From positions 140,903-204,902 of the forward strand of contig NW_005434566.1 in NCBI RefSeq assembly GCF_000315625.1: DNA of 64,000 nucleotides, read 5' to 3'. This DNA comes from Guillardia theta CCMP2712 (taxonomy: Eukaryota > Protista > Cryptophyta). Below, one piece after another: positions 1 to 64,000 of this stretch (positions are counted from its first letter, which is position 1; each line of letters opens with the position of its first letter). The translations under genes were made by a program, and so were the position numbers. Below the pieces are notes generated by a model. It did not search any database, was not told the DNA's origin, and saw only the letters and a list, made by a program, of their open reading frames with translations.

Positions 1-86
1 CATGAACGCCCTCCCTTCCTTCTACTCGCTCCTCTCGCGCTTCTCCAAGGAGGATGTAGAGTTCGGTTGTTGCACCCTCCTCCTCC

Positions 87-173
<87 letters not shown>

Positions 174-2570
174 TCCTCCTCCTCCACCCCCTCCTCCTCC
201 TCGACGCTGACGCTGACGCTGACGCCACTGGCAGCCACTCAGAGCCTCCAGCAACTCGGGGTCATGGTCAAGAGGAAGAGGACAGAGCTCAACTTCGCGC
301 TCTCGCATGCAACCGAGAAGCTGCTGCATCCCTCCAGCTGCTTCCGCCGTGTCCAGCAGGAGGTTCAGCAGTCGCTCGGGCAGGACCTGCAGCCGTTTCT
401 CAGCTCATCCGACCTCATGTCCAAGTGCCGGGGAGGAGAAGTCGCGAGCTTCCTGCTGCTCCAGCTCAAGGGGCTGGTGGAGGCGCTAGCACAGGTCCCG
501 CCTGACATCCTCGACGATGGGAAGAGGAGGAGGACGGAGGAGGGGGAGGGAGAGGAGCAGCGGAGGAACGGAGGAGGAGGAGGAGGAGGAGGAGGAATTT
601 CCTCGCACATCCTTCAGACGATGTCGGAGGGACTCCAGGCAGGGAAGGGGGAGGACTTGGAGCAGGTGAGACGAACACGGAGGAGGTTGAGAAGGAGTGA
701 GGGAGGAGAGGTAGCGAGAAGAGGATACGGTGAACAGGCAGAGAAGGAACGGGAGTGCAGAGGAGGTGAGAGGGAGGAATGGAGAGGTAGAACGGGTGGA
801 GAGGAGGAGGATGGGGGGAGAGGAGGAGGAGGAGGAGGTGGAGGGGAGGTAGGAGGGGAGGAAGGAGGGGAGGGGGGGCAAGAGGAGGAGGAGGAGTGAC
901 GGTTGTGACAGCGGCAGCCCCTGCCTGAGTGCGTCATCGTGCTCGAGAACAACTGTGACTCCTCTTCCTCCATCTTCGGCCCCTTCGGCAGCACCGACGA
1001 CTCCATAGCCTGCTACCTCACGGACTTGTGTGGTGCCGGTGAAGAGGACGAGGAGGATGGACAGCAGGAGGATGCAGCCGACCTGCTGCTTCTTCCTTTC
1101 TGGAGGCGAGATGGCAAGAAGGACGAGAAGGAGAACGAGGAGGAGAGGAGGAGGGCAATGCTGTGGCTGGAGAAACTTTCGTGCTGGATAGCAGAGGAGA
1201 AGGAGGAGGGGGCTTCGGTGCAGCAGCTGCAGCAGCGCGCTGAAGGAGAAATGACAGCCGTCGGACCTTGGCCGGTATGCTGGAGGCTAGCTGGAGGAAG
1301 AGGACAGAGGGGAGGGGAGCGAGGGAGGGGGGGAGGAAAAGGAAGGGGGAAAGGAGGAGCAGAGGAGAGCAGAGGAGAACAAAATACGAAAGCAGAGGAG
1401 GAGGAGGAGGAGGAGAAGGAGAAATTGATCAGAAACCAGGAGGGATCGACCCTGCAGGACGCCCTCACCACCCTGATGAATCAGGTGGGAGAGAGCTGGG
1501 GGTGTTGTCGAGCTTGACGTGCCGCAGGGAGAAGTCGTGGAGGTGGGGGGGATGGTGGAGAAGAAGTTAGTGGCAAAGAAGCACTCGAGCATCTGGATGA
1601 TGGAGACGGAGGACGCTCCTCCTGCCCAGGCTGCTGGGGACGCGGAGCAGGCGGGCGCTGACATGGGAGCGTCCCGGAGGGCAGCAGAGGCGCTGCGGGA
1701 CCCACAGGTCCCTTCCTCCTCCTCCCTCTTCCCCCTCTCTCGTTCCATCCGTCCACCTCCTCCTCCTCCCCTGCTTTCCTTGTTTGTTCTCCCCTCTTGC
1801 TCTCTTGCTCCTCCTTGTCCTCCTCCTCCCCTTCCTCCCTCCTCCCTCCTTGGTTGCTGAAACTTGCGGCAGGTGCTTGTGCCATGGTTCACGGTGAAGG
1901 GCGAGGAGAACGAGGAGGCGCTAGAGGCGCTGGTAAGAGTTACTGCTCCACCCTCCCCTCCCTCCCCTCCCTCCCCTGACACTCCTTTCAGAAAGCTTCA
2001 GTGTGCGAGCGCGTCTGGCAGAACCCTGGGATCCCCGAGTCTCATCTGAGAAGTGAGTGGAGGAGATGGAGTCGGAAGGGTGGAGGGAAGGGGCACGGAA
2101 CAGAGCAGAGGGGAAGGAGCAGCTGCGGAAGGAGCGAGGGCGGAGGATGCAGAAGGAACCAAGGAGGGAGTGACTGGTGCTTCAGGCAGATATTTCATGC
2201 TGAACCCGAGAACTCTCGGGGACGTGCTCGTCATCCTCGAAGTCTGTCTCCTCCCTCTGCCTTCTTCCTTCTCACTCCTGGAGCAGGCGGAAGGCAAGGT
2301 CGAGGTCCGAGCTCTCCACGTCCCACAGGTTGACCGTGCTGTTAGCCCGAGACTCTCCTGACCGCTGCCTGCAGTGCTCGCTCGCTTCTCCTCCCCTCCC
2401 GACCATCTTCGAGTCGTATGCGAGAGCCTCGGAGTTCGGAGGAAGCTTCTCCGCCGCCAACCCCTCCGTGTCTCGAGGTCTGTCCTCTCCTCGTGTGCAT
2501 GGTTCGCTCATGCAGCATGTCAGAGAGGTACCTCTACCCCAAGCGCGTGTCCTTCAAGCCCCTTCTCTGA
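1..2570 (+). CDS. GTF3C1: 3' part of TFIIIC large (B-block-binding) subunit, GTF3C1/Tfc3-like; multi-exon, 5' end outside the window
   Basis: Splicing the GT-AG exons at ~1873-1932, 1992-2052, 2186-2241 and 2287-2328 gives VLVPWFTVKGEENEEALEALKASVCERVWQNPGIPESHLRSRYFMLNPRTLGDVLVILEAEGKVEVR. This matches the remembered C-terminal winged-helix motif of GTF3C1 (PW..dG..N......l....l..i.qnPGI.E..l......LnP.....lL..Le..g.i..r). Upstream exons are interrupted by (CT)n and purine-rich introns. The exact stop is unresolved. Confidence 0.7.
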
Positions 2571-2707
2571 CCTCCTCTGCTTCCTCTCGAGCATCTGCAA
2601 GTACGTGTACACTAAGGTTCCATATAAGCTTTACCAGCCTCGCTGAGGGCTATCAACTACTCGCACGTCAACGGCTATACATACCTACTCCCACACGCTT
2701 CTCCCCC

Positions 2708-3493
2708 TCACCCCCTCCTGTCTACCACCTTGGCATAGAACCTGGCTCCGCTGCTGGAGGACGCCGAGTACTTGCGGAGAGGACCTCGCTTGTTGGGAAG
2801 CACCTCGCTACTCACAGGACTTCTCCGGCTCGCCCGTCCTAGAGGCGATCTGTCTTGGTGTGCCGACCACGAGTTGGATCGAGGCAGCTGCGCGTCTTCC
2901 TGCCCTGACATAGAGAAGCTGCGCGTGCGCATGTGGGCGATCGTCGACTCGAACTCAACAGTCTGGTGCGAGATGCTCGACTCTGTGCGGGAGAAGTTCC
3001 CGCCGCTAACCCAGTGAAACCTGCTCTGCGCATCTGGAGATGTGTCCTGCATGTGAAGCTCCCCCATGGACCGCGTCCTCGGCAGGAAGAGCGGCGAGCT
3101 CTCTCCCTTAGAGTCTCCGTCCGTCTCTTGATCGAGGTATGAAGTGGAATTGCTGCCCAGAGAGTTGGTTCTTGAGTGAGACTGCCGCAGGTCCCCCAGG
3201 TACCTGGAAGGAGCATCCGTATCCGCTCGATCAGCATGGTCGGAAAGATACTTGGAGCCTTCATGTTCAGGTGTGCCATGTTGGGCATCTTGAGCAGGCG
3301 AGCCAACGGAGCAAATGTCATTTTCGAGCTTCGCTATGCGGCTTTCGAGCTGTTGCATCCTTATCATCGAGCGATACAGGAGGTACATCGCAACCACAAG
3401 ACCTGATACCAACAACGCCAGGGCGATCAAGGAGGCTCTTGAGGCAAGAGTTAGCACGCACAGCTGCTCCAATGAAGTTGCCTCGTTGCTCAT
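2708..3493 (-). CDS. Hypothetical single-pass membrane protein (TM + short coiled coil + Ser-rich tail)
   Basis: 261-aa ORF with hydrophobic LIALALLVSGLVVAMYLLY followed by heptad-like MQQLESRIAKLENDI and several RxxS sites. It converges on the GTF3C1-like gene. No family recognised; start is uncertain. Confidence 0.55.
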   Translation of the reverse strand: MSNEATSLEQLCVLTLASRASLIALALLVSGLVVAMYLLYRSMIRMQQLESRIAKLENDICSVGSPAQDAQHGTPEHEGSKYLSDHADRADTDAPSRYLGDLRQSHSRTNSLGSNSTSYLDQETDGDSKGESSPLFLPRTRSMGELHMQDTSPDAQSRFHWVSGGNFSRTESSISHQTVEFESTIAHMRTRSFSMSGQEDAQLPRSNSWSAHQDRSPLGRASRRSPVSSEVLPNKRGPLRKYSASSSSGARFYAKVVDRRG

Positions 3494-3929
3494 CCTTGAC
3501 CTTGGCTAGCAGAGCTACTGTGAGTAGTTCAACCGTAGATTGCAAGCGGAGCTCCGTTCATGACCCGATAGTAGTCGAAATGAGTGCTCCTTGTTGAGCT
3601 CAACTCGAACGCGGCATGTAATGTCTTTCCGATCAACTTGCCCAGTATTTTCGCTTCCTTCGCTTACTTCCTTGCTTGTTTCAAATGCATCCTCGTACTT
3701 CCATCACGTTTCTCACGTTGAACGAAGGAGTCTACCAAGTTGTTCAATCTCCCACTTGAAGCGCGTTGCTCGGACTTCTTTCTACTTCATCATCTCCTCC
3801 TTCCCTTCCTCTCTTTGCCTTTGTTCTCAGTCTCTCCCCTCCTCTCTCCTCGCCTCTCCTATCCTCGCTCTCTCCTCCTGCTCCACCTTCTCCCTTCGAC
3901 CCCACCTCCTTTCCAAAGAGATTTTCTGA

Positions 3930-4550
3930 GTAACCCTTACTTGATACCACCCCTACCCCATCATCATCCCATATTTACCAGTGATATCATGGGTCCTATT
4001 TGTACCCCACCCCACTGAATATACGATGACACACCCCCTACCCTTGCGACTCTATTTACTACCACCCTACCTAGCCCTTGTTCCGTGAACTTTACTGTGT
4101 CCCCCTCAATTATTGTTTTAAAATGTCCTAGGAGTGCTAGGACCTCCCTAACAACAGTATCAAGAATTAAGTTTACGGAGGTCTTAGCTTATTCTAGGAC
4201 CCTCATGGAGAAAGCTACGACTAGGTCCTTAGTATCATAAGAGTTTACTTAAAAAAAAACGTGTCACCACCCACCCCTTAAAATTGAATCATTCCCGTCC
4301 TTGTTCCTGACCACCACCCCCATTGTTCCTGTAATTTATACCCTAATATCGTCATTTGCGGTCCAACATCCCACCCTACCCACCCCGCAATCATTCAGAC
4401 GTTCCCAGAGAGTGGGGAATGACTTTCGTAATACCCTACCCCTTATGTAAACTAGAGCTCTCCAACAACCACCGGGTACTTTCCAAATACCATCATATAC
4501 CACCCCACCAGATCAAATTTCACTTTTTCGGTTCTACCACCCCCCTCTGA
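3930..4550 (+). repeat. C-rich TACCC/CACCC 'vocabulary' tract
   Basis: Dense non-periodic CCCTACCC, CACCCACCC and ATACCC words on the + strand. Confidence 0.7.
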
Positions 4551-4559
4551 TGTTAATTG

Positions 4560-5880
4560 ATCACCAGCGGCCGGAACCGGCGGGCCAGTAGTAATAAACT
4601 TTGAGTAAAGAAAACTCCGGTTTGCCTTTCTTTTTCCGTTGAACGGAGAGTCCGTCCGATCCGAGTCACCGTCATTTAACTTAACTTTGAGTAAAGGCAC
4701 CGTCACGGTCGGGCCCCGCCGCCCCGGCGGCGTTCGGGCGGCGCGGCCCGGCGGCCCGACCCGGCCCGGCCCACCGGGCCGGGGCCAGGGCAATCCGATC
4801 CGTGCCCCGGCCAGCGGGCAACCCGGGGCCAGGCCCGGCGCGGGGCGCTCAGGCTCTCGGACGGGGCCGCCTTCGGCGGCGGCCAAGTTAGCATCGACGC
4901 CCTACTAGCGGCCGCCGCTAGCATCCGGAGTCCGGGGCCGGCCAGCCTCTGGCCGCATCAGAAAGCCCGGCCCGGCCTCCGGCATTCAATGATTCCGAGC
5001 GACGGTTCAACCGGGTCAGTGAACGGTTCTGCAGTGCGCCGGCCCGGGCGGGCACCAGAATTGCGGGGCTACGTCACTGATGCTCGGAAGAATCCTGACT
5101 GAGGCATTGTGACCGTAGTACTGTGAAAAAATGTCACGTTCAAGAGACTTGAGTCGGAGTCGGAGGCTGCCAGTGAGAGCCTCGGAGGCAGGGGGGGGGT
5201 GACGCCGGGTTCTCAGAGTCTAGAACGGCGGGAAACTTGGCCATGACCGGCGAGGCTCCGAGCGGGCAGGCGGGAGTCGCGCGGCCCGACGGTGGCATCA
5301 CTGAGTCACCCGCCGCGCGGCCCCGGGCGCCGCGCCGGCCGGGCGGCGGCGCCGCTCGGCCCGCCGCCGGGAAGCGGCTACTCACCGTCCGATCACTGTG
5401 TGAGTCGGTCACTGTCACTGATTGGAATACGCCATGACAGTGACCCGGCGTGCTACGGTGACTCGTCGCGGAGTCGGCGAGGGCCGAGCCGGGTCACCGT
5501 CTCGGACCGTACTCCCCGAGCCGGGCCCCGGCGGCCGCCGCCGAGGCCGCGGCCGCGTGGATACCCGGTTATCAGTATGATAGGCGCGGCCGGGCCTTTC
5601 CTGGCAATCGGGCAAGACGGTTCAAAGTTACCGTCGGTAGTACGTGACTCAAAGTTTAGATTTCTCGGCGGTGGCCGTACGAAGCCAACGGTCTCCGACG
5701 CTCCCGTACCGTAGTACCGTACGGCGGCACTCATCCGTGACTGCCGGGCACTCCGTGACTAGTGCCACTTAACGTACTGGCAGCTTAACTTTGAGTAAAG
5801 ACGGCAGCCTGAGTGATAAGCCGGGCGGCCGGGCCGGCCGCTAGGGCGGCCGGGCCCGGACAGCGGGCTGGGGAGAATGT
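4560..5880. repeat. GC-rich palindromic 'vocabulary' tract with three AACTTTGAGTAAAG motifs
   Basis: Built of GGCCGGG/CCCGGCC, GTCACGG, CCGTAC, GACTCGGAGTC and CAGTGAC words. The 14-mer occurs at 4597-4610, 4683-4696 and 5787-5800. An abrupt AT-rich boundary follows at ~5880-5990. Confidence 0.75.
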
Positions 5881-7334
5881 TTTAATAATAATAATTATTA
5901 ACGCAGGCCAAATTTAATTTCGCGCATATATATATCTTTTATTTTCTATTTTTACTGAAATTGAATTTTTTGCGTATTATTATCTCCCCTCAGCGAAAGA
6001 TTGAACTCGAGAGAGAATCCCCCGACAAGATTTCAATTCTCTCCCAAGTACCTGCAATTTGATGCTGAATTCCATCGGAGATTTGGAGTTACTGAAGCCT
6101 GCCCCTCTTCTATCCGTAGCGTCAAGGGGTGGAACCTGGCGGCTGCAACGACGACTGCACGCACGCACGCACGCAAACTTATTTATTACTACTCTGTGAT
6201 CAAGTCAAAAGGCGTGCCTCCTTGATCTGTGACTTTGAAATTTTACAGAAAGATTTGAATTATAAGGGAGCTAGTAGCAGACCCTGCTGACAGGGAGTGA
6301 CAACTTCTGTTCTGCGTCCTATCGGAAAAGGGTCTGATCACCCCCCAATATTCCCTTGGAAGGACCCCTACAGAATGACATGTAGTAAAGTATCCGGAAA
6401 AATGACCGACAACGGAATTTGAAATTTCAGCATAATATTTCAAAATACCAGGAGCATAAATGAAGCAACGGAATTGCGGCTTTCCGGTGCTGCTCGCTCC
6501 GATCAGCCTCTTTTCTGCCATCAGGTTTTCCTTGCTGCCTGTCCTAAGGTCGGGAGCGACTCAACTGATAAACCTCCTCCCCTATCGTCTCGTCGCTCAC
6601 TCCTCTCTCAATGCGTCTTTGACTCTCCTTCTCTCTTGGCTCGCAATTTCCTCCGACCTCAAGTCTTCATGCATGAATCCTGAAGGCCTCTTCTACGTGC
6701 TCAAACTCTTTGTTTCATGTGATAGGAGATATTTCTGCTGCTCTCACAACCGCCTTCATATTTTGCTCTCACTTTTGCTGATCTGCTATGCTATCCAGGC
6801 TCTGACAGTCTTTCCTCTCCAGTTCATGAAGCCGCGATCAAGTTGAGGAAACTACATCCACCCTTCTCCACCCATCCAGTATACGCTCCCTCCCCCTTCC
6901 CCACTGTTTACCTCTCTCTCCCCTCCCCTTTCTTGTCACCTCGACGTTCCTTGTCCGCGTTCAAAGTTGCCCTCCTCCCTTCCTCGGCCTCCTCCTCCTC
7001 CCCCTGCCTCGTCCCTTCCATACCAGTCCATGACGAGTATTTTAAATATGTTCTAATTATATAATGTTTTAGTTATAATAAAAGAATGGTTCTCCCCCAC
7101 CCCCCAAATTCCCCTCCTCCTGGCGATCTCGGCTATCCTGCACTGTCTCAACCGAAGGCCCCTCTCTCCCTCTCTTCCCCGCCCTCTCTCCCTGCACCAT
7201 CCCTCCCTCTACTCCTGTAGAGCCTCTCAAGGCACTCGCATCTGGGTATGCACCGCAACGCCATGCTGTGTGCCTCTCGTTACGGTTGAAGGGCTGGCCC
7301 AAGCGATCGTAGCTGCGGTGCAACCGACAATACC

Positions 7335-8717
7335 ATGGAGGACTGCCCTGCTGATCTGCGACATTTACTGGAAAGCAGTCTGATCCGCTCCAAGGCCAGA
7401 CGCCTTCCATGCTCGAGGTGTCAGCAACTCAACTTGGATTGCGACTCCTTCAGACCATGCAAGCAGTGTTCTAAAAGCGGCCACAAAAACTCATGTGACG
7501 CTGTTCAGGAATTGACGTCGGCTTGTTCTGCCTGTAAGGTATCAAAGGTGAAATGTGACAGGAAACGACCTTGCTCCAACTGCATTAGACGTGGTAAAGG
7601 GAGTGAATGCTGCGATCCTCCAGCTGGAGGGTCTTGGGCGGAGCTAGAGGAAAGGAGGCTTGTGCGTTTGTCCTCGTCATCAACAATTCAGCAACCGGAG
7701 ACTCCATTGGCAGCTCCTTCACATGTAGACGTGTGGTCTGACTTTGCGCTCAGCTCGGATGGAAGCGACAAGCAGGTTGGAAGCCTTTACCCGCTCTTGG
7801 TCAAGATGTCGCAAGCAGGCTACTGTAAAACTTCTCTGCTAATGATGATCAATAGCATGGGCCCTGACATCAGATCCGCCATGTGTGCCGTTGTGGAAGG
7901 GATCATGAAGAAGCCTATCAGCGACTGGAGAGTTGGTGCTTCCCTCAGCGCTGCGAATAGCAGCGACGCAGTTTACCTGCGGAATTTCGCAAAGTTGAAA
8001 GAGTCCAAGCTCAGCCTCGGGTACTGGACGGTCCACTGGCGGCCGGGGGGCATGCTGCGAGAAAAGATCGAGATCAGCAAGGGGCTGGGGCATCTTCTGA
8101 AGCGAAACCCGGAGGAAATCCTCTCACGGGCCGCAAGCTGCGAGTTTGAGCTGCCGTCGTCAGACCTTGAGTTCCTGTGCGTTCTGCTGGAAGACCTGTA
8201 CTGCTTTGCTGACACCACCATGGTGCGGTACGGGAGGGTCTGCCGACGATGCCCAGGCAGCAAACTCGGGGAGTCGTGCTTTGTGCGGGTGCTCTCGGTG
8301 AAGAGCATCGATGAGCAGAAACGGCTCATCTCCTCCACTCACTCCATGGAGCTCCTCGATGCCAACGACTGGGACAAGCTTCATCATGACCCTTCCTCCA
8401 AGTGAGCTTGCTGAGCAGCCTTTTTGTATTGGAGTGGATACTGACTCGTGTACCTACCCACAGCAGGTGCATTTATCTCCAGCTCATGTACTCCATGGGA
8501 GTGGTGAGGACGGCAGAAGAGCTTCTAGATCGACACAAGCAAGACATGGTGAGGGACCCGAGGGATGATGTGTTGTCCATGTCAGACTGATTGTTTCTTC
8601 CAGCTCTTTGACGAGAACTTCGCCAACATGTTGCAGAGCCAGGAAGGGAGGTACAGGATGAAAAAGGTGGCTGAGTTCATTCGAAACAAGTTCTCAGCTC
8701 TGCTCGAGCCGGTGTAG
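7335..8717 (+). CDS. Transcription factor with two tandem Zn(II)2Cys6 (Gal4-type) binuclear clusters
   Basis: CSRCQQLNLDCDSFRPCKQCSKSGHKNSC and ACSACKVSKVKCDRKRPCSNCIRRGKGSECC both fit CX2CX6CX5CX2CX6-8C. Introns at ~8402-8466 and 8549-8603 keep the frame to TAG at 8715-8717. Confidence 0.88.
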
Positions 8718-9279
8718 CAACGGCCAGTTGTAATCGTCGAGCCCAGCAAGTTGCTACGGGCGACCCAACTCTCAAGTTCGCGGCTACCCATGCAATGCGT
8801 TGATGTGCAACTCAAATGTCAGTTCCTTCGAGATGTCTGGACTTTGGATTTAGCTCCATGTCCATATAAATTGACATGTTATCAGAATCTCATGTGTTTG
8901 TATGACAGCGACCGAGACTAGAGCTTATAAAGAGGTCTGTGAGCCATATCAAGACTGATGCTCCAGAACTCGAAATCAATTTCTCCTTCTGTTTCTATCC
9001 TTGCCCTGGCCATGTCCTCCGTGCTTTCGTAGCATATGATATCTTTACCGTATCTTCATGTCTCTACCTCTGCACCTCCCTCTGCGCTTTCCTCCCAGTC
9101 CCTGTCCCTGTCATTGTTTCACAACAACTTTGTTCCTTTCATCATCCCCAGTCTTGAGACAAAATATCGTAAGACGACAATCGCATGAATACATTCTCAT
9201 GGAATCAGCCCGGTAGCTGCTTGCTTCCCTTCCCCTCCACTTCTCTCCCTTCATCTCTTCACTCCCCTTTCTATCTGCT

Positions 9280-9642
9280 CCGCTCCGATCCGCTCCGCTC
9301 CTCTCCTCTCCGCTCCTCTCTTCCCCTCTCGTCTCGTCTCGTCTCGTCTCGTCTCCTCCCCTCCCCTCCCCTCCCCTCTCCTCCCCTCTCGTCTCGTCCC
9401 CTCCCCTCTCCCTCGTCTCGTCTCGTCTCGTCTCCTCCCCTCCCCCCCCCCTCTCCTCTCCTACTCTTTCGTCCCCTCTCCTCTCCTCTCCTCTCCTCCC
9501 TCTCCTCTCCTCTCCTCTCCTCTCCTCTCCTCTCCTCCCCTCTCCTCTCCTCTCCTCTCCTCGCTCTCCTCCCCTCTCATCTCCTCTCCTAGCTCTCCTC
9601 TCCTCTCCTCTCCTCTCCTCTCCTCTCCTCTCCTCTCCTCTC
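9280..9642 (+). repeat. Compound pentamer microsatellite (CCGCT/CTCGT/CTCCC/CTCCT)n, polypyrimidine
   Basis: Directly visible. Confidence 0.9.
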
Positions 9643-10496
9643 CGAGATCGGGTCGTCTGAACGGCGGTCAGCGTCTGCCCCTTTCTGCCGCACTTTTAAG
9701 ATTCGATATTCCACATAATTTTGAAACTTTGGGGTCAAAATCTGACTTATTTCATCAAAGTTTCACTCTGATTTGGATCGGATATTTCAAAATTAAAAAT
9801 TATTTCTGGTACTTGCTCAACTTCCTAAATTCCCCTCAGTTTCACTGGCCGCTGCAATGCAGAGGACGGGGATGGCGGGGGGATGGCGAGCGCGGGGTGG
9901 AGATGGGGAGGAGAGAAGAGACAGGGACGATGCAGAGTTGAGGCGTCCAAACTCATGGGAGATGAAGGATGAAGGAGGTCAAGTGAAGCAGGGGTGTAGT
10001 TTCATCGAGAGATTTTAGCACAGTTCTGTGTTGGGGGAATCGGTCAAAGCGTAAACGAAATGGTGCACTTGTGAAGAAAGGGAGGGAAATTATTGACTAA
10101 CAATTGAGATCAAAGTGATGATGAAAAGAATGCCACATCTTGCAGTCCAAATCAAGAATACCTCCGGATATGATCTAGATTCCTTTCCTGCAAACCCATT
10201 CCCCTTGTGCATTGAAGTGTTGTATGACTTGCAAGCCCACAGGAGATGTCGGCGAGTGATCATGATTCTGATGAAAACTCCCCGAACGATCAAGACAACA
10301 AGGAAGAAACTGAATTGAGGACAGTGCATCTTGACGATGGTGAGAGTGAAACATGATGAAGTAATGCCTGAATATATTTGCTTGCATCTTTTCAGAGCAA
10401 GAGCAAGCCGGAGCCGACAAATCTCGGGCTAAGAACAGAGAACAGATCAGCAGAACAAGTTCAAGAACTTCTCACATAGACTCCGCACAGGAGGAC

Positions 10497-12618
10497 ATGG
10501 CAGACGGAAAGTGCGCTCTTGTTCTTGCTGGTGCTGACGGTTGTACAGATGAAGATTCGCCGGAGAGGAAGCAAGGAGCGGCTCCCATGGAGGTGGAAGG
10601 CGATACTGTCCTACCGGCCGAAGGCAGCCTGGAAGATGAAGCCATGGAGACCGAGCAGTCAAACGGTGTTGAGGGTGCAGCTGTCCCTGCAGCTGCTCCT
10701 GTGCCGAGAAGCGGAGGAAGATCGTGATTTTAGCATCTGATGCGCTACATGAAGACGTGACTTGTACCTCAGAGGCAAGCAAGGAACAACGGAGCTCACG
10801 AGGCTCGGAGCCCCTGGTGCTGGAAAGGTCAGCGAGTCTTGTGCGAGCAGGGAGGCCAAGATAGTGACGGTAGTGCTGCAGAAGTCAGTCGGTCGGCGAG
10901 GAGTTTATCCACCTGGGCGGCCGCCAGTTCCTGTCTGTTGATGCTTCATCTGAAGAATTTTTCTCATTTCCTTGTTCAGAATGACTGCACTTCAATCAGC
11001 AAGATTCCTGCCCGCATCTTGAATGCTGAGCTAACGTAAGACCAGACATATGATATGCTCTTCTCAAAGTGCTTGCCAGGTGCCCGATCTGTCTCTCCAT
11101 CGTTCGCTCTACGCATACCTTCATGGAGTGCCTGCATCGTTTCTGTCAGGTCCAGACAGTCTCGTTGCCGTCGGTCATCTGACCCCAAGTCTCAGGAATG
11201 CATTGAAAAGTACCTGAGATTAGGGCAGAAAGAATGTCCCAAGTGCCGCGTTAAGGTGCTGAGCTGTCGATCTTGAGGATCGAGAGATTTGAAGTGCCCG
11301 ATCAGGTGTCGTCCAGGAGAGCTTTACGTGCCGATCCTCAATTTGACAAGCTCATCCAAGTAGCTGCGATGTTTGTGTTGGCTGCCCTTTGACGAGTTGC
11401 AAGGCGTTCTATCCGGACATCGATGCGTATGAGGAGAAGGAAGAGGAGTTTATCTCCAAGGTCAACGCGGAGAGTCATACGATCGCGGCTGCGGTAGAAG
11501 AAGGGTAAGAGCACAGCCTCCTGCCCTCTTGCGTCTCACTTGGCTCACTCTCAGCTTACGACGACAATCGCAAGCTGCTTCCGGTCGTCGGAGAGAGCTG
11601 GACCTCTCCCCTCCTCATTGCTTATTTCATGCAGGGCGTTCCAAGGACAAGGACACGGAGAGATCGAGCGGCAATTATGTAGCAAGCGGCGCAGGTTTGT
11701 TCCTCATCTTCCTCCGCCTCTTCATATGACCCTACGGCAGCCTCGTCCTCGCAGAATCGCTCTACAAGTCAGAGGGAGAAACCTTCGGCTCAGTTAGAAG
11801 GAGAAGAAGAGGGCAGGAAGGCTAAGGGAGACAAGGCTGGAGGGTCTGCGGCCAAGAAGGTTTCCTCGGGAGGCAAGAGCTCCAAGGCAGAAAAAGTTAC
11901 TTCCGGATTTGGAGCACCGTCCTCCTCAGCTCGTAGCGGCAAGAAATCGGAGAACGGAATGGCGAAGGTCGGGGTGAAGAGAAAGAGCGATCTTGCAGAC
12001 AAGAGCTCGAGGGAGGTGGACGGCGAGCAAAGGAAGGAGAGCAAGGTCTCGAGCCAAGGGAGGAATGGCAAGAAGCCGGAAGGCCCTGGAGGCCCTGGCG
12101 ATCGTCCCGCGGCTCGTCCGGTCTCTCCTCCTTCTCCTCCCTCCATCGTTAGCAAGCGCCAAGGAATAGTCGAGTTTCGCCTCTGGCCGCATCCTACGGA
12201 GCAGAGGGTTCAGCCCTTGAAGAAGGACTACGTCTGCTCCATCGAATCGTGTCAGATGATCGTGCTGAAGAAGTTTCTCGCTTCCCGATACAAGCAGGAG
12301 GACTACAGGGCCTTCGACCTCCTGATCCACACGACTGAGCAAGAGAACGCGCTGATTCCCAACGACATTACTCTAGGTGAGGAGAGCGAGGAAGGAAGGG
12401 TGGGAGACAGATGGAGAGTTGAGGAGGAAGGGGATTGGAGCAGAGGAGGAACATTGGAGTGGAGGAGGTTTGCAAAACTGAATTGATTGCTTTGTGCAGG
12501 GACTGTAGTGAGGATGTTGTGGCAAAGGACCGGAGAGCTTAAGATCATGTTCCGCACTAGCTCCTTCTACAAGGAAATCAGAGAAGCGAACGGGGCGCTA
12601 GGGCAGGAAAGGCAATGA
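10497..12618 (+). CDS. RING1: Polycomb PRC1 E3 ligase RING1/Sce homolog (C3HC4 RING + RAWUL)
   Basis: Spliced exons give ELTCPICLSIVRSTHTFMECLHRFCQECIEKYLRLGQKECPKCRVKVSSRRALRADPQFDKLIQAFYPDIDAYEEKEEEF, the RING1A/B signature. The C-terminal IVEFRLWPHP...YVCSIESCQMIVLKKFLASRY...DITLGTVVRMLWQRTGELKIMFR is a RAWUL domain. Stop TGA at 12616-12618; start approximate. Confidence 0.92.
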
Positions 12619-13112
12619 GGAAGGGCAAGTTGCGAGTGCAAGAGCAGGGAGGAGGGAGGAGGGAAGAGGGAAAAAGAAAAGAAAGAATTTCATAGGAAAG
12701 CAGCTGAGCCATGCCTCAACAATTTTTCACTGCTCAATGCGTTATCATCGTGTCAGAACATTCTGTAGAATATCTCGAGGAGGACTACTTGTCCATTCTG
12801 GTCCCTTTTCTTACTTTAATTAGTGAAATCAACAACAAAAATCCAAACTAAGTCTTGTATACATCTTTCCCTTTCTAACCTGCTGCCATCATGATGGAGA
12901 TAAAAAATAAGGATCGGAGGGAGTTGGGCCATAAACACATGCGGGGGTAACAGGTCAAGTGAGCCGTCTAATCCAACAAGTCAACTCGAGGAGGACAAAT
13001 TCAAACTCATCTCACGTCTTGCTCATTTGGGCGGCTTGTGGAGCGAGTTGGCTAGGACGAATCTCGCATGAGGGTCTGTGGGAAGGATGAGGGAGAGTGG
13101 CAAGCAGCACCT

Positions 13113-14629
13113 TCACACCACCTGGAACTGTCTTTCTGGAGGTCGTCTCCGCGTGCAAGCCAAGGCTGAGGAGAAAATCAGGGTGAGGAGAGAAGGAGAG
13201 AAGGAGAGAAGGAGAGAAGGAGAGAAGAAGAAATAAGGAGGAGAGAGAAGGAGGTAAGGAGGGGAATGAGGAGGGAAGGAGGGAGAAGGAGAGGGAAGGA
13301 GAGGGAAGGAGAGACGGTGCGAGGTGGATAGCGTGAGAGGAGAATGGCGAAAGATGATCTGAGAGGGCGGGTGGTGGGAAGGAGGGAGCGAAGAACGAGA
13401 CGCTGAAGATGTAAACCTTTGCATCCTTCTTTCTTCATCCTCCTCGAACCAGTCAAGCTCCTTGAGAGATGTCAGCATGCAAGTGGGCGACAAGCTTGAT
13501 ATGCAAGTACCAGGCACTCCGATGCTGTCGGACGCATGCGCGGGTCCACCTAAAGCAAGTTTCGTCAATCCAACACCGCAAGAAGGCAGGGGAAGAACGA
13601 GCGAGCGAGGAGAAGCGGGAGCGGGAGCGGGAGCAGGAGTAGTAGTAGGAGGAGGAGAAGGTTGAGGACAGGAAGAGGAGGAAGAGGATCCGGGAGAGGG
13701 GGGGGGGGGGGGGTTTGAAAGTGAGGCAGAGTAACGCGCAGCACCTGCATCATGGCGCGAACAGAAATGATCGCATTATCCGAGACATTCTCCCAGTACT
13801 TGTCAGGGAACGAATATTCTCCCGTTAAAATCTTCTGTAGCACGACAGTCGTGTTGCTGTCCGTGAACTTGAAAGGAGCTTTCCCTCCCAGCATCATGTA
13901 CAAAATCGCCCCCACCGACCAGATGTCCACCTTGCAGGAGTATAGCATCCTCCCCTCCATTGACGTGCCAGCAGCTGCCAGCAGCTCAGGAGCTGTGTAG
14001 TCTGGAGTTCCGCACACTGTTGACATGGTATCCGTGTATCCCACCGCCTTGTCTGTGCTCAAGCCGAAGTCGGTGATCTTGACAATGTCGTAGCCGGGTG
14101 CACCAGGGAGGGAGGAGAGGAAGAGGATGTTTTCTGGCTTCAGGTCCCGATGGCAGACATTGTTCTCATGCAGGTATCCAAGAGCGTAGAGTATCTGCCT
14201 GCAGATGAAGACGGAGGCCGGCTCCGGTATAGCCCCGCCCTCTACAACCCTGTCAAATAGGTCCCCCCCGTTCGCCAGCTCTTGCACCAGGTAAACTGCT
14301 TCCTGGTCCTCGAAGTAGTCCTGAAGTCGAATGAGCCCAGGGTGCGAGAGCTTTTTCATGATCCGAACTTCCTTGAGGATGTTGTTGTAGTTGAAGTTCA
14401 CATTCGACCTTGCCAGCTTCTTCACCACCACCATCCCTCCCTTAAGCGCCTCCGCCTGCAGGCAGACCGAGAATGTCCCCCTGCCGCCTGACGTCAACAA
14501 GATCCACGGGACAGCAGCTCTGTCTTACCTTCCTACAATCTTCCCAATGCGATAGCTGCCATCGATGCTCCGTCGTGGAAGCCTCTGGTTGGGCGACGTA
14601 ACAAGGTGTAACGAGGTCCCACAGCCCAT
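13113..14629 (-). CDS. CAMK-group Ser/Thr protein kinase with N-terminal MGCGTS acylation motif
   Basis: Exon 1 MGCGTSLHLVTSPNQRLPRRSIDGSYRIGKIVGR splices (~14528/14481) to GTFSVC (Gly loop). Also present: VVVKKL, HRDLKPEN, DFG, CGTPDYTAPE, DIWSVG, YSFPDKYWENVSDNA and VDPRMRPTASECL. The 3' end is approximate. Confidence 0.92.
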
Positions 14630-15659
14630 GTCAGTGACTGATTCCAGCGAGAAGAAAAAGATTCATCGGCCCTGCAAATGAATCTCCATCAGCGAAATGT
14701 CCGGCGGGTGCAAACAGCGCAAACAAACGCCAATATCTCGTGGCCCTCCACAGGATACATTGCCCCATTCTCTCTGACAAATTACATGGATGGGTGACAG
14801 AAGAGAACATGGGCCTATCCTTATTCTTTCGCGCTCTCGTCTTCCTACCTCATCCTTTAACATGCTCATTTCAGGACGAGAAGTTGAAGTGGAGGCGACC
14901 AATTTAGCCAAAACAGAAGCAACGGTCAAATATTTCAGTGCAACCAAGACGAATGCAGGTATTTGTAAGTTGCAGGACAGAAGCGATCGAGAGAGATTGG
15001 TGGCAGGTTTGACAAACATCGAAATGATGATAGAAAGTCTTGACGAGGGGCTGTAAAGGATCACAAGAAAACAGAAAAAAGGAATTCAACACCAGCAACA
15101 TGTACAGTACAGGATGTGAGTGAGGTTAGCGGGAAAATGATAATGCAGGGAGCCAGGAAGAGAAGCAAGAGAAACGACGCATCAAAATGGAAGGCGAAAT
15201 ACCAACAGGACACGAATAGCCGCGAAAAGAAAAACGATGGGAGGGAGGGGAGGCGGGAGGATCAGATATTTAAGTTAGAGTCTTGAAATGCACTCGAGTG
15301 AAATGAGACAATGGAATACTTGCGAGGAAGCTAGATATCAGTCTAGGGTTGGCAACTACGACCGAACAAGAGGAACAACGGTGGGAGGAGGCCGAGGACA
15401 GGCAGGAGGGGCGACAAGGAGCAGGTGGCATGTCCCTGGCTTTCGCGCCATTGCGAGCCGGGGATAGCAGATATGTTGGCTGTTAGCAGTAGGTCAAGCA
15501 ACTGCATCTCGTACTATTAAGAGAATAATTTGTTATTCTTAGCCTGTAATCCCTCAATATAGCTACCAGAATCAAATAATATGACTTAAAGTAACCAGTA
15601 TATATGTTAATAAACCAAAGAGCCTTTAGCATGCCCACGGCCAAAGGAACAGAGAGTCA

Positions 15660-17190
15660 AAAACGTAAAAAGTGACCACCCACCCCTCTTGACTCCGTGA
15701 GAGTACCCTACCCCGATTATGAAACATGCTAGTAATACCACCCCCACTTCAACCTCGATTGAGTGAGTATACCCCCCTGAACCCTTCCAATGACCCTATC
15801 AAGGACCGAAAATAATCTGCTATGACTTCCCTACCCCTCTTTTCCCCAAAGCCCTCTTAACGAACCCCTGCAATTTCTGAAAGATACCCCTACCTACCCC
15901 ACCGTCCTTGCTCCTTTTCACTTCCAAACCGAACACTTTCGTACCCCACCCACCACAATCTCTGACGGCATTGGGGATTTTCCTGGTAGGGTACCCTCTC
16001 GTCCCCAACAGCAAATTGCATAGGAAGTGTGGGGTGGGGTGAGGGGAACGAGGGGGTAGGGTATCACAACGTGATGTTGGGGTTGCAAGTCGCTGGTTGT
16101 AAAATGAATTAGCTCAATGATATGTGGAAATGATCATGTTCGGCATTTTATCCCTGTCGGATTATTCCGCATATCCTTCTCAAAGATTTCAATTTCCATC
16201 GGATGATTCCATCGAAAAGTTCAAATCTTCAGCCTCTCAGTGGGCCGTGACTCATCACAGGCGGCGCTACCGTGGCAGCGCCTGTGCGGCCCGGTCAACC
16301 GATTTTACCACAGTCGGATATCTCGTCGGACGGTCAGTCCGGTCCGTCAGCACCGTACTGGGGGCACTACTGACTGGTGAAACCTGCCAGCCGATCCGAG
16401 CCCGCGCCCGGCGGCGGTGGCCCCGGGCCCGGTGGTTCCGAAGCGGCAATTGAACGGTTTCGAGTTCAGAGTTCCAATCATGCCAGTCTGACGCACGGCA
16501 CCGCTGAGCGGCTCCGAGTCTAGTAGGCAGTGACTGGCAGCTGCCGCCCCCCGGCCCCCCCCCCCCCGTGTGCCCGGCGTCCCCGGCGCCCGGCGGGCCA
16601 CCGCCGTGACTGTGACACCGTGACACGGTACTCGGTGATCTCAAGGCTCAATCCGACCGGCCTACCCACCTCCTCCAGTACCGTGACTCGCCCCCTCGTA
16701 ATACCCCCACCCATCCTTTTTACCATCATATACCCCCACCTCTTCTCGCAGGACCTCCAGACCGATCATTGAACATCTGAAGGACCCATGGTTTGATGGG
16801 TTATTTTGGGTCATCATGACTGGTAGGGGTCATGACCCCACCCCATACTAAGGTAACACCTCTTCTTGAACCGTAGCTCAAAGTAGCACCCCCCACCCCT
16901 CTATGGCTCAGATTCCACTGCTGATCCCCTTCATACATGACCCCCACTCCCTGAGAATGAAGAAGCACTCGCAAGGACCCCCTTTGTTTTCACCCCTACC
17001 TACTTTTTGTCTTCACCTTTACTTCATATGGACCCCATCTTTCACCAACAAGGTTTCCTTCAGAGCAATCTTGGACCCTACCCCTTTATCTCACTTCCTC
17101 TATGCCGACCCCTCCGGCTTCCTCATCACCCACCCCCATTGTTGTAAGGAGGTCCATTACCCCTACCCCCTCGAGTTATCTTTCACCCCC
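15660..17190. repeat. Composite vocabulary tract: C-rich (15660-16010), short G-rich (16020-16090), GC-palindromic core (16240-16690), C-rich (16690-17190)
   Basis: Same word sets as 3930-5880. Lies between the divergently transcribed kinase and GH36 genes. Confidence 0.7.
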
Positions 17191-17769
17191 ATGTACGAAA
17201 GCTGCAGGGATCTATGGCGATCTGGGGAGATAGAGCCGAGGCAGCTTCGCATGGCAGGGAGGAGGGCGAGGTAGAGAAGGGGCAAGACGAAGGAGCCTAC
17301 AACCAGCAGCAGTAGCAGAGGGAAGCAGATGTGCTTGTTGTGCGAGAGAAAATATCGAAGCAGGTGGGAGGGCTCGTCAATTAGGATGGAGGAGAGGTTG
17401 TGAAGAGAGTTGACGATAGCCGAGCTCTATCCCATCTATCCCACGCTCTTTGTGATTCATGCTCTTTGTGGTTGTGGTTCAAGTAAGCAGAAATTCATAT
17501 ATGTCACTGCAACGAGACGAAAACCATCACACTTGCCATGAGGTACCAGCCACAGACAATGTTGTGCGTTAAACACGAGGAACACAAAAGACGAGGATGT
17601 ACGAGATCGACATCGCAGTGTGTGTGTAGGAGGAACAGGAGAGAACCACAGATGCTTAGAAGTTACCTCGAATGCCATGCTTGACAACGTCTGATGGAAG
17701 AATCGATTCTTTCTGTGTCCCTTTTACAACTCACTGGATGTCCACAGGTTCGATATCTGAAGTGGCAGC

Positions 17770-20664
17770 ATGCCTCCTTCAAACATGGACGATATCCAGC
17801 CAGCTTTCCAGAATCAGTGCACCGTGGGCGATCGAAACGGCGCCTTGGAAGACTATGCTGGGCAGATCCTCTTCGAGAGCACAACGTCAACCTTCAGGAT
17901 GTACGGCAAATCGATGATGTATGCGTTCCGCGCCGACGAGAACGGGAGCCTCGAGCACCTCTACTGGGGGAAGTCGATTCCGCCAACGGATGACCTCCGC
18001 TTCCTCTCCTTCTCAAACGTGCAGCTCTGCTTTGATCCAGGCCCTTACACACAGTTCGAGTTCGAGAACACGATCCCCATCGAGGACTTGTTTCAGGTCC
18101 ACGAGTCGCACGACCCGCACGACCTCCTCATGGAGTGGGAGAGGGCGAGGAAGCAGATCGACATGGCTGCCAGCCCGCTCGTCAACGGAGAGTTTGTTGA
18201 GTCAGGAACGGACGAGTGGCGCAGCTTCGAGAGCAGCTCCAAGTTTGTCCCGCATGACATCATTGCTATTGCGAGACGCGAGAATGCCGCCTGGAGGTTG
18301 ATGAGGATGCAAGACCTCAAGTCCGGGAGGATCGATGAGTTCGAGTATGAGCTGGAAGTGAGCAGGGAGAACAAGAAGAGCCTGAGCCCGGAGCTGTCAA
18401 GGCTGAGAGAGCATCACCCTACACCTCCCCGGACATCCAGCGGGTCCGAACCCCACCACGGCTTCCATGACATCGAGATGGAGCATCCGATCCCGCAGGT
18501 GGGGAGGAACACGAAGCTGCTGGAGTATGCAGACCTTGGGACGGGAGACTACCGCGCTCCTAGCTTCTCTGTTGTGTATGAGGACGGTGGCGCCATCTGC
18601 CCGCTGACGTACAAGGGGCATCGTATCATCAAGGGCAAGCTGCCGATGACGGCTGCTAAGGGAAGGCTGCCGGAGCTGAGAGGGAGTGAAGAGGAATGCT
18701 CCACTCTGGTTGTTGAGATGCAGGACAAAGTGACGGGCCTTGAGTTTGATCTGATCTACACGGTCTTCAAGCACGTGGACGCACTGAGCCGGAGAGTGAT
18801 CGTGCGAAATCCCACGTACGAGTCTCCGAACCTCAGAAGCCCGAGCAAGAACAAGAAGAGGGACAGCGAGGGGCTGTCTGGGGACGTGCGAATCGACAAG
18901 CTGATGAGCGCCACAGTCGACTTCCACACCATGAGCAACACTAACATGATCACCCTGTGTGGGAGCTGGGCCAACGAGCGGCATATCCAGCTGCAGCCTC
19001 TTATCCAGGGGAAGTTTGTGACCGAGAGCCTTCGTGGGACTAGCAGCCACCAGCACAACCCGTTCTGTGCGCTGACCAACACGTCGGAGGAGATGATAGA
19101 GACCGTGGGGGAGGTGTGGGGCTTCTCCCTGGTGTACTCGGGGAACTTCATGATCGAGGCGGATGTGTCGGAGACCGGGAGGACGAGGATAAACGCCGGC
19201 ATCAGCTCGAGCACGTTCAAGTGGCACATCCCCGCCGGGGACTGCTTCGAGGGCCCTGAATGCGTCCTGGTGTACAGCGACAGGGGGCTCGAGGGGATGA
19301 CGCACGCGTTCCATGACCTGTACAGGAACAACCTGATCCCCTCACGTTGGCACAACACAGTCCCTCCTGTCCTTCTCAACACATGGGAGACGACATACTT
19401 CGATGTCTCGCATGCCAAGATCCTAGAGATTGCCAAGATCGCAGTGAACTGCGGGGTTGAGATGATAGTGCTAGACGACGGGTGGTTCGGGCAGCGTGAG
19501 GATGCGACGTCGTCGCTGGGAGACTGGCACGAAGACAAGCGCAAGTTTCCTGTCGGGCTGTCTGCCATGGTGAGAGAGATCAACGAGCTCGGCCTCAAGT
19601 TTGGAATCTGGATCGAGCCTGAGATGGTGAACGTTCGGAGCCAGCTCTATGCCGCGCACCCCAACTGGTGCTTGAATCAGCAGGGGAGGAACAGCCGCTG
19701 CGAGGGGAGGAACCAGCTCGTGTTGGACTTCACCCGCGAGGAAGTGAGAGAGTACGTGATCTCAAAGCTCGACGCGCTACTGACGGAGTCCAACATCGAG
19801 TACATCAAGTGGGATATGAACCGTCACCTGACGGAGGTTTACGGGAACGCTATCTCGCCGCAGAAGCAGGGGGAGGTGTTCCACCGGTACATGGTCGGCG
19901 TCTACAAGGTCCTTGCCCATCTCAACGAGCGGTTCCCCCACGTGCGCATCGAGACCTGCTCGGGAGGAGGAGGGCGCTACGACGCCGGAATGTTGAACTT
20001 CTGCCCTCAGATCTGGGCTAGTGACAACACCGACGTGTTCAGCCGGCTGGCAATCCAGAGTGGGACGAGCCTCATCTATCCCTTGTCGACCATAGGATCG
20101 CACATCACAACAGTTCCCAATCACCAGACGCAGCGCCTGTCCACCCTCAAGACAAGATTCCTCGTCTCGCTCTTCGGCAACTTCGGCCTCGAGCTCGACC
20201 TCCGCAAGCTCTCGCAAGCTGAGCTACACGAGCTGACCAACTACATCTCCAAGTACAAGGAGCTCGCCCCCGTCGTGCTCTTCGGCAGGTTCTACCGCCT
20301 CTGGTCCCCGGCCAACTCCAGCGACCAGGAGGCGTACGCATGGATGTGCACCAACTTTGACAATGACAACATCAAGGCCGTTGTTGCTGTCTTCCTCAAC
20401 AAGGTAGAGGCAGGCAGGTACCTCCCTCGCCTCCGTCTCAGGGGGCTGAAAGAAGACGAAACGTACATCGTCGAGGAGATCTTTCCAAACAGTTCTCTCA
20501 GGAACAGAAACACCGGCCAGCTCGAGGTGGGAGGAGGTGTCCCGCAATGGCAGACGGGCAGGCAAGCCATCACCATGTCGGGCTCGATGCTCATGGGAGC
20601 TGGCATGCCCATCCGACTGTCGTACGATGGTGACAGCTGTGCGTTCGTTCTCCGTGAGAAGTAG
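17770..20664 (+). CDS. Alpha-galactosidase, glycoside hydrolase family 36 (melibiase); intronless
   Basis: 964-aa ORF with the GH36 motifs EYADLGTGDYRAPS, SSHQHNPF, FSLVYSGNF, LNTWETTYFD, VLDDGWFG, FGIWIEPEMVN, YIKWDMNR (nucleophile Asp), ETCSGGGGRYD and IWASDNTD (acid/base Asp). Confidence 0.96.
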   Translation: MPPSNMDDIQPAFQNQCTVGDRNGALEDYAGQILFESTTSTFRMYGKSMMYAFRADENGSLEHLYWGKSIPPTDDLRFLSFSNVQLCFDPGPYTQFEFENTIPIEDLFQVHESHDPHDLLMEWERARKQIDMAASPLVNGEFVESGTDEWRSFESSSKFVPHDIIAIARRENAAWRLMRMQDLKSGRIDEFEYELEVSRENKKSLSPELSRLREHHPTPPRTSSGSEPHHGFHDIEMEHPIPQVGRNTKLLEYADLGTGDYRAPSFSVVYEDGGAICPLTYKGHRIIKGKLPMTAAKGRLPELRGSEEECSTLVVEMQDKVTGLEFDLIYTVFKHVDALSRRVIVRNPTYESPNLRSPSKNKKRDSEGLSGDVRIDKLMSATVDFHTMSNTNMITLCGSWANERHIQLQPLIQGKFVTESLRGTSSHQHNPFCALTNTSEEMIETVGEVWGFSLVYSGNFMIEADVSETGRTRINAGISSSTFKWHIPAGDCFEGPECVLVYSDRGLEGMTHAFHDLYRNNLIPSRWHNTVPPVLLNTWETTYFDVSHAKILEIAKIAVNCGVEMIVLDDGWFGQREDATSSLGDWHEDKRKFPVGLSAMVREINELGLKFGIWIEPEMVNVRSQLYAAHPNWCLNQQGRNSRCEGRNQLVLDFTREEVREYVISKLDALLTESNIEYIKWDMNRHLTEVYGNAISPQKQGEVFHRYMVGVYKVLAHLNERFPHVRIETCSGGGGRYDAGMLNFCPQIWASDNTDVFSRLAIQSGTSLIYPLSTIGSHITTVPNHQTQRLSTLKTRFLVSLFGNFGLELDLRKLSQAELHELTNYISKYKELAPVVLFGRFYRLWSPANSSDQEAYAWMCTNFDNDNIKAVVAVFLNKVEAGRYLPRLRLRGLKEDETYIVEEIFPNSSLRNRNTGQLEVGGGVPQWQTGRQAITMSGSMLMGAGMPIRLSYDGDSCAFVLREK

Positions 20665-21411
20665 ACGAGGAGAACAGCCTACGAGACAGCTCCCGGACTG
20701 GCACCAGCATGCCGTATGCGCCCAAGGAAAGCCTCCTCTTGCATGGCCGAACTCAGCAGCCTGCAAACTTCGGCTCGAGCTACCAGTGATTCCATCCATT
20801 CATCTTATTTGTTGTGAAGTCCCCCCTGCCTTCTGTTGATGCCTGTCAACCATAATCGTAGTTGTGGTGGATGTGATACATTCAATGATGTTATGCTTCA
20901 TTCTCTCATTTCTTCCTCCTTGATCTATTAAACCATGTCCATATCAAAATGGAGTTGTTTATTCTTGAAGATCAGAGCTGTCTTGAGGGAACCTCCTGCA
21001 AGCAGCTTTACAGAATTCTTGGTTGCAGATCAGATGAATGAATGAGATCTTCAATCTTTGGAATCATTCACTCCTTCTATCCAGTCTATCAACCCACCGC
21101 AGAATATATACTTGCTTTCCTTCACGCCCCGCCCCTCTCCCTCTCTTTCTGTCTTGCAATTTATGCTAAGAAACCACAGAAAGTAAGAGGGCGGATGGCA
21201 TTCAGTCACATCATGTTTGCGGTGCAAATTTCGCATTTCAGATATGAACAAGACACTCGTCATCAGTGCATTTCCGCGCTTGAACACACCTCATCGAACA
21301 AAAATTGAGATAGGATTCCTTCACTTCCCAAGTAAGATCCACAGGAGCAAGGGAAGAAAAAATCGTGTCACCCCATCCTTGATTTCCCACTTGATTTCCC
21401 ACACCCTTGAG

Positions 21412-21522
21412 TCAACAACTTTCAATAGCATGCTCAACAACTTTCAATATCATGCTCAACAACTTTCAATATCATGCTCAACAACTTTCAATATCATGCT
21501 CAACAACTTTCAATAGCATGCT
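21412..21522 (+). repeat. Minisatellite, 22-bp unit TCAACAACTTTCAATA(T/G)CATGC x5
   Basis: Five head-to-tail copies with no spacers. Confidence 0.95.
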
Positions 21523-21699
21523 CCCCAATCTCAGAATCCACAGCAAAACATCACAAAGAACACACTTATGGCTTCACTGATTATGGCCATTGCGTTCAAC
21601 TCTGTAATTCCAAAGGTTCATATCAATTTCAAACTATCTACTAGTCATCTAGAGGATGACATGAGAACTTGAAAATTAGAAGAGAATTTTGGGTGTTAC

Positions 21700-23150
21700 T
21701 TCTGAAATAAGTTTACAGTGTTAGGGCACAGTGCGGGGTGTAATCGAGGACCCCGCTCACCCCTTTGACCACCCTTCCATTTGACCCTATTTGAACCCCC
21801 TACTTCAGGACACTCCACCCGGCCTCCAAACTGACACCCCCTACCCACCCAATTTATATACACACCCCAAAAGATACTATGAAAGTACCCACTAATCATA
21901 TCTTATAAGAGCACCCCTACCCACACTTGCCTGTCCCTCTTTTCTTTTTTTTTCCCTCCCCGGCAAAAACCCTGAGAATTCCTGAGTACCCCTACCCCCT
22001 TGTAATGAACTTCAGTACCTCTTGAACCTACTTCCAAACCACCCCTACTGACCTAGATTTACGACCCCTGTTTGCCATAAACAAGTACCCTACCCCATAT
22101 ATACATGTTAAAACTAAAAAGGACCACCCCACCACACAGGACATACCACCCTCCATTCAAACATGACCACCACCACCCTTACAAACATTTTCATTCACAC
22201 ATAGAAAATACCCCCCATGAGTACCAAACAGGACCTACCCCACCATAGTCTTCATCGAAATGAACCGGTCCCAACAGAAGTCGCTCGGTTGGACCCATGA
22301 AACCGACCACCCTCTTCCACCCTCCCCCCTCCACCCCTCTACCCCTCACCTGACCTTGCGCCGCGGTCGTAAGCTAAAAATGTTTTAGTCTTTAAGTGTC
22401 AAAAAGAGAGTTTTAAAAAATTTGTAGTGCTGTATCGGGAGATCATTACCAAGATTGCAATCTGGGTCAAGAGATCTTTTGAAATGTCTCCTTCTCGCTA
22501 AAATACCCCACCCACTCAAACAACGTCTACCCGCTACCCCCTGTTATACCTACAAAGTACCCTAATCTGAAAAGTACCACCCCATCCATCTAGGAGTTTG
22601 TTCTGCAGGAGAGAAGGGCCGGGCACTACTGTATGTTCAAATGAAGGACCCCACCCCCTGACTCGTTCAGTACCCCCCTTTTTACCCATTCCATCGGCCA
22701 CTGCTTGTAGCATTTCAGCCCCCTCTGGACATGCATACCCCCCTCAGTGCGGTACCCCCAATTTAACCATAAACTACGGGGTACTTCGTGGTAACCTTTG
22801 ATTTCTCGTCCCCGGTACCCCTACCCCTTGTTTCAGCCAGGCCTCCACTGACCTTTCTAAATCCCCCACCCCCTACCGTCCACCCGTTTCCAACAAGGCT
22901 TTGCCTACAGTCTTCACACCCACCCCAAGGTAAACAGTACCCACCCATGATTATCTATACCCCTCCTTCCTAACCCACGGTTAAGTGTCCAACCCCACCA
23001 TGCTACGATTAAATATTTGTGACCTCACATGGACCCTACCCCTTTCCACAACCACCCCATATTTCGAATATGAACAACTACCCCACCATATCCTTCTCCC
23101 ATTCAAAGTACCCACCAAAAGATGACCACCCCCCATTCTGTACCCCCGCC
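21700..23150 (+). repeat. C-rich TACCC/CACCC vocabulary tract upstream of the RWP-RK gene
   Basis: Dozens of GTACCC, CCCTACCC, GACCACCC and GGACCC words, almost all on the + strand. Confidence 0.75.
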
Positions 23151-23799
23151 TCCCCTTCCCTTCCTTCCCGCTACCTCCTCCCTTTCGCCCCCCACTGTGC
23201 TCCGGCCGCTTTCTCATCCTTCCTCTTGCTCTGCCATCAGGTCGTTGAGAGCATCGTGCTGATCCTTCTAGTTGCTTGCTCTTGTTGACGGGATCTTGCG
23301 TCCTCTTCTTTTCCCTCCGCCTTGTGCATTGCCTGGGCTGCCCTTCATATCTGGCCCCCGGCCTCCACTCAGCAACCCCTTCGGTATCCCATTGTTGGTC
23401 AAGCGTTCTCATGCCATGCCGATGAATACCAGATGAAATCAATCTTGGCAGCAGATAAACATTCCATTACGCATGTCTTTGCAGCTGTTTTGCGAGAAGG
23501 GGGTTCCAGCAGCATGATTGCGGCGTAGTGAATAAGGGTGACGGAACAGTGGGGGTTTGAGCTGCGAGCTCTTCGGATCTGCTTGCTTTCCGCACACGAC
23601 GCCGGATTGAATCATAACTTTCTGTACAAGATAGAGAACCTGCAGCTCGTGAAAGGGTAGGGGAAGAGACCATGGATCCAGACGGTAAAGAATGTCGATG
23701 TTGCTCGATGCTCTCGAGTAGATGCTTGCGAGAGGATGTGGAGTGATCAGTTCCCACAACTTGCCCGCAGTCTGAATTCTCTGTTTACATTTTTGTGGG

Positions 23800-25500
23800 C
23801 ATGGTTCGACTGCATGCTGTGTTCTCCCTTGCTTGTTTCATACGTGAGATGCTCTTTGCCTGACGTGCTGGTTCACCCTGGCAGGAGACGATGGGGACGT
23901 CCACTTGGATCTGTTTGGCGACAGCAACCTCGACAGCGATCTAAGAAATCTCTTCTCTCCTTCCAGCAGCCCCAACCTGCCACCGTCCGATCTCGCTGAG
24001 GATGGATTCGAGATCCCTGAGAACCAGAACCCTCTCCCCCAGCCAGCCATCGCCACCACGACCAAGACTGTACATGGGAGCATGGCAGCCATGAATTCAG
24101 CGTTGAGCGGGAATGCTGGGGCAGGTCTGGTGGGCAAGGCGGCAGTAGGAGGCCCTGCTGGTGGCGCTGCACTCCATAGTGCTGCTGCTCGAGCCGTCCC
24201 GACGACGGTGACGAACGCCAAGGGGCCGAAGATGCCAGTGTACACGAAGACACAGGGGCACGCTCCGGCATCACAGATGCAGCAAGTGCCTCAGCAACAG
24301 AATCCAAACATGCTCTCGACCGACTCGAAGGCAGTGACATCGGTAAACTTCGCTCTTGTTGTTGCTGGGGAGTAGTGATAGGATGGGCGTGAGCGCGCGT
24401 CGAGGAGGCTGACTTGTTTGTGATCGCAGTATGACATAAGAAAGAGGTTCTCGATGCAGATGAGCGATGCAGCGGCGAGCTTGAGGTGATAGGATGTGAG
24501 CGATAATGCGGACGGGTTCTGATTTGCCTTGGCACCACAGGGTGACACTGCCAACGTTTAAGAAGGCCTGTCACCAGCACGGGATTACGAAATGGCCTCA
24601 AAGGTACAGGACTTTCGTTTCAGCCTCTGATCTTCCGGTGACGTGTACACAGACGTTTGAATGCAATAGAAACAAGACTGACCAAGATCCGTGAAGACAT
24701 GAAAAAAGTTCCGTTAAGTGCTCAAGTAGGCTGAGCAGGACGGAGGTGTCAGCAAGTGATGTTGTCTTCAGACACGATTAAAGGCAGAAGCGGCGACGCT
24801 GACAACAGAGAGACAGGTTCTGACATGGCACATGACTGTGATGTTGGGAATGAGTCTTGCTTGAAAGAACATCTTCGACGGGAAACTGGACTCCCTCCCC
24901 CCCGACGGATACTCTCTAATTGACCTGTAAGCTGACGAGCAAGGAGAGTTTGTGCGGGAAAGAAACCTCACAGTTTGAGCAGATCTGATGTAGCGGGGGA
25001 AACTCAAGTCCTTCCCCAGAAGGGAAACCAAGCAAGGTCTATGGAGGGGGTGTCTGTCAAGTCAGAGGACAGGTACAGAAGTTTCCTCCCCTCGCCTGTT
25101 CCTATCTTGACTTGCCCTCCCTGTTCCTCCTTGAACAGCAGAAACTTGTCGTCTGAGCTTGCAGAGCATGGCGCGGCTGATAGACCTCCAGCAGCGACGA
25201 AACCCGTGAGGACGAGGCATTCTTGTTGGCCAGCAGCTGACCCTCCTGCAGGGCACAGCACAGGCACGGGGTCCTGCTCCTCCTGCCAAGAAGCAGGGAG
25301 CGGCTGAAGGATACCGGGGTGAACTTCGGGGGGGAGGGGGAAGAAATCCGGATGTGCACCCTCCATGGCAAGAGTTTGAGGAGAGCGGGTGGGGGGCAGC
25401 GGGAGCGAGTGCAGGAGGGCACGGGCAGGGCGGGGCAGATGATGTGGGGATTGTTGCGCCGGAGGAGATTCTGGAGGTGAGCAGAGGAAGGGAGGAGAGG
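23800..25500 (+). CDS. RWP-RK domain transcription factor (RKD/NIN-like); multi-exon, both ends approximate
   Basis: Spliced exons (~24430-24485, 24541-24603, 24652-24712) give VTSYDIRKRFSMQMSDAAASLRVTLPTFKKACHQHGITKWPQRRLNAIETRLTKIREDMKK, matching the RWP-RK consensus (F.mP..eAA..Lgv..T.LKr.CR..GI.RWP.Rk). Exon-like segments continue to ~27450, so the gene may be longer. Confidence 0.85.
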
Positions 25501-26750
25501 AAGAGGACGGAGAGGACGGGAGGAGAGCTGTCTGATCTGATGATGGCACGATGGTGATACCGGTAGCCTTGGGTATACCGATTGTCATGGAAAGGATGTT
25601 GGAGGAGGTGTGGGAGGCAGAAGAACGAAGACATCATGTTGTTGATGGTTATGAGCGTCAAGCTGATGTTTTCTTGTAGCAAGCTGATCGACCTCGGATA
25701 CGAAGGCAAGGAGCCTCGCAAGATGTACAGGTACATGTTCACTTCTTAGAGAATTTCTCCCTTCACGGCATCCCTCGTGTTAAAAGTTTGCATGTTGCTC
25801 CTGTTACCGAATCCTCCTCGTTCCCACCCTCACCTTTGCACGTTACATCTCCTACCTCAGTTTTCTGGCCTGTGTACCGTCTGACTCCCGTGGCAGGCAC
25901 AGATAGAGAGGCTAGAGGAAGAAAACAGCTCTCTGCGAGCCATTTCCAAGTATCTTATGCAGGAGAGGAAAGAGCTCGTCAAGAAGGTGATGCAGATGCA
26001 TTTTGCTCCGGGGATGTCTTGTTTACTCATTGCTCAATGCCTTTCAAAACTTTCATGCTGATCCCTCCCTTTCTTGACCCTCCCTCATCTCTCCTGCATT
26101 TCCTCTCTTCGCTCCTCTTTATCCCATGCAGCCTCCTGTTGTCTTCTTTGCAGCTATCCTATTACTGAGCTCTCCGTTGGCTTCCAGGCTGAGATTGCGT
26201 CAAAACGAAACCAAAACCTGATGAGTCTGATGAAAGTGATGAGATGGAAACTGGGATGTAACGAGCAGGTAAGCCAAATGCTTGCGCCTCTGCTGTTGTT
26301 GAATTGTGTCTCTGTCGCTCGTTCATGCGTTCAACGCTGATACTTGTGACAGGATGTTGAGCATGACGAAATGGGGCATGGCCAGCCAGCAGGGTGAGGA
26401 GGAGAGAAAGAAGGGACGAGGGAGGAGAATAGGAGGGCAAGGGGAGTGGGAGAGAACAGGGCGGGAAGGGAAGGAGTCAGTGACTCAGGTTTCTGCTGAT
26501 GTTGTAAAGATTCTGATGTAAACCCGCAGGTCGTCGATGCAGGATGCGAATATTTTTTTGGGGGAAGAGATTGGTGTTGATGTAGGTGAGTGAAGACAAA
26601 AATTGTTTGACAAAGAGCTGTAGATGTTTCATGATGGTGGTGGCGATGGCCAAATTAGAATGATCATGAAGATGGAGGAGATGATGATTGTGATGACGAT
26701 GAAAGTGAAAAGGAAGGGGACGAGGAGGAGGAGCAGGTGCGAGTGTGGTT

Positions 26751-26791
<41 letters not shown>

Positions 26792-27790
26792 TGCATGAAG
26801 ATGATCTTGAGGACGAGGAGGAGCGAGAAGAGACAGGGTTGTAGACAGCTCTGACTGAAGTGTGCAGGTGATCGAGGGTTGACAAATTTAGAGTTCAATG
26901 CGGATGGGATGCTAGCAGAAGGTTCAACATACGGGGTGAGAGTCGAGGGGACTGACAACATAAAGTCTCAGATGGAGGGATAAGAGATCATGTCAATGGG
27001 CCGGACCATGACGCAAGACTGCAAGGGAGCGACATCTGGTAAGGAAATGTCCTGGGTTTGTTGTGTTTGTAGAGACCCAAAATGACGATGAGGGAGTCTT
27101 GGCTTGTTGTTGAAGATCATGGAAGTGATGATGATGAGAACAGAGTTGTTGGTGTCCTACTTGTTTTCCCTGCTCCTGCTCTTGCAACCCGATGATGTAG
27201 ATGATGGTGCTGTTTCAGGTTTTCTGGGGGGGCTGGAGATCATCCGGACGAGTTATTGTCTGATCTGATCTAGTCTACTATTTTTCTGTTTCTGTTTTTT
27301 CCTTTTTTGTGGTTTTTTGATGGGAGAGACGCTGCGGATCGGCTGGGAAAGGTGCAACAAGTTTGTTTCAAGAAGATAGAAGAATGCAGTGGAGGATGAT
27401 GATGATTACCATGATGAATGTGATGATGATGAAAATGAGGATGACTCCTTCATTCAAAAGCTAGTATCTCTACCCCTCATGTTGTTCCCTCCTGTTTTAT
27501 GCTTGTAAATTTGAAATCCTAAGCATTACCTCGTAAATTACAATGAAAGTTGACACAATCACGACATTGACGCGAGTGCGATGCAAAGGACACGCCAAGG
27601 CTTGCAGCATTCATTATGCAATCACTTGAAAGTCTTGCTCCCTCTCCTCTCATTCCCATAGCATCCTTCTCTCACTTCCCTTCTACTCCTTTGCGTTCAT
27701 TCTCCTTCCTTTCTCTTGGCTCAAGGTTGTCATCTTTGCGTTGTTAGCTGATCTTAGCAAGAACAAGAAAAGGTTTGAGCTCCTCAGCAC

Positions 27791-30700
27791 CTACTCAAAC
27801 ACAGTCAAACCCTTGACATGCACACACCAAACTCGTCAAGTCTCACTCTCAAGTAACAGGAAGTCTTGATCCAAGTACGCGATCTGCAGAGTTTCTTCAC
27901 TTCTGCCTGCCTCATTGGAAGCAAGACACCTCATACTCCTGCGACTTTTCTCCGTCCGCAGCGAACGTGAAACTCAGCACCTTGTTGCCCACTGGCTTCC
28001 ATGAACCCCTCGCCTCCACCCCATTGCCTATCACGGTGGCATCACATAACTCGCTGCGATCAGGAAACAAATGTGGGCATGAGAGTAGGCTGAGAAGAAG
28101 AACACCATGAAGAAAACAAACAAGAACAAAAACGAACAACAAAGACAAAACAAACGACTGAGAGATCAACAAGACCAAGACGATGAAATAGAAACCGGAT
28201 TGGTTGGCTTTCATCTCAACAACAACATCCTTTGGCTCCTCCCTGCCTCGCATCGTTAGCCCGCACCCTCCCGCTCCTGACGCGCTGCAGTCACAAGATT
28301 GAGCATGTCGCTTCCAGTGGCGCTCGTTTCAACTAGGAGGGAACTTCAGTGACAGAGAGGAGTCGAGCTCATGCGATCTTCTTACCTGGTCGTCACTCTC
28401 ACTGTCACTGAACCTGCGCCGTCAACGTCAGGGCTGAGAACAGAAGAAGGGGAAAGCACAACAGTTTCTCCGAGCGAGCGATGGCTCGGAAACTGCGTGA
28501 CATGTCAGTGCATGACACAGAGGAGAAGAAACACAATGAGGCGATCGCTACGCCCCATCAATCTTGTGTGAGCATTCAGATACGAGGACAGGAGGAGGAG
28601 GAGGAGGACAGGAGGAGGAGGAGGAGGAGAGGGAGGAGGAGAGGGAGGAGGAGGAGGAGGAGGAGGAGGAGGAGGAGGAGGAGGAGGAGGAGGAGAAGTG
28701 CAATTCAACTTTCCTATTCAAGTTCATGGGATGGTTCAAAAGCTGATATTTTCCTGCGATGACCTGATACATCATCAACACAATCCAAGAACAACAAAAG
28801 AATATCAAATAAGAGAACACAAGGAACATCGGATCAGAACACATGTTTGTAAAACCAGTACAGAAGCATCAAGACAATTGTGAGAGCTCAGCACAAGATA
28901 ACACATAACAAGGAAACAGTTGTAGATCGTACGATGATTCACCTCAACTTGTTTGGTCGGAGCTGAGAACGGGTTGACGCTGTCATGGAGGGAGGAACAA
29001 GTCAACATGTTTCCATCTCATCCGGACAATCAGCAGACACTAACGTCTTGAGCTGCTTGAGAAGATCGACAACGTTCTGGTCAGGGATCCCCTTGCTGCA
29101 GCAAATCAGATCAAAGTGAGAAAAGCAGACAACAGTGAGACGAACAACTAGGTGCTCTTTACATGGGCTGAGAAATCGGCCATGATGAGAATAGAACAAG
29201 ACGGGGAGAAGGAGATGATCGTGGAGGGAGACGGGAATGAGGAGGAGGAGCAAGAGGATCAGGAACAGAGTAAAAGAAAGAGGGGGAGAGGGGTTGGAGA
29301 TAAGACGAGGGAGGAGAAGAAGGGAGATATAAAAAGCATCCAAACATGAATCGAACAAACCTGGACAGGAGTTGCTCTCTGATCAATTTTTTGGTCATTC
29401 TAGAACAGACACAACTCGTGACAAGAGGTCAACGCATGAAAGAAAAGAAAAAATGGCGATGACGATTACGATGGGGATGATGGTGACGATGATAACGATA
29501 GGGATGAAGAGTATTAATGGTGCTATTTGTGGTTATGGCAAGGAAAGAACGTGGTTGACAAAGGGAATTGAGATACTTGTCACCGACGAGATGAGATCAG
29601 TTCAGATGAGATCAGATCAGAGGAGATGAGATGAGATGAGATAAATGAGATGAGATAAGATGGGATGGGATGGGATGGGATGAGATGAGATGAGATGAGG
29701 GGAGGTGAGGTCAGGAGCAACAAACCTCAACATCTTGGCATATTGTTGGATGGAGGCCGTGTCCCCGATGCCTTGGATGTCGTCTTTGGCGGCAAGGAGG
29801 AAATTCTCTCCTGCACTTTCATCGCTCGTCTTGTCTTGACCTGCACTGGCTTCTTTCTTCCAGTCGAGCTTCTTGTCTCTTGACAACAACTCTCGTCAAG
29901 AGAGAAGGGCTGTCAGACACAACTCACGAATATTCCTTCTTCATCATCGTCTGAAGTTTCTTTCCCTCATACAAAACCTCCGTCTTCACCAACTTCTCGG
30001 CTGTATCCTGGCTGTTTGCAAGCAGACCAATCACCATCAACATCAACAAATACATACTGGTTGCTGATGCCATACTGGTTGCTGATGCCATAAACATTCT
30101 TACCTTTCAAACTCAATGCATGCAATCCCATCAAAAACTCCATGTTTCGCTCGTTCCATCCGCACACTCAGCACCTTTACCCACAGAGCCTCCAATCAGC
30201 CGCGTTCGCAACTTCCCCCATCCTCTCACCTTGCCGTACTTCGAGAAGAACTTCTGCAGCTGCTGCAGAGTCGAGCTCTCAGGCAGAAGACCAACAACAA
30301 CACTCTTGTCAAGGGTCTTGTCTTGTGTCGGTATCGGAGAAGTCCTCCGTATCATTGTTCCTTCCGCGTTCACCTCCACCGTCTTAGAGTCCCTCACACT
30401 ATCGATCATCATCGACGTCGTCGCTCCCATCATTGACAACCTCTTGAACTTTGCGATCAGCCCAAGCGAGACCCACCCCTGCGGGTCCTCGGAGATCTTG
30501 TTCATCAGGAAGGTATCTCGCGGAAGATTGGAGTCGCTGAAGTAGAACTCCAACTGTTCCCTGATCTGCTCGAGCTTGCTCTTTCCGTCTGCCTCTGAAC
30601 TCCCTCCTCCCACTGCCTTGTTCTGGGTGATCCGCTCTGCCCCATCAGATGCGCTCATACCGCGGCGCAAGCTCCGAGCAAAGCGCAGAGAGTGTGGGTT

Positions 30701-31214
30701 GGTCGGCTTGCCGAAGGAAGACATTTGATTGGAGGTTGTTGAGAAGTGCTGAAAACATCGCATCAGTTGCTGTTCTGTCGCAGATGAGCAAACGATGAAA
30801 GATCCAAGTCGTTACCTTGATCGAGCTCCGAGAGACGAGAGAGCAACTCTTGCCTTGTAACAGGAAGCCTTCTGAATTCAGAATGAAACGACTGGTCGGT
30901 GAGGCAAACAAGAGAAAACTCGGCGCTGCAGACTAGAGTGTTAGCCAAGAACATTTCACACAATGAAATCTCGTCACTGACATAGCAATGTTACAGAGAC
31001 ATGTTGGGGAAAGTGAATGAAGATTGTGATGGGGATGCAGATACAGAGAAAGGATTGGAAAAGTTGGAGAAGGCAAGAGAAGAGAGGGGAAGAGAAGCAG
31101 CAACATGGCACAGCAGCATATCTTCATCATCTTACATGTTCTCATCAGCATTGTTCCTTCTCCCTTCGCCCCTGCCGCCATCGCTGCCAGCATGACCGTG
31201 ATGCGCCCCGCCAT
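27791..31214 (-). CDS. La-module protein (La motif + RRM1) apparently fused in frame to a C-terminal PAP/fibrillin-like domain
   Basis: La motif: IREQLEFYFSDSNLPRDTFLMNKISEDPQGWVSLGLIAKFKRL...IRR. RRM1: SVVVGLLP...FFSKYGK...FDGIACIEFESQDTAEKLV...MMKKEY. In-phase GT-AG splicing continues to QNVVDLLKQLKTVNPFSAPTKQVEVIAGKYQLL ... EETLQIAYLDQDFLLL...GLTVFE*. The La part is certain; the fibrillin call and the 5' exons are less so. Confidence 0.75.
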
Positions 31215-31399
31215 TAATGGATGAGATGACTGCTAGTTGATATCCCCGGTGTTGCTAGTGTAAATGATCCAAAAATTTCAAAAACCATGAGCTAAAATTG
31301 CAATCAATTACTTCTCAAAACTTCAAAAACACAAATTGTATTTGAAATCTTTCAATCTGTGGATAGCAGGAGCTGAGGCGGACTTGAGGAAAGTCTCAT

Positions 31400-31655
31400 G
31401 TACCCCCTGCATTCCCCATGAGTACCCACCCTTTTCTAACCACCAACGATCTCATTTCGTGGCGCTCCTCTATGTCCCACAGCACCCCCATCAGCTAACC
31501 CCAATAAAAGTGTACCCCACCCACCATTGAATTGCGATATTGAAAATGTACCCCTTCATTTCAGCGGTAATCACCCCTTTTTGACATTGAAAATGGCACA
31601 ATGCATGTACCCCGTACCCATATGAAGATACCCCCACCCTGAGGGTTAAACCCTG
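31400..31655 (+). repeat. Short C-rich TACCC/CACCC tract in a divergent promoter
   Basis: GTACCCC/CACCC words between the La-fusion gene (-) and the desaturase gene (+). Confidence 0.6.
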
Positions 31656-31667
31656 TCAAAGTTATTA

Positions 31668-31738
31668 GGCGCCATGCAGGGCTTGAACCAGTAACCACGT
31701 AAGCGAGGCATGCGCTGATACCACTCCACCACCACCAC
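31668..31738 (-). pseudogene. Degenerate tRNA-like sequence (tRNA-Ala-like pseudogene or tRNA-derived SINE head)
   Basis: The minus strand reads GGTGGTGGTGGAGTGGTATCAGCGCATGCCTCGCTTACGTGGTTACTGGTTCAAGCCCTGCATGGCGCC. A box TGGTGGAGTGG (31721-31731) and B box GGTTCAAGCCC (31679-31689) are at tRNA spacing. The stems pair poorly. Confidence 0.5.
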
Positions 31739-32038
31739 CTCCTCCTCCACCACCACCACCACCACATCTTGCTCCTCCTTCTGAACTATACGCACCTTCT
31801 GTTGATCCTTCTCCTGCTACTTCTCCAACTTCCCCTGCTCCATCCCTGATTCTCCGACAGCTGCTTGTGCAGCGCACTGCTCATGCTCATGGTCCCGATC
31901 CTGCCTTCCTGCTCCGTTATCTCTCTTACTCACCGATTGTGCAGACGTAGTTTCTCCTCATTCCTTCACTTCTGATCAACGAGCTGCCTGGAAGCGCTTC
32001 CTTCAGTTTTCCTGAGGCTTCAGCAGCTACACAGGACC

Positions 32039-33451
32039 ATGTCTCAGACTGGCGGGCTGGTGAACACGGACATCACAGCCAAGAGGAACGAGTTCTATTT
32101 CTATCCCCCCAAGTTCATAGACAACTTCTTCAGGAGGTCCTGCAAGGATGAGCGGGACATGCCTCTAATCTACCTCTTCTTCAACATCACATGCCTGACG
32201 CTCCCAGGGGCTGCTCTGGTGTTTTATCTTGGGACCAACATGGCAGGAGCCATCTACTTCCTCATCAACCTCTTCACCTTCCAGGAGCGATTCACACTTG
32301 GCCTGCACTTTGCATCGCATCGCAGTCTGTTCCGCTCGCCATGGCTCAACGGCTGGGCGCCGTACGTGCTCTCCCCGTTCTTTGGCATTCCCAGCGGCAT
32401 CTACTTCATTCATCATTGCATCATGCACCATGTTGAGAACAACGTCTTCCCCTGGGACGTCAGCTCCACTGAACCATACCAGAGAGACAACTTTCTGCAC
32501 TTTCTGCACTACTGGATGAGATTTCTTTTCGCAATCTGGTTCGAGTTGCCATACTATGCGTGGAGGAGAGGAAGAAAGGAGCTGGCCGTGTACGGAGCAT
32601 GCTGCGTGCTTGGATTCATGACCGCGATGTACTTCCTGTATCAGGCGAACAGCATCGCCACATTCTGGGTGTTCCTCCTGCCGACATTTGTATGCTCGCT
32701 GCTCCTGAGTAAGATGGCGAATCTTGTTGCTTCACGTTGAGTGTGATTGTGATGGTGGCAGTGTTTGGAAACTGGTCACAGCACATCTTCGTGGATCCCA
32801 AGAAGCCTGACTGCAACTATCACCTCACTTACAACATCATCAACACACCTCTGAACCAGAAGACCTTCAACGACGGCTATCACCTGGAGCACCATGTACA
32901 GTCCCGCCGTCACTGGAGTGAGGTCAGAGCACGTCGATCGCGGTTGCATGCTCCGCCCCTCACTCTGTGCTGTTGCTGCTGCAGCTTCCTGAGTCGTTCA
33001 TGAAGAACATCGACAAGTACGTTCAAGAGGATGCAGTTGTAATCTTGCCTTCTCCCGCTGCAGCAGCGTCTTGATTTGCCATCAGGTCTTCTCGGGTTTG
33101 GATTTCATGGCTGTTGGGATGCTCGTCATCTTCAGGCAGTACAAGGTGACGAACAGCTGATTGTTCTCATCGTCCTCCACTTTCAGCTCTTCCTGCCATG
33201 TGAATGGCATTCCCTCTGTCCCCTTTTTCACGCATCGGCATCTTGATTGATCAGCACTGAAACTGAAGTTGTTGGTCCACAGGTCCTGGCCAACCGTTTT
33301 GTACAGCTCAAGAGCCCTCCTCTCAACCAAAGTCAGGTTTGTATCGTCCTTGTCTATGAAGATTCACTTGTTATCGTGTCTTACCTCGCATCTCCAGATT
33401 GAAACTCTTCTGCGGTCCCGCCTCGTTCCTATCAATCGCAAACAGCAGTGA
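32039..33451 (+). CDS. Membrane fatty-acid desaturase superfamily protein (His-box)
   Basis: TM segments plus His boxes HFASH, HHCIMHHVENN, FGNWSQHIF and FNDGYHLEHH, and the conserved SSTEPYQRDNFLHFLHYW. Several short introns; ends ...RLVPINRKQQ*. Confidence 0.85.
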
Positions 33452-33899
33452 TACAGTCTCTGGCTTGTTCGCCGGCAGGCATCACAGAGCTTGTTCCTTA
33501 TGTTATTCTTTGAGAGTTTTGTTTCGAGTGACAAAGATGCTGGAGAGGAAGAAGGATTCCTTGCATGTTCGGGCTGAGAGTTTGTGGAGGAAAACAGTTG
33601 AAACTTAGGCTCGAAAAGAAGTAAGGAAGGAGGGTTGAAATAAAGTGTCAATGGTGCGTGTATCGGCTCTATCTGACGACAATCAAGCAAATGATTTAGA
33701 GAGAACATTTATCCACAGCTTGCAAAAGGAAAGGATGGAAGAGACGTTAGAGAAAAAGAGCAAAAAGACCTCCCAGTATTCCTCCACATGACAGCGGGAC
33801 CTTGAAAGCTGTCAGATTGATCGCATTCTCCTCACCCTCCTCTTGTTCATTTGACGCTCTTCGCATACTGACTTTCACTTCTCACCATAGCATCTCTCT

Positions 33900-35033
33900 C
33901 AAACAGGTTCCACCACTGCTCTCTCTGCTACCATTTCAATTTTGTCCTTGCTCTCCTGTGTAGCATTGATACTTCCTTCTTCCTATCGATACCTCCTCCT
34001 TCATACTCTCACCTTGCCCTATATCGTCTTCTACTCTCCCCCCCCCCCTCCCCATTCGCTCAACCTCCCCAAACCAGATTCCTTCCCCTCACTCCCCTCC
34101 TCCGTCCTTCCTCACGTTTGTTCGCAATATCACTCGCTCGATCCTCTTCCACACTTCCTGCGAGCAGTCGATCAGATGAAGGTACAAACAAACGAGGGGG
34201 GGGAGAGAAGAGAAAGACGAAGGCGAGTTCGAGGGTATGATGGAGGATTGAGACTGAGCGTGCAGAGGACTCCGGGAGAGACAAGGAGGAGGAGAGATGA
34301 GGAAAAAGGATGAAGAAGCGGCACCTTAGCATCCTTTGCATCAATGCTGCCGTCCTGATTGACATCCAACATCTGACATGAGCGTGGCATGTGACTCCAT
34401 CGTTCCTCTCCCCATCCCCCCGTCCTCTTCCTCACCCGCTTCGCCATCCCCCGGAACTTGTCTCGGTTATGCGTCATCCTCTCGATCACCTCAACAGAGC
34501 CCAACACCTCAGCTGGGGGACCAGGCGGGCAGGAGACGGGCTCACCTCATCGTAGTCCAGCCCTGCATAGCCGAAGAACACAGCAGCAAAGAAGCTAAGG
34601 CTGCTGAGGATCAACATCTGATCTCACTGTCTTACTTCCTTCCAGACCTCACGCCCTCTTGCTCACCTTGACGACGCTGATTGCTAAAGACCTGACAATC
34701 TTTCCCACAAGGTATCCGACAACTCCCCCTGATCAACACACCCACATGTCAAGAAAAGAATCTCCTTCCTCCCCAGATCCCTTGACCTGACAGGAGCATC
34801 TTGGTAGACTCCCCGTACTTGACTTGCAGCTCCCTCAGGGGATGCTTGCTAGTTGAGATGGTTTCCAGGATGTCTTGTCCAGCCCCCTTGAAAACCTGCG
34901 AACATCAATATCAGCTTCATTACAATGCACAAGCTATCACCTCTTCCAGCCCTTCATCTTCCTCGTCCTTACTGTAGCTGTGCACAGCCAGCAGCAGGCA
35001 CATGAGGAGAAAGCATTTCATCCCCCACCTCAT
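33900..35033 (-). CDS. FUN14-like small membrane protein with N-terminal hydrophobic leader and EF-hand-like loop
   Basis: Exons read MRWGMKCFLLMCLLLAVHS..., GGVVGYLVGKIV, LILSSLSFFAAVFFGYAGLDY and LDVNQDGSIDAKD. The GG..GY..gK plus second TM ending GY...d pattern resembles FUN14. The 3' end is approximate. Confidence 0.5.
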
Positions 35034-35450
35034 GTCTGCAGAGGAAAGAGGGTGAGAAGAGAACGCTTGTTATTACCCCAAGAAAGTTGTTCCCTCAAAA
35101 ATGTCAAACTCCGCAACATACTTGTTGCTGATGTATCTTTGGAGATAACCCAGTGTCTATCTTTCTCGTTCCCTTGCTCCCAATTTGTTTCCTCCAACTA
35201 GCAGCAACATCATACCTCCTTTCCTTCAGTCTCTCTATACTCCCATGACTTCCAACCCAGTCCCCGTCCCTCCTGCTCTTCATCAACCATATCATATTCC
35301 TGTCTCTATCTCGCATGTCTCGCACAACCATTCAATTCACTCCAGTCTCCCTACTTGTACTTCTCTTTCTTTATCCCTGCTTGCCGCCACAACCCACCGC
35401 CTTTCGCCTGCTATCCGCTATCCCTCGACACAATGTTCCATTTCCCCTCC

Positions 35451-35470
35451 TGCTGCTGCCGCTGCTGCTG

Positions 35471-35508
<38 letters not shown>

Positions 35509-35512
35509 ACTC

Positions 35513-35551
<39 letters not shown>

Positions 35552-35612
35552 CCTCTCCAACCCCCCCCCACTACCCCCCTACCCCTACGCCTACGCCTAC
35601 GCCTACGCCTAC
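35451..35612 (+). repeat. Compound (GCT)n/(CCTGCT)n/(CCTACG)n microsatellite
   Basis: Directly visible. Confidence 0.85.
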
Positions 35613-35888
35613 CCTTCCTCCTTTTCCTCTTTTTCCTCCTTCCCTCCCTCCTTCCCTCCACGCTCCCTCAGGCCAGCCGTGGCTTCAGCCCTCAACCAGT
35701 CTCAACATCACTCTATCGCTCTCTTTCTCCCTCCTCTATCCTTCCTTCCTCCCTCCCTCCCTTCTACAGCCAGCTCTCCTTCTCCGCGTGTTTCTTCCTA
35801 TCCTTCCCCGCCCCTCCTCTCCATCCTCCTTCCCCGCCCCGAGCATCCGCTCGCATATAAATTTTGGTACTTCACCTAGCCCTCCCTA

Positions 35889-36631
<743 letters not shown>

Positions 36632-37295
36632 TTAAGGGAAGAGCTGAGGAGAGAGGGAGAACTTTGGCTGTAAGAGCGAAAGTTGATGCGAGCAGGGAGA
36701 TGAGGGAGGGATAATGATGGCATGGAAGTCACGAATGCATGCGGAGAACGGAAGTCGAAGATGACTGGAAGTTCGGATTTAGAGAGTTTAAACGCATGAG
36801 TTTCAAGTGAATAGGATGAGACAGGTGGTATGATGTGAACATAGAAGATGTTGATGACAGAGAGGCTGTTCAATGAAGGATTATAACGACAATTGAGAAG
36901 GAGATGGATAAAACATAATGGATTGGAGGGTAGATCTTTCTTGGAGAGCAGAAGAGATGGAGCATGCAAGTTCAAGAGGTAGAGAGAGGTAGGAACAGAG
37001 TGCGTGAAATGAAGACTCTTTGATGCTGCAGATATCTGAGCAGCAGAAGACAGCGGTCAAAGAATTATTTACTTTTGAGATGAACATCGTCGTTTGATAT
37101 AATTCCTCAGCAATACCTGTTTCCGTTGAATGTAGTGCAAGTATACAACAGTGTCGTTAATAGTACACACAACTTCATTCGTTCATAAAGCACAATGCAG
37201 TTGTTCTAGAAATACTTGGTAAAGAAAAGGCCAACAATTCCTGTGCTGTCTGTTGCGAAAGATGAGCATGCAGCTTTAGAGCGTTTCATCATCAG

Positions 37296-38383
37296 TCATC
37301 TTCTTGCATCGCCATGTCCTGATCTTCGCCCAGCGCTGTTAAACTCATCGTCAAAAACGAACAGAGGACGTGCTGCAGGATGACCTCTTCCGATGTATCC
37401 CTTCCTTAGCCTGTTGCAATTCTTCTTCATCGAATCCTTGTCGTAGATGTACCTGAGCATTCAAAGATTACACAAGCAACCTTCACACAGGCCAACTGCT
37501 GCACCTGTAAGAGTACATAAAGTCCCTCTTCCCAGGATCTCCGTTCCTTGGTCCCCGTGTCCCCTTCATCGGCTGTTAAGGGGCTTCGTCAGATTCCCGG
37601 AAATCGTGGATGAGAATGGGGCGAAGTTCACGGTGTCGAACAAGCTGAGGAGAAGTAGGAAGAGAAGCTTACCTTGACGCCAATCTGTCGCAGGAGCTCA
37701 TAAACAGGCCCTGTGGGCTCCTTAATGTCCTTTCTTCCGTTGACCAGCCAGCATCTGTTCTCATCGTAGGCAACCATGTTCCTGATCGCCTGGTTGAACT
37801 CGTTGAGATCCTTGACCTGCATCTCACTGAACCCCAGGATGCTCTGCTCATCATCCACGCTTCTGATCAAGCGGACGATCCCGTGTTGCTCAAGAACGTG
37901 CAATAATTTCATGAGGTCCATAATCCGGTTTCGAGCATTTTGCTTCATTTCTATGCCAAGCTTTTCTTGCACGAGTCTTTCCAGAGCCAAGTTCGCATCC
38001 ACCTCTTTCATCTTCAAGATGCACTCAGCCGTCATATCATAGCAGCAAGAGGATTGTCGTGTTTCTGGCATCGACGCTCGATTGGACTTCAGATGATCTG
38101 TGATCGCGTTTTCCATGCTATTCACGATTGTGAAGCGTTTCTTAGACCAGTCAATGAAACCCATAGAGTCATCGGGCTTGCCAAGAGTCAAGCATTGGTG
38201 ATGGTCGGGAAAACCAAAAGGAAGAGAGGAGGGGCATTGAGTTTGGCCTATTTCGAAACACTCGCGATTCTGCGTCAAGTGATTCCCTTGAAGCACAGCA
38301 GGATTCAAGCTAGCATTCATCTGCACAACAAAATCAGTCATTTCCCATCGAAGCATGCATGTAAGAGTCAGAAACTTCTTCAT
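37296..38383 (-). CDS. Hypothetical protein, 3 exons; C-terminal domain possibly a divergent HSF-like winged helix
   Basis: The 251-aa ORF splices at ...VYELLRQIGVK|PMKGTRGPRNGDPGKRDFMYSYR|YIYDKDSMKKNCNRLRKG...* (TGA 37296-37298) through GT-AG introns. The start is uncertain. Confidence 0.7.
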
Positions 38384-38849
38384 GGGGCGGGAGAACAGAT
38401 GGGTTGAATGCTGGTCCTACTCCAGCAACGCAATACCCCTTGATCTGAAACGTTGGCACGAGCTACGACTGGCGCGAAAGGGTCTAGAGCACGAAAAGGA
38501 CTAATTCGGTGCATCATGGCTGGCATGAATTGAAGTGTGTGATGAAGGGCAAAGAAACCATGCGAATGAATCTAACATCGACCCGAATGGTCACGTTGGG
38601 GCGAGTGGCGCACGAGGACAGAAGGGCATCTAGCAAAGAGGATGAGCTGAGACAAATACAAGTGGGATCACGCTACGAAGCATTACAGAGGATCTTGAAG
38701 GGAGCTAAGGATAGGATCGCGACTGAGGAGCAGTCAGAATCAGAGGGTGGAGATAGGGGAGATACAGAGGTTGGCGTCCTCTCAAAGGGCCGGAAAAGGA
38801 GCTGGGGGAAGGAGGATGCGACGGAGAGGGATGATAGTGGAGGCGGAGT

Positions 38850-40400
38850 GAAAATGCAGGGGGTGGGGTGGCATTGGTCACTGTCACGGGAACAGTCAGA
38901 AGTATCCAACGGGGGTGATTTTGAGTATATCAGAGGGGTGGGGTAGTCCAGGATTGGCCTCGGATCTCAAGATAGGATTGACAGGGGGGTGGTGGATCGC
39001 TGGAGGGGTGGGGTGATTCTATGTTGGGAAATGTTAAGGGTGGGTTCTGGTCTAACCTCTACAGGTGGGTAGTAATGAAGGTAGTAAGAAATGTGCGGGT
39101 AGTCTCGGAAGGTTGTTCGGCAAGTTTGTAGGACACAGGGGTAGAGGTACCTTTCAAGAGCAAAATGTAGGGGTACTCTTGGGTAAATTAGAGGGTAGTA
39201 CTAGGATGCATAATCTGCGGAATCGATAAGTGTTTAAGGTGGGTGGGTAGGGTGATAGGTGGCTCGGACCAGTACGACGCTGGGGTCGTGCGTTCATGGT
39301 ACGTAGAGGTTGGGTACTTTTTCTTTAAATCAGGGGTAGGGTTTTTATCTGGAAGGCATCCGAATCCAGGGGTGGGTCCTACCGGGGAGCCGTGATGGAG
39401 AGGCACAACCAGCTCATGATCACCCCCCACCCCCCTTATCTCCAGTAAAGCAGCAGAGAAGGAACCCCCTCTTTAGACCCTCAAAGGCGCATATTCTCAC
39501 TGGGAGATAGGGGTAAATCTCAAGAAAGGGGTAGTTTGATGCCTCCTTCGCTCGCCAGCGGCTAGCGTCACAGGGGGGGTAGAGTGCAAATATTTATTGG
39601 ATCCCACTAATCAACAACGCCCAGTACTTAGGAAGCGCTTTTCGCACGCATGTTCCCCTCGGAACCCATCGTGAAAAAATCAACTGGTCGGTCACGGCGT
39701 GTGTTGAATGCATCATCACCCACCCTTTCTATCACTCCCTCATCAAGCTGAAAATGGGGGGTATTCAGGAAACGCTCCTTTGGTTGCGGTCAAGCATTGC
39801 AGAGGACCACCCACCCTTCTGACTCCTTTTCACTATGGGAATTGGGGGTGTGTAAAAGTGCCAGGGTAGCGACAGTGGTGTAATATCTTGTCTAGGTCAC
39901 GGCGCAGCACAATGTCAGCTATGGCTGGTCACGGCAGCTGCCAGTCAGCTACCTCCGTAAATCAACCCCTCTCTACCTATGACGTGATTAGGTATAGAGG
40001 GGTGGGGTACAATAATTTCTCTGATTGCGTCAACGTCTTCGATGAATATCAACCACCTACCCATTGGAGTTTTTTTGACCACCCTCCACCCCTCAAATCA
40101 GGCTAACCACGTGGGCTTCTTCAGAATTGTCACCACCCCACCCTCGAATTTCTCCGTCCTCTGTAAGGAACTTTTTTTGTTTTTTTTAACGACCCTGAAG
40201 CGTCCCGCACGGCTCGTGGTAAGAGTCTCAAGGCAATCACTACCCCCACCCCTACCTCCTTAAAAATCAGATCAAAGACCCCTCCCTGATGGAGTGTGCC
40301 GGTAGTAAGGGTCTTGTGGTTTCCCTAACAGTGCAAAGCATGTACCTCCACGCCGTGACGCTACTGATACCACCCCTATCCCTCCCAAGGGGGTGATTCA
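38850..40400. repeat. Vocabulary tract with polarity switch: GGGTA/GGGTG on + (38850-39400), then mixed/C-rich
   Basis: Reverse-complement version of the TACCC/CACCC words, followed by both orientations. Confidence 0.7.
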
Positions 40401-41616
40401 TGCCGTGACCGCTCTCAATATCTGTTATTGTGTTTAATACATTTTATAAGTCATAAACTTGGAGTTTTTTTTTTCGGCTGTTCCTCAATCTTTTTTTTAT
40501 TTTTTTTTGGATCGTCATTGTTTCAGTTTCACCCACTCGCATTCACTTCCCGCAGACTCTGTGCAGGGGCGGACGAGGGGAGACGGGATGCCCTCCTGGG
40601 GGATGAGACACGAGAAGAGATAAGAGGCATGTAAGATGGGTTGGAAGGAGAGGAGGGACCAGCAGAGTGGACCAGGTGGCAAGAGCCTTGTGGAACCATT
40701 GCGAGTGTCGTTGGAGCAAGCACCCTTGGTCTCAGTAAGTTCATGTACAAGGCAGAAGATACGATCAGCGTGAGTCTAGTGTGTTTGCTTCTGGCTCATG
40801 GTCGGTAGAAGCGTTTGATTTGCTAGTCTACAAGAATCAAGAGAGAAATCATCTTCCATCTTGGTTTCTAGATGATCCTTGTACCCATACTTTTACAACA
40901 ACAGTCTCCTGGAAGCGAGAAAACAAATAATCCAAAGGAGAGGATAATCTGAGGGTTTGCTGCATGTTTTTCTGAGAAAACTGTGATGAGGAGCTGTGAA
41001 TACTGGTTTCGTGACGAGAAGGAGGATGTCATAGTTGGGTTGGTAGGATGGCGCCATTCTCTTGGGGTTCTTGGTCCTGTTTTGTACGTTTGTGATGACA
41101 AGAACCGTTACAGAATCTATTTCCCTCTTGTTTCTGTCTGTACGATAACAGCTTGATTGTTATCGGATGTGTCTGCTTCAAAATGACTAAAGAAAACTGA
41201 CGATCAGGTGACATCTGAGGACTCGTAGGGTTGTATAAGACTAATACATATGAGTATGAGATGATCACCATTTCAGCTCATCATGAACATAATGATGCGC
41301 TTTGCGCTCCTTTTTACATTGTGCGGGTCTCCTGGTATGAACTTATATTCAATATCATTGCTATTTTGGCTTGTGTACCTGCTGCATCCGATTGGCTTGT
41401 GTACCTGCTGCATCACCCCGGATCAGATCTGAAGTGATGCCAATACAACAAGATACCTCACTTGTTTCGCATGTGATATGGTGTTTGAACCACAAACGCA
41501 ACTGTAGATTAGAATAGTTGTGAAGGAGATGCTGATATACATATGTGTATGTATGTATGTTTGTATGCTGATATGCGAAAACTTCATTCGTATCATGAAC
41601 GACAGGGGACAGTAAA

Positions 41617-41810
41617 TGTTGTATACACAACCTTGCGTAAGACCTTGAGCTCAGATGATCTTAGGATCACTGTTCATAAGTTACACACACTCATCAGATC
41701 AGCAGCATCACTGCAGCTATCTGGCATCGTCGTTCTGTTTCACAACACTACGCCCAAGGGGCGTCCGGTACGAGTCCAGAATACAACTTCGCAGAGCCGT
41801 AATGGCATTT
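41617..41810 (-). repeat. 3' LTR (5'-truncated)
   Basis: Aligns to 43586-43850 and ends in CA on the element strand. Confidence 0.85.
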
Positions 41811-43528
41811 GCGATGGCGGCTTGACTCGCTGGAGGTTGGGAGGTCTGTGTCACTGAGGAAGAAGCATTTCGATGAGCTTGCTTTTCCTTGCGGCAGTAC
41901 TTCAACGTGCGTCCAGAACGTTTGCAGTACGTGCAGAAGTAATTCGGGGAAGAACCGGAGGACTGCGCGGGAGCGCGGGAGGGCTGAGCTCCTGGCGTCG
42001 ACGGAGAGGGTTGAAGGGCACAAAGAGGCTGCGGAGCCGGAACGAAAGAAGACGGTTTGACGAAGGTGAAAGCTTTCTGTGCTAAAAGCGACATCGTGGC
42101 AGCGGTAGCAGGATGCATGTGCGCAATGGGGACCATCACAAGTCGGAGATCAGGGTCACGAAAACCATTGGCGAATTGTTGAAGAAGATTGTGCTCTTGA
42201 AAGACGACAGCCTCACATTTGTAGAGTAAAAGCTCGTCAACATAGCGTTGCGTCCGAAGAGTATAATCAGTAATCGATTCGTTCACGCCTTGACAAAGAT
42301 TGGTTACTTGTTGCTGGAGCTTGGCGATGTGAGCCGCGGGAGGAAATTGCTGCGTGATGAAAAGGCAGAATTCCGGCCAGGGAAGAAGGGACAATTCGTC
42401 AAGAGGACGATCGTGAGACATGCGTCGAAGAACAGCGTCGTCAAGAAAGGTCGTCGTGTAGTGAACCCAGAGGTTGCCGGGGATTCGATGGACAGACAGA
42501 GCACGTCCCATCTGAGAGAGCCAGCTGTGAATGCTTCGAGAATCAGCCTGACCAAGAAAGGGGGTGATGGAGGTTCTGGGCTGAAACTTCGGGAGTTTGT
42601 CACCATTGAAAGGCTGGGAGGGACTGACGGGCGTGGGCTGAGGAATCCGCGACATGCACGCGTCACGAGAGGGGTTCTGCTGCGTGTAAGAAGCACGAAT
42701 ACCTGGCAACGGAGTCATCAGTTTCTCTGGTAAGAGAGAAGTCGGAGGCGGAGCTTTGGGAATCGACGAAGGGTCTGACTCAACCGGGAGGGCAAGCATC
42801 TGCAACAGCCGAGGGCTGGGAGGGGAAGGAGAACTCGTCAAGCGCAGAGACGGTTGCGCGCTGGACGGGGCAGGGAGGGGCTTCAAGCGCTGGATTGCTG
42901 AAACTGAGGTAGAAAGGGCGGAAACCAGGCGTTCTTGAAGTTCATATGATTGAGCAAGTAGACGATAATTGAATTCCTGAGATTGCTCAAATTGACGATC
43001 CAGCTTGCGTTCAAGTTCTTCCTGACGCTTCTGGGCATCCTTGCGGGCATCTGCATTCTGTTGCAGGAGTAAAGCAAAAAGTTGACTAAGAGATGGTTCT
43101 TTGTCGCTGGCGGCAGGAGAGTTCCGACCCGAAGACATCGCAGAGATGGGCTCAGCCCATCCGAACACCCCTGCGGCAGGGGTGTTCGGAGAACATGCTC
43201 CAGAGGCTGACGTGAAGTTGCGGAAAGAATGCGGAGCTGGAGACTCCCTGGCTAAGACAGACGGTGCTGGTACAGGCGTAACAAAGAATGGGCGAGCACC
43301 AGAAGCTGGATGGGAATCCTCCTGTGGTCGATCTTGCATAATAGAATCATCATCTCTCGTTACGGAAAAGAGACGGGGAAATTGAAATTGTTCAGCTCCA
43401 ACATTTGGGTGGATTGTGGTTGGATCAGCAACTTGTTCCGTAGATCTCTGAATCCTTCGTTCACTGGTCTGAGCCTTACGCGATCTTTTCACTTTCAACA
43501 GTTTGCTTGCTTTCTTTGCTGAAATCAT
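41717..43528 (-). CDS. gag: Retrotransposon Gag (capsid + degenerate zinc knuckle)
   Basis: Intronless 603-aa ORF: coiled coil, Pro/Ser linker, capsid-like PFLG...SWLSQM...WPEF...QQF, major-homology-like LCQGVNESITDY, and CTYCKRSGRTLKYC (CCHC with His->Arg). Confidence 0.88.
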   Translation of the reverse strand: MISAKKASKLLKVKRSRKAQTSERRIQRSTEQVADPTTIHPNVGAEQFQFPRLFSVTRDDDSIMQDRPQEDSHPASGARPFFVTPVPAPSVLARESPAPHSFRNFTSASGACSPNTPAAGVFGWAEPISAMSSGRNSPAASDKEPSLSQLFALLLQQNADARKDAQKRQEELERKLDRQFEQSQEFNYRLLAQSYELQERLVSALSTSVSAIQRLKPLPAPSSAQPSLRLTSSPSPPSPRLLQMLALPVESDPSSIPKAPPPTSLLPEKLMTPLPGIRASYTQQNPSRDACMSRIPQPTPVSPSQPFNGDKLPKFQPRTSITPFLGQADSRSIHSWLSQMGRALSVHRIPGNLWVHYTTTFLDDAVLRRMSHDRPLDELSLLPWPEFCLFITQQFPPAAHIAKLQQQVTNLCQGVNESITDYTLRTQRYVDELLLYKCEAVVFQEHNLLQQFANGFRDPDLRLVMVPIAHMHPATAATMSLLAQKAFTFVKPSSFVPAPQPLCALQPSPSTPGAQPSRAPAQSSGSSPNYFCTYCKRSGRTLKYCRKEKQAHRNASSSVTQTSQPPASQAAIANAITALRSCILDSYRTPLGRSVVKQNDDAR

Positions 43529-43576
43529 TCTTGGAATCGTTTGAGATTCTGAATCAAAGCTCGAATGTGAACCAAT

Positions 43577-43585
43577 TCGCTACCA
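43577..43585 (-). promoter_or_regulatory. Primer-binding site TGGTAGCGA, complementary to a tRNA 3' end (probably initiator Met)
   Basis: TGG directly abuts the LTR-terminal CA at 43586. Confidence 0.75.
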
Positions 43586-44019
43586 TGTGATGTATACACA
43601 ACCTTGCGTAAGACCTTGAGCTCAGATGATCTTAGGATCACTGTTGATTAAGCACACACACTCATCAGATCAGCAGCATCACTACTGCTGCTGGCTGGCA
43701 TCGTCATTCTGTTTCCCTACGCCACCTCTACGTTACTAAGTTACCAGGTACGTTACACCCAAGGGGCGTCCCGGCGGTAACTTCGGCGGCGGCCGGGCCC
43801 GGAATCATAATGAGAGTCCAGAATCTTGAATCTTGAATACCGTAGTGGCAGCCGTGGCCGGGACCCCGGATCGGACCCGCCGCCACTGGCACCGTCCGTC
43901 GGATCACCTCGTGGCACCGGGCCGAGTGACGCCGCCGGAGCACAAGTTTGTGACCTGAGACTTGTACTATGCCGCTCCACGCAGATATCACCGTCATCGA
44001 CCTTAGTCACGTTGTAACA
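43586..44019 (-). repeat. 5' LTR, progressively disrupted by insertions toward its outer end
   Basis: Near-identical to the 3' LTR for ~125 bp, then only islands (CCCAAGGGGCGTCC, GAGTCCAGAAT, CCGTA(A/G)TGGCA) separated by extra sequence. Confidence 0.75.
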
Positions 44020-44660
44020 AGACAGTTTTGAAAGTTTTGCTCACACGCCGCGTCGTCCGACGGCAATTGACTCAGTCGGCGGGCCTCACGGCGCCGGTCA
44101 CGTGACGGTGACGTGCCAGGCTAGTCAGTACGGTCACCGCCCGATCACCGTGACGCCGGACAGAGTCTAGCCTACCGTACTCCCGAGTAGTCCGATCGGA
44201 TGGCCCGCCATCCTCGCCGGCGGGGCGGTTTCACTTTACTCAAAGTTAAGTGAAAAATCAGTTTAGTTCAGTTCACGGTTCCGAGCTTTGCCGCTAGCCT
44301 GGCAGATGTGACCGTACGGGCCGGCGGTGGCACGTGACGGACCGTAAGTTCAGCTCAGCGGCCGCCGGCAAACCCAGTGGGCCAAGCCCGGCCGCCCGGC
44401 CGCCAGTGACCGTACTAGGCTACCCGCCGGGCCCGGGTGCGCCGGGCCCATCATAGTCGTACCGGTACCGTGCCGCAAATCAGTGAACCGTCCGGACAGC
44501 CTGGCAGTGACCGCCCGGCCACTAACCGTCCGGTGTGGCACCCGATGACTGAGTCGGACCGGCGGAAGTTGAGGCGGCACGGTCTTGCTATCATGCCAGT
44601 CGCCGGGTCACGGCTGTCCCTCGCGACTGAGTCAGTACGGTATCCGATGATCGCTGATAT
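43770..44660. repeat. GC-rich palindromic vocabulary tract with AACTTTGAGTAAAG motif on the minus strand
   Basis: Same words as 4560-5880. CTTTACTCAAAGTT at 44234-44247. AT-rich boundary at ~44655-44680. Confidence 0.75.
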
Positions 44661-44819
44661 CATAATTATATTTTATTGAGGCGGACTTGGGTAAGTTGAT
44701 CCGACATTGCCGCAATGAGGCTCGGAACGAGCAGCGGAGGAGGGGGGACGTGAGATAGGACGAGAGAAGGGAAGGGAGGAGTACGAGATGAGTAGGGGAG
44801 GAGAGGAGGTGAGAAGGAG

Positions 44820-45060
44820 GTGAGGAGTTGCGAAGGAGGTGAGGGGAGGAGGACGAGGAGAGGAGAGGAGTTGCGAAGGAGAGGAGGGGAGGAGGAGGAG
44901 GAGAGGAGAGGAGTTGCGAAGGAGAGGAGGGGAGGAGGAGGAGGAGAGGAGAGGAGTTGCGAAGGAGAGGAGGGAAGGAGGAGGGGCAGAGGAGAGGAGT
45001 TGCGAAGGAGAGGAGGAGGAGGAGAGGGGGGAAGGAGAGGAGGAGGAGGGGAGGAGAGGA
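44820..45060 (+). repeat. Polypurine minisatellite, ~43-bp period with core GAGTTGCGAAGGAG x5
   Basis: Core at ~44825, 44869, 44911, 44954 and 44997, separated by GGA/GAG runs. Confidence 0.85.
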
Positions 45061-45459
45061 GGAAGATGGGATGGAGACGGGAGGAAGACAGGAGTGAAAT
45101 GTATTGGAAACGAGGACATGGCGGAGTAATGACTCAGTGATTGGGTCTAGAAGGAGAGATGTGATGCAGACTGGGATTGTTTTAACTGGGAGGTGCATTC
45201 AGGGAAGGAGAATTGAAGGAGTACAAGATGCATGTCAAGACCTGTTAGCGATAGAGTGGCGAGCATACGGACTGGGCAGGAATCCTGATTGTCGTCACCC
45301 CGTCGCTATCTTGCAACCATTCTTCGGCTCCGCAACCTCCGCTTCGCTCCGAGAGGTCGAGGACTTCATAGGATCGAAGGTCAAGGCTGCACGGTGAGGG
45401 ATTGGCGTGGAGGAGAAGGACGGCCTGACTTGCTCTGGAAGCGATGGGGTGCCTGTAGC

Positions 45460-47232
45460 ATGCAGAAACAAGTTGCCGTCTTCTTGTTGTGCATCTTCAC
45501 TCTCTTCTTCATCTTCGTCTGGCACTCGTGGCTAAGAAACAGCTTCCAACCGTAGCCTCACTCTCCCCTCCAGCACCGCGTCCTCCCTCTCCCCGTTCTT
45601 GCAATCTCGCTGCCTCCCGTGCTGCCCTCCACTGTTGTGAAAATTCTCACTGCTGAGATTCTTTGACCCCCGATCTCCATCACTCTTCTCCTTCTCTCTT
45701 CTCCTTTTCTACCTTCCTGTCCCTCCCTTCCTCTCTCTCTCCCTGCTCCCTTGCCCCCTCTCTCGCTCGTCCTGATCCTGTGCTGGCTATCCTGCAGGTC
45801 TATCAAGGTGAGGAGTCAGCGGATCAGTTCAACCCATTGCAGGCATTGGAAGCCCAAGAGGGTGGCAGGAAAAGTTTGTTCCCTGCCCCTGGCTGTGCTG
45901 GAGGTGAGAACGAGAGGACAAGGATACTGAGATCAGAATCTGTGGAGACGACGATGGAGATGTTGAGAGCAGTTTGCACACAAAGAGACATGTGGTGGAT
46001 GTGTTGATGGAAGTGGTACGCGATAGTAGATGATGATTGGGTTGATGATGTTTACTATGACGGTTCCTTGTCTGTTCATGCGTCTAATCTAGTCTGGAAC
46101 AGAAGAGACCAACCACTTGCCCCACAAGGTACTTGACGTATGTTGACTGGAATGGAGCACAAACAAACAACCAGGAAACTCAATGAAACATGGTTGTGTT
46201 TCAGATTCTGACATGTTGAAGGCAGATTATTGCCTTGATGAATGCTCTGCAAGTCTCGCGATCAAACAATCTCACGCTCATCCTCTCTCCCGGTGTGCTA
46301 TCAGTTCAGATCGATGATAGTGATCATAATGATGGAGATTATGAAGACGATAAAACTGATGATGATGATGGAAATGATGGAGATGTCGTCCAACGACGAC
46401 GACAATAATGATCACCACAATGTAGAAGCATCAGCTGCTGCCGCTCGTGATGGAGATGATGATGATGGCATTGGAGACGAATGATGGTGGAGAAAATTTG
46501 ACATTGATTTGCTCCCACCAGCTGCGTCGGCTTTGGTTGAAGATGTTTTCCGCATTCAAGAGCTTCAGAAGTTCTTCTGTGTCATGTACGATATCGGCAT
46601 GTCGCTCAACAACGTTTCTGCATTCATCTCAACACAAAGAGGAACAAGGGCTGTCGTTCCTAACGGAGCTGAGGGCAAAGTTGTTGTCAGCACAGGTGAA
46701 AGTCTGTGTTTGATATCTTCATGTGTCTTGCACACTCAGTTGAGCTCGGTTCTCAATCTTTAAGATCTGCCAGAACTCTTGTTGTTTGTTGTCGACACTT
46801 GTTGTTTGTTGTCGACACTGCCTTCTCCTCGCTTGCCTGTTCCCCGCTAGCCATAGCTGAGGACCACTCCTGCTCTCTCGCTCGCTCTTCTCTCTCTGAC
46901 GGACCTCTCCTCGTCCCGAGCAGGACTGCATGCTGGGCAGGACATGTTCCGACTTGTTGGACCACCAGGTTTCTCTCCAAAGATGATACAACACCTCCTT
47001 CTCAGGTCCAACAAACAGATCTGCGAGGTATCTCGATTGTGCTGGAGGTGTTGTTGGCTGATGCCGCTGTTGCAGAAAGTTGACTTGATCCTTAACAACA
47101 TCTACAAGCGAGGGAACGGATACGTGGCCGTACATCTGTATGATTATATCAATCAGACTTGACGACGATGATGACTATGGAAACGTTGTTTTTGTTGTTG
47201 TTGATGATGATATCTAAGATGTTTATGTGTAT

Positions 47233-47268
<36 letters not shown>

Positions 47269-47897
47269 TGCATTTGGTGTTGGTGTTGGTGTTGGTGTTG
47301 GTGGTGGTGATGATGATATCGATGATGATGATAGAGATGATAGAGATGATGATGATTGAAGCAACTGCAATTCGCGAAATGATGAAGAATCTGCTCGAGG
47401 GTCTGACTGTGTTAATGAACGGACAGGAGGAGCATGGATGGAACCTGTCAGCAGCGAGCAAATCTGTTTTCAGCTGAGAGCAGCAACAGAGGCAAGCAAG
47501 TCACAGTTGTTGTCTCTTCCTGCTAAGATGCTGTCTCTTGCTCTTCAGACGCGCGTTACTGCCTCATGTCCCCCGGATACGTTCTCAAGTCGCTCCTCAC
47601 GGCCATCATGGAAGACTGCGATCTGGAGACAGTCTGGTATCTTGTCGTTCCCTCATGCTGAAGGTCTTGACGGACCTGGCAGCTCTCCCAAGTATGCGCG
47701 AGTGTGCGAGCAGGCCATGAAGGCAGGGACAGAGGAGGTGGAGAAGGAGAGAGAACAAGTACATGCGGCTATCAAGCACATCCTCGTGTCCAGGAGGTTG
47801 GTTCTGTTCGTGGCTCACGACCTCGCGCGGATCGTTGAAGCAAGTGAGAAGTCCCTTGACATTCTTGTATCAATTCCTTCCTACTACCTCATCTCTT

Positions 47898-47957
<60 letters not shown>

Positions 47958-49179
47958 TTTCCCCTGCTACTTCTCCTTCTTCTTTTCCTTCTTCTGCTCC
48001 TTGTTTCTTCTCACTCAGCCTCGGAAGTTGACAACCCGAACGACCCGATTCTCTTTCCTGTGGATTCGATTCTTTACGACATGTGCCGGTAAGACAATCA
48101 CAAGTTGTGTTCTTATGCCAATACGTTGCTTTGAGCTTTGGCTCGTTGTCCTCCTCTTCCTTTGTTCATCCTCTTAATCATGACGAGCAGGCAGACCAAG
48201 TGTGAAACATGCTGTGAAAAGTTCAATACCATGTTTCAAGAGCCCCCGTCGAACTCCTCCTCCACCTCCACCTCCACCACCACCACCTCCTCCTCCTCCT
48301 CCTCCTCTCTCTTTTCCCAATCCTCTTCCCTCCACTTCATCAACCCCTCCTCCAACGTCAAGGCATTCTTCAACATCGCAACCATTTGCGAGACTGCCTC
48401 GGTAGAAGCAATGCTCAAGACTTGTCCAGTGCAGGAAGTCTACGACGCTTCTTGCTCGGAATTTATCAACCAGGCCTCGAGGATAGTCAACTTCTGCTCG
48501 CTCCTCCTCCTCAAGAAACTTGGAGCTCTCGACTCTTCTCAACTCTCCTCTTCCCCTCCTCCTCCTCCTCCTCCTCCTCCTCTACCAATTCCTCCTCTCC
48601 TCCCACCTCCTTCCGACATGCTCCTTTGATCGACATGCTTCTCCTGGCTCTCTCAGACATCTTCATCGGCAACCCCACCAGCACCTTCTCCTCTAACGCC
48701 GCACTGCTCCGCCGAGGCCTCGCCAAGTCTTCCCCTCGCGCAACCAACATGAAGCTCGACGAGCTGGAATGCTACGGGACGCGTGAGCCAGCGTTCGAGT
48801 TCCGGAGGAGCATGCGGAGAGAAGAAATGAAGGAGGAGGAGGAGCGGAAGAAGAGGAGGGAGGAGTCGCGCAAGAAGAAAGGGGGAGGGGAGGCGAAACT
48901 GAGGGAGAAAATAACAAGTAAGGGGAACAAGACAAAGTCGAAGCTGCTGTCAACCAACAAGAACGTCACGAAGATGATGGAGAACGTGACGGTCAAAGAT
49001 GAAAAGGAGGGAGAAGTCAACATGCAGGTACAAGAGAAGGTTGTTGAGTCCATGTTCTCCTCGAGCGATCTGTTTGCTGCCGAGGACTCCAGCTGGAAAT
49101 GTCAGCATGGCAAGATAAGTGATGGGAGACACGAGTGGTACATAGGTGAGATTCTGCTGAGATGCCCGTTCATGATGCC

Positions 49180-49226
<47 letters not shown>

Positions 49227-49350
49227 CGATGATGATGGAAACAGAATACGATGATGATATTGCTGTGGTTTTCTTTTTCTAGATGAGATTCATAAAAATC
49301 TGTCGCTGACTGTTTGCAGGAAAACTTCCGACGTTGAGATGGAATGAGAC
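45460..49350 (+). CDS. Putative multi-exon type II membrane protein (possibly glycosyltransferase-like); structure unresolved
   Basis: N-terminal anchor MQKQVAVFLLCIFTLFFIFVWHSWLR, then many short exon-like blocks bounded by GT/AG (e.g. VEDVFRIQELQKFF, KVDLILNNIYKRGNGYVAVHL, LFPVDSILYDMC) separated by microsatellite introns. May be more than one gene. Confidence 0.4.
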
Positions 49351-49655
49351 CTCTCTGTCTTTCACATAGTCGGATGACAACTCAGTATATTCAGTCAAGG
49401 TTGCACAAAGATATTCGTGAATATGTTAACGTCCGCTGTATTGATGCAAAAACTGTAAATGTACCATCATGACAACAGAACAAACATGTGAAATCACTAT
49501 AGATACACGAGGTGTAAGGAAACCTCACCAGGTTAGTTGGCAAAGAGGACAAGATAACCACAACAAGGAAGCCATCACATCACATCAAACACCATACACC
49601 ACCAAATCTCATCCTAGCTTCCGTTGATCTGCCCCCCTCCTCCTCTTCCTCATCC

Positions 49656-52600
49656 TCATCGACTTCCGAACGACCCAGTCCTCCTCGCGTTGGAGTTGCT
49701 GAGGGCTGGCAGCTTGGTCTTCTCATCCTTCTTCTTCCCCCACGCCAGCGGGTCCATCACTCCCACCTGAGGTCCACCACCGAACTTGTGGTTGAAATTC
49801 TCCTCCCTGTTGATCAGCTCCAGCTTGTAGAACTTCATCTCCTCCTCCATCTTCTTGGTCTTGTTCCCCAGCTGAACGATCTCATCTTCAAGCTCTCTTA
49901 TCTTCTCCAGATCCTCCTCCCTGGATGCCCTGTTGTTGAACTTCATCGTGATCGCCTCCAGCTCCGCCTCCAGCTGCCTGCACCGCTCCTGCAGCAGCTC
50001 CTGCGCACTCTGGAACTCTCGCTGCAGCCCAACCGTCTCCTCGAGGTGCTCGTTCACAAGCGCGTCCACCTCCTCCTTGCTCTTCGCCAGCAGCGCTGCT
50101 CTCTGCTCCGCCAGTTCTCTCCTCCCCTTGTCTATCTCCGCCTGCAGCTCCTCCTCCCTCTCCGCCAACGTCTTCTTCGTCCTCCGAATCTCCTCCTCCA
50201 GTGCAGACAGGGATTCATCCTGCGTACGGATCCTCTCCCACGCCTCCCCGAGCTGAGCTTCCTTCCCTTCCATCGCGCTCCTGTGCTCTTCTGAGCTCCT
50301 CTGTTCGCGGTCCTGGTGCTCCTTCTTAAGATTGCTGCACGTCTCCTCCATCTCCTGCCTGTGCTTCTCCTCCATCCTCTTGCTCTCCGCCAAGAGCTTC
50401 TCCGCGGAGCCTTTCTTCTCCTCCTCCAGCTCCTTCGCCGCGCGCGCCTTCCCCTCCTCCGTCTCCTTGCGGTGTGCGTCCTTTAGCGCCTCCATCTCAG
50501 CTCCTCGCTCCTGGAGCTCCTTGTCGTACGTCCGCTTCAACTCCTCCTCCCTCTTCGCCACCTGCCTCACCGTCTCCTTCTCCGCCTCCTCCTTCATCTT
50601 CGCCTTCTCCGCCCCGAATCGCTTCCCCTGCTCCGCCATCTCCTCCTCCAGCCGCGTGATCGCACTCTTCCCCTCCCCTCGGATCCTCTCAGCCTCCTCC
50701 TCGTGCTGCTGCTTCATCGCAGCAATCGCCTCCTCCCTGTTCCTCTCCAGCCTCTCCTTCAGCTCCTGCAGCGCTTTCTGTGCATCCTTGCTGCTGGCAG
50801 ACAGCAGCTCCTCCTTCAGCTCCTGCATCCTCCTGTCCAGCTCCTCCTGAAACCTCCGCTCTGCTTCCTCCGCCTTTCTCTCCGCCTCCTCCTTCATCTG
50901 CCTGATTTGCGACTCCAGAAGTTCCCTCTTCTCCTCCAGCTCTGCGATCTTGGCTGTCGCCTCCTCCAGCTTAGCCTTGAGCTCGTCAGCTTTCTTCGCC
51001 TTCTCCTTGGCGAGCTCTTTCTCCAGCTCAAGCTTCTTCTTGATCATTCCATCCAGCTCCTCCTTCAGCCGCTTGACCTGCAGGGTGAAGACTCAGCTCC
51101 TTGTCACATCATCTCACGCCTCCTCCTCCTCCTCCTCCTCCTCCTCCTCCTCCTCCTCCTCCTCCTCCTCCTCCTCCTCCTCCTCCTCTCCCATCATCCT
51201 GGTCTCTTCCTCTCACCTCCTTGCTTGCATTGACGGTGCTATCGGCCATCTCTTTTTCCATCATCGTTAGCCTTGCCTTCAGCTTGTCTTTCTCCTCCGT
51301 CACGCTGTACAGCTCTCTCCGAAGAGCCTCCGTCGAGTCCTTGCTGGCCTTCTCCTGGGCAGACAGCTGGCTCTCCATCGCCTTCTTGACCTCCGCGAGC
51401 TCTTTTCTCAGCTTCTCCACCTCCGCCTCGCTCTTCTTGAGCTTCTCCGCTATCTCCCCAGACGTCTCCTGCATCTTTTTCTCCAGCTCCACGATCGTCT
51501 GCTTCCTGCCCTCGCTCTCCTTCCTCGACCCCTCCAGCTCTCTCTCCAGCTGAGTCAGCTTGTCCTGCAGCTGCTCGATCTCCTTCTGCCGGAGGAGGAG
51601 CTCCTCCTCTAGCTGCTTCACCTTCTTCTCCATCCCCTGCTTCCCGTCCTTGGCTTCGGCTTCAGCGGCACTGAGCCGATCCGCCAGCTCGTCCCTCCTG
51701 CTCTTCAACTTGGCGATCTCGCTGTTGAGCTTCTCCACAGCTTGTTCGCTGCTCTTCCTGGCGGCCTCTAGCTCTGATTGCAACTTGGACACCTGACCCT
51801 CCAGAGACTTGAGCTCCTTCTCCTTGTCCGCCAACTTGCTCTTCATCTCCTTCTCTGCCTCCGTCAATCGTTTCTGGAAGTCTTTCTCGCGCTCTCCCTG
51901 CGACTTCTCTCCATCTTTCAGCATCTGGCACGGGTATCAATTATGGCCTGTGCAACTTCCCTCCTCATCCTCCTCCTCCTCCTCTTTCTCCTCCTCCTCC
52001 CCTTCTCCTCTTTCTCTTCCTCCTCTTACTCCTCCTCCTCCCCTTCTCCTCACCTGCGAGAGCTCCTTGATCTTCCCCTCTTTCTCTGCGATAATTTTGT
52101 CCTTATCTGCAATCAACTTGTCCTTGTCCGCAAGCTGGAGATCAACCGTCAGGCTCGCCAACACACAACAAGTCATTCACCTTCTGCTTCAGTTCATCTG
52201 CCCCCTTCTTCATCTCCTCCTCAAGTCGCGCCTGAAGCTTCTTCTTCTCCGCCTCCGCCTCCTCCACCTTCTTCTTCAGCTGCTCGATCTCCTTGATGTC
52301 GCCCTCCTTGCTCTTGGAACCATCTTCCATCGCCTTCTTCAGCTCCTCCTTCAGCTTCTCGATCTCCTTCCTCGCCTCTGCCATCGCCTCCTGGGCCTGT
52401 TGCGCGCTTTTTTTTGCCTCCTCCTTGAGCTTACGGATGGTTTCTTCCGACTCCTTCGAAGAGGCTTCAAGGTCCTTTCTCAGCTGAGCCGCCGTTCCTT
52501 CCAGACTCTTCAAGTCTCTCGCTAGCCCATCTCGTTCTCCCGTCATCTCCTGCAGTCTCCCGTCAGCTCCTCTCCCTCTCCCTCCCACAGGGCCGCTCCC

Positions 52601-53647
52601 TCACCTGCAACTTCGCCGCCAGCTCGCTCGCCCGAGACCGAGCCTCATCCAACTCATCCTGCAGCTGCTTCTGCTTGCGCTTCGCATCCTCCTCTAGTCC
52701 CATGTTCAGCATATCGTGCTTCTTCCGAAGTTTCTCCAGTTCTTCGAGCTTGCTCTGCTCGACCTCGGCCGTCGCCATCTTCAGCTTCTTCGACATCTCT
52801 GCCTCCGCGTCCTTCATGGCCTTCTTCAGCGCATTCTCGAGCTCCTGTCGCAGCCGCTCCTCCTCATCCAGTCTCTCCTTCAGCATCTGCAGCAGGTCAG
52901 GAACTTGGAAGGCTCGGAACAGAGAGAAGTGAAGTGAACAACTTAAGAGTCCCAGACATGGGGAGTAGCGAGGGGCGACAAGGCCGGAGGGGCAGGCGAG
53001 GAGCTATGAAGCGCATGTTCACCTCGTTGTACTTGGCGTTTGCTTGCTTGACATGATCGCTGATCTCTTGCGCATGCTTCCTTCTCATCTCCTCCACCTG
53101 CTCCCCACCTTGGGAGTCAAGCTTCTTGACTGCATTGTTGAACTCGTCGACACGCTTCTTGAACTCAGCCTTCATACTGTCCATCTCCTTGACCATCTTG
53201 TTGATGCGATCCTCATACCCGGCCTTGAGCTCTTTCTCCCTCGCCTTGGCACTCGCCTTGAAGTTCTCAAACGCCTCAATCGCTTCCGCTTTTTCTTTCT
53301 CATGCTGCTTTTTGAACTCATCCACAGCTTGCTGCTGCCGATCAACTTCCTTCCTCTCCTCCAGCTTCTCCTTGAACTTGTTGATCTTCGTGTAGGCATC
53401 TTTCAAGATCTGATTCGGACAAGAGAGAACACAAGGAAAAACATCGACAAGTCAGCCCTCGGACTTGAGCTTGCAACACATCACTCACCCCATCGATCTC
53501 AGTTTCATACGCGTCTGCCAGCGCATTGAGATCGTCCGTGTGGTCTTCGTTCTTAGAGTTGAGATGATAGATCACTTTGGTCAGCTGTGCGATCTTCTTG
53601 CTCATCTTGTGATGAAGATCGGGGAACAAGTTCTCCGCCGTCGCCAT
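49656..53647 (-). CDS. FAM184: FAM184-family long coiled-coil protein
   Basis: N-terminal DLHHKMSKKIAQLTKVIYHLNSKNEDH and C-terminal SREEDLEKI...FYKLELINREENFNHKFGGGPQVGVMDPL match the conserved ends of FAM184A/B. About 7 exons of E/K-rich heptads. Confidence 0.9.
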
Positions 53648-54189
53648 CGTTCACTTCAACAAACTTCACTCTCACTCGTTTCGATTAACGGTGTAGCCCG
53701 CAGGAACACAAATGGTTAGATCCTTGCAATCGAGGACGGAATCCACGCAAGGAAATCTCTTCCAAACATCTGAAACAGCAGAATCATCAGCTTTCAACAC
53801 GCCGCAAACAGCAGCTCCTGTCAAATCTTCACGTTAGACTAGTCTGTTTTTGAGTTATCATTCCACATGTTATGGGACATCAAACAGAGATTTGTTTCCC
53901 TGCCCTCATCTTCTCCTCCCCCTTGGGCTAGACCTGTCTTGCTCTGAACAATCGTTCTTCTGTCTCCTTTCGCGTTTCCTGCTTCTCAATTCCATTCTCT
54001 TTCCTCCTATCCTGTTTCAGCATTCCTTGTCATGTCAACCATTGTTCATTTCCAACATTATCGATCTTTGAATCCTGTTCCTCCCCCTCCTCCCCCTCCT
54101 CCCCCTCCTCCCCCTCCTCTCCCTCCTCTCCTCCGTTCCGTCGCCTGTCTGCCATGCTGTCGCCAACCTTCCGTTGGCAGCACACAGTA

Positions 54190-54500
54190 CTACACCTTTG
54201 CCCACCACCCCTTTATTGACTACCCCCACCCCCCTAAACGACTCCACCTTTCTTATGTGATTGAACCCCCACCCCTACCACATACTATTTACTAATTGAG
54301 TCTTTAAATAAAATCCTACTAGTATGATAGTTATCCCTAGATAGTCAGACCCCCACCCCACCCGATATGGCCATTTCCGAATAAAAGCCCCCACCATGTC
54401 GACCTTTCAAGTACCCCTATAGCCCATACAAGTACCCCTCTCTTTGACTACATCATTCATGATTTTGTAGGGGTACTGTGCTCACCTACCACCACCCTGT
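54190..54500 (+). repeat. C-rich TACCC/CACCC tract in a divergent promoter
   Basis: Between FAM184 (-) and the Cys-repeat gene (+). Confidence 0.65.
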
Positions 54501-54548
54501 ATCAATTCGTACGTTGACAGTAGGGCTGGCCCGCTTCTTTCATAAGCG

Positions 54549-55238
54549 ATGCTGAGAACCCTCGCTGCGCAAGGAGCAAGCGAGCAAGGCAGGAAGAGGA
54601 AGGAGCAAGGAGAGGCCAGGGATGGCGAGGGAGAGCTATCGCATCTCATCCCTGATCCGAAGGAGCTTCAGGATGGGGTGAAGAGAAGGTCAACAAGGGC
54701 CAAGAAGGCTGTTGGTGGGATTCAAGTCCAGGAACACAGTGGCCAACAATCTTCAAAGGATCGGTACCCGCGATGCGAACATGGTAAGAATAAGAGAAGA
54801 TGCAAGGCCTGCGGGACTGGAGCTTGCTTACATGGCATTCAGCGGTATCAGTGCAAGGTCTGTGGTGGAGGAGGAGCGTGCGAGCATGGTAGACAGCGGT
54901 ACCAGTGTAGGGACTGCCGAGGAGGTGGGATATGCGAGCATGGGAGGGTGCGGACGCAATGCCGGGAATGTGGAGGAGGAAGTATTTGCCAGCACAACAA
55001 GAGACGGTCACGATGCCGAGATTGCGGCGGAGGAAGTATCTGTCAGCACGGACGGGAGCGGAACGCGTGCAAGGACTGCAAGGGAGGGAGTGTATGTGAG
55101 CACATGAAGCTGCGATATCTCTGCAAGGAGTGCGGAGGAGGAGGGATATGCGTGCATGGGCGATACAAGAGCGCATGCACTTTGTGTCTCAAGAGCCAAG
55201 CCAGACCTGGTCAACCAGAAAGTCAAGGGGATAAATGA
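54549..55238 (+). CDS. Cys/His repeat protein: 8 tandem CxH-x6-CxxC(GG) zinc-finger-like units; intronless
   Basis: Units such as CEHGRQRYQCRDCRGGGI and CEHGRVRTQCRECGGGSI. Basic N-terminus (RKRK, KRRSTRAKK) suggests an NLS. Confidence 0.85.
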   Translation: MLRTLAAQGASEQGRKRKEQGEARDGEGELSHLIPDPKELQDGVKRRSTRAKKAVGGIQVQEHSGQQSSKDRYPRCEHGKNKRRCKACGTGACLHGIQRYQCKVCGGGGACEHGRQRYQCRDCRGGGICEHGRVRTQCRECGGGSICQHNKRRSRCRDCGGGSICQHGRERNACKDCKGGSVCEHMKLRYLCKECGGGGICVHGRYKSACTLCLKSQARPGQPESQGDK

Positions 55239-56298
55239 ACATGTCAGGAAAAGCAAGACAACGCACTAGCACACAACTGTAGATCGCTGTATATTTTTTC
55301 CTCCGAAAATCTCCATAGCATTCACTTTGATACCTACGGTTTGTCGTTCCAGCCCGCCGGAGGTTTCGTCGTAGTTGAAGAACTAGAAGAAACTTTCCTT
55401 TGCACCTCCTCGTTTGCACCTCCTCGTGTTCCTTTTAACAGTCCCTGTGAGCATGCAGCTCCATGTATGCTTGAAGACATATGTCTGCGATTGACCGCCC
55501 CGCAAGTTCGCCATTGATTGCAACGTGCTTCACAATTCTGAGGGCAGCGAGAATTATTCCTTGTGGCCCAAATTTTATCTATGCAATGCAAAAACAATTG
55601 CAAAGGGTATTCAAGATGTGTGTGAGGTCTGCTCATACTGACAACGCGCATACATTTGCACTGTATGAGAATATACATTTATTACACAAACATAAAAAGT
55701 GCTCAACTATTCTTGCTGTGTGTAAATAGTCTCTAGTTTTATATCACTTGGACAAAATATTGGTACACTTGGAAGCCTGTTTGGGTTCTTTTGTATGCAC
55801 AGTATGGAGTTGAACAGAGCGCAAAGACACTTTCTCTTATTGCTGGTGAGTGAGTTGATTTGATCATCTGTCACCTGGAAAAATGAGCAGAACATAGCAT
55901 CCTTTGTATTATTCTTGTCAGATTGCTTAGCTGAGCCCGGCTTTGCAAAGTTGTTTGACCGTTGCTGTGCAGTACATTGTTTTGCGCATGATTTGCTTGG
56001 ACCTTGTGACGGCTCCAGTAGATTGTTCTCATGAGCAGCAAAGACTGAGAACTGGGGCACGAAGTGGTTTTTCCCGTCTTCCATCTTTTCGTAGCTTTTT
56101 GAATTTCAAGATCTCAGGACAGAGAAGTCGAGTGTAACAACAATTGAGAGTTGCCGAGGCTTGTAGATATCAGAATGTGCAACCAAAAATCTTTGAAAAT
56201 CTCTCCACTTCCTTTTCGACCTCTTCTAGACAGCCAAGACTGAGACGATGCCAGTGCCTACTGGTTCTTGCTTCTTTTCTCCGCTCTTCTCCGTTCCG

Positions 56299-56332
<34 letters not shown>

Positions 56333-57040
56333 TCTCTTCCTCTCTCTCTCTCTCTCTCTTCCTCTCTCCCTCTCTCTCTCTCTCCTTCCGACCTCGTTTC
56401 CTCTTCCTGAGCCTGCAGACTTCTTCTGACTCCCTGCGTAAAAATATACATTCCGTACCCTACCCATTACTCCTTCTACCCCACCAATTTCCTGCAATAT
56501 CACCGGTACTCTAGGTAGTGTACCCGTCATGTTTGTGAGAAAATGGTTGTATTGTTTTTTGGTGGTACAGATCTGGTGTTGCTGAAAATCGAAAATAGTC
56601 GTTTTCGATCACCAGGGGTCCTATCGGGGGGCCGCATTACTTTTTAAAATGCAAAAAGGAGATGACAGCTAGAAGAGTATTCTCTGATAAGACGTCTTTT
56701 CAGAGAGCTTCTTTTAAAATTGTTATTTTAGGAACCAGTCGCGGCCTGTTTCGTGCTGGTCGGCTGACTGGAATTCACTACCCCTGTCTCCTAGCTTATA
56801 GACCCCACCCTCCTTCACCCGCCCCCTTCCCCCTTCATAACTGCCCCTCCCCCAGTTCTGCCCCCAGTTCCTCCAGCAGTTCCTCGTCCTCCTCCAGCCT
56901 GAAACAAGGATTGACGATGGTGCCTGAGGGATTTGTCTTGTCATTGGAATTTTGCATTGATTGGCTGTTAACATAGACGTGTTGCAATGCCTGCCTCTGT
57001 GTTTTTCTGTACAGAATTCAAGGTCACTGTTTATAGCGAA

Positions 57041-57092
57041 CGGTCCACATCTGGACCCGGTCCACATCTGGACCCGGTCCACATCTGGACCC
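57041..57092 (+). repeat. 17-bp palindromic tandem repeat CGGTCCACATCTGGACC x3
   Basis: Each unit contains the inverted repeat GGTCCA-CATC-TGGACC. Confidence 0.92.
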
Positions 57093-60000
57093 TAGCTCGT
57101 CCCTAGCTCGATTTATCTCTATCATGTTGCCTATGCCATGAAAGTAGACCAGTGTCTGGCTCGAGAGAATAATTATGTGACCTAATGATGATTTCTCTTC
57201 GAAGAGTTATGCATTAGCGCTTTGCCTTCGCCATGTTTTCAACACAATGTATTCCTCAAACAACTGTTGCAGTATCCCTTCGTCTTTCACCCTGTCTGAG
57301 CTGTGACTAATTTAATCTAGCATCGACCTCAGGAGGCTTCCTGTATCTCTGCAATGTACGACTATGAAAGCAATAAAACATTGTTAACTTACCGTAAAGC
57401 AAGATAAACCACGCTCACTTGGTCAAACATTCTCACACGAAGCAGATTTTATCCTGCTCTGAGCACACTTGCCCTCGTTCAACGATCATCAGGTACACAC
57501 AACCAAACAGGACCAGTCATCACCTCTCCGAGCTCTTCTGTCTGTGCTGACCCCTTCGCCAGTAGCCACTTCACCTCCATGCATCTCCTCTAGTCATCGC
57601 GGTCACCAGCGCTCACACAGGTCTTACTGGGAACATGCATCGGGTGCTCTGAATGGGATGGTGAGGCAGGTAGGGGGTCAGAGGCGGCAAGCAGCAAGCC
57701 TTTGAGAAAGTGACCTGCAGCCCTCTCATGCAGATGCGATAGGAGAGGATCGAGTCTTTACAGCTTACGTCAGCCTGATACCGCGACCATTCCCTCCTAC
57801 AGGATAGATGTTCAACTCTGAGGGAACCAGCACATGTTTTCTGGCCCTATGTTCTCATAACTCCAGCAAGCCAGGCGAGAGTCAAGCTATGCTCGCAACG
57901 CTGATAGCCATTCATCCGTTTCGAGCTCAAGCTCAAGAGCTGAAACTGGCTGCTGTATTAGATGACTTGATAGGGATAGACTTGATGCCCACAGCGCGAC
58001 AACAGGGGTGAATGTCGTGAAAGAAAAGCTTCTACTTGCAACATCCACTGCTGTGCTCCGACTCCTTGACAAGACAACAAACAGACTGCGCTTGCGCACT
58101 GACCCGCATGCACTTGCGCAACAACAAATGACAGCGACGGGAGCTGAAATCTGCGACTTGTATTCTGCTGCTGCATTACCATCAGTGCAGCTGAGCCAAG
58201 AGGTTGGGCCCTGAGACTGACCCGCAATCCAGGCAGAGAGCTTCTTCGAATGACAAGCCGAGTGAGCTTGAATGATGCGGCAGATTTGTATGTGAACAGA
58301 GGAGCTCTTCGCCGGGGTTCTGATCGGAATCTTCAAATGATACTAACAGTCTTTGAATGATCCCTCTGCTCTTTGAATCAGGCGGTTCGACCGACGCAGG
58401 AGACGACCGGGCCGGGCTCCCGAAGATTCAATTTGAAAGTTCCCATCGTAATCGATGACTCTATACATGAACGATAACTCAGACAGTCAAGTCCTCCTCA
58501 TTTTCCTGGTCTCCCAGCCAAATCTCCGTCGTCAAGTTTGGTCGTCTTGGTGAAATTGCGATAGCGTTTGTTGCGAACCAGGAGAAATTTGACAGAAGGG
58601 AGCTCAGCAGTGTAATGAAATTACCCATCTCTCTCTCTTCCTGTGTCTGCTTCTTCTACCTCACTTTTCGTCCTCATCCTACAACTCTCCTTCTCCTCCT
58701 TCTCCTCCCTCTGTCTCTCTTTCTCCGTACTCAAAGATCCCTCCTCCTCCCGCCCCAACTCCCCTTCGCTCGCCCACGGCTGTCAACGACGAAAACCCCT
58801 TTCTCTCCAGCCTTGCGAGTCACTCGACTATCTTGAAGGCTTGTTCAAGTATTATGATGGACTTCGATCAAACTTGAAGCTTATTTTGAACATGAGTCTG
58901 TTGATGGAGGTCAGCTCAAGCTGGACAGATTTTGCCTGCCCAGGGATCTTTACCCAAGTGCTGGGCAGCAGCTGCGTGATGGACTTGCAACTGTTCTCTA
59001 TCTTGAGAGCTTTGATGAGCACACCAGAGACAAATGAAGCGTTATTATATCAACAACAATGTAAATGTGAAGGTACAAGGCAAACTGCTTGCAAAACAGT
59101 GGTGATATTGTTCGGTAAGATCAAGAATTTTGATAAGAATATGTAAACGTCCAGCGATAAGATCCCAAGTCTTCTGTTCTTACTTTCTTCAGATTCTGTG
59201 TTGACCAAAAAATGCTCAGGGGAAAAAGCTTTGTGCTACAGACAGTCATTGAAGATTTTTCTTACACCTTTCTTGGATCAATCGTCGTTAAGATCTTCTC
59301 GATCTCTTCGTCGAGCTCTTATATCGCTTCCTTGATCATCTGTCGCCCTCCCCGAGATGAAAGAAATATGCTCTGTTTACTAGTATACACTTCTGACATT
59401 CAGAAGGAGGGCCACGTGCTGGGATCACAGAGAGGTAAAGGTGAAGACATGACTGTCAACTCTCTCTGTCGCACTGTATCTGCTCCTTCTGGCTCCTTCA
59501 GGGTCCTAAGAAGCTTCCAAGGGCTACCATCCATGAGCCCAATTACGTTGAGCTGAGCAGCGCGACTGACACTTGGGCTCCTCTATTCACACTGTGAAAC
59601 ATCCCCCATTGTAGGCAGGTTTCGCACAGTGAAGGGAAAACAGCACTCGCAGTGTAGGCAGTGTTTGTAGGCAGTGTTTGCCGTGAGTGAAAATGCGCCC
59701 AAGTCAACAACAACCAGGTATGTATGATGACATTCAAACCAGCGATCACAGACAGACGAGGAAGAATGATCAGCGAAGAGCGAGGCTGACAGCGTTATGG
59801 TCTCGTAGTGACGCCGCCTCATCTGAGCGCCTGCCCCCTTCCCTTTTGCTCATATCATCTTGTGCGACTCATCTCTTCTATCTCGCCATTGTGTTCGCTC
59901 GATGTCTTGTGCTTCATATCCTTATGCATAGTATCGTCAACACTCAGCCACTCGATAGCCATGGACCCCCAGCACCATCCCGATGGCATTCCCTTTCCAT

Positions 60001-60909
60001 CCCTTCCGTTCCCTTGTCTTCCATTGCCCTTCCCTCCCCTCTTCTGTACTCATTCTCTGACGTCTCTCTCCCCGCCCCGAAGGACGCCTCCCTCCTCCCA
60101 TCGCTCGTCATCGACTACCGCCATATCCGCTTTTTCTCGAAACCATGGATACCTGTCCAAGGGGCGCACCACAACCAGGAGATATGCTGATATCCGAACA
60201 TATATCTTTTCGATTTTTTCGATGTATCTTGGATATATATTCATTTCTTCTAGAGCCTTCTACGATATCTTTGAACGCAAAGGAGCCAAAACAAACTGCA
60301 CCCGCCTCAGAGCTTTAGCTATCTAATAAGGGGGTCACTAGTCATAACCTAGTGTAGGTTTACAGCAGCTTCAGCCTAGTGGAGGTCAATGCTGACCCAA
60401 AGGGGTCGCAGGTTCTTGCGGTTCGGGGCGTGTATCCGTATCCCTTACGAAACGACGTCATTTCTGGTCTCAGAAAGGTCTGGACGAGTTTCTTTTTCTG
60501 AAAGAACGTCTTTTCTTTCCACCACCCGGAAATCATCCCCACCCCCACTCCCCTCTGGATATTCCTCATGTCGTGGGGGGTACCCGGAATCCGTTTAAAA
60601 CGGCGCCCGCCGTCAAGAACACTTCCTCGCATGCGCCGGCGATCGGAGCGTTCCTCCCCGCCCTCTCCGCCTCCTCCTCCTCTCCCCCGCAACGATCAGG
60701 ACCCCCTCCTCCCTACTCCTCCTCTCACACAACGGTCGAACCCTCTCTCTCATCCTCCTTCACTCCCTGCTCTGACGCAGCTTCATAGTCCTCCTCTCGC
60801 TCCACCTCGTTCCATCAATCCACATCGCCAACCTTCATCCCACTTCTCCCCTGCTGAAACTTCTTCATCTTCTCTTCAACTTCCCTCCACCAATCTCCCT
60901 CACTCCCGC

Positions 60910-61992
60910 ATGTCCTTATTGCATCCCATCGCCCATCAGTGGAAAGCCTCCCTCCCTCCGACCCCCATGTACGACCACACCTTGCAGTCGCAGACTCCAT
61001 TTCACTTGGACACACAGTCATCTCTGCAATATTTCCCATACCAATCACAATCGTCACACCCCCCAACTGCATTTCCACCTTATCCTCCCTACTCTCACAT
61101 CTATGCTCGCCCTCAACAACCCCAGGACGCCATTCACGACGCACCTCCTGCTTGCTACAACCCTGCTCCTTCCTACTCCAGCTTCCATCAGGACTTCCCT
61201 GTTCCCCCTGTGCACAAGCAAACGGTGATACATGCTGCATCTCACCTTGCTGGGCTCAGCGCTCCCATGGACGCTCCTCCCCTGCCGACATCATCGCAAC
61301 ATGCTAGCAACGCGGGCTACGACAGGCCTCCTTGCTACGACGTACCTGGTCCCTCGCGCCTACACCCTTCCATCGCGCCGCCTCGTCCTCCTGCCTCTCA
61401 ATCTGTTGACAGCGCTGTTGCCGCTCTTTGGCCGGAGTATCAGGAGCCCGGTCAATCCTATCTGACTCCTTCAGATCCCTCCGGTGGACAAGGAGCAGCA
61501 GGGTTGTACTCTACCACGACACAGAGAGCTAGAGAGCAGCAGCAGCAGCGAGACAAGACTTCCTTGGATGCCTGCATGGACGACCCTTTCCGAGCAGACT
61601 TTCAGCAGACGATCCTCTCGGCGACGGAGATGGCGGGCAGTGGGCAGCTTACAGACAGCTCGAGCTCAGCTGAGTCCGACGGCAACGAAGGGGCTCGAGC
61701 AGACGCAGCAGGAGGAGCAGGGGGGAGGAAGCAGAAGAAGCGAGGAGAGAAGGGATCTGCCGCGGGTCACTCAAGGCACTGGAAGGAGGAGGAGCACGAA
61801 ACCTTCTTGATGGCCCTCAAGAAGCTGAGTCCCGAGACTCTCGCTAGTGACAGTGGAGGGCTGGGGCCAGGTATTGCCGAGCTGATCGCCGCGGTTGTCA
61901 AGACGCGAACAGTTTCTCAGGTGCGGTCGCACGCTCAGAAGTTTCTGATCAGGTGGAGGAAGCAGCGGGAGGGGCCGGGACAAGGGAAGTGA
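60910..61992 (+). CDS. MYB-related transcription factor, SHAQKYF class; intronless
   Basis: C-terminal RHWKEEEHETFLMALKKL...LGPGIAELIAAVVKTRTVSQVRSHAQKF, preceded by a Pro/Gln/Tyr-rich region and a KQKKRG NLS. The ORF is open from 60568; ATG 60910 is the likely start. Confidence 0.9.
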   Translation: MSLLHPIAHQWKASLPPTPMYDHTLQSQTPFHLDTQSSLQYFPYQSQSSHPPTAFPPYPPYSHIYARPQQPQDAIHDAPPACYNPAPSYSSFHQDFPVPPVHKQTVIHAASHLAGLSAPMDAPPLPTSSQHASNAGYDRPPCYDVPGPSRLHPSIAPPRPPASQSVDSAVAALWPEYQEPGQSYLTPSDPSGGQGAAGLYSTTTQRAREQQQQRDKTSLDACMDDPFRADFQQTILSATEMAGSGQLTDSSSSAESDGNEGARADAAGGAGGRKQKKRGEKGSAAGHSRHWKEEEHETFLMALKKLSPETLASDSGGLGPGIAELIAAVVKTRTVSQVRSHAQKFLIRWRKQREGPGQGK

Positions 61993-62157
61993 AGGAGGAG
62001 GGAGGGGGCAGGATAAAACAAGTCATAAATGTAAAGGTAGTTGGGATGTCTTTCAATAAATCAAGATAAGGACAACAAATGGATATTGTTAGTCGACGCG
62101 CTCCAACACACTGTTGCATCCCCTTGGCAGGCTCTCCTGTTCCCTTACTCCTCCTCC

Positions 62158-64000
62158 TTACATCGCGTTCTCCTTGTTCGACGATCCGTCGACAACAACG
62201 TCGACAGGTAGAGCGTTGTCAGCAGCCCCTGACTTGAGTTTCTGCTGACGTGTCAACAACAACTTTCGGGCTCTAAGGGGTTCAACCTTGATGTGCTCCA
62301 TCCTCAGCGCCCGGAAGTCAGTCCGTTTGTTCGCCAAGGATGATTTCACCTCAGCTAGCACAGCCAATATCAGCCTAACTTGTTCCTCCTCCCATAGCCC
62401 CCCTCACCCCAACCCATCTTCCTCCTTTGCCCTCCCCTCCTCTCTTCCTCCTCTTCTGCCCCCCTCCCTCCTCCCAAACCTCGGTTAGCGGGAGGGTTCT
62501 TGAACAGCTTGCGGATGCTCTCTGACGAGCCTTCAAGGAGCTTGTCGGCTCTGAAGTGCACATGAGCTGAGAGACGAGGAGGGAGCGGGGAGGGGAGGAA
62601 GTGGAGGGAATGGGGAGGAAAGGGAGGGGAGTACCAGGGGAGGGAAGGGACAGGAGGACAGGAGACAACAAGGAGAAAGTAAGAGAGGAGGAGGAAGATG
62701 AGAGGAGGTCGAAGATGAAAGGTATAACGACCTCTCGGGCCACTTCTTCATGAACTGCTCCATGGCAGCCTTGCCGTTTGCTGGGCAGGGAGTGAGGAGA
62801 GAAGATTGCAGAACGGAAAAGAGGAGGAGAGGGGAGAGAGGAGGGGGCTGGAGTACAAGAGAAACTTGGACTAGGAGAAAGGAGGAAGATGAGGAGGACG
62901 AGGACGAAGGAAGACCTCTGGTGTCCGCACTCGTGTCACTGAGAGACTTGCTCAGAATCTCAACAATCATGTCGACCTGATCAGAGGCAGGAGGTCAGAG
63001 CAAGACGGAGTGAAGAAGAGGCGAAGAGGGGAGAACAGCAAGGGAAAGGAGGAGGGGTGGGGAGGAGAGTGGAGGATGGAGAGGGAGAGGGAGAGGGAGA
63101 GGGAGAGGGAGAGGGAGAGGGAGACGAAGACGGAAACTGAGGAGGAGACTGAGGAGGAGGAGCTGAGGAGGAGGAGCTGAGGAGGAGGGAGATGATAAGG
63201 ATATCTGACCTCCTTCTCGCTCTCCTTCCCGCTGGTCTGGTTGATGACGATCTCCACGCACGAGGATGCGCACGAACGGGCCTGCGCAAAGCTAAGGCAC
63301 CTCCTCGTGCTGCTGACTGACTGACCTGAGGGTGGATGTCCCCCATGGCAGCTAGGAAGTGAGGGAGCAGGGAGGAAGGCTGCGGAAGCGTCAGGATGAG
63401 GGACGGGTAGGGAGAACTGGAGGGGAGAGGAGAAGGAGGAGAGGAGAGGAGAGGAGGCGAGGGATGAGAAGAGGAGAGGAGACGAGGGGAGGGGAGAGGA
63501 GAGGAGAGGAGGAGAGAGGAGGAGAGGGGAGGGGAGGGGAGTGCTTACGGTGAGAGCGGCTGTGATGGCCTTGAGGGTCTGGGTAGCAGACTCCGAGATG
63601 ACTTTGATGCTAACGTAGGTGAGCTTCAAGAGCGCGGGGAGGAGGAACCTGTACGAGAAGGGCAGCGTCAAGGGCAGACTGAGGAGGAGAGGAGAAGGAA
63701 AAGGAGGAGGAAAAGAAGGAGGAGAAGGAGAAGGAAAAGGAGGAGGAGGGGGGGAGCCTCACTTGGCACCGTTGGCAAGCTTGTCGCCTAGGAAAGGGAG
63801 GAGGCGGTTGATCAACGTGCAGGACTCTCTGACGATCTGACATGGGAGGTTGAGCCTTGCAGGGAAGAAAGAGGAGCAGGAGGGCAGGAGATGGGAAAGA
63901 GAGGGGAGAAAGAAGTGAAAAAGCAGCAGCAACATCAACCTGAGAGCGAGCGTCGCTCACTTGAACCGCCAAATACTCGCAAAGCTTTTCAAGAAATTCT
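62158..64000 (-). CDS. 3' part of CLASP/Stu1-like TOG (HEAT-repeat) protein; 5' end outside the window
   Basis: Spliced exons give LAVQVSDARSQIVRESCTLINRLLPFLGDKL...FLLPALLKLTYVSIKVISESATQTL...IVEILSKSLSDTSADTRANGKAAMEQFMKKWPERADKLL, the CLASP N-terminal-domain pattern (DlRS.vv+eAC; L.D....vR..aR......wP.+a..l). Ends NKENAM*. Confidence 0.8.

Follow-up and report, generated by a model that had tools for sequence, protein, structure and literature searches.

The 64-kb window, which is the whole stretch of Guillardia theta nuclear DNA analysed here, contains two direct repeats, at 41617-41788 and from 43588. Both are long terminal repeats (LTRs) of an old, pol-deleted LTR retrotransposon, which lies on the minus strand and not on the plus strand. 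In this orientation the left repeat is the 3' LTR, and the right repeat, followed by a 2-nt spacer, a primer-binding site and a gag ORF, is the 5' LTR. The primer-binding site (TGGTAGCGAATTGG, 43572-43585, minus strand), separated from the LTR by 2 nt, is conserved in every 5' LTR context, and a gag-like ORF of 603 aa runs from 43528 to 41717 on the minus strand, its end reading into the 3' LTR. Its match to the Pfam family Retrotrans_gag (PF03732) is weak (E 2e-4, below the cut-off), and the ORF region is 84–91% identical to the gag regions of other family copies. The 3' LTR itself (41617-41788, minus strand, 172 nt, TGTTGTAT...ATACAAC[T]) is free of insertions and has the same form as in other copies of the family. 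It adjoins TCGC (41789-41792, minus strand), which alignment to the 3' LTR contexts of other copies identifies as the final 4 nt of the polypurine-tract region in this family. Past these 4 nt the sequence jumps into gag, hence pol has been deleted, and the LTR spacing of 1.97 kb, compared with approximately 6 kb in other copies, likewise marks a deletion derivative. Direct terminal repeats, a primer-binding site beside the 5' LTR and the remnant polypurine tract beside the 3' LTR are thus all present, as in an LTR retrotransposon.

Family copies have TG...CA ends with short terminal inverted repeats (TGTTGTAT...ATACAACA), and the outer end of the right copy is eroded. The family makes a 5-bp target-site duplication (GCTTG in copies L016 and L003); the left flank here is GTAAA (41612-41616), for which no partner can be located because the outer end of the right LTR has been overwritten. 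Over the first approximately 135 aligned nucleotides the two LTRs agree at 126 of 133 positions, apart from small indels. An earlier sequence-only reading had called them nearly identical for the first 125 bp or so; they are close, but with seven differences plus indels this wording is too strong, and the element is old.

The right LTR (43588-43839, minus strand) measures 252 nt instead of the usual approximately 171 nt. Its inner 130 nt are nearly collinear with other copies, and its outer part consists of collinear islands separated by insertions. Around 85 extra nucleotides lie within the outer 110 nt, followed by a 0.8-kb GC-rich tract, while the left LTR contains no inserted nucleotide. 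The islands are TACGT (43749-43753), CCAAGGGGCGTC (43759-43770), CGGT (43775-43778), GAGTCCAGAAT (43814-43824) and AATA (43836-43839), with insertions of 26, 5, 4, 31, 2 and 10 nt between them. The islands noted in the sequence-only reading are thus real, except that one of them, CCGTA.TGGCA, is probably a chance similarity, given that the corresponding stretch of the left copy lies past the LTR end, in internal sequence.

Well-preserved insertions, which we call scars, follow the rule X-C-X'-G-X, in which X is a target sequence of 2–3 nt that has been duplicated, X' is its reverse complement, and C and G are spacers. The 26-nt insertion (43723-43748) holds a perfect scar, TTA-C-TAA-G-TTA, at 43733-43743, and the 31-nt insertion (43779-43809, AACTTCGGCGGCGGCCGGGCCCGGAATCATA) contains AACTTCGG, the core of a recurrent scar GAA-C-TTC-G-GAA. 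The duplication AATCTTG-AATCTTG that had been pointed out earlier is found at 43822-43838, where [AAT]CTTG[AAT]CTTG[AAT] represents two successive scars at one site, each consisting of a 3-nt target duplication together with C, TT as an incomplete inverted copy, and G. Scars of like type occur elsewhere as [CAA]CTTG[CAA] and [GCAA]CTTG[GCAA].

These insertions and the tract are real sequence and not an assembly artefact. Two independent runs, one of 2021 and one of 2011, yield contigs across 43654-44261 and 44233-44840 that show no differences and no gaps, and 38-nt Illumina ChIP reads cover the entire stretch without indel calls, so that the insertions are present in three read sets. The direction of change is equally clear: all other genomic copies compared (approximately 30 to more than 40) have the short form of the left LTR, and no intact LTR with a long GC-rich version was found among them. 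Hence, the right copy gained sequence and the left copy lost none, and the left LTR serves as the ancestral control that it had been proposed to be, with approximately 30 other copies sharing its short form.

The GC-rich tract (43840-44660, no strand assigned) has a GC content of 63.6% and a CpG observed/expected ratio of 1.17, and its 31-mer depth is that of single-copy DNA except at one 29-nt segment. A BLAST search of the genome with a 937-nt query returned relatives for positions 204-301 only, which correspond to a fragment of a dispersed repeat of approximately 331 nt (TE-X, TGACGGAGCACAAGTTTG...). The fragment comprises the first approximately 96 nt of TE-X and lies at 43925-44043 on the plus strand, interrupted by 5–6 micro-insertions (CGCCGC, TGACC, CCGT, GTCAC and TTTGAAAG, the last of which reads TTT-G-AAA-G-TTT). 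The multicopy 29-nt segment (44234-44262, plus strand) corresponds to the first 29 nt of the terminus of a second, very abundant repeat (TE-Y, CTTTACTCAAAGTTAAGT...), after which similarity is lost; it has 841 exact genomic copies and a 31-mer depth approximately 300 times that of its flanks. Two perfect scars were located by an 11-mer scan for the rule, CAG-C-CTG-G-CAG at 44497-44507 and ATC-C-GAT-G-ATC at 44642-44652, the latter at the right edge of the tract. Neither BLAST nor 31-mer depth reveals end-to-end copies of the tract in the genome as a conventional transposable element family or a satellite, which agrees with the earlier proposal that it is no such family, the only BLAST relative being the repeat fragment of about 100 nt.

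Collinear alignment to TE-X leaves most of 44044-44233 and 44263-44660 without a traceable source. We rejected the reading of the tract past 44043 as the overwritten remainder of TE-X, given an alignment score of 17.75 that lies below the shuffles (25.8 +/- 4.9); an alignment with cheaper gaps that prolongs TE-X past 44043 is not trustworthy. Scanning 43000-45500 and the window for Rfam families and tRNAs returned nothing, and the conserved core of approximately 95 nt is a repeat terminus and not an RNA gene. No RNA reads mapped to the tract. The depth of ChIP run X16 is approximately 4–7 per strand over the tract, similar to the unique flanks, and is uninformative about chromatin.

The short GC-rich words of such tracts, referred to as a 'vocabulary' in the sequence-only reading, recur on both strands. 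They are statistically real and largely the product of one insertion grammar. Palindromes of the form X3-[C/G]-X3' number 57 in the tract compared with 10.8 +/- 3.8 in shuffles, and a second tract, at 4560-5870, has 85 of them compared with 20.6 +/- 5.1. Their coverage is 36% of tract 43840-44660 and 36–37% across both tracts, compared with 8–10% in shuffles, and perfect scars make up 5% of the former and 5–7% across both. Odd palindromes centred on A or T are at the expected level in the second tract (9 versus 9.7) and modestly raised in tract 43840-44660 (14 versus 7.2 +/- 2.5). There is no clear excess of even palindromes in either tract, and control regions show no palindrome excess.

To see the process in sequence unrelated to the LTR family, we compared 86 copies of TE-X, using a natural copy as the reference and counting unique events. 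Insertions outnumber deletions by 132 to 24 (5.5:1, binomial p = 3e-19), and for indels of 2–9 nt by 98 to 4 (24:1), which bears out the claim that the change is insertion-driven. The inserted bases have a GC content of 62%, compared with 46.5% for the repeat itself, and copies with GC-richer flanks have a higher insertion density (Spearman rho 0.37, p = 4e-4). Insertion load shows no correlation with substitution load, taken as the mismatch fraction (rho -0.06), and many TE-X copies, as well as the young LTR copies, carry only 0–2 insertions. An extremely improbable explanation is that neutral decay and nested conventional elements produced the locus, in which case the 'insertions' would be indels that arose at random and the tract would consist of the remains of old elements. 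The tract does hold fragments of two other repeats, and the element is old by its LTR divergence, but this indel spectrum contradicts random decay, the equally old left LTR is free of insertions, and the strict grammar with its fixed spacers exceeds shuffles 10- to 24-fold.

The grammar is seen in TE-X. Flank duplications of at least 3 nt accompany 26 events, compared with an expectation of 5.1 +/- 2.1, and their lengths peak sharply at exactly 3 nt. The general form X-a-X'-b-X fits 22 of the 84 insertions of at least 4 nt; shuffles give 2.4 +/- 1.4, and the highest of 500 reached 9. C takes the place of spacer a in 12 of 16 cases, and G that of spacer b in 16 of 18. The 11-mer X3-C-X3'-G-X3 occurs 14 times in the window, compared with 1.4 +/- 1.2 expected, and 112 times, compared with 4.75 +/- 2.3, in a 241-kb sample that is enriched for repeat loci, so that only the window is unbiased. 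In the 241-kb sample the C/G spacer pair stands far above the other 15 pairs (the runner-up, GG, reaches 32). A count of unique contexts only gives 128 for C/G and at most 40 for every other pair. The triplet is the characteristic length of X (d=4 gives 7 and d=5 none). In the 241-kb sample, scar density is 1.28 per kb at a GC of 0.6 or more and 0.29 per kb elsewhere, a 4.4-fold difference. P-nucleotide-like palindromy directly at the flank is not enriched, in contrast to the version with a one-base spacer, and the single-base spacer is hence an essential part of the pattern. Target duplications on both sides of the scar and an inverted flank copy at the joint, the marks of hairpin footprints, are both found. 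In the literature searched we found no description of X-C-X'-G-X scars.

Because an inverted triplet templated by the adjacent target is part of each scar and the words recur on both strands, it is conceivable, though very improbable, that the insertions arise from polymerase-theta end joining or slippage that copies nearby sequence, or from small mobile GC-rich palindromic units similar to yeast mitochondrial GC clusters. Past the 3-nt target, however, templates within 60 nt are no more frequent than chance (3 direct and 1 inverted, compared with 3.3 and 2.2 expected), and just 1 of the 84 TE-X insertions of at least 4 nt is a tandem duplication. The inserted word also varies with the target triplet, which excludes a fixed mobile unit.

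We infer that the locus, from the outer 110 nt or so of the right LTR through the adjoining 0.8-kb tract, is a local hot zone in which repair scars have accumulated alongside pieces of at least two other repeats. The sequence-only reading was right in seeing ordinary DNA locally rewritten by short, partly templated palindromic insertions, from which the left LTR, at a distance of 2 kb, is free. It went further and suggested that a localized mutator or silencing process was at work, comparable to fungal RIP (repeat-induced point mutation) but operating by micro-insertion. A dedicated process of this kind, which would recognize repeats or foreign DNA and overwrite them, would suit the insertion bias, the local nature of the change and its gradient where the LTR is entered, as well as the three different repeat families hit and a tract to which no RNA reads map. 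We nevertheless judge it quite improbable and do not follow the proposal on this point: most family copies are untouched, including the left LTR and all young LTR copies, insertion load is unrelated to substitution age, no directional base-substitution signature is seen, and non-repeat GC islands are scarred too. The scars also carry 3-nt target-site duplications, which are typical of staggered-break repair, such as transposon excision footprints, rather than of a dedicated editing system.

On balance we lean slightly towards reading the insertions as the scars of breaks with a 3-nt stagger that were repaired via hairpin ends, with transposon excision as their simplest source. Flank hairpins that are opened by host nucleases and joined by non-homologous end joining leave footprints in hAT, Transib, RAG1 and a MULE (PMC5499845). 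By analogy, a break with a 3-nt stagger would leave X on both ends, and each end would become a hairpin or fold-back whose tip bears one additional C. Off-centre opening of the hairpins would then produce C-X' 3' tails on both ends, and the two tails could pair through their 3-nt X/X' overlap before being ligated. The net gain would be 2|X|+2 nt, that is 8 nt per triplet, with a class of 4–5-nt insertions coming from partial resection. The breaks would stem from excision of a cut-and-paste transposon that has a 3-bp target-site duplication and 5'-C...G-3' ends and forms flank hairpins by a chemistry like that of hAT, Transib or RAG. Repeated visits would add C, G and inverted triplets, raising GC and CpG and generating the two-strand 'vocabulary', and the scarred zone would creep into adjoining DNA, here the LTR. 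A weak point is that a plain hairpin with one transposon base pair kept predicts X-C-G-X' and not X-C-X'-G-X, so that the model has to assume a first nick that is offset and leaves one C unpaired at the hairpin tip. Another is that perfect scars, at 5–7% of the two tracts, explain just a small part of them.

The proposed element itself was sought in several ways. A scan of approximately 305 kb, a small sample, for elements that combine exact terminal inverted repeats of 11 nt with C...G ends and a 3-nt duplication found none, and a search of the 86 TE-X copies for filled sites turned up three large insertions, none of which fits. TE-Y has C...G ends, but two complete copies of approximately 194 nt have no target duplication, and the one complete TE-X copy examined is flanked by a duplication of 5 bp (CTGAG); we rejected both as the agent. 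Genome searches with the Pfam profiles for CACTA (PF02992) and hAT (PF05699) gave no match and are uninformative, given that the search controls were silent too. A profile search for PIF/Harbinger transposases gave 16 matches in the genome. Elements of this group usually have 5'-G...C-3' ends and TWA targets, which do not fit the scar grammar.

The breaks might instead come from a host-controlled nuclease, domesticated or endogenous, that forms hairpins without any excision, making cuts with a 3-nt stagger at intergenic islands and their edges that error-prone repair turns into palindromic GC-rich DNA; the islands would then be the product or even the target of its activity. The grammar statistics fit this equally well, no candidate transposon was found in the approximately 305 kb, and the higher scar density in GC-rich islands agrees with it. 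Even so we hold it to be unlikely, as there is no sign of such an enzyme at work at this locus, the end bases of an excised element are the simplest source of the constant C/G spacers, and scars also lie outside the islands (the 0.29 per kb given above) and at scattered sites within repeat copies. Decidedly unlikely, too, is the related proposition that a hairpin nuclease retained by the host, for example a domesticated transposase rather than a selfish transposon, repeatedly cuts intergenic islands and so builds and renews the GC-rich, CpG-rich palindromic islands, which are full of TGACTCA-, CACGTG- and TGACG-like words. The islands would then grow by templated insertion, which would spread into neighbours such as the LTR.

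Whatever the agent, a single rule covers both the 'vocabulary' of the GC islands and an insertion-dominated spectrum of small indels. Eukaryotes usually show a deletion bias, the opposite of the excess seen here for indels of 2–9 nt in TE-X. The scars can be read from sequence alone as a fossil record of staggered, hairpin-ended breaks, and they predict properties of the agent, namely a 3-nt stagger and C/G end bases. If the islands are largely built from scars, kilobase-scale CpG-rich and palindrome-rich DNA can arise de novo by repair, which would bear on the origin of promoter-like islands, hairpin-prone DNA and heterogeneity in base composition. With the LTR pair and the repeat families as internal ancestral controls, the process can be dated and mapped.

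Several known systems resemble parts of this picture. Yeast mitochondrial GC clusters and the palindromic repeats of some algal organelles also spread short GC-rich palindromes in AT-richer DNA, but their units are fixed sequences that move as such, whereas here the target triplet dictates each insertion and the genome is nuclear. RIP shares the progressive degradation of repeated DNA and the local shift in base composition. It acts in fungi through C-to-T transitions in every duplicated copy during the sexual cycle, whereas the changes seen here are insertions with target duplications that affect some copies only and non-repeat islands as well. Polymerase-theta end joining likewise yields short, partly templated junction insertions and joins ends by microhomology, but no template was found here past the adjacent triplet, and the spacers and the 3-nt duplication are fixed.

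Among transposons, CACTA/En-Spm (CMC) elements make 3-bp (2–4-bp) target duplications with no strict target sequence, and their ends, 5'-CACTA...TAGTG-3', begin with C and finish with G, as the scar spacers require. No PF02992 transposase was detected here in the search with the silent control, and the approximately 305-kb sample contains no such element; to our knowledge, the excision chemistry of CACTA elements has not been established. A further comparison is with the footprints of hairpin-forming transposons (Ac/Ds, Tam3 and Hermes of hAT, Transib and a MULE) and with P-nucleotides at V(D)J coding joints, in which covalently closed hairpin ends are opened off-centre by host nucleases (PMC5499845). 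As in these flank-hairpin footprints, the target duplication survives at the joint, and short inverted copies of the flank are added to it. A matching candidate element, however, was not found in the approximately 305 kb, and the duplicated unit is 3 nt, compared with 8 in hAT, 5 in Transib and 9 in the MULE. The scars also differ in that the inverted copy is bordered by an invariant C and G and in that the ends are joined via the inverted triplet, and they differ in scale, reaching the size of kilobase-long islands and dominating the small-indel spectrum of the genome's repeats.

The window, which corresponds to contig C108:140903-204902 of an 87-Mb genome in 669 contigs, carries two direct repeats that were recognized in the sequence-only reading and are real; the element carrying both is encoded on the minus rather than the plus strand. 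In element orientation, the right LTR (starting at 43588) is followed by a 2-nt spacer and a primer-binding site (TGGTAGCGAATTGG, reverse complement of 43572-43585), and then by a gag-like ORF of 603 aa (43528 to 41717), for which the Pfam Retrotrans_gag match is weak (E 2e-4, below the cut-off). The left LTR (41617-41788), into which this ORF reads, comes directly next, with the polypurine-tract region reduced to TCGC. The LTR retrotransposon family has more than 40 genomic copies and an LTR of only ~171 nt (TGTTGTAT...ATACAACA), with a 5-bp target duplication, GCTTG, at one full element (L016/L003). Other copies have their LTRs ~6 kb apart, and the window element is therefore a pol-deleted derivative; it is also old, given that the inner parts of its LTRs are identical at 126 of 133 aligned positions. 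A young subfamily has LTRs that are identical or 1-2 nt apart at many loci (L003-L027, for example L016:1503-1673), a pattern suggestive of recent activity. The LTR has matching RNA-seq reads, but these bear variants found in other copies. A perfect 23-nt direct repeat, TTGGCTTGTGTACCTGCTGCATC, is present in two copies 26 nt apart at 41366-41414, immediately outside the 3' LTR.

Measured against ~30 further copies, the left LTR is free of insertions and shows the length and order typical of the family, which removes the alternative of losses from the left copy. Collinearity of the right LTR extends over ~130 nt, after which this LTR continues as five islands (TACGT, CCAAGGGGCGTC, CGGT, GAGTCCAGAAT and AATA) interrupted by insertions of 26, 5, 4, 31, 2 and 10 nt. 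Islands of this kind had been proposed from the sequence alone; one of those proposed, CCGTA.TGGCA, falls outside the LTR in the left copy, past its end, and is probably a chance match. The sequence of the right LTR and the tract does not stem from misassembly: contigs from a 2021 run and a 2011 run (the assembly may derive from the latter) match 43654-44261 and 44233-44840 without a difference, and the whole stretch is covered by Illumina ChIP reads that give no indel calls.

The tract adjoining the right LTR (43840-44660) has a GC content of 63.6% and a CpG observed/expected ratio of 1.17, compared with 52.3% and 0.67 for the window overall. Its 31-mer depth is single-copy and BLAST against the genome finds relatives for only ~100 nt; the tract is therefore not a conventional TE family, as had been suspected. 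The part with relatives (43925-44043) is the 5' end of TE-X, a dispersed repeat of ~331 nt; 5-6 short insertions account for most of its difference from other TE-X copies. A second dispersed repeat, TE-Y, is represented at 44234-44262 by the first 29 nt of its terminus; the first 18 nt of TE-Y have 841 exact genomic copies. Shared 10-mers number 18 within the tract (1.9 in composition-matched shuffles) and 40 between it and a tract at 4560-5870 (5.3 in shuffles). No RNA reads were found on the tract in ~6% of one RNA-seq run. The 4560-5870 tract has 67% GC, a CpG ratio of 1.14 and the same vocabulary, and contains six perfect triplet (11-mer) scars of the form described below, eight shorter 8-mer scars and three TE-Y termini. 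A purine-rich minisatellite (GGAGGAGAGGAGTTGCGAAGGAGAGGAGG..., units of ~43 nt) abuts the right side of the LTR-adjoining tract at 44750-45085, where reads and contigs are sparse.

TE-X has the terminus TGACGGAGCACAAGTTTG and an internal 17-mer matched exactly 156 times. At its loci (L032-L050 and L063-L122) it sometimes occurs as two inverted units, with a 5-bp target duplication, CTGAG, at L049, and it is often a component of a ~1.2-kb composite unit containing two copies. The TE-Y terminus, CTTTACTCAAAGTTAAGT(T)AAAAATCAGTACGAGGACAATCAGG..., is often followed by diverse sequence and often lies inside GC islands (loci L051-L062); two complete ~194-nt copies with inverted termini show no obvious target duplication. 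At position 53 of the TE-X copy at L110, a 16-nt insertion, ATCGAC-TTTGAGTAAA-ATCGAC, places the final 10 nt of the TE-Y terminus between the two copies of a duplicated 6-mer and looks like the remnant of a TE-Y insertion.

We aligned 86 distinct TE-X copies to a natural copy rather than a consensus (L040:1254-1584, minus strand) and counted indels that lie between well-aligned blocks and occur in <30% of copies. Unique insertions outnumber unique deletions by 132 to 24 (p = 3e-19), and by 98 to 4 in the 2-9-nt size class, with insertion lengths peaking at 4-5 nt and 8 nt. The GC content of the inserted bases is 62%, compared with 46.5% for the repeat. Individual copies carry from 0 to at least 15 insertions; this load increases with the GC content of the flanks (rho 0.37, p = 4e-4) and shows no relation to the mismatch fraction (rho -0.06). 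Only one of 84 insertions of at least 4 nt is a tandem duplication, and no template above chance was found within 60 nt for insertions of this size.

Many of the insertions follow a grammar. In 26 cases (5.1 expected) the insertion starts or ends with a copy of the adjoining 3 nt, with a sharp mode at exactly 3, and the usual filler between the triplet copies is C, the reverse complement of the triplet and G. Full-form scars include [GAA]CTTCG[GAA], [TTC]CGAAG[TTC], [GGA]CTCCG[GGA], [GTT]CAACG[GTT] and [GAG]CCTCG[GAG]; among the shorter forms are [AC]GTG[AC] and [CA]TGG[CA]. Written as X-a-X'-b-X, where X' is the reverse complement of X, the rule fits 22 of 84 insertions (2.4 +/- 1.4 in shuffles), with a = C in 12/16 and b = G in 16/18. 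There are 14 perfect 11-mers of the form X3-C-X3'-G-X3 in the 64-kb window (1.4 expected), mostly within GC tracts, and 112 in a 241-kb sample (4.75 +/- 2.3 expected), where the C/G spacer pair stands well above the other 15 combinations and scar density is 4.4-fold greater at GC >=0.6. In unique contexts only, the C/G pair gives 128 matches and any other pair at most 40; the characteristic length of X is a triplet. The common vocabulary words TCACTGAGTCA, GAGCCTCGGAG, CACCGTGGCAC, GACCGTCGGAC, GAACTTCGGAA and CAGCCTGGCAG are exactly such scars. In the right LTR, the 26-nt insertion holds TTA-C-TAA-G-TTA (43733-43743), the 31-nt insertion begins with the GAA-scar core AACTTCGG, and the 4-nt insertion CCGG obeys the rule with a single-base X; the apparent AATCTTG duplication consists of two scars at a single site, [AAT]CTTG[AAT]CTTG[AAT] (43822-43838). 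The TE-X fragment in the tract bears [GT]CAC[GT] and TTT-G-AAA-G-TTT, and perfect scars lie at 44497 and 44642.

Half-scars (X3-[C/G]-X3') number 57 in the LTR-adjoining tract (10.8 +/- 3.8 in shuffles) and 85 in the 4560-5870 tract (20.6 +/- 5.1), covering 36-37% of each compared with 8-10% in shuffles. Odd palindromes centred on A/T are modestly raised in the former (14 vs 7.2 +/- 2.5) and not enriched in the latter (9 vs 9.7), even palindromes are not clearly enriched in either tract, and control regions show no palindrome excess. Iterative peeling of perfect scars takes out only 5-7% of the tracts (0.3-0.8% in shuffles); an origin of the tracts chiefly from scars is inferred from decayed and nested events rather than demonstrated. 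The core idea of the sequence-only reading, that insertions which are short, palindromic and partly templated rewrite ordinary DNA locally and with an edge effect, is supported. Its analogy with RIP and the proposed silencing function are unsupported, because the affected repeats have mostly unscarred copies, the load is not linked to age and the scars contain target duplications.

The scar rule is strand-symmetric, as would be expected from two identical end-processing events. A break with a 3-nt stagger would leave X on both ends. Each end would then gain C plus X', the product expected when a hairpin, either covalently closed or folded back, has a single unpaired C at the tip and is cut open 3 nt or more away from its centre. 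The 3' tails (top C-X', bottom C-X) would then anneal via the triplet and be sealed to give L-X-C-X'-G-X-R. The predicted net gain of 8 nt, or 4-5 nt after partial resection, agrees with the observed length peaks. For hAT, Transib, RAG1 and a MULE, it is documented that host nucleases open hairpins formed on the flanks and that NHEJ joins them with a footprint left behind (PMC5499845).

The constant C and G would most simply be the terminal bases of an excised 5'-C...G-3' element. No element fitting this agent was found in ~305 kb, and no filled sites were found among TE-X copies. TE-X was rejected as the agent on its 5-bp target duplication, and TE-Y on the lack of an obvious one in its two complete copies. 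In genome transposase searches PIF/Harbinger alone was positive; the CACTA and hAT searches were uninformative, as their controls were silent. A host nuclease is therefore a possible source of the breaks instead of transposon excision. The PIF/Harbinger transposase domain DDE_Tnp_4 has 16 genome matches, several in long open frames (for example C133:39210-39716). Scars with the spacers exchanged (X-G-X'-C-X) rank third or fourth in frequency among the classes and might represent a PIF/Harbinger footprint; the usual ends of that superfamily do not fit the C...G of the main rule. Under excision of a 5'-C...G-3' element, the first nick would fall one base inside the element. Hermes shows a comparable one-base nick offset, in the opposite direction, and CACTA/CMC-type elements, which combine C...G ends with a 3-bp target duplication without target specificity, would fit.
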